A stretch of 38,307 nucleotides of DNA from a virus. Taxonomy: Duplodnaviria; Heunggongvirae; Uroviricota; Caudoviricetes. The stretch lies in the IMG/VR virus record IMGVR_UViG_2859827302_000002; one strand, 5' to 3'. How positions within the stretch are numbered: the first letter of the stretch is position 1; every line of letters begins with the position of its first letter. The notes beneath the pieces were generated by a model. The model was not told the origin of the DNA, did no database searches, and worked only from the letters and a program-made list of their open reading frames with translations. Shown here in pieces: positions 1 to 38,307 of the stretch. The position numbers were made by a program, and so were the translations under genes.

Positions 1-662
<662 letters not shown>

Positions 663-728
663 CTTTCAGCTTGCTGGCTTTTTCGACAAGAGTTATTGGT
701 GTGTCACGTTAACCGGAAAAGGGAAAAA

Positions 729-929
729 GACATGCTGAAACAGCAGGATATGACAGAAACCGCCAGAGTGGTGTTTAATGAATTAAGCGTCACCGAACCG
801 GCGACAGTCGGGGAGATTGCGCAGAATACTTACCTTTCACGCGAACGCTGCCAGTTAATACTGACCCAGCTGGTTATGGCGGGTCTGGCAGACTATCAGT
901 TCGGTTGTTACAGACGCCTTCCGCAGTGA
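729..929 (+). CDS. small hypothetical protein, possible helix-turn-helix DNA-binding protein
   Basis: 67-aa ORF from ATG 729 (MLKQQDM...); the annotated 648 start lies inside the IS end. Segment ATVGEIAQNTYLSRERCQLILTQL is HTH-like; hairpin plus T-run overlaps its 3' end (915..940). Confidence 0.35.
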   Translation, partial: DMLKQQDMTETARVVFNELSVTEPATVGEIAQNTYLSRERCQLILTQLVMAGLADYQFGCYRRLPQ

Positions 930-1080
930 AGGCTTTTTTATTTGTGGTAAATGGGCGGCTGGTGGGTGTTAGGGGCACCCACCAGCCATCTGCTCATGCG
1001 TTGGGGTCACAAGCAAACCTCAGGCCCATCTGCTTTGCGCAAAAGCGGTATGAGCCTATCAGAGAAGTGCTTATTGATCT

Positions 1081-2130
1081 ATGGCTAATACTGTAAAAAT
1101 ATCCAGTTGTGAGTTAATCAACGCCGACTGCCTGGAATTTATCCGGTCGTTACCCGAAAATTCTGTTGACCTGATAGTCACGGACCCGCCGTACTTTAAA
1201 GTGAAGCCTGAGGGCTGGGATAACCAGTGGAAGGGCGACGATGATTACCTGAAGTGGCTGGACCAGTGTCTGGCGCAGTTCTGGCGGGTGCTGAAACCTG
1301 CCGGAAGTCTTTACCTGTTCTGTGGTCATCGCCTGGCATCTGATATCGAAATCATGATGCGTGAACGCTTCAGTGTGCTGAACCATATTATCTGGGCAAA
1401 GCCGTCCGGACGCTGGAACGGGTGCAACAAGGAAAGCCTGCGGGCGTATTTCCCCGCCACAGAGCGCATTCTGTTCGCGGAACATTATCAGGGGCCGTAC
1501 CGCCCGAAAGATGATGGCTATGAGGCGAAGGGCAGGGTACTGAAACAGCATGTGATGGCCCCGCTGATTGCTTACTTTCGTGATGCGCGAGCTGCCCTGG
1601 GGATAACGGCAAAACAGATTGCAGATGCCACAGGAAAGAAAAACATGGTGTCGCACTGGTTCAGTGCCAGTCAGTGGCAGCTACCGAACGAAAGCGATTA
1701 TCTGAAATTACAGTCGCTGTTTGCCCGGGTGGCAGAAGAGAAACATCAGCGGGGAGAACTGGAAAAGTCCCATTACCAACTGGTCAGCACATACAGTGAG
1801 CTGAGCCGGCAGTATGTGGAGCTGCAGAGTGAATATAAAAATTTGCGGAGGTATTTCGGTGTGACGGTGCAGGTGCCGTACACCGATGTGTGGACGTATA
1901 AACCGGTGCAGTACTATCCAGGGAAACATCCGTGCGAAAAACCGGCAGAAATGTTGCAGCAGATAATCAACGCGAGCAGTCGTCCGGGAGACCAGGTTGC
2001 AGATTTTTTTATGGGCTCAGGTTCAACGGTAAAAGCGGCACTGGCGCTCGGGCGTCGTGCGATTGGCGTTGAACTGGAGACCGGACGTTTTGAGCAGACA
2101 GTCAGGGAAGTTCAGGATTTAATCGTTTGA
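1081..2130 (+). CDS. phage orphan DNA methyltransferase (N6-adenine/N4-cytosine class, DPPY motif)
   Basis: 349-aa ORF with DPPY catalytic motif (IVTDPPYF) near the N-terminus and an AdoMet-binding FFMGSGST motif near the C-terminus (beta-class order). Confidence 0.85.
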   Translation: MANTVKISSCELINADCLEFIRSLPENSVDLIVTDPPYFKVKPEGWDNQWKGDDDYLKWLDQCLAQFWRVLKPAGSLYLFCGHRLASDIEIMMRERFSVLNHIIWAKPSGRWNGCNKESLRAYFPATERILFAEHYQGPYRPKDDGYEAKGRVLKQHVMAPLIAYFRDARAALGITAKQIADATGKKNMVSHWFSASQWQLPNESDYLKLQSLFARVAEEKHQRGELEKSHYQLVSTYSELSRQYVELQSEYKNLRRYFGVTVQVPYTDVWTYKPVQYYPGKHPCEKPAEMLQQIINASSRPGDQVADFFMGSGSTVKAALALGRRAIGVELETGRFEQTVREVQDLIV

Positions 2131-2179
2131 AACGGATGAGATTGCAGAATTAATTACGCACCATTATTATTCTGCTCCC

Positions 2180-2255
2180 GGCCCTTTAGCTCAGTGGTGA
2201 GAGCGAGCGACTCATAATCGCCAGGTCGCTGGTTCAAATCCAGCAAGGGCCACCA
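2180..2255 (+). tRNA. ileZ: tRNA-Ile2 (anticodon CAU, lysidine type; Met not excluded from sequence alone)
   Basis: Cloverleaf readable by eye: acceptor ggccctt/aagggcc, D-arm gctc..gagc, anticodon loop cuCAUaa, T-loop ttcaaat, encoded CCA. Near-identical to E. coli ileX/ileY as I recall it. Symbol by analogy to lambdoid/Stx-phage tRNA clusters. Confidence 0.85.
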
Positions 2256-2262
2256 TCACATA

Positions 2263-2339
2263 CCGCCATTAGCTCATCAGGAAAGAGCGCCAGCCTTCGA
2301 AGCTGGTTGCGCGGAGTTCGGGTCCCCGAAGGCGGTTCA
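2263..2339 (+). tRNA. argN: tRNA-Arg (anticodon UCG)
   Basis: D-arm gctc/gagc, anticodon stem ccagc/gctgg with loop cuUCGaa, T-loop ttcgggt; acceptor stem has one mismatch and no encoded CCA. Symbol by analogy, uncertain. Confidence 0.7.
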
Positions 2340-2352
2340 TTATCTGTATCCT

Positions 2353-2429
2353 GCGTTGTTAGCTCAGCCGGACAGAGCAATTGCCTTCTAAGCAATCGGT
2401 CACTGGTTCGAATACAGTAGAACGCGCCA
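2353..2429 (+). tRNA. argO: tRNA-Arg (anticodon UCU, reads rare AGA/AGG)
   Basis: D-arm gctc/gagc, anticodon stem attgc/gcaat with loop cuUCUaa, T-loop ttcgaat, encoded CCA at 2427..2429. Confidence 0.8.
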
Positions 2430-2444
2430 CACTTATTTTCCCTG

Positions 2445-2468
2445 GCTCGCTTTTGCGGGCTTTTTTTT
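2445..2468 (+). terminator. intrinsic terminator after tRNA cluster
   Basis: 6-bp stem gctcgc/gcgggc with tttt loop, followed by T8. Confidence 0.55.
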
Positions 2469-2684
2469 AAATGTCTCACAATTCAGGCGGTTGACTGTTG
2501 TCTGGTTTGCGGGGAGTTTGTTAAAAGAAACTGGCATGGTGAATCCCCCTGTGCGGAGGGGCAATCAGCAACTGGTGTTTTGTCACCGACCCTTATCCTT
2601 TCTGTGCGGGTTCAGGTGCTGATACTGAACTCACCGGGAGGCACCCGGCACCATGCAATGGCACATAGCGCCACTCTCCAGCCC

Positions 2685-2745
2685 CTCTCCGGAGGGGCTT
2701 TCTTATGGACAAAAAAAGCCCGCGCTGGGAGACGCGGGCGGCAAG
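2685..2745. terminator. pair of back-to-back hairpins: plus-strand terminator-like (2685..2712) and minus-strand terminator-like (2716..2745)
   Basis: agcccctc-tccg-gaggggct followed by T-rich run; then A7-gcccgcg-ctgggaga-cgcgggc, which reads as hairpin plus T7 on the minus strand. Confidence 0.4.
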
Positions 2746-2932
2746 GAATAAACAACAAAACGTGAAGTAATATTTCAGCTGGTGAATAATATCCGACAGT
2801 AATCACTCTGCGCAATAGCGCGGCCTTTTTCATATTGCGGGCTGTTGTCTATCTTCTGCCATTGTCCTGTAACTTCCGGACTTCAGCCCGCTCCTCATGT
2901 TACTCACAATATTATCCAGGCCGGGAGGATTC

Positions 2933-3166
2933 ATGGCATTTAAACACTATGACGTGGTCAGGGCGGCGTCGCCGTCAGACCTTGCGGAGCGACTGACACA
3001 AAAACTGAAGGAGGGGTGGCAGCCATTTGGCAGTCCGGTGGCCATCACGCCTTATACCCTGATGCAGGCCATTGCGGCGGAAGGTGATGTCACCACACCT
3101 GTGGTGGTGAAGCCGTCGGATGGAGAAGGCGCAGTTATCAGCACCACCAGCAACCCGGAGTATTAA
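2933..3166 (+). CDS. DUF1737-like N-terminal domain ORF of nanS-p-type esterase, separated from the esterase body by an in-frame TAA
   Basis: MAFKHYDVVRAASPSDLAERLTQKLKEGWQPFGSPVAITPYTLMQ; same frame as the downstream esterase ORF, with TAA at 3164..3166. Confidence 0.6.
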   Translation: MAFKHYDVVRAASPSDLAERLTQKLKEGWQPFGSPVAITPYTLMQAIAAEGDVTTPVVVKPSDGEGAVISTTSNPEY

Positions 3167-3199
3167 TTTGTTGTTGCCCTGGCCGGGCAGTCAAACGGT

Positions 3200-4894
3200 A
3201 TGGCGTATGGTGAAGGGCTTCCGCTTCCGGATTCATACGATGCGCCCCATCCGCGTATTAAACAGCTGGCGCGTCGCAGCACTGTCACGCCGGGTGGTGC
3301 GTCCTGTAACTACAATGACATTATTCCTGCGGACCACTGCCTGCATGATGTTCAGGATTTGAGTAAGTTTTCACACCCGAAAGCCAGCGCAGCTCAGTAT
3401 GGATGCGTGGGGCAGGGATTACATATCGCGAAGAAATTGTTGCCGTTTATTCCGGCGAATGCCGGTATTCTTCTGGTTCCGTGCTGCCGTGGTGGTTCTG
3501 CATTTTTGGCGGGCGATGAAGGTACCTTCAGCGAATCCACCGGCGCAAGCGAGACCTCGGCACGCTGGGGTGTAGATAAGCCACTGTACAAGGACCTGCT
3601 TACCCGTACTCAGGCCGCACTGAAGGCTAACCCTAAAAATATTCTGCTTGCAGTGGTCTGGATGCAGGGCGAGTTTGATTTGAAACAGGGTGCATACGCC
3701 ACTCAGCCGGGGCTGTTTGATTCCATGGTGGAAAAATATCGTTCTGACCTGTCGGAATTCGGAGGTCAGTGTCTCGGGGGCTCTCCGTCATCGGTTCCCT
3801 GGATTTGTGGCGACACGACCTACTACTGGAAGCAGACTTATTCTTCGCAATACGATGCGGTGTATGGTGCATACAAGACGAAATCCGCAAAAAAAATCTT
3901 CTTTGTGCCGTTTATGACGGATGAAAACGGGCGAAATGTGGGTACCAACGAGCCGTCAGAAGATCCGGATGTTGCGGATATTGGGTATTACGGAGCCGGT
4001 GGTCGAACGGACGCCAAAACCTGGACGACGGCCGACCGTAAAACGCATTTTGGATCATGGGCACGTCGTGGGATTATTTCCGACCGTCTGGCAACGGCGA
4101 TTCTTGTGCATGCCGGGAGAACCGCTGAATTCATTACCGGAAAACAGCCTGATACGGTGAAGCCCACCGGACCTTCCGGTGAAGGTACGGAGAGAGAGCC
4201 GGAACCCCCGGTCAGTAACCGAACCCTGATGAGTCTGCTGGCGTCCGGCGAAGACCTGGCATCACAGGGCTGGCGCTATTATCACAAACCGGCGAGCGGA
4301 GACAATGTTAACAAAAACATTGCTGAAGCGGTGGTCAGTGATGCGGGGGCTACGGGAGGTAAGGCCCTGCAACTGAATAAACCGGAAAACCACATCTGGT
4401 TTCTGGAGCATGATGCAGCCGGACAGGGAGTGGAGTTACTGAAGAAGGGGGGGCGTGTGAGCGTACGGTTTAAGTTGCCGGGTTCACTGGTGCCGAATCG
4501 GTTTGCCCTGGGCATTTACTGGCAGTTGTCGTCCCTGCCGGAGGGAGTGACGCTGGCAGAGGAAGGCAACGACATGCTGATGTCCTTCTTCCTGCAGACG
4601 GATGCGACGAACCTGAACGCGATGTACCACAAGAAGCCGAATGCGAAGCTGGATACGTTCGGGGTCTTTGATAACGGATGGCACACACTGGCTTTTGAGT
4701 TTGCCGGAAACAACAGCATTCAGGTGACGCCGGTACTGGATGAGAAACGGGGGACGCCGTTCACACTGGTGAAATATCCGGCATCAGGGGCGGCGGACAA
4801 ACTGCAACTGACAGGCATATCAAAGGCGGCGACATATACGCTGCTGATTGACAGTGTGAAGGTGGAAGTGAACAACGCGGATGCCGCGGCATGA
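3200..4894 (+). CDS. prophage sialate O-acetylesterase (NanS-p-like, SASA/DUF303) body; likely nonfunctional or needs readthrough
   Basis: 564-aa ORF; frame is open from 3167 and encodes FVVALAGQSNGMAYGEG (the serine-motif region) before the first ATG at 3200. Confidence 0.7.
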   Translation: MAYGEGLPLPDSYDAPHPRIKQLARRSTVTPGGASCNYNDIIPADHCLHDVQDLSKFSHPKASAAQYGCVGQGLHIAKKLLPFIPANAGILLVPCCRGGSAFLAGDEGTFSESTGASETSARWGVDKPLYKDLLTRTQAALKANPKNILLAVVWMQGEFDLKQGAYATQPGLFDSMVEKYRSDLSEFGGQCLGGSPSSVPWICGDTTYYWKQTYSSQYDAVYGAYKTKSAKKIFFVPFMTDENGRNVGTNEPSEDPDVADIGYYGAGGRTDAKTWTTADRKTHFGSWARRGIISDRLATAILVHAGRTAEFITGKQPDTVKPTGPSGEGTEREPEPPVSNRTLMSLLASGEDLASQGWRYYHKPASGDNVNKNIAEAVVSDAGATGGKALQLNKPENHIWFLEHDAAGQGVELLKKGGRVSVRFKLPGSLVPNRFALGIYWQLSSLPEGVTLAEEGNDMLMSFFLQTDATNLNAMYHKKPNAKLDTFGVFDNGWHTLAFEFAGNNSIQVTPVLDEKRGTPFTLVKYPASGAADKLQLTGISKAATYTLLIDSVKVEVNNADAAA

Positions 4895-5029
4895 TAAAAA
4901 AAGCCGCCAGCGGCAGGAACGGAAGCTGGCGGAGGTAATCCCAATGGAGAATGTAAAGAAAAGATGCTTTCGTATATCGGTTTTTTAAATGAAAACAGTT
5001 CTCATTGTCAACCATAACGGTAAGAAACT

Positions 5030-5164
5030 ATGACATTTATTCATCAGGTGATGCTGTACTTCTGTACGGCGGTCTGTGTGCTGTATCTTCTTTCGGGTGG
5101 GTACAGGGCAGTGCGCGATTTCTGGCGCAGGCAGATTGATAAAAGGGCCGCAGAGAAAATCTGA
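5030..5164 (+). pseudogene. small membrane protein gene interrupted at its 3' end by IS600-like insertion
   Basis: ATG 5030, hydrophobic segment MLYFCTAVCVLYLL; stop is supplied by the IS terminus tga at 5162. After removing the IS and one copy of the duplication the frame continues at 6429..6491 to a 64-aa product. Confidence 0.45.
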
Positions 5165-5204
5165 GGTGTACTGGCAATAGCGGACACTACCATTTGTTCT
5201 TTTT

Positions 5205-6023
5205 TTAAGCAGCCATCTGATGATACTTTTCCCTGAAGGCTGCCGGGGAGATATTCCCCAGACGAGAGTGACGACGCTGACGATTGTAGAAAATCTCAAT
5301 GTATTCCCGTATTACTGAGATGGCTTCATCCCGGTTATTAAAACGATAGTGGCTCAGGCTCTCATTTTTCAGCGTTCCCCAGAAGCTTTCCATCGGAGCG
5401 TTGTCGTAACAGTTACCTTTACGCGACATTGATGTTTTCAGACCAGACTGCTCCTGTATGACCCGGTAATCGTATGCGCAGTACTGTGAACCTCGATCAG
5501 AGTGGTGGATTAGCCCGGCAGGTGGGCGCTGGCTCCTGAGCGCCATAAACAGGGCTTTACCTGTCAGCTCTTTTGTCATGCGCTCTCCCATGGCGTAGCC
5601 GACAATTTCGCACGTATAAACATCTTTGATGCCAGCGAGGTACAACCATCCCTCCTGAGTGGCAACATACGTCAGGTCCGCCACCCAGACCTGATTTGGT
5701 GCTGTAGGAGCGAACGTCTGGTTCAGCAGATTTGGCGCAACTGGCAGATTGTGGTTCGGGTTCGTAGTCGCTCTGAACTTGCGTTTCTGCTTACAGCGTA
5801 GCCTTAGCTCCTTACGAAGACGTGCCAGTCGGTCACGACCAACGATGATGCCATTCTCTGCCAGCTCCGTCTGGAGCCGCCGGGTTCCATATGTTTCGCG
5901 AGTGCGGATATGTGCCACCTTAATCTCCAGTTTTAGCCGCTCATCACTTTGTTTTCTGTCTGAGGGTTCATGCTGTACCCAGTTGTAATAACCGCTCCTG
6001 GATACACCAAATACCTGACACAT
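5205..6023 (-). CDS. IS3-family transposase OrfB (DDE), normally made as OrfAB by -1 frameshift
   Basis: 272-aa ORF with HHSDRGSQY and GNCYDNAPMESFW motifs. Confidence 0.85.
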   Translation of the reverse strand: MCQVFGVSRSGYYNWVQHEPSDRKQSDERLKLEIKVAHIRTRETYGTRRLQTELAENGIIVGRDRLARLRKELRLRCKQKRKFRATTNPNHNLPVAPNLLNQTFAPTAPNQVWVADLTYVATQEGWLYLAGIKDVYTCEIVGYAMGERMTKELTGKALFMALRSQRPPAGLIHHSDRGSQYCAYDYRVIQEQSGLKTSMSRKGNCYDNAPMESFWGTLKNESLSHYRFNNRDEAISVIREYIEIFYNRQRRHSRLGNISPAAFREKYHQMAA

Positions 6024-6058
6024 CGCTTCAATGGGAAATTGTTGTCGCCATTGTTCGA

Positions 6059-6361
6059 TTAACGCGTATTTTTCAGCGACTCCTGTGCAAAATACGCTGT
6101 TGCTTTTTTTAATATATCTCGCTCAAGGCGAGCTTCATTTAACGCCTTACGCAGTTGCAGAATTTCAGATTCCAGTTCAGCCACCGTGCGGGAACCAGGA
6201 GTACCGAGCCCTTTTCTGGCGGCGGTAACCCATTGTCCTAAAGTGCCTTCAGGAAGGGATAATCGGGAAGCGCCTTCACTGATCGAAAGTTGATTTTCAA
6301 GAACCGTTCTGACAGCTTCGGCTTTGAACTCTTTAGAGTAACGTTGGTTTTTTCTGCTCAT
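6059..6361 (-). CDS. IS3-family transposase OrfA (HTH)
   Basis: 100-aa ORF MSRKNQRYSKEFKAEAVRTV... with HTH and leucine-zipper-like C-terminus. Confidence 0.85.
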   Translation of the reverse strand: MSRKNQRYSKEFKAEAVRTVLENQLSISEGASRLSLPEGTLGQWVTAARKGLGTPGSRTVAELESEILQLRKALNEARLERDILKKATAYFAQESLKNTR

Positions 6362-6516
6362 TATTAGCTCCTTCTGATGCCATTCTATTTCAGGAAGGAG
6401 TGTCCGTTAAACTCAGGCTACCTCAATCAGCGCCAGTCAGTCAGCCGGAGCAAAAACAGAAGCCCCACTCATTCCGGAACAACCTTCTTAATAACCCATT
6501 TCAACGAGAAAATCCT

Positions 6517-6786
6517 ATGTCAGAAATAAAATCGCTGGTCACTGCTGAGGCAGTGAAGGAAGTCCTGCGCTCTGAAGAAGTCCGGAGCGCACTGAAACAG
6601 CAACTTCGGCAGAACCTTGAGGCGCGTCTTGATGCAGAAGTGGATTCAATTCTGGATGAACTGCTGGGCGCACCGACTGTTCCGGAGCCGGAAGGCATTG
6701 CGGATGACAGTGCTGTTTCAGATGGCGTCGGGTCTCAGCCTGACGGTAGTGAAGGGCCTCAGCCTGACGGCGAAATGATGATGTAA
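6517..6786 (+). CDS. acidic hypothetical phage protein
   Basis: 89-aa ORF from ATG 6517 (MSEIKSLVTAEAVKEVL...), Asp/Glu-rich C-terminus, directly upstream of holin. Confidence 0.4.
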   Translation: MSEIKSLVTAEAVKEVLRSEEVRSALKQQLRQNLEARLDAEVDSILDELLGAPTVPEPEGIADDSAVSDGVGSQPDGSEGPQPDGEMMM

Positions 6787-6861
6787 CCATGCGCAGGGGG
6801 TGTCGGTGTGAGCTGATGCCCCACTTGTTGTTGTGAGCTTCCGGATTGCGGGAGACGGGGT

Positions 6862-7077
6862 ATGTACCAGATGGAAAAAATCACAACAGGTGTGTCATAC
6901 ACCACGTCAGCGGTGGGAACGGGCTACTGGTTCCTGCAGTTGCTGGACAGGGTTTCCCCGTCTCTGTGGGCGGCAATAGGCGTACTGGGGAGTCTGCTGT
7001 TTGGGCTGCTGACATATCTGACTAACCTGTATTTCAAAATCAGAGAGGACCGTCGTAAGGCTGCACGGGGAGAGTAA
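6862..7077 (+). CDS. class II holin/pinholin (S21-like) with dual-start motif
   Basis: 71 aa, two TM segments ([32 protein letters not shown]), charged C-terminus, MYQMEK alternative starts. Confidence 0.8.
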
Positions 7078-7081
7078 TTCA

Positions 7082-7426
7082 ATGACTCAAAACTATGAAC
7101 TGATTGTGAAAGGGATCCGCAATTTTGAGAATAAAGTTACGGTAACTTTAGCGTTACGGGACAAAAAACGCTTTGACGGTGAAATTTTTGACCTGGACAT
7201 CGCGCTGGACCGTGTTGAAGGTGCCGCGCTGGAGTTTTATGAGGCAGCAGCCAGAAGGAGCATCAGACAGGTCTTCCTGGATGTTGCTGCCGGGTTATGT
7301 GAAGGGGATGAGCAGTCGCCGGAAAAGCGTCCCGTAATTTTAGAGGCGCAGGATGTGTTGATAACCTACAGAGGAAAACTACCGGGAATAATTACGGGTT
7401 CTCTGAAGAGTCCGCCGAAATGGTAA
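7082..7426 (+). CDS. DUF1327-like (YdfR-like) protein between holin and endolysin
   Basis: 114-aa ORF; position and N-terminal sequence resemble Qin prophage YdfR as I recall it. Confidence 0.5.
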   Translation: MTQNYELIVKGIRNFENKVTVTLALRDKKRFDGEIFDLDIALDRVEGAALEFYEAAARRSIRQVFLDVAAGLCEGDEQSPEKRPVILEAQDVLITYRGKLPGIITGSLKSPPKW

Positions 7427-7664
7427 TTTTACCAGCATATTTTTCATCCAGTAATACAGCAAGCCGCCTGAAAGAGTCTTGTTGTTCCTGAGACCATTTG
7501 GGATTGCATGATTCAAACTGGATTGATGCCAGCGTTGATTGCATCTGTTCCCTTGGAATTGAGAATGCCAGATATGAGAAGGCGACGGTAAGGGTATTCA
7601 CGTCTTCCCGAAGCCTGGAAATGCTGTCGAGCAACTCCTGTAGAGAAATGGTGTTATTGTCCAT
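7392..7664 (-). CDS. hypothetical 90-aa protein, antisense to the lysis operon, AT-rich
   Basis: Minus-strand ORF with SD aggatt upstream of ATG 7664; predicted helical; convergently overlaps the DUF1327 gene by 35 bp. Confidence 0.4.
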   Translation of the reverse strand: MDNNTISLQELLDSISRLREDVNTLTVAFSYLAFSIPREQMQSTLASIQFESCNPKWSQEQQDSFRRLAVLLDEKYAGKITISADSSENP

Positions 7665-7769
7665 AAATAATCCTCATGATTGTATTGACCTGTTAGCAGC
7701 CTGAGGCAACAGGCTGGAACTGATAAACATATCCAGGGCTCAGAAACCGATAAATCCTGATAAATATCC

Positions 7770-8303
7770 ATGAACGCAAAAATCAGATACGGCCTGTCGG
7801 CTGCCGTTCTGGCGCTGATTGCCGCTGGTGCGCCTGCGCCTGACATTCTCGACCAGTTTCTGGATGAAAAGGAAGGTAACCACACCACGGCATACCGTGA
7901 TGGCGCGGGTATCTGGACCATCTGCCGCGGTGCCATCCTGGTGGATGGCAAACCTGTCGTTCCGGGCATGAAGTTGTCGAAGGAAAAATGCGACCGGGTT
8001 AACGCCATTGAGCGTGATAAGGCGCTGGCATGGGTGGAGAAAAACATCAGAGTGCCATTGAGCGAACCCCAGAAAGCGGGGATCGCGTCATTCTGTCCGT
8101 ACAACATTGGCCCCGGTAAGTGTTTCAGCTCAACGTTTTACCGGAAACTGAACGCCGGAGACCGGAAAGGTGCATGTGCTGAAATTCGTCGCTGGATATA
8201 TGACGGCGGCAGGGACTGTCGGAACCGCTCAAATAACTGTTACGGGCAGGTATCGCGGCGTGACCAGGAGAGCGCGCTGGCGTGCTGGGGTATCGACAGG
8301 TAG
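7770..8303 (+). CDS. SAR endolysin (phage lysozyme R, GH24-like)
   Basis: 177 aa, N-terminal signal-anchor-release segment (LSAAVLALIAAGAPAP) followed by lysozyme-like domain. Confidence 0.85.
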   Translation: MNAKIRYGLSAAVLALIAAGAPAPDILDQFLDEKEGNHTTAYRDGAGIWTICRGAILVDGKPVVPGMKLSKEKCDRVNAIERDKALAWVEKNIRVPLSEPQKAGIASFCPYNIGPGKCFSSTFYRKLNAGDRKGACAEIRRWIYDGGRDCRNRSNNCYGQVSRRDQESALACWGIDR

Positions 8304-8392
8304 CAGAATATTTTGCTGAAAAATGACGCTTGCTCACGCGGGCGGATAACACGAAGTCCTGTGAACTGGCAAAACCTAAGTGAATAAAAGTA

Positions 8393-8434
8393 AAAACCCC
8401 GTTTGTTGGCAGCAAGCGGGGTTTTGTGTTTTCT
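8393..8434 (+). terminator. intrinsic terminator-like hairpin between endolysin and Rz
   Basis: 9-bp stem aaaaccccg/cggggtttt with 15-nt loop, followed by T-rich tract. Confidence 0.4.
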
Positions 8435-8523
8435 GACCTTGAGTAAGGCAAGGGAGAAATTATGGTGAGGGAGGTGCTTTCCCTGTGAGGAAGTATAAAA
8501 GATTCTTTCTGAGGTTGTCCATT

Positions 8524-8637
8524 ATGAAAGGCATTGAAGTGGAGACGCCAGCCAGTCTGGATTTAACAAGAGCGGCAGCTTTTGCCATTCGTATTGTGGC
8601 AATTGCTGTTCTGGTCTGGGCAATCCGTTGGTGGTGA
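8524..8637 (+). CDS. possible 37-aa single-TM peptide immediately upstream of Rz
   Basis: ATG 8524 to TGA 8635..8637 (MKGIEVETPASLDLTRAAAFAIRIVAIAVLVWAIRWW); below the ORF-track size cutoff. Confidence 0.25.
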   Translation: MKGIEVETPASLDLTRAAAFAIRIVAIAVLVWAIRWW

Positions 8638-8638
8638 T

Positions 8639-18754: not shown

Positions 18755-19095
18755 CGGAGGCGGATTTGTATCCTCATCTGGCGCATCTTGCCGGCGGGCA
18801 GGTGTACCCGTATGTGGCCCCCCTGCTGGATGGCAGGCCGTTGGTGGCGCTTCCGTGGGTGGTTTTCAGCCTGATTTCATCGGTGTCAGCGGACGTGATG
18901 GGCGGGCAGGCGGAGTCCTCAGTGTCGGTGCAGATAGACGTTTATGCCGGGACTGTGACGCAGGCGCGTCAGATACGTCAGGACGCCCGTGAAGCCATAA
19001 TGCTGCTGGCCCCGGGATCCGTCAGTGAAATGCAGGACTATATTCCGGAAAACCGCTGTTACCGTGCAACCCTGGAGTTTCAGGTCACGGTGTGA
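18751..19095 (+). CDS. tail terminator-like protein (DUF3168-like)
   Basis: 114-aa ORF immediately upstream of major tail gene. Confidence 0.45.
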   Translation: MTEADLYPHLAHLAGGQVYPYVAPLLDGRPLVALPWVVFSLISSVSADVMGGQAESSVSVQIDVYAGTVTQARQIRQDAREAIMLLAPGSVSEMQDYIPENRCYRATLEFQVTV

Positions 19096-19549
19096 CTTTT
19101 TCTTTTTTCTACAAAACCATACCCCGCCGCGTGCGGGTTTTTTATTATCAGGAGGCAGAATGTCTGCTTTGTATGAACGCTCACAGCTGACGCAGGTGAT
19201 GATTTCATCTGCCCTGGCGACTGCTGAAACTATGGATAAGGCGGAATATCTGCGCCTGGACTGCACCATCAAGGAAGTCCAGTTCACCGCCGGTCAGAAA
19301 CAGGATATTGATGTGACCACGCTCTGCTCCACAGAGCAGGAGAACATCAACGGTCTGGGGGCGTCGTCTGAGATTTCCATGTCGGGTAATTTTTATCTGA
19401 ATCAGGCCCAGAACGCCCTGCGTGATGCCTATGACAATGACGCGTTGTATGCGTTTAAGGTGCTGTTTCCGTCCGGTAAGGGCTTTAAATTCCTGGTAAT
19501 GCTGCCAACTTACTGATTTAGTGTATGATGGTGATTTTAAGGTGCTTGC

Positions 19550-19825
19550 GTGGCTTCCATTTCCATCAGATGTCCTTCCTGCTCCGCTACTGAAGGCGTG
19601 GTGCGTAACGGCAAAAGCACTGCCGGACATCAGCGCTATCTCTGCTCTCATTGCCGTAAAACATGGCAACTACAGTTCACTTACACCGCCTCTCAGCCCG
19701 GTACGCACCAGAAAATCATTGATATGGCCATGAATGGCGTCGGATGTCGCGCCAGTGCACGCATTATGGGCGTTGGCCTCAACACGGTTTTACGTCACTT
19801 AAAAAACTCAGGCCGCAGTCGGTAA
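19550..19825 (+). CDS. insA: IS1 InsA
   Basis: [40 protein letters not shown]... Confidence 0.9.
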
Positions 19826-20226
19826 CCTCGCGCATACAACCGGGCAGTGATGTGATTGTCTGCGCTGAAATGGACGAACAGTGGGGCTACGTCGGTGCTA
19901 AATCACGTCAGCGCTGGCTGTTTTACGCGTATGACAGGATACGGAGGACGGTTGTGGCGCACGTCTTCGGTGAACGCACTCTGGCCACACTGGAGCGTCT
20001 TCTGAGCCTGCTGTCGGCCTTTGAGGTCGTGGTATGGATGACGGATGGCTGGCCGCTGTATGAATCACGCCTGAAGGGAAAGCTGCACGTTATCAGCAAG
20101 CGTTACACTCAGCGCATTGAGCGACATAATCTGAATCTGAGACAACATCTGGCAAGGCTGGGACGGAAGTCACTGTCGTTCTCAAAATCGGTGGGCTGCA
20201 TGACAAGGTCATCGGGCATTATCTGA
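19744..20226 (+). CDS. insB: IS1 InsB (made as InsAB' fusion by frameshift)
   Basis: ...[51 protein letters not shown]... Confidence 0.9.
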
Positions 20227-20666
20227 ACATAAAACAATATCAGTAAGTTGGAGTCATTACCTAAATTCCTGGCGGAAGTGCGTCAGCACACCTGGTCATC
20301 CGGTACCAACGGTGTGGTGGCTGCAACGTTCTCACTGCGTCTGAAAGGCAAACCGGTGTCCTTTGTGGTACCGCTGGCGTTTGTGAAAAATCTGGATAAG
20401 ACACTTACCGTGAATACCGGTGCGCTGCTGACAATGTCAGTCAGTGCCAACGGGGGAATGCCGCCGTATAAATACGCCTGGAAGAAGGATGGTCAGCCGG
20501 TTGACGGGCAGACGACAGACACCTTCAGTAAGCCAGGTGCGCAGTCCGCTGATGCGGGGAAATATACCTGCGTGGTGACCGATTCGGCAGAGAAAGCACA
20601 GAGTGTGACGTCTGTTGAATGCACCGTGACAGTGAGCGCAGCTGCCGGATAAGGGGATGGGTCATC

Positions 20667-21041
20667 ATGAAAAAGGATCTGAAAACGCTGGCGCTGGCCA
20701 GACTGTCAGGGTTTCGTCATAAAACGGTGAAGGTGCCGGAATGGGGGAATGTCAGCGTGGTGCTGCGGGAGCCTTCGGCAGAGGCCTGGTATCTGTGGCA
20801 GGAAGTGCTCAATGGTGATGGAGAGGATGACGATACCCTGTCGGTGGTGGCGAAAACCCGCCGTAACCTGGAAGCGGATGTGACGCTGTTCTGCGATGTC
20901 CTGTGTGATACGGACCTGCAGCGGGTGTTCACTCCGGACGACCGTGAGCAGGTGCTGGCCGTCTATGGTCCGGTACATGCCCGGTTGCGGCGTCAGGCAC
21001 TGGAACTGATCGCTGATGCAGAGTCGGCCAGAAAAAAGTAG
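20667..21041 (+). CDS. G: tail assembly chaperone G
   Basis: ATG 20667 with SD; ends ARKK* at a slippery A_AAA_AAG heptamer (21032..21038). Confidence 0.6.
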   Translation: MKKDLKTLALARLSGFRHKTVKVPEWGNVSVVLREPSAEAWYLWQEVLNGDGEDDDTLSVVAKTRRNLEADVTLFCDVLCDTDLQRVFTPDDREQVLAVYGPVHARLRRQALELIADAESARKK

Positions 21042-21346
21042 CCCGCCCGGAAATTCGCTTTCTGATGCGACTTGCGCTCCGTCTGGGGCGCACCTTATCC
21101 GAACTGCGCCACAGCCTGAGTGCGAGCGAGGCGATGATGTGGATGGAGTTCGACAGGATATCCCCGCTGGGTGATGAGCGCGGGGATATCCGTAATGCAC
21201 AGATCGTGAAAGCGGTTTTCGGGGCACAGGGGATGAATGTTGCACTGAAGGACGTCATGCTCTGCTGGGGCGAGGATGAGGATAAGCCGGAGGTGGATCC
21301 GTTTGCGGCGCTGGAAGACGCGCTGAGCTTTGCAGCACAGTCATGA
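20667..21346 (+). CDS. GT: tail assembly chaperone G-T fusion via programmed -1 frameshift
   Basis: Downstream T ORF (21065..21346) is in the -1 frame relative to G and open from the slippery site. Confidence 0.6.
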
Positions 21347-21354
21347 ATGATGAG

Positions 21355-21376
21355 AACCGCTGAGGCGGTTTTTTTA
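21355..21376 (+). terminator. intrinsic terminator-like hairpin after T
   Basis: aaccgc-tgag-gcggtt followed by T7; same stem sequence as the hairpin at 13050. Confidence 0.45.
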
Positions 21377-21393
21377 CGCCCGGAGAAAGGTGA

Positions 21394-21654
21394 ATGGCGA
21401 CGTTACGTGAACTGATTATCAAAATTGTAAGCTTCCGGGGAACTCATATTGACGCGTTTTTCAGGCGCGCGTCATCGGCGGCGCATACGAACGCTCGTGG
21501 TTTGATAACGGTTGATTTATTTTGTTGCACAGAGGCGATCGCCAGGCAGGTACCGGAGGCGGGCTCTGAAGTACTGAGTAGCGTGATCGCGTCAGGCCGC
21601 GAAGTACTGACTCGGGGATTAATTGCAGGTGATGATGTACTGACCCGGGAATGA
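21394..21654 (+). CDS. hypothetical 86-aa ORF between T and the IS66-family element; possibly a remnant of the tape-measure 5' region
   Basis: ORF with SD gagaaaggtg; 3' end carries three direct repeats of GTACTGA; no family recognised. Confidence 0.25.
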   Translation: MATLRELIIKIVSFRGTHIDAFFRRASSAAHTNARGLITVDLFCCTEAIARQVPEAGSEVLSSVIASGREVLTRGLIAGDDVLTRE

Positions 21655-21788
21655 CTCCGGGCTGATTCAGGTTCTTATTCGCTGTCAGCCCGCGTGGTTG
21701 CTGGTCTGGCTCATTTCCTGCCGTCAGGAGTTCAACTCCCGACTGCAGGTTATGGCCCGGTGCACGAACACCTGACGGCAGGTATCAC

Positions 21789-23390
21789 TCACCCGGAGAA
21801 GGTAAATCCCTCAAGAGGCAGCAACTCTGCCAGTCGCTCCTCCGGCCACTCCGGCAGACGCATCAGGACGTCTGTCAACCAGGCATGCGGCTCCAGACCG
21901 TTGCGTTTCGCGGTTTCCAGCAAGCTCATTATTTGCGCGGCGCGTTCTCCCGCCATCTGCGAACCGGCGAACAGCCACGATTTTCTGCCCAGAACCACGT
22001 TTTTGATGGCCCGTTCACACACATTATTATCCAGCGGCACCGCACCATCTTCCAGGAAGCGGCTCAGTTCCACGCGATGAGACAGCGCATAGGCAATGGC
22101 TTTGTGTAATGCCTTTCCCGGAGAACATTGCGGTTCCTGCTCTTCAAGCCATGACCACAGTTCTTCCAGTATCGGACGGGCATAACGCTGTCGCCACTGG
22201 CGGATTTTTTCCACGGGGCGGCTACTGATCTTCTTCTCAAGACGGTACAACCCCGCGATTTTCTTCACGGCTATGGCAGCCCGTGGATCTTTACTGATTT
22301 TATACAGGTCGGCGAAGCCCCTGCGGGCATGGGCCCAGCATCCGGCCAGCGTGATCTCCGGCACTTTGTTTGCCAGAGTCCGGTATGCTTTATGTCCGTC
22401 GACAACCAGCGTCCCGCCCCAGCCCTGAAGCCAGTTTTCAGGATACTCATGGCTACGTCCGGTCCGGCAGTCGAAGCACACAACTGACGGTCCCGTCCTT
22501 TCTCCACTGACGTATGCCCACTGATAACCGGAGCAGGATTTACCGCCTTTCTTCGTGTTCAGGATCTTCAGGGTAGTCTCATCTGCATGCACCACCGGAC
22601 GGTTTATCAACTCGCGATGGAGTAACGCCGCCAGGGGAGATAATGCGGCACCCGCCGCGCCAACCATGTCAGCCATCGAACTGACGGGCAGCCCGACATC
22701 TGAACGGGCAAAGACCTGTTGCTGGCGATACAGAGGCAGGTGGTCACCGTATTTATTGATGATCACCTGTGCGATGACTGATGGCTCAACGGCACTTTTC
22801 GGGAGGATATGTGCCGGCATTTCACCGCTGAACACCTTCTGGCAACAGGGACAACTGTATTGCGGACGGACATAACGGTTCACCACAAAGTGAGCGGGAA
22901 TATACTCCAGCTTTTCACTCACCGCATCGCGGATATAGTGCAGCGGCTCGTCACATTCAGGGCAATGGTCAGTGTCCGGCTGGATAATTTTTTCCACCCG
23001 TGGAAGATGAACCGGTAAGGGTTTGGGTATCGGGCGTGAACGGGACGCTTTTTCATCTTCTTCAGGGGATTGCGGGAGCAGTTTATCCAGATGTGCGGTA
23101 AGCGCGGCGATATCGGCATCAACATCCTCTTCGAATAGGGAGCGTTGCATACCAGCCAGCGTTTCACATTTTTTTCCGAAGCGCTGTTGACGAACCAGTT
23201 TCAGCATTTCTTCCAGAAGCTGGATGCGCCGGCTTTTCTCCAGTAATTCCCGCTCTTTTTCGGCATTCTCCGACATGACTTCTTGTACCATGGCAAGTGC
23301 CATAGCACGCAGTTTTTCGATGTCATTCGTGGTGTTGAGAGCGGAGATATCCATACAGGGGAGTATACCACTCCAGATACGGATATTCAT
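21789..23390 (-). CDS. IS66-family transposase TnpC
   Basis: 533-aa ORF with Cys-rich zinc-ribbon-like region (HCPECDEP...CPCCQ) and DDE-type core. Confidence 0.85.
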   Translation of the reverse strand: MNIRIWSGILPCMDISALNTTNDIEKLRAMALAMVQEVMSENAEKERELLEKSRRIQLLEEMLKLVRQQRFGKKCETLAGMQRSLFEEDVDADIAALTAHLDKLLPQSPEEDEKASRSRPIPKPLPVHLPRVEKIIQPDTDHCPECDEPLHYIRDAVSEKLEYIPAHFVVNRYVRPQYSCPCCQKVFSGEMPAHILPKSAVEPSVIAQVIINKYGDHLPLYRQQQVFARSDVGLPVSSMADMVGAAGAALSPLAALLHRELINRPVVHADETTLKILNTKKGGKSCSGYQWAYVSGERTGPSVVCFDCRTGRSHEYPENWLQGWGGTLVVDGHKAYRTLANKVPEITLAGCWAHARRGFADLYKISKDPRAAIAVKKIAGLYRLEKKISSRPVEKIRQWRQRYARPILEELWSWLEEQEPQCSPGKALHKAIAYALSHRVELSRFLEDGAVPLDNNVCERAIKNVVLGRKSWLFAGSQMAGERAAQIMSLLETAKRNGLEPHAWLTDVLMRLPEWPEERLAELLPLEGFTFSG

Positions 23391-23396
23391 TATTTT

Positions 23397-23789
23397 TCAC
23401 TGAGTTAGCAGTGTATTTTGCGTGTTTTCAGGGCGCAGTTCAGGTTCATTCTGCCAGACCCATTTCGTCAGGTCATGTCCCTTAACCTGCTGCCAGTCAA
23501 CACCGGCAATCAGCCAGTTAAACTCGTCGGGAGTGAGGTGCCAGGCAGCGTCATTTGCACGTGGCCAGCGGAAGCTGCCTTTGTGCAGACGGCGGGTACA
23601 CAACCACACCCCGTGTTTATCCCACCGGAGAACTTTGATACGCGAACGGGCTTTGTTAACAAAGACGAAGGCGGCTCCCTCATGCCATGTCGACCGGAGT
23701 TCATCCTGTATATACTGCGTCAGTGAGTCGATGCCCCGGCGCATGTCAACAGGTTTAATTGCGATGAAGACATTATCAGGACTGAGCAT
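23397..23789 (-). CDS. IS66-family TnpB (Orf2)
   Basis: Start at MLSPDNVFIAIKPVDMRRG... inside the 228-aa track ORF; overlaps tnpA 3' end. Confidence 0.8.
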   Translation of the reverse strand: MLSPDNVFIAIKPVDMRRGIDSLTQYIQDELRSTWHEGAAFVFVNKARSRIKVLRWDKHGVWLCTRRLHKGSFRWPRANDAAWHLTPDEFNWLIAGVDWQQVKGHDLTKWVWQNEPELRPENTQNTLLTQ

Positions 23790-24105
23790 ATTTGAGTGCC
23801 CTGAAGACATCGGTAAGTTGTGACGGCTGACAGCACATCCGTACTCCACCGGGAAGGAAGAGCGTGACTGGCTCATTCGTGACGGGCTGTGGTACATCAG
23901 CATGCAGTGGTGGCGCAATATGAACGGGAAGAACGGTCGGTTCATTTGCCCGGCGTTCAGCTTTTGCGACATCCTGCGGCCATTCGCGAAGTGATGTGAA
24001 GGGAATATCGTTGAGTTCACAGTATTGCTGACGTGTAAGACCACTGGCGCGCCAGGCAGCAACGTGCTGCCTTTTCTGTTCAATGGTCCATCGGGGTTTT
24101 GACAT
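23776..24105 (-). CDS. IS66-family TnpA (Orf1)
   Basis: 109-aa ORF MSKPRWTIEQKRQHVAAWRASGLTRQQYCELNDIPFTSLREW... Confidence 0.8.
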   Translation of the reverse strand: MSKPRWTIEQKRQHVAAWRASGLTRQQYCELNDIPFTSLREWPQDVAKAERRANEPTVLPVHIAPPLHADVPQPVTNEPVTLFLPGGVRMCCQPSQLTDVFRALKYAQS

Positions 24106-24248
24106 CGATTATCTCCGGTAAGTTGGTGAATGGATGTCGGTAATACTAACTGACCGAAGATCCCTGTGAAGATGACTTCCCCGTAACGACACTCAAAATT
24201 TCGGCAAATTCACAGTCATTCCAGTCGGAGATCCAGCGGGCGTCCCGT

Positions 24249-27200
24249 ATGGGCAGTGAATATTACCGGACCCTGCAGAATGGCGGACGTCATGCCGCTG
24301 CTGCCGCACGGGAACAGCGCCGCGCCCTTGCAGAACTGAACAGTCAGTTGACGGAAATTCGCGGTTCTGCTGTCGGAATGGCTGGCGCATTTGCCGGTGC
24401 CTTTGCCACCGGACACCTGATTTCGCTGGCCGATGAGTGGGGTTCCGTGAAGGCCCGTCTGAAACAGGCATCTCAGTCATCGGATGAATTCTCGTCATCA
24501 CAGAAAGTGCTGATGGATATCAGTCAGCGAACAGGTACCGCGTTTTCGGATAATGCGGCCCTGTTTGCCCGTTCGGCTGCCTCGATGCGTGAATATGGTT
24601 ACAGTGCTGATGATGTGCTGAAGGTGACGGAGGCCATTTCGACAGGACTGAAACTGTCAGGGGCTGGAGTTGCGGAATCCGGTTCGGTGATCACCCAGTT
24701 CAGCCAGGCACTGGCACAGGGTGTACTGCGTGGCGAAGAATTTAATGCTGTTAACGAAAATGGCGACCGGGTGATCCGCGCGCTTGCTGCGGGGATGGGT
24801 GTGGCCCGTAAAGATCTGAAGGCAATGGCGGATGACGGAAAACTGACAGCGGATAAAGTGGTCCCTGTGTTAATCAGCCAGCTGGGGATATTACGTGATG
24901 AATATGCGGCCATGCCGGAAACGGTTTCCGGTAGTATCACGAAGGTGGAAAACGCCTTTATGGCCTGGGTGGGCGAAGTGAATGAGGCCTGCGGGGTGAC
25001 AAAAACGCTCTCCGGCGTGCTGAACGGTGTTGCCGGACAGATTGATAATGTGGCAACAGCTGTGGGGGCGCTGGTTGCCGTCGGGGTTGCCCGGTACTTT
25101 GGCAATATGGCCTCCGGAGCGATGTCTGCCACGGCAGGACTTGTGACGGCTGCACGTAATGAAGTTGCACTGGCGGAAGCACAGTTCAGGGGAACGCAGA
25201 TTGCCACGGCGCGGGCAAGGGCAGCCGTGTACCGTGCTCAGCAGGCCGTGGCGGCAGCCCGCGGGACGGAGATGCAGATTGCTGCAGAGGCCCGTCTGGC
25301 GGCCACACAGGAACGCCTGAACAGAAATATTGCTGCCAGAAGCGCCGCCCAGAATGCGCTGAACAGTACAACGGCGGTGGGCTCACGTCTGATGAGCGGT
25401 GCGCTGGGGCTGGTTGGTGGCGTACCCGGACTGGTGATGCTGGGGGCTGCAGCATGGTACACGCTGTACCAGAATCAGGAGCAGGCCTGGGAGTCTGCGC
25501 GCCAGTATGCACTGACGATAGATGAAATCGCGCATAAAACGCCGTCAATGTCTTTGCCTGAAGCCTCAGATAATGAAGGACGAACACGGGCGGCGCTGAC
25601 AGAGCAGAACCGGCTGATTGATGAACAGGCTAGTCGGGTGAAATCCCTGCAGGAAAAAATCGCAGGATATCAGTATGTTCTGGCGAACCCGGGCTGGATG
25701 ACCGGTGACGGATTCATGATAAACCATCTGACCTCGGTGAAGACCGTAACGGAAGGGCTTGCTCAGGCAACAGAGCAGCTTGCCGTTGAGCAGTCCCGTC
25801 TGGCACTGATGCAGGAAAAAGCGCAGTCCATTCAGGATGTGCTTGCCGGGCTGGAAGACCGTCGTGTGGCGTTAATTCGTCAGCAGGCGGCAGAGCAGAA
25901 TAAGGTGTACCAGTCCATGCTGGTTATGAACGGTCAGCATACGGAATTCAACCGTCTGCTGGGGCTGGGTAATGAACTGCTTCAGCAGCGGCAGGGACTG
26001 GTGAATGTGCCGTTACGGCTGCCACAGGCCACTCTGGATGATAAACAGCAGAGTGCCCTGACAAAAACAGAGCGTGAGCTGGCCCTGTCCAGACTGAAAG
26101 GGGAAGAAAAAGAGCGTGTCCGACTGGGGGATGCGGCGGATGACCTCGGTTTTGTGGGTGATCCGTATCAGGAGGCGAGACAACGTTATATCAGTAATGC
26201 CCTGGAAGCCTGGCGCAATAACGAGGCGAATAAACCCAAATCCCGGGGTGGAAAATCAGAGACGGAAAAAGCGGAAGACAGTTTTTCCCGGCTGCTGAAG
26301 CAGCAGAAAGAGCAACTGGCACTGGCGGGGCAGAATACAGAGCTGGCGAAGCTGAAATACCAGACTGCGCAGGGCGAACTGAAAACCCTGACGGAGATGC
26401 AGAAGCAGGAACTGCTGCGCAATGCGGCCCTGATTGACCAGCAAAAAATCCGGGAGCAGTTGCGGTCCCGGGAAGAGACCCTGAAGAATGATAATGTGGC
26501 TGCGCGTGCATCAAATGAAGCGGAACTGCTGGGGTACGGGCAGGGAGAGCGGCTCCGTGAACGCATGCGGGAGTTGCAGCAGATCCGCGACAGTTTCCGC
26601 CAGAAGGATGCGGACCTTCAGTCTCAGTATCAGACCGGGGATATCAGTGAGGATTTTTACAGACAGGCTCTGGCACAGAACGCGCAGTATCTGAGTGAAC
26701 GTCTGAAAGAGCAGGAAGCCTTTTATGCCGAATCGGATGTGCAGCGTGCGGACTGGCAGAAAGGGCTGCAGGAGGGATTCAGTAACTGGGTGGATAATGC
26801 GTCCGATTACGCCTCACAGGCAGCACAGCTTGCGACGGAGGGTATCTCAGGGATGGTGAATAACATCACGGAGATGCTGAACGGAAATAAAGTGGAATGG
26901 CGCAGCTGGGCCTCATCAGTGCTGCAGGAAATATCAAAAGTTCTTATGAATGCCGCGATTGTCAACGGGATCAAGACGGCGGCAAACAGTATGTCCGGAG
27001 CGGGAGGATTTATCGGCAGTATTGGTAGCTGGCTGGGCGGTGCGGTGGCCAATGCAAAAGGCGGTGTGTATACCTCGGCAAACCTGAGTGCGTACAGCAA
27101 CAGTATTGTGGATACGCCCACGTACTTTGCCTTTGCAAAAGGGGCGGGACTGATGGGGGAGGCCGGTCCTGAAGCCATTATGCCCCTGACCCGGGCGGCG

Positions 27201-27410
27201 GATGGCTCGCTGGGTGTGCGAGCGGTGGGCAGTATGAACGGCAGTGCAGGTCTGGTGTATTCCCCGGTCTACCATATCGCCATTCAGAATGACGGGACTA
27301 ATGGCCAGATAGGGCCGGAAGCTGCGGGCAGCCTTGTGCAACTGATTAACCAGCGGGTGCAGGCGGTGATGCTGTCCATGCGACGTGACGGAGGAATGCT
27401 GAGTGGCTGA
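24249..27410 (+). CDS. H: tail tape measure protein H; 5' end probably truncated or displaced by the IS66-family insertion
   Basis: 1053 aa, coiled-coil-rich, C-terminus ...NDGTNGQIGPEAA... similar to lambda H; frame is open upstream to 24150, next to the IS. Confidence 0.85.
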   Translation: MGSEYYRTLQNGGRHAAAAAREQRRALAELNSQLTEIRGSAVGMAGAFAGAFATGHLISLADEWGSVKARLKQASQSSDEFSSSQKVLMDISQRTGTAFSDNAALFARSAASMREYGYSADDVLKVTEAISTGLKLSGAGVAESGSVITQFSQALAQGVLRGEEFNAVNENGDRVIRALAAGMGVARKDLKAMADDGKLTADKVVPVLISQLGILRDEYAAMPETVSGSITKVENAFMAWVGEVNEACGVTKTLSGVLNGVAGQIDNVATAVGALVAVGVARYFGNMASGAMSATAGLVTAARNEVALAEAQFRGTQIATARARAAVYRAQQAVAAARGTEMQIAAEARLAATQERLNRNIAARSAAQNALNSTTAVGSRLMSGALGLVGGVPGLVMLGAAAWYTLYQNQEQAWESARQYALTIDEIAHKTPSMSLPEASDNEGRTRAALTEQNRLIDEQASRVKSLQEKIAGYQYVLANPGWMTGDGFMINHLTSVKTVTEGLAQATEQLAVEQSRLALMQEKAQSIQDVLAGLEDRRVALIRQQAAEQNKVYQSMLVMNGQHTEFNRLLGLGNELLQQRQGLVNVPLRLPQATLDDKQQSALTKTERELALSRLKGEEKERVRLGDAADDLGFVGDPYQEARQRYISNALEAWRNNEANKPKSRGGKSETEKAEDSFSRLLKQQKEQLALAGQNTELAKLKYQTAQGELKTLTEMQKQELLRNAALIDQQKIREQLRSREETLKNDNVAARASNEAELLGYGQGERLRERMRELQQIRDSFRQKDADLQSQYQTGDISEDFYRQALAQNAQYLSERLKEQEAFYAESDVQRADWQKGLQEGFSNWVDNASDYASQAAQLATEGISGMVNNITEMLNGNKVEWRSWASSVLQEISKVLMNAAIVNGIKTAANSMSGAGGFIGSIGSWLGGAVANAKGGVYTSANLSAYSNSIVDTPTYFAFAKGAGLMGEAGPEAIMPLTRAADGSLGVRAVGSMNGSAGLVYSPVYHIAIQNDGTNGQIGPEAAGSLVQLINQRVQAVMLSMRRDGGMLSG

Positions 27411-27744
27411 GATAAAAACGCTGCATCTGGTCCCGCGTGAAGGGATGCAGGTGAGTGAGAAACCGTCGGTGGCGAGGGTACGGTTTGGTGACGGTTATGA
27501 ACAGCGCCGCCCGACGGGACTTAATGCCCGACTGAAGACGTTTCAGGCGGTGTTCCGGGTGACGGATGAGGCGACCCGGCGATGGCTGGAAGAGTTTTTA
27601 TCGTGGCATGGTGGTTACCGTGCCTTTTTGTGGCGACCGCCGAAACATAACCGGACGGTGAGGGTGGTATGCCGGGAGTGGAGCGTCACAGATAACGCCA
27701 GGTACAGTGATTTCAGTTGTACGATTGAGCAGGTGGTGAACTGA
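27403..27744 (+). CDS. M: minor tail protein M
   Basis: 113 aa, lambda gpM-like, overlaps H stop. Confidence 0.85.
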   Translation: MAEIKTLHLVPREGMQVSEKPSVARVRFGDGYEQRRPTGLNARLKTFQAVFRVTDEATRRWLEEFLSWHGGYRAFLWRPPKHNRTVRVVCREWSVTDNARYSDFSCTIEQVVN

Positions 27745-28442
27745 TGCAGGATATTCGCGAAGAAAGTCTGAGCGAGTCGGTTAAATCAGAGCAGTCACCG
27801 CGGGTGGTACTCTGGGAAATCGACCTGACGGTACAGGGCGGTGAGCGGTATTTTTTCTGTAATGAGCCGAATGAAAAAGGGGAGCCGGTCACCTGGCAGG
27901 GGCGTAAGTATGAGGCATATCCGATTGACGGCAGCGGCTTTGAGATGAACGGCCGGGGCAGCAGTGCCAGACCGTCGCTGACGGTGTCCAATCTGTTCGG
28001 TCTGGTCACCGGGATGGCGGAAGACCTGCAGAGTCTGGTGGGGGCCACGGTGGTCCGCCGCCGGGTGTATGCCCGTTTTCTGGATGCGGTGAATTTCGTT
28101 GCGGGCAATCCGGAGGCGGACCCGGAGCAGGAGCTGAGTGACCGCTGGGTGGTGGAGCAGATGTCGCAGCTGACAGCCATGACGGCCTCGTTTGTGCTGG
28201 CTACACCGACCGAGACGGACGGGGCGCTGTTTCCCGGTCGTATCATGCTGGCGAACACCTGTATGTGGACCTACCGCTCTGATGAGTGTGGTTACACGGG
28301 CGGGGCTGTGGCGGATGAGTTCGATAAACCCACCACGGATATCCGTAAGGACAGATGCAGCAAGTGCATGCGCGGGTGTGAACTGCGCAGGAATGTCGGC
28401 AATTTTGGCGGTTTCCTTTCCATTAATAAACTTTCGCAGTAA
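27744..28442 (+). CDS. L: minor tail protein L
   Basis: 232 aa, lambda gpL-like including C-terminal Cys cluster. Confidence 0.85.
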   Translation: MQDIREESLSESVKSEQSPRVVLWEIDLTVQGGERYFFCNEPNEKGEPVTWQGRKYEAYPIDGSGFEMNGRGSSARPSLTVSNLFGLVTGMAEDLQSLVGATVVRRRVYARFLDAVNFVAGNPEADPEQELSDRWVVEQMSQLTAMTASFVLATPTETDGALFPGRIMLANTCMWTYRSDECGYTGGAVADEFDKPTTDIRKDRCSKCMRGCELRRNVGNFGGFLSINKLSQ

Positions 28443-28452
28443 ATCCCGGTTT

Positions 28453-38307: not shown

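Follow-up and report, generated by a model that had tools for sequence, protein, structure and literature searches.

The spacer between the tRNA cluster and nanS-p of an stx-negative lambdoid prophage: a very probable convergent small RNA gene pair beside a vacant cargo junction

The 503 bp that separate the tRNA cluster from nanS-p in the virus record IMGVR_UViG_2859827302_000002 (positions 2430-2932 of the 38,307-nucleotide stretch of DNA that was analysed, hereafter the window) are very probably the standard non-coding spacer of the lambdoid late region, carrying a convergent pair of genes for Hfq-binding small RNAs (sRNAs) beside the point at which morons are inserted. The locus has already been described for prophage Sp4 of Escherichia coli O157 Sakai, and the finding is an ordinary one, because this sRNA pair is known in the same place in Stx phages and in many toxin-free prophages. 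Nothing indicates a loss of stx.

Results and discussion

Gene order around the spacer

The cluster at 2180-2429 is ileZ-argN-argO, named here as in homologous records (ileZ1, argN1 and argO1 in the collinear Sakai Sp4), and the interval from the end of argO to the ATG of nanS-p coincides exactly with the 503 bp of the spacer (Table 1). An earlier note on this DNA, made from the letters alone, had pointed out that the order tRNAs, nanS-p, S, R, Rz is kept and that the interval is rich in hairpins and lacks a credible open reading frame (ORF), and results from ARAGORN, Pfam and a terminator scan bear out both observations. Five terminator-like hairpins lie in 2000-3300, against 1.3 +/- 1.2 in shuffled sequences, and the fold z-scores are -2.1 for 2505-2710 on the plus strand and -2.4 for 2704-2990 on the minus strand.

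Table 1. Features of the tRNA-to-Rz region, in window coordinates
Feature	Position	Strand	Basis or remark
tRNA-Met/Ile2(CAT) (ileZ)	2180-2255	+	ARAGORN, Rfam tRNA match
tRNA-Arg(TCG) (argN)	2262-2338	+	ARAGORN, Rfam tRNA match
tRNA-Arg(TCT) (argO)	2353-2429	+	ARAGORN, Rfam tRNA match
tRNA-cluster intrinsic terminator	2444-2468	+	hairpin 2444-2461 and T8 run; terminator scan
Moron (cargo) junction, unoccupied here	2464-2471	.	flank mapping, breakpoints of partial matches
STnc100-family sRNA gene (Rfam RF02076), EcOnc05 allele of Sakai Sp4	2505-2710	+	cmscan
STnc100 conserved structured core	2534-2655	+	alignment of 36 copies
STnc100 intrinsic terminator	2680-2706	+	hairpin 2680-2699 and U-rich tail; scan, Rfam alignment, alignment fold
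Convergent sRNA gene, homologue of Sakai EcOnc08/EcOnc21 (Sp4) and EcOnc42 (Sp15)	2711-2904	-	homology; 5' end uncertain, may reach about 2981
Convergent sRNA intrinsic terminator	2711-2739	-	hairpin 2739-2718 and T7 run 2717-2711; scan
Short conserved hairpin and T-run, terminator-like	2808-2830	+	scan; just upstream of nanS-p, within the minus-strand sRNA
nanS-p Shine-Dalgarno GGGAGGA and ATG	2923-2929 and 2933-2935	+	invariant in nine-sequence alignment
nanS-p	2933-4894		DUF1737, SASA and DUF6645 (Pfam)
DUF1378	5030-5164		
IS600	about 5165-6400		
DUF826	between IS600 and holin S		
Holin S	6862-7077		
DUF1327	between holin S and lysozyme R		
Lysozyme R	7770-8303		
Rz	8582-9106		

The intrinsic terminator of the tRNA cluster is conserved in an Stx2a phage, in Sp4 and in three further prophage loci (L004, L006 and L007), and the rho-independent terminator annotated upstream of stx in the phi24B record is its counterpart. 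At the other end of the spacer, the short hairpin just upstream of nanS-p has an invariant stem and a variable loop in all nine aligned phages, phi24B included. To the left, the DNA after Q in an Stx2a phage has its match in window 663-2200; Q itself lies outside the window, beyond an IS fragment. The prophage is decaying, as seen from its IS insertions and from a nonsense codon in nanS-p.

The cargo junction

Comparison with an Stx2a phage places the end of the left flank at 2467 and the beginning of the right flank at 2472, with an stx2AB cassette of 1335 bp (L001 2166-3500) in place of window 2468-2471. Other relatives hold different cargo at this junction: 758 bp with TerB and DUF3927 in a UPEC prophage (L004 1870-2627), and 1043 bp with a SAM-dependent methyltransferase in a prophage of a deer isolate (L006 1868-2910), while L007 and Sakai Sp4 have the junction with no cargo. 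A 131-base probe across the junction was compared with 5426 complete E. coli genomes and with phages; the junction was uninterrupted in 1015 of the genomes, and every partial match, in genomes and phages together, broke at window 2464-2467. The exact 33-mer of the empty junction had no match in the GTDB species representatives, a set in which E. coli and Shigella amount to one genome, so that this negative result carries no information.

The earlier note had taken some 450 bp of structured DNA to fill the toxin slot, and this part of its account has to be corrected. Window 2472-2932 corresponds to the DNA between stxB and nanS-p in Stx2a and Stx1 phages, and a nine-sequence alignment shows Stx2a, Stx1 and stx-negative phages to share the whole stretch that runs from TCACAATTCAG (window 2475) up to the ATG of nanS-p; phages of the phi24B/933W type alone differ, with the AsxR gene in place of window 2658-2807. 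Because the shared DNA follows stxB in the Stx phages, these 450 bp are backbone downstream of stx and not remains in its place, and the real slot is a matter of a few bases, 2464-2471.

Absence of stx and affiliation of the prophage

The synteny with Stx phages that the earlier note proposed holds on alignment, with 90% identity to an Stx2a phage over the left flank (2101-2467) and 79-86% identity to Stx2a and Stx1 phages over the right flank (2472-3299). The absence of stx holds as well: Stx1A/B and Stx2A/B gave nothing below E 0.3 by tblastn against the whole window, and whole stx cassettes gave nothing at E<=1e-3 by blastn with short words. Neither stxA nor stxB lies between the tRNA cluster and nanS-p, where an stx locus would have them, and the flanks join directly at 2464-2471. 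The similarity to stx flanks that the note expected was found, and the residual stx fragments that would have spoken for a remnant were not, all matches in that search being at chance level.

We regard it as highly improbable that the spacer is the scar of an stx loss, that is, that stxAB once stood between the tRNAs and nanS-p and was deleted, leaving structured non-coding debris. Such a history would fit the homology of both flanks to the stx flanks of Stx2a phages and the use of yecE by an Stx2a phage. The empty junction has the sequence T8-AAAT, which a recombination event joining the T-run of the tRNA terminator to a TTTTAAAT at a cargo's right end might in principle have produced, so that deletion of some cargo is conceivable. 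However, TTTTAAAT is found at the right ends of the TerB and methyltransferase cargos and is lacking from those of the stx1 and stx2 cassettes. The junction does not reveal in which direction events ran, and stx would not head the list of candidates if a cargo did disappear from this site. The supposed debris, moreover, is intact downstream of stxB in the Stx phages themselves, and no stx-derived sequence was found in the window at the protein or the DNA level. With about 96-97% identity (about 97% for Sp4, one variable STnc100 arm excepted), Sakai Sp4, L007 and L004 come nearest to the spacer, and the examined stretches around their own spacers have no stx, whereas Stx phages reach only 79-90% identity to the spacer region. 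The frequency of the uninterrupted junction among complete E. coli genomes also argues against a loss. Of the two observations that the earlier note had named as speaking against its own reading, the occurrence of related stx-negative phages with the same arrangement is largely borne out by that frequency, and a lack of similarity between these flanks and stx loci is not what we see.

The yecE location given in the earlier note agrees with the right end of the prophage, where positions 37975-37880 of the minus strand hold the 32 initial codons of a gene that overlaps the yecD stop codon, after which homology breaks. We take this fragment to be the 5' end of yecE, from the gene order of E. coli K-12 and from the N-terminus of YecE. 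Such a fragment followed by unrelated DNA is consistent with what integration in yecE would leave, and one public Stx2a phage record (L001) is named for integration in that gene.

The morphogenesis genes are 93-94% identical to those of Stx1a, Stx2a and Stx2c phages and of stx-negative phages alike. Since this half of the prophage is equally similar to both kinds, the prophage is, to judge from its genes, an stx-negative member of the common lambdoid pool and has no close parent among Stx phages, and in this the earlier note was right to suggest an stx-negative relative. We also considered whether some Stx phage is close enough to be the parent of the entire prophage and rejected the idea: none exceeds about 94% identity at 81% coverage, and stx-negative phages come just as close.

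The rightward gene, STnc100

The rightward gene scored 143.2 bits with cmscan (gathering score 47; E about 1e-33) and matched model positions 1-206 of 206, placing it in the STnc100 family both by covariance-model score and by full length. The window copy pairs in all helices of the Rfam structure and shows no difference from it that matters. The core is closed by a stem of 2534-2541 with 2648-2655, inside which are an invariant hairpin, a hypervariable arm (about 2560-2607), a covarying stem and a second invariant hairpin; 3' of the core, a variable linker leads into the terminator.

Diverged copies were collected by scanning species-representative genomes for an invariant 25-mer, which turned up 25 loci from at least 14 genera, and covariation was then tested on 36 core sequences from at least 14 genera. 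Standard pairs account for 97.2% of cells in these 36 copies, against 43-45% with slid partners, and compensatory changes are seen in 12 of the 25 pairs. Cells changed on both sides number 76 (8-18 when slid), and the observed values were reached by none of 500 shuffles.

Among the phages and prophages compared, STnc100 follows immediately on stx2B in the yecE-integrating Stx2a phage (L001 3534-3748) and stx1B in an Stx1 phage (L002 3375-3584), lies at the corresponding place in phi24B (L003 3303-3508), and is found in all eight of the E. coli prophage loci fetched as spacer relatives (L004-L011), though in the EPEC locus L011 below the gathering score, at 41 bits. The copy in the window is a mosaic of two common alleles, its 5' part resembling L007 and L004 and its 3' linker resembling Sp4 and the Stx1 phage. 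No link between STnc100 allele and type of cargo was apparent; one and the same allele is found at empty junctions as well as beside TerB and the methyltransferase. Two candidate promoters, both too weak to settle the 5' end of the transcript, were picked out by eye: TTGCGG-N18-CACAAT, which would give an RNA of about 218 nt, and TTGACT-N17-GAGTTT, which would give one of about 181 nt.

These results bear on a second way of reading the interval, namely as a leader and a set of terminators that shield nanS-p and the lysis genes from tRNA transcription and yield no RNA product. The terminator-like hairpins, of which the two strands together have four to five, and the conserved hairpin with its T-run just upstream of nanS-p lend this reading some appeal, but we give it about as little credence as a scar of stx loss, as the terminators enclose a 120-nt core with a covarying structure of five helices that is present in at least 14 genera and also away from phage lysis genes, and as the homologous Sakai and EPEC loci yield discrete Hfq-bound RNAs from both strands. 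The description of the slot in the earlier note as holding only hairpins and terminator-like structures overlooked a full-length STnc100 gene and its convergent partner, a pair already described.

The leftward gene

On the minus strand, window 2711-2932 differs from Sp4 at about 6 positions, as counted on the printed alignment (about 97% identity), and the 3' 54 nt of the predicted RNA are identical at 50 of 54 positions to E2348C_1409.E2348C_1408.IGR, an sRNA candidate from Hfq RIL-seq in EPEC (Pearl Mizrahi et al. 2021). The terminator of this gene shows a compensatory change in L006, where GCCCGCG/CGCGGGC has become GCCCGCA/TGCGGGC. Its hairpin (2739-2718) lies 18 bases from that of the STnc100 terminator (2680-2699), so that the two genes have abutting terminators, as expected of a convergent sRNA dyad. 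As to the 5' end, a weak sigma-70-like site found by scanning (2939-2911, minus strand) would put the start near 2904 and the length at about 194 nt, while the size of about 271 nt seen by Northern blot in Sakai would put the start near 2981, antisense to the start of nanS-p.

We also considered whether the leftward RNA is AsxR or AgvB. Like AsxR/AgvB (EcOnc01-03), it is the minus-strand member of a dyad and stands back to back with the STnc100 terminator; however, the Sakai homologue of the leftward RNA is about 271 nt long, against 51-60 nt for AsxR/AgvB. The conserved 42-nt 3' module of AsxR/AgvB is absent (0 matches at up to 3 mismatches), and this identity was rejected. The Rfam models for AsxR/AgvB (RF02703, RF02702) gave no match at the gathering score in the whole window and none at E<=10 in 2400-3000, and the match to EcOnc03 is confined to 16 columns in the terminator.

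A third reading, that the interval encodes one or more small proteins, can practically be set aside: ORFs of 43-73 aa, the longest that the spacer has, are present, minus-strand ORFs are annotated in deposited records (e.g. ORF b70 of an Stx1 phage, and vb_24B_19c/20c) and PGAP flags pseudogene fragments, but none of the five short ORFs matches Pfam at E<=1, PGAP itself marks the ORFs as frameshifted or as having internal stops, the substitution pattern follows the RNA pairing, and close homologues differ by frame-shifting indels, among them insertions of 2 to 15 bases and an A-run in the longest ORF that has 6, 7 or 8 bases, the varying length of which means that the reading frame is not conserved.

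Comparison with described loci

According to Tree et al. (2014; PMC4104026), morons are tolerated in the region downstream of PR', where convergent sRNA genes are also found, exemplified by EcOnc27 and AsxR (EcOnc02) 3' of stx2B in Sp5, with convergent pairs in Sp3, 4, 5, 9, 10, 11, 15 and 17, and a review has since restated the occurrence of such pairs at the moron site (PMC7873438). For Sp4, Table S2 of that study lists EcOnc05 on the plus strand (1179806-1179914; about 222 nt) and EcOnc08 with EcOnc21 on the minus strand (1179938-1180101; about 271 nt) (PMC4104026). EcOnc05 of Sp4 and EcOnc27 of Sp5, both homologues of the rightward gene, were found to be expressed and associated with Hfq by Hfq-CRAC and Northern blot (PMC4104026). 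The pair in the window likewise belongs to the late region, with Q/PR' on its 5' side and the lysis genes on its 3' side, and is homologous to EcOnc05 and EcOnc08/21 of Sp4, which places it in the same class.

In the Sakai record, 489 bp separate ileZ1-argN1-argO1 of Sp4 from its nanS-p homologue, ECs_1088, and stx is absent; this stretch aligns to window 2163-3297 in one single collinear alignment. The Rfam STnc100 match of Sp4 corresponds to window 2505-2710, and the Hfq-CRAC peaks transfer to 2566-2689 on the plus strand for EcOnc05 and, on the minus strand, to 2713-2785 for EcOnc08 and 2791-2876 for EcOnc21. EcOnc42 of Sp15 maps about 130 bp off in the current Sakai record, probably through a shift between record versions. 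Sp4 and the window therefore share tRNAs, terminator, STnc100, convergent partner and nanS-p homologue, as well as the lack of stx. They differ in the variable arm of STnc100 (about 2570-2605), which is a different, longer allele here, in the nonsense codon of nanS-p here, and in the DNA downstream of nanS-p, which is unrelated; EcOnc52 of Sakai accordingly found no match when mapped onto the region after nanS-p.

The stx2 locus of the Sp5/933W/phi24B type resembles the window in its tRNA cluster and terminator, in STnc100 immediately after the cargo point and in the conserved nanS-p leader from 2808 onward. It differs in having stx2AB, absent here, followed by a dyad of EcOnc27 (STnc100, sRNA103) and AsxR; the minus-strand partner in the window is not AsxR, and 2658-2807 has no similarity to the AsxR segment of phi24B/933W-type phages. 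In published work, STnc100 has been placed 75 nt downstream of stx2 and equated with EcOnc27/sRNA103 (PMC12370729, PMC12711010).

A 2026 preprint (Zhu, Shabalina and Storz) relates STnc100 by structure to PasD of EPEC, and PasD1/PasD2 of strain E2348/69 (Pearl Mizrahi et al. 2021; Zhu, Shabalina and Storz 2026) resemble the STnc100 gene here in lying directly upstream of a sialate esterase gene on the same strand. PasD itself was rejected as the identity of the plus-strand RNA, since window 2100-2921 has no BLAST match to the PasD2 locus (L011) and that locus, at 41 bits, stays below the gathering score of STnc100.

Proposed function and use in annotation

On the reading that we favour, a lambdoid spacer with a convergent sRNA pair beside a moron insertion point, transcription of the tRNA cluster would end at its own intrinsic terminator, and 2464-2471 is the point, vacant in this prophage, where relatives hold stx2AB, TerB with DUF3927 or a methyltransferase. 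The rightward RNA would fold into the conserved multi-helix junction of STnc100 and stop at its own terminator, and the leftward RNA would begin close to the 5' end of nanS-p, or within it, and run across 2904-2711, the two terminators abutting. By analogy with published homologues, from which expression and Hfq binding are taken for both sRNAs, each would be made from its own promoter in the lysogen and would work with Hfq. It is plausible that both act in trans, base pairing with host or prophage mRNAs through the variable linker and arm, and the leftward RNA may in addition be a cis-acting antisense RNA to the leader and ribosome-binding site of nanS-p. During lytic growth, Q-modified polymerase would be expected to read through all of these terminators; an IS fragment separates the region from Q here, and because the prophage is decaying, such late read-through may no longer happen.

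The locus matters little for discovery, and its value lies in the annotation that it helps to correct. The stretch from the tRNAs to nanS-p is best annotated as STnc100 with a partner of the EcOnc08/21 type, rather than as empty DNA or hypothetical proteins, and stx missing at this position is not evidence of toxin loss. The junction at 2464-2471, now mapped to the base, can be used to classify the cargo of lambdoid prophages at the toxin position.

Variation of the STnc100 scaffold

Across at least 14 genera of Enterobacterales, the loops and stems of the two STnc100 hairpins are almost invariant, while one arm and the 3' linker are hypervariable. The core is also present outside phage late regions, including places away from lysis genes. 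The pattern of an invariant core, a hypervariable arm and linker, and tandem arrays could mean that STnc100 goes beyond a usual base-pairing sRNA and is a constant, protein-binding scaffold presenting exchangeable targeting segments; alternatively, the scaffold together with the tRNA terminator could serve as a homology arm by which cargo such as stx moves between co-resident prophages. We put this idea forward as a speculative one and think it rather unlikely, and we treat the arrays, seen in several genera, and the locations away from phage lysis genes as a lead and not as a result. In those arrays the core occurs in 2 to 6 tandem copies whose variable arms differ; certain E. coli prophages have 2 copies, and contigs of Superficieibacter and Erwinia have as many as 6.

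Integrity of the late operon and of nanS-p

The late region of this prophage carries signs of disruption by insertion sequences. At the left end of the window lies an IS3-family transposase fragment, and similarity to the late region of the Stx2a phage begins only at 663, which corresponds to a point 147 bp downstream of Q in that phage; the Q/PR'/tR' segment has therefore been lost or displaced, which may have left the late operon separated from its promoter. IS600, an element characteristic of Shigella and EIEC backgrounds, is present as a copy (99.8% identity to the annotated element) between nanS-p and the holin gene; its insertion has truncated a DUF1378 gene at 44 of 59 profile positions.

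The nanS-p esterase gene itself is broken by a premature in-frame stop (TAA) at codon 78, whereas its orthologue in the cargo-free relative from E. coli cM8a (L007) is intact (653 aa), with TAC at this position. The two translations differ at only 7 of 654 positions, counting the terminal stop. The gene is probably either a recent pseudogene or split into DUF1737 and SASA+DUF6645 parts.

Directly after the nanS-p stop codon, we find an intrinsic terminator convergent with nanS-p (GCCGCCAGC...GCTGGCGGC plus T7), in a segment that is 80% conserved in Stx2a and Stx1 phages. The EPEC small RNAs PasA and PasC have been placed between the esterase and holin genes (preprint; Zhu, Shabalina and Storz 2026). 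No BLAST similarity was found between the EPEC PasA locus and the terminator segment.

Coordinates of features in the window and of tandem STnc100 pairs in related E. coli prophage loci
Feature	Sequence	Coordinates	Strand	Remark
IS3-family transposase fragment	window	1-662		end ~662
nanS-p in-frame TAA	window	3164-3166		codon 78
Intrinsic terminator	window	4896-4932	-	
IS600	window	~5165-6400	-	
yecE fragment (presumed)	window	37880-37975	-	32 codons
yecD (isochorismatase family)	window	37972-38307	-	runs off window end
Tandem STnc100 pair	L005	1907-2584		
Tandem STnc100 pair	L006	2951-3647		
Tandem STnc100 pair	L008	9153-9845		

Prophage-host junction

The gene following yecD, which we take to be yecE from E. 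coli K-12 gene order and the YecE N-terminus, retains its first 32 codons intact and diverges beyond them, a break that places the prophage-host junction in yecE.

Cargo leader and STnc100 copies

The TerB+DUF3927 cargo (L004 1870-1905) and the methyltransferase cargo (L006 1868-1905) start with a common leader, CCGCGCCACGCCCGGCGCATATCAACCACAGA, to which the start of the stx2 cassette in the yecE-integrating Stx2a phage (L001 2166-2200; TATCTGCGCCGGG) is partly similar. Different morons at the cargo site may have an upstream element in common.

The STnc100 small-RNA gene of the window (2505-2710) combines two common alleles in mosaic fashion, matching L007 and L004 up to ~2655 and the Sp4 and Stx1-phage allele in the linker (2656-2679). 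In some E. coli prophages the interval from the tRNAs to nanS-p contains a tandem pair of STnc100 genes, ~270 bp apart and differing in allele; in L008, the first of the pair shares 99% identity with the window copy up to window position 2701. In Superficieibacter and Erwinia (L016, L018, L023, L025, L028, L033, L035), 2 to 6 STnc100-like cores that differ from one another in the variable arm are arranged in tandem, in gene-poor surroundings with IS elements. In other genera, single STnc100-like copies lie upstream of phage holins (Atlantibacter and Phytobacter), beside OspG-like kinase genes (Citrobacter youngae), or between ordinary genes of the chromosome.

Follow-up and report, generated by a model that had tools for sequence, protein, structure and literature searches.

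We conclude that the short gene X, which lies within, and antisense to, a lambdoid prophage's late operon, is a real and autonomous accessory gene (a moron) and not a component of the lysis machinery; we put the probability of this reading at about 0.7. The gene is in the window, by which we mean the whole stretch of 38,307 nucleotides analysed here, from a virus of the Caudoviricetes (IMG/VR record IMGVR_UViG_2859827302_000002). X is optional at its site, its GC content is atypical, its relatives occupy four other positions in phage late operons, and it is chromosomal in Serratia. These findings support the proposal of an initial annotation of this DNA that the gene is a moron. Its occurrence between tail genes, upstream of holin genes and in the Serratia chromosome is the reason that we do not count it as a lysis component. 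In this account, the best supported of those considered, X landed in, or was retained at, the junction between the DUF1327 and endolysin genes of this prophage lineage.

The ORF was already known, as a hypothetical protein, in RefSeq and in the PHROGs. New here are the delimitation of X as a mobile unit, its conserved leader, the range of its family and its constant pairing with a conserved ITGSL tail.

Location of X in the lysis cassette

A lambdoid lysis cassette spans positions 6862-9106 on the plus strand of the window (Table 1). X lies on the opposite strand between the DUF1327 and endolysin genes, convergent on the first and divergent from the second. The initial annotation had described an antisense helical ORF of 90 aa, with its own Shine-Dalgarno sequence, between holin and endolysin. 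The ORF, the GAGGA sequence, the flanking genes and a predicted three-helix structure (below) all agree with that description, and the 35-bp overlap that it gave for the 3' ends of X and the DUF1327 gene was the overlap measured. The stop codon of X (7394-7392) falls within the codons of the DUF1327 gene for ...ITGSL... (7391-7405).

The GC content of X is 0.451, compared with 0.544 for the whole window (sd 0.053), which places X at the 6th percentile among segments of 273 nt. The values for the neighbouring holin, DUF1327 and endolysin genes are 0.528, 0.478 and 0.566. X is lower than its neighbours, as had been claimed, but to call it much lower overstates the difference, because the GC content of the DUF1327 gene is low as well.

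The prototype of the DUF1327 family is YdfR, encoded by the Qin prophage of E. coli K-12, which is 66% identical to the product of 7082-7426 in the window. The first ~70 residues of the two proteins align. In contrast, K-12 YdfR has another C-terminus without the ITGSL tail, and its gene directly abuts rrrQ, with no adjacent X. K-12 YdfR has been reported to bind the catalytic half of RNase E through residues 1-72 and to co-purify with RNA (PMC13232886). A copy of IS600 (~5153-6435) is inserted in the late operon just upstream of the DUF826 and holin genes, and a transposase fragment occupies positions 1-654 of the window.

Table 1. Features of the lysis cassette and of the X locus in the window
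Feature	Position	Strand	Remarks
S21-type class II holin	6862..7077	(+)	PF04971
DUF1327/YdfR-family gene	7082..7426	(+)	114 aa; convergent on X; PF07041, E 7.7e-43
C-terminal 45 aa of DUF1327 protein	7289..7426	(+)	ends ...GKLPGIITGSLKSPPKW; missing from K-12 YdfR
X ORF	7392..7664	(-)	ATG start; 90 aa
Convergent X/DUF1327 overlap	7392..7426	both	35 bp; encodes the disordered tail of X
Segment absent from Stx2-type phages	7418..7722		flanks otherwise collinear; from sequence comparison
Shine-Dalgarno sequence GAGGA	7671..7675	(-)	6 nt 5' of the X ATG; read from sequence
Alternative, weaker promoter candidate	7679..7709	(-)	TTGCCT, 19 nt, TACAAT; read from sequence
Hairpin/palindrome in the 5' leader	7697..7716	(-)	CAGCCUG, 6-nt loop, CAGGCUG; -12 kcal/mol
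Conserved T(C)CAGCC start region	7712..7718	(-)	6-7 nt past the predicted -10
Predicted -10 box TATGTT	7726..7731	(-)	preceded by CCCTGGA; weak -35 (TTTATC, 17 nt)
Endolysin (phage lysozyme)	7770..8303	(+)	PF00959; divergent from X
Rz spanin	8582..9106	(+)	embedded Rz1-like ORF at 8859-9044

X is a conserved gene that encodes a small soluble protein

X is a genuine gene and not a chance ORF. PHROG 2411 matches X from end to end (E 1.1e-58, residues 1-90 on profile positions 1-90) and also matches the copies of X from Citrobacter, Atlantibacter and the locus L102. In E. coli, RefSeq lists X as 'hypothetical protein' (WP_000369850, WP_000370546), and some sources name members of the family 'ybl58'. 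The frame of X is the only one of the six that is open in all 12 homologues tested, and an intact ORF of 273 nt is present in each of the 84 IMG/VR loci that have a match. Compared with an E. coli allele that is ~80% identical, X has a dN/dS of 0.28-0.33. The alleles of Chlobot and E. coli B retain a Shine-Dalgarno sequence, (G)AGGA.

Profile searches against two sets, of 1.8 and 5.8 billion proteins, yielded a family of ~125 members, 81-106 aa in length and with 25-99% identity; length stays conserved in homologues with as little as 25-40% identity. The family is confined to the Enterobacterales (Escherichia, Shigella, Citrobacter, Atlantibacter, many Serratia species, Sodalis, Chania, Gibbsiella, Chimaeribacter and Acerihabitans), and every member is annotated as hypothetical. 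An antisense ORF of 86 aa at the same site in PhiR5_1, annotated as DUF1823, is unrelated to X (hhalign probability 0.6%), and its own Pfam match is under threshold.

X is predicted to be a small, acidic, soluble protein of three helices. AlphaFold2, given an alignment of 55 sequences, produced a three-helix bundle (pLDDT 82, pTM 0.59) in five concordant models (pLDDT 81-82), with helices at residues 8-35, 38-51 and 59-76 and a tail, residues ~79-90, that is predicted to be disordered (pLDDT <50). The protein has a pI of 4.5 and a net charge of -5, and the median pI of the family is 5.05. Its maximum Kyte-Doolittle hydropathy in a 19-residue window is 0.75, compared with 0.69 for the DUF1327 protein and 1.94 for the holin. 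No transmembrane segment was found in 55 members of the family, for which the maximum hydropathy is 1.56.

Fold and profile searches of the family gave no clue to its function. Pfam, NCBIfam and PADLOC scans returned nothing above noise for X or for 55 family members, a PDB sequence profile search with X gave zero matches at E<=10, and no paper in the library searched named the family as ybl58, by its WP accessions or as phrog_2411. Profile searches and structure prediction had been proposed as a check on both convergent proteins. For X they gave PHROG 2411 and the three-helix model but no functional match, and for the 114-aa neighbour a Pfam search confirmed membership of the DUF1327 family, with a PF07041 score of 145 bits against a gathering cut-off of 25.

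X is optional at this site

Of 5426 complete E. coli genomes, 1123 have the core of the X insert (296 bp). The copies fall into two allele groups, with at least 99% and ~85% identity, and many genomes have a copy that is 100% identical to X. Carriers include ST131 strains and also E. coli B and C43(DE3), in which X is within a remnant of the lysis cassette inside Rac. X is rare in the phage set: among 50,697 records, 369 match this cassette and three of these encode X.

In the Qin prophage of K-12, in Stx2 phages and in P0165-type prophages, the DUF1327 and endolysin genes are adjacent, with anything from a 4-bp overlap to a 63-nt gap between them. The order in Qin is essQ-ydfR-rrrQ, with X absent; homology between the window and Qin stops at ~7288 and restarts at ~7758, and the replaced segment is thus ~7289-7757. 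The commonest DUF1327 allele (116 aa) is also without X. This allele and the Stx2 phages (Table 1) have a common left junction directly after the codons for ...ITGSLK(T/S)PP. Their remnants of the X leader differ, one extending to a ATATCCAGGG block and the other to a GGAAC.GATAAAC block. From these sequences, it looks like X was repeatedly lost or replaced at a fixed junction. A motif in the leader, CCCTGG(A/T)TATG, was considered as a repeated boundary element and rejected: there is one exact copy in the window, the four copies with one mismatch are within what shuffled sequences would give, and the motif is missing from the L184-type leader.

X has also been lost in other ways. Salmonella prophages have an internal deletion that leaves the last ~25 codons of X, and frameshifted variants of 94 aa occur in E. 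coli. Because of these repeated losses (two different deletion scars in E. coli, the deletion in Salmonella and the frameshifts), we infer that X is dispensable and that part of the population may have decaying copies.

The survey of related prophages proposed by the initial annotation showed that, among close relatives, some have X between these two genes and others have the two genes without it. That annotation had held that absence from relatives with identical flanks would count against the gene. Such absence is what we found, yet morons are defined by just this kind of optional presence, and X is no less real a gene for it. The moron concept for lambdoid phages is that of Juhala, Hendrix and colleagues (summarised in PMC2629481). 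Two of its marks, insertion between otherwise adjacent genes and deviating base composition, are seen in X, although the deviation is modest relative to the DUF1327 gene.

X is found at other late-operon positions and in chromosomes

The position of X between DUF1327 and endolysin is one of several. In prophages of Citrobacter freundii and C. meridianamericanus, X is antisense just upstream of the holin gene. In Atlantibacter phages it is antisense between the tail genes M and L. In the loci L102 and L184-186 it is antisense and adjoins tail gene I, and in L184-186 it is between tail genes I and J. In all of these phage contexts, X is antisense to late transcription and divergent from the next late gene. 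X also occurs in E. coli islands, downstream of an autotransporter, and in Serratia and Chimaeribacter (Yersiniaceae) it is a conserved chromosomal gene in the order pyrC-dinI-X-bssS-solA.

X converges on late genes that share a conserved tail

The 3' end of X faces a late-strand ORF ending in ...KITGSL(K/R)xP in five of five phage contexts, and the two convergent genes overlap by 7-47 bp. The N-termini of these partners vary and include the DUF1327 domain, coiled-coil proteins of 63-71 aa and a protein of 238 aa. A common pattern, G(K/E/N)x...(E)KITGSL(K/R)xP, is found in their last ~20 residues. The association of X with the DUF1327 gene is real, but it is confined to the part of that gene that encodes the C-terminal tail. 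All of the differences in the ITGSL..P codons among the E. coli, Citrobacter and L102 types are synonymous, which indicates that the tail is selected as a peptide and not merely as the 3' untranslated region of X.

Atlantibacter phages provide an example of exchange. In these phages, a divergent allele has replaced the 24 terminal codons of the partner together with the entire X ORF, between flanks (the X leader included) that are ~90% identical. The replacement encodes an antisense protein of 83 aa, X', which is collinear with the X profile (hhalign E 4.7e-4, at a probability of only 32%).

These observations raise the possibility that X and the tail module of its partner are a cognate, polymorphic two-gene unit, similar to an effector and its immunity protein or a toxin and its antagonist. 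X, made constitutively in the lysogen, would neutralise or recognise the variable C-terminal module of a late-expressed protein. The pairing holds at four positions despite 40-60% divergence of X, the tail peptide is conserved through synonymous changes, tail and X were swapped as one for X' between conserved flanks, and the architecture is like that of pore-forming colicin operons, which have an immunity gene on the opposite strand (PMC4436062). However, the association is one-way. Most tailed DUF1327 genes, including most E. coli copies, have no X, the ITGSL tail persists in Salmonella without an intact X, and chromosomal copies of X stand alone, with no ITGSL-tailed partner. Thus, an interaction between X and the tail is not obligatory. 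The tail module is also just ~20-45 aa and not hydrophobic, no toxin-antitoxin, defence or immunity family matched, and the homology of X' is itself doubtful at the probability given above. Genes that overlap are expected to be replaced together in any case, and their physical overlap may be all that lies behind the joint exchange of tail and X. Because overlap alone could account for the exchange and the tail survives without X, we consider a cognate pair to be possible but distinctly less likely than its absence. If correct, it would refine the moron reading and not exclude it.

X has conserved candidate expression signals

An independent promoter for X had been proposed near 7700-7760. A predicted conserved -10 box, a start region and a hairpin all fall inside this interval; however, a generic consensus promoter scan found nothing on the minus strand upstream of X. 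The sole minus-strand promoter-like site in that scan, at 7364-7337, is downstream of X. The predicted promoter has the pattern TAT(G/T)(T/G/A)T-N6-7-TCAGCC, which is conserved in all six phage-borne types of X, from four genomic contexts; the leaders of the phage-borne copies also have the hairpin and a Shine-Dalgarno sequence in common. The alternative candidate (Table 1) would produce an almost leaderless mRNA, and its TACAAT is conserved only in E. coli alleles. This prophage is probably defective for late expression. X, if independently transcribed, would therefore be among the few genes of the region that are still expressed.

Only 1.3% of shuffled sequences fold as well as the leader hairpin of X. 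Each type of X has a stem with a 6-nt loop in the same place, differing in sequence and with compensatory changes (CAGUG/CACUG versus CAGCG/CGCUG). Judged by its sequence, the element could be a hairpin in the RNA or a palindromic operator. When 6000-10500 was scanned against Rfam, the only match was a sub-threshold one to the rimP leader, elsewhere in that region. Since dinI is next to X in Serratia, we also inspected the sequence upstream of X for a LexA box; CTGT-N8-ACAG is there in Chimaeribacter only and is not conserved, and a LexA box was rejected.

We found no convincing terminator downstream of X, either in the window or in Chlobot. The first candidate here is a weak minus-strand site at 6903-6889, inside the holin gene, and read-through from X into the DUF1327 and holin genes is possible. 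The main product of X might then be an antisense RNA that dampens leaky late and lysis expression in the lysogen, through transcriptional interference or RNase III-type pairing, with the peptide being secondary. The constant orientation of X against the late operon, always with a 3' overlap of 7-47 bp, is what this explanation would predict. However, selection acts at the level of the protein, and the chromosomal orthologues have no antisense target. In addition, the Citrobacter (C. meridianamericanus) and L102 copies have predicted hairpin-plus-U terminators directly after X. We consider this explanation improbable, and given the conservation of the protein, an antisense RNA is unlikely to be the whole story.

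Other explanations for X

The initial annotation had left room for a function in lysis timing. X could be a regulator that is specific to this cassette, for example an antiholin-like protein or an inhibitor of endolysin, and a position between the holin and DUF1327 genes on one side and the endolysin gene on the other would suit such a regulator. We think this quite improbable because X is not tied to lysis cassettes: it is found elsewhere between tail genes or outside prophages, and 366 of the 369 phage records with this cassette do without it. X is also antisense to the late transcript that produces the lysis proteins, has no transmembrane segment and matched no lysis family in the Pfam and PHROG searches.

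Toxin-antitoxin systems were considered and rejected. A type II system does not fit, with the two genes convergent and no toxin-antitoxin match in Pfam or PADLOC for X, its homologues or the DUF1327 protein. A type I system does not fit either: neither X nor the DUF1327 protein is hydrophobic when compared with the holin, and X is a conserved protein. Type I systems with convergent, overlapping 3' ends are known from B. subtilis prophages (bsrG/SR4 and txpA/RatA). The X locus resembles these in being a convergent unit with overlapping 3' ends in a prophage, but it lacks a small hydrophobic toxin as either partner, and X is a protein and not an sRNA.

It is very improbable that the X ORF is a chance frame in a non-coding spacer or that the true gene is the plus-strand ORF at 7498-7704. 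That wobble-aligned frame is open throughout in the alleles of Chlobot and E. coli B, and its apparent dN/dS is even lower (0.16-0.21). We rejected it because one to five stops interrupt it in the homologues from Citrobacter, Atlantibacter, Serratia, Sodalis and Chimaeribacter. In the window it has only a TTG start with no Shine-Dalgarno sequence, whereas the X frame is open in every homologue tested and has a confident predicted fold. A low dN/dS is a known artefact in frames that share their third codon positions with the true frame.

Discussion

Based on our results, we favour the view that X is a moron that is expressed independently of the late genes around it. We postulate that X has a sigma-70-type promoter of its own (-10 at 7731-7726), from which it is transcribed in the lysogen while the late genes are silent, and that its antisense orientation could insulate it from late transcription. 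The 5' hairpin might stabilise or regulate the X mRNA. The net charge of -5 and the lack of a transmembrane segment suggest that X binds neither DNA nor membrane, and we suspect that it acts by binding another protein. The preferred target would be the C-terminal module of the DUF1327/Y protein, on whose gene X converges, or the versions of this module brought in by incoming phages. In that case X, expressed in the lysogen, could serve as an antagonist or as an immunity-like factor. This is the weakest step of the proposal.

The closest positional counterpart of X is the bor gene of phage lambda, an antisense gene just downstream of Rz that is expressed in lysogens, and in related loci examined here bor is also antisense after Rz. 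Like bor and other lambdoid morons, X is an optional single gene in the late operon, has a deviating base composition and is directed against late transcription, an orientation that would allow its expression from the prophage. There are several differences. X is inside the cassette, between the holin and DUF1327 genes and the endolysin gene. Whereas Bor has a lipoprotein/membrane signal, X has none. X is also without a clear terminator in this prophage, and it overlaps, and travels together with, the 3' end of a late gene.

The X locus also resembles the operons of pore-forming colicins, in which a colicin gene is followed by an immunity gene on the opposite strand and a lysis gene (PMC4436062). 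Both run from a gene whose C-terminal module can be exchanged, through a small opposite-strand gene, to a lysis gene. The resemblance is one of architecture only. The immunity proteins of pore-formers are integral to the inner membrane and the toxin domain is ~180 aa, in contrast to a soluble, acidic X and a tail of 20-45 aa. X and colicin immunity proteins have no similarity in sequence or fold.

X is carried by approximately one fifth of sequenced E. coli, among them clinical isolates of ST131 and the B/BL21 lineage used in laboratories and in production. It is a clean example of an antisense accessory gene embedded in a lysis cassette. For annotators and phage engineers, its status as a moron and not a lysis gene means that X can probably be removed without affecting lysis. 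The pairing of X with the tail offers a testable hypothesis for both proteins, and it makes YdfR of interest in strains that carry the tail.

We speculate, tentatively and with the odds well against it, that temperate phages of the Enterobacterales have a polymorphic module of two parts: an exchangeable tail, ...KITGSL(K/R)xP or one of its alternatives, on various late proteins, and a cognate antisense three-helix protein, expressed in the lysogen, that recognises or neutralises the tail. If this is true, the module would be a soluble, phage-borne analogue of effector-tail/immunity pairs, with a possible role in superinfection conflict or one exerted through YdfR, the protein reported to bind RNase E.

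The plus-strand frame opposite X (the 90-aa antisense gene between the DUF1327 and endolysin genes) has no stops in two X alleles, Chlobot and E. coli B, and its apparent dN/dS is lower than that of X. However, the frame is broken in distant homologues, and we therefore rejected this ORF as a gene and regard it as an antisense-frame artefact.

Table. Coordinates of features in the window and in comparison loci (L-numbers)
Feature	Locus	Position	Strand	Remarks
N6/N4 DNA methylase gene	window	1081-2130	plus	upstream of late region
SASA/DUF6645 esterase gene	window	3200-4894		
IS600 (IS3 family)	window	5153-6435		inserted in late operon
IS600 orfB	window	5205-6023	minus	
IS600 orfA	window	6059-6361	minus	
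DUF1327 gene, part conserved with K-12 YdfR	window	7082-7288	plus	
68-aa ORF	window	7498-7704	plus	frame aligned with X at third codon positions
Lipoprotein-like ORF	window	9430-9771	plus	TonB_C domain; lipobox LVMGC; directly downstream of Rz
DUF3950/YnfO-YlcI-family gene	window	9903-10163	minus	86 aa; small antisense gene, late region
HNH endonuclease gene	window	10145-10510		
X'	L187-L189 (Atlantibacter phages)	2682-2933	minus	83-aa antisense ORF, uncalled
X remnant	L181-L183 (Salmonella prophages)	3158-3421	minus	
Holin-endolysin site with DUF1327 gene	L190 (phage PhiR5_1)	1271-2114		

Insertions and accessory genes around the lysis region

IS600 lies between the esterase gene on one side and DUF826/holin on the other, and its insertion probably has a polar effect on the lysis genes. 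The insertion junction was matched in none of the complete E. coli genomes, which hints at a Shigella-like host. The window's order of methylase, holin and DUF1327 genes is also found in P0165-type prophages (L192-L195), which are without X.

The lipoprotein-like ORF, in a position equivalent to that of lambda bor, sits in a patch of low GC (~0.40-0.43) and looks like another moron. The DUF3950/YnfO-YlcI gene, which overlaps the HNH endonuclease gene divergently at their 5' ends, is the second small antisense gene in X's late region; thus, small antisense genes are not rare in this type of prophage.

Chromosomal orthologues of X and the DUF1327 partner

In Serratia and Chimaeribacter (L087, L099, L100), chromosomal X lies between dinI, an SOS gene, and bssS, which encodes a biofilm regulator; rne adjoins the locus. 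Among these three loci, only that of Chimaeribacter has a LexA-like box (CTGT-N8-ACAG) upstream of X. For K-12 YdfR, the DUF1327 prototype, a 2026 paper reported that residues 1-72 mediate binding to the RNase E catalytic half and that RNA co-purified with the protein (PMC13232886). These residues are conserved in the window's DUF1327 gene, and the difference between its product and K-12 YdfR is confined to the C-terminal 45 aa.

Counterparts and remnants of X

In the Atlantibacter phages, X' stands between tail genes M and L where X would otherwise be, with a conserved leader but a divergent coding region and partner tail. In the Salmonella prophages, only the last helix of X (...QQNSFKHLAKELEERLGSSITIL) remains, fused to the translated upstream leader, and these prophages have an intact tailed partner of 63 aa. 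PhiR5_1 encodes, at the corresponding holin-endolysin site, a DUF1327 protein of 211 aa with an in-frame extension past ...ITGSLKTPP that forms a coiled-coil unit resembling short Y (partner ORF) proteins. The antisense ORF that overlaps the gene of this protein is a different one, of 86 aa and not related to X. The coding end ...ITGSLK(T/S)PP looks like a recurrent recombination junction.
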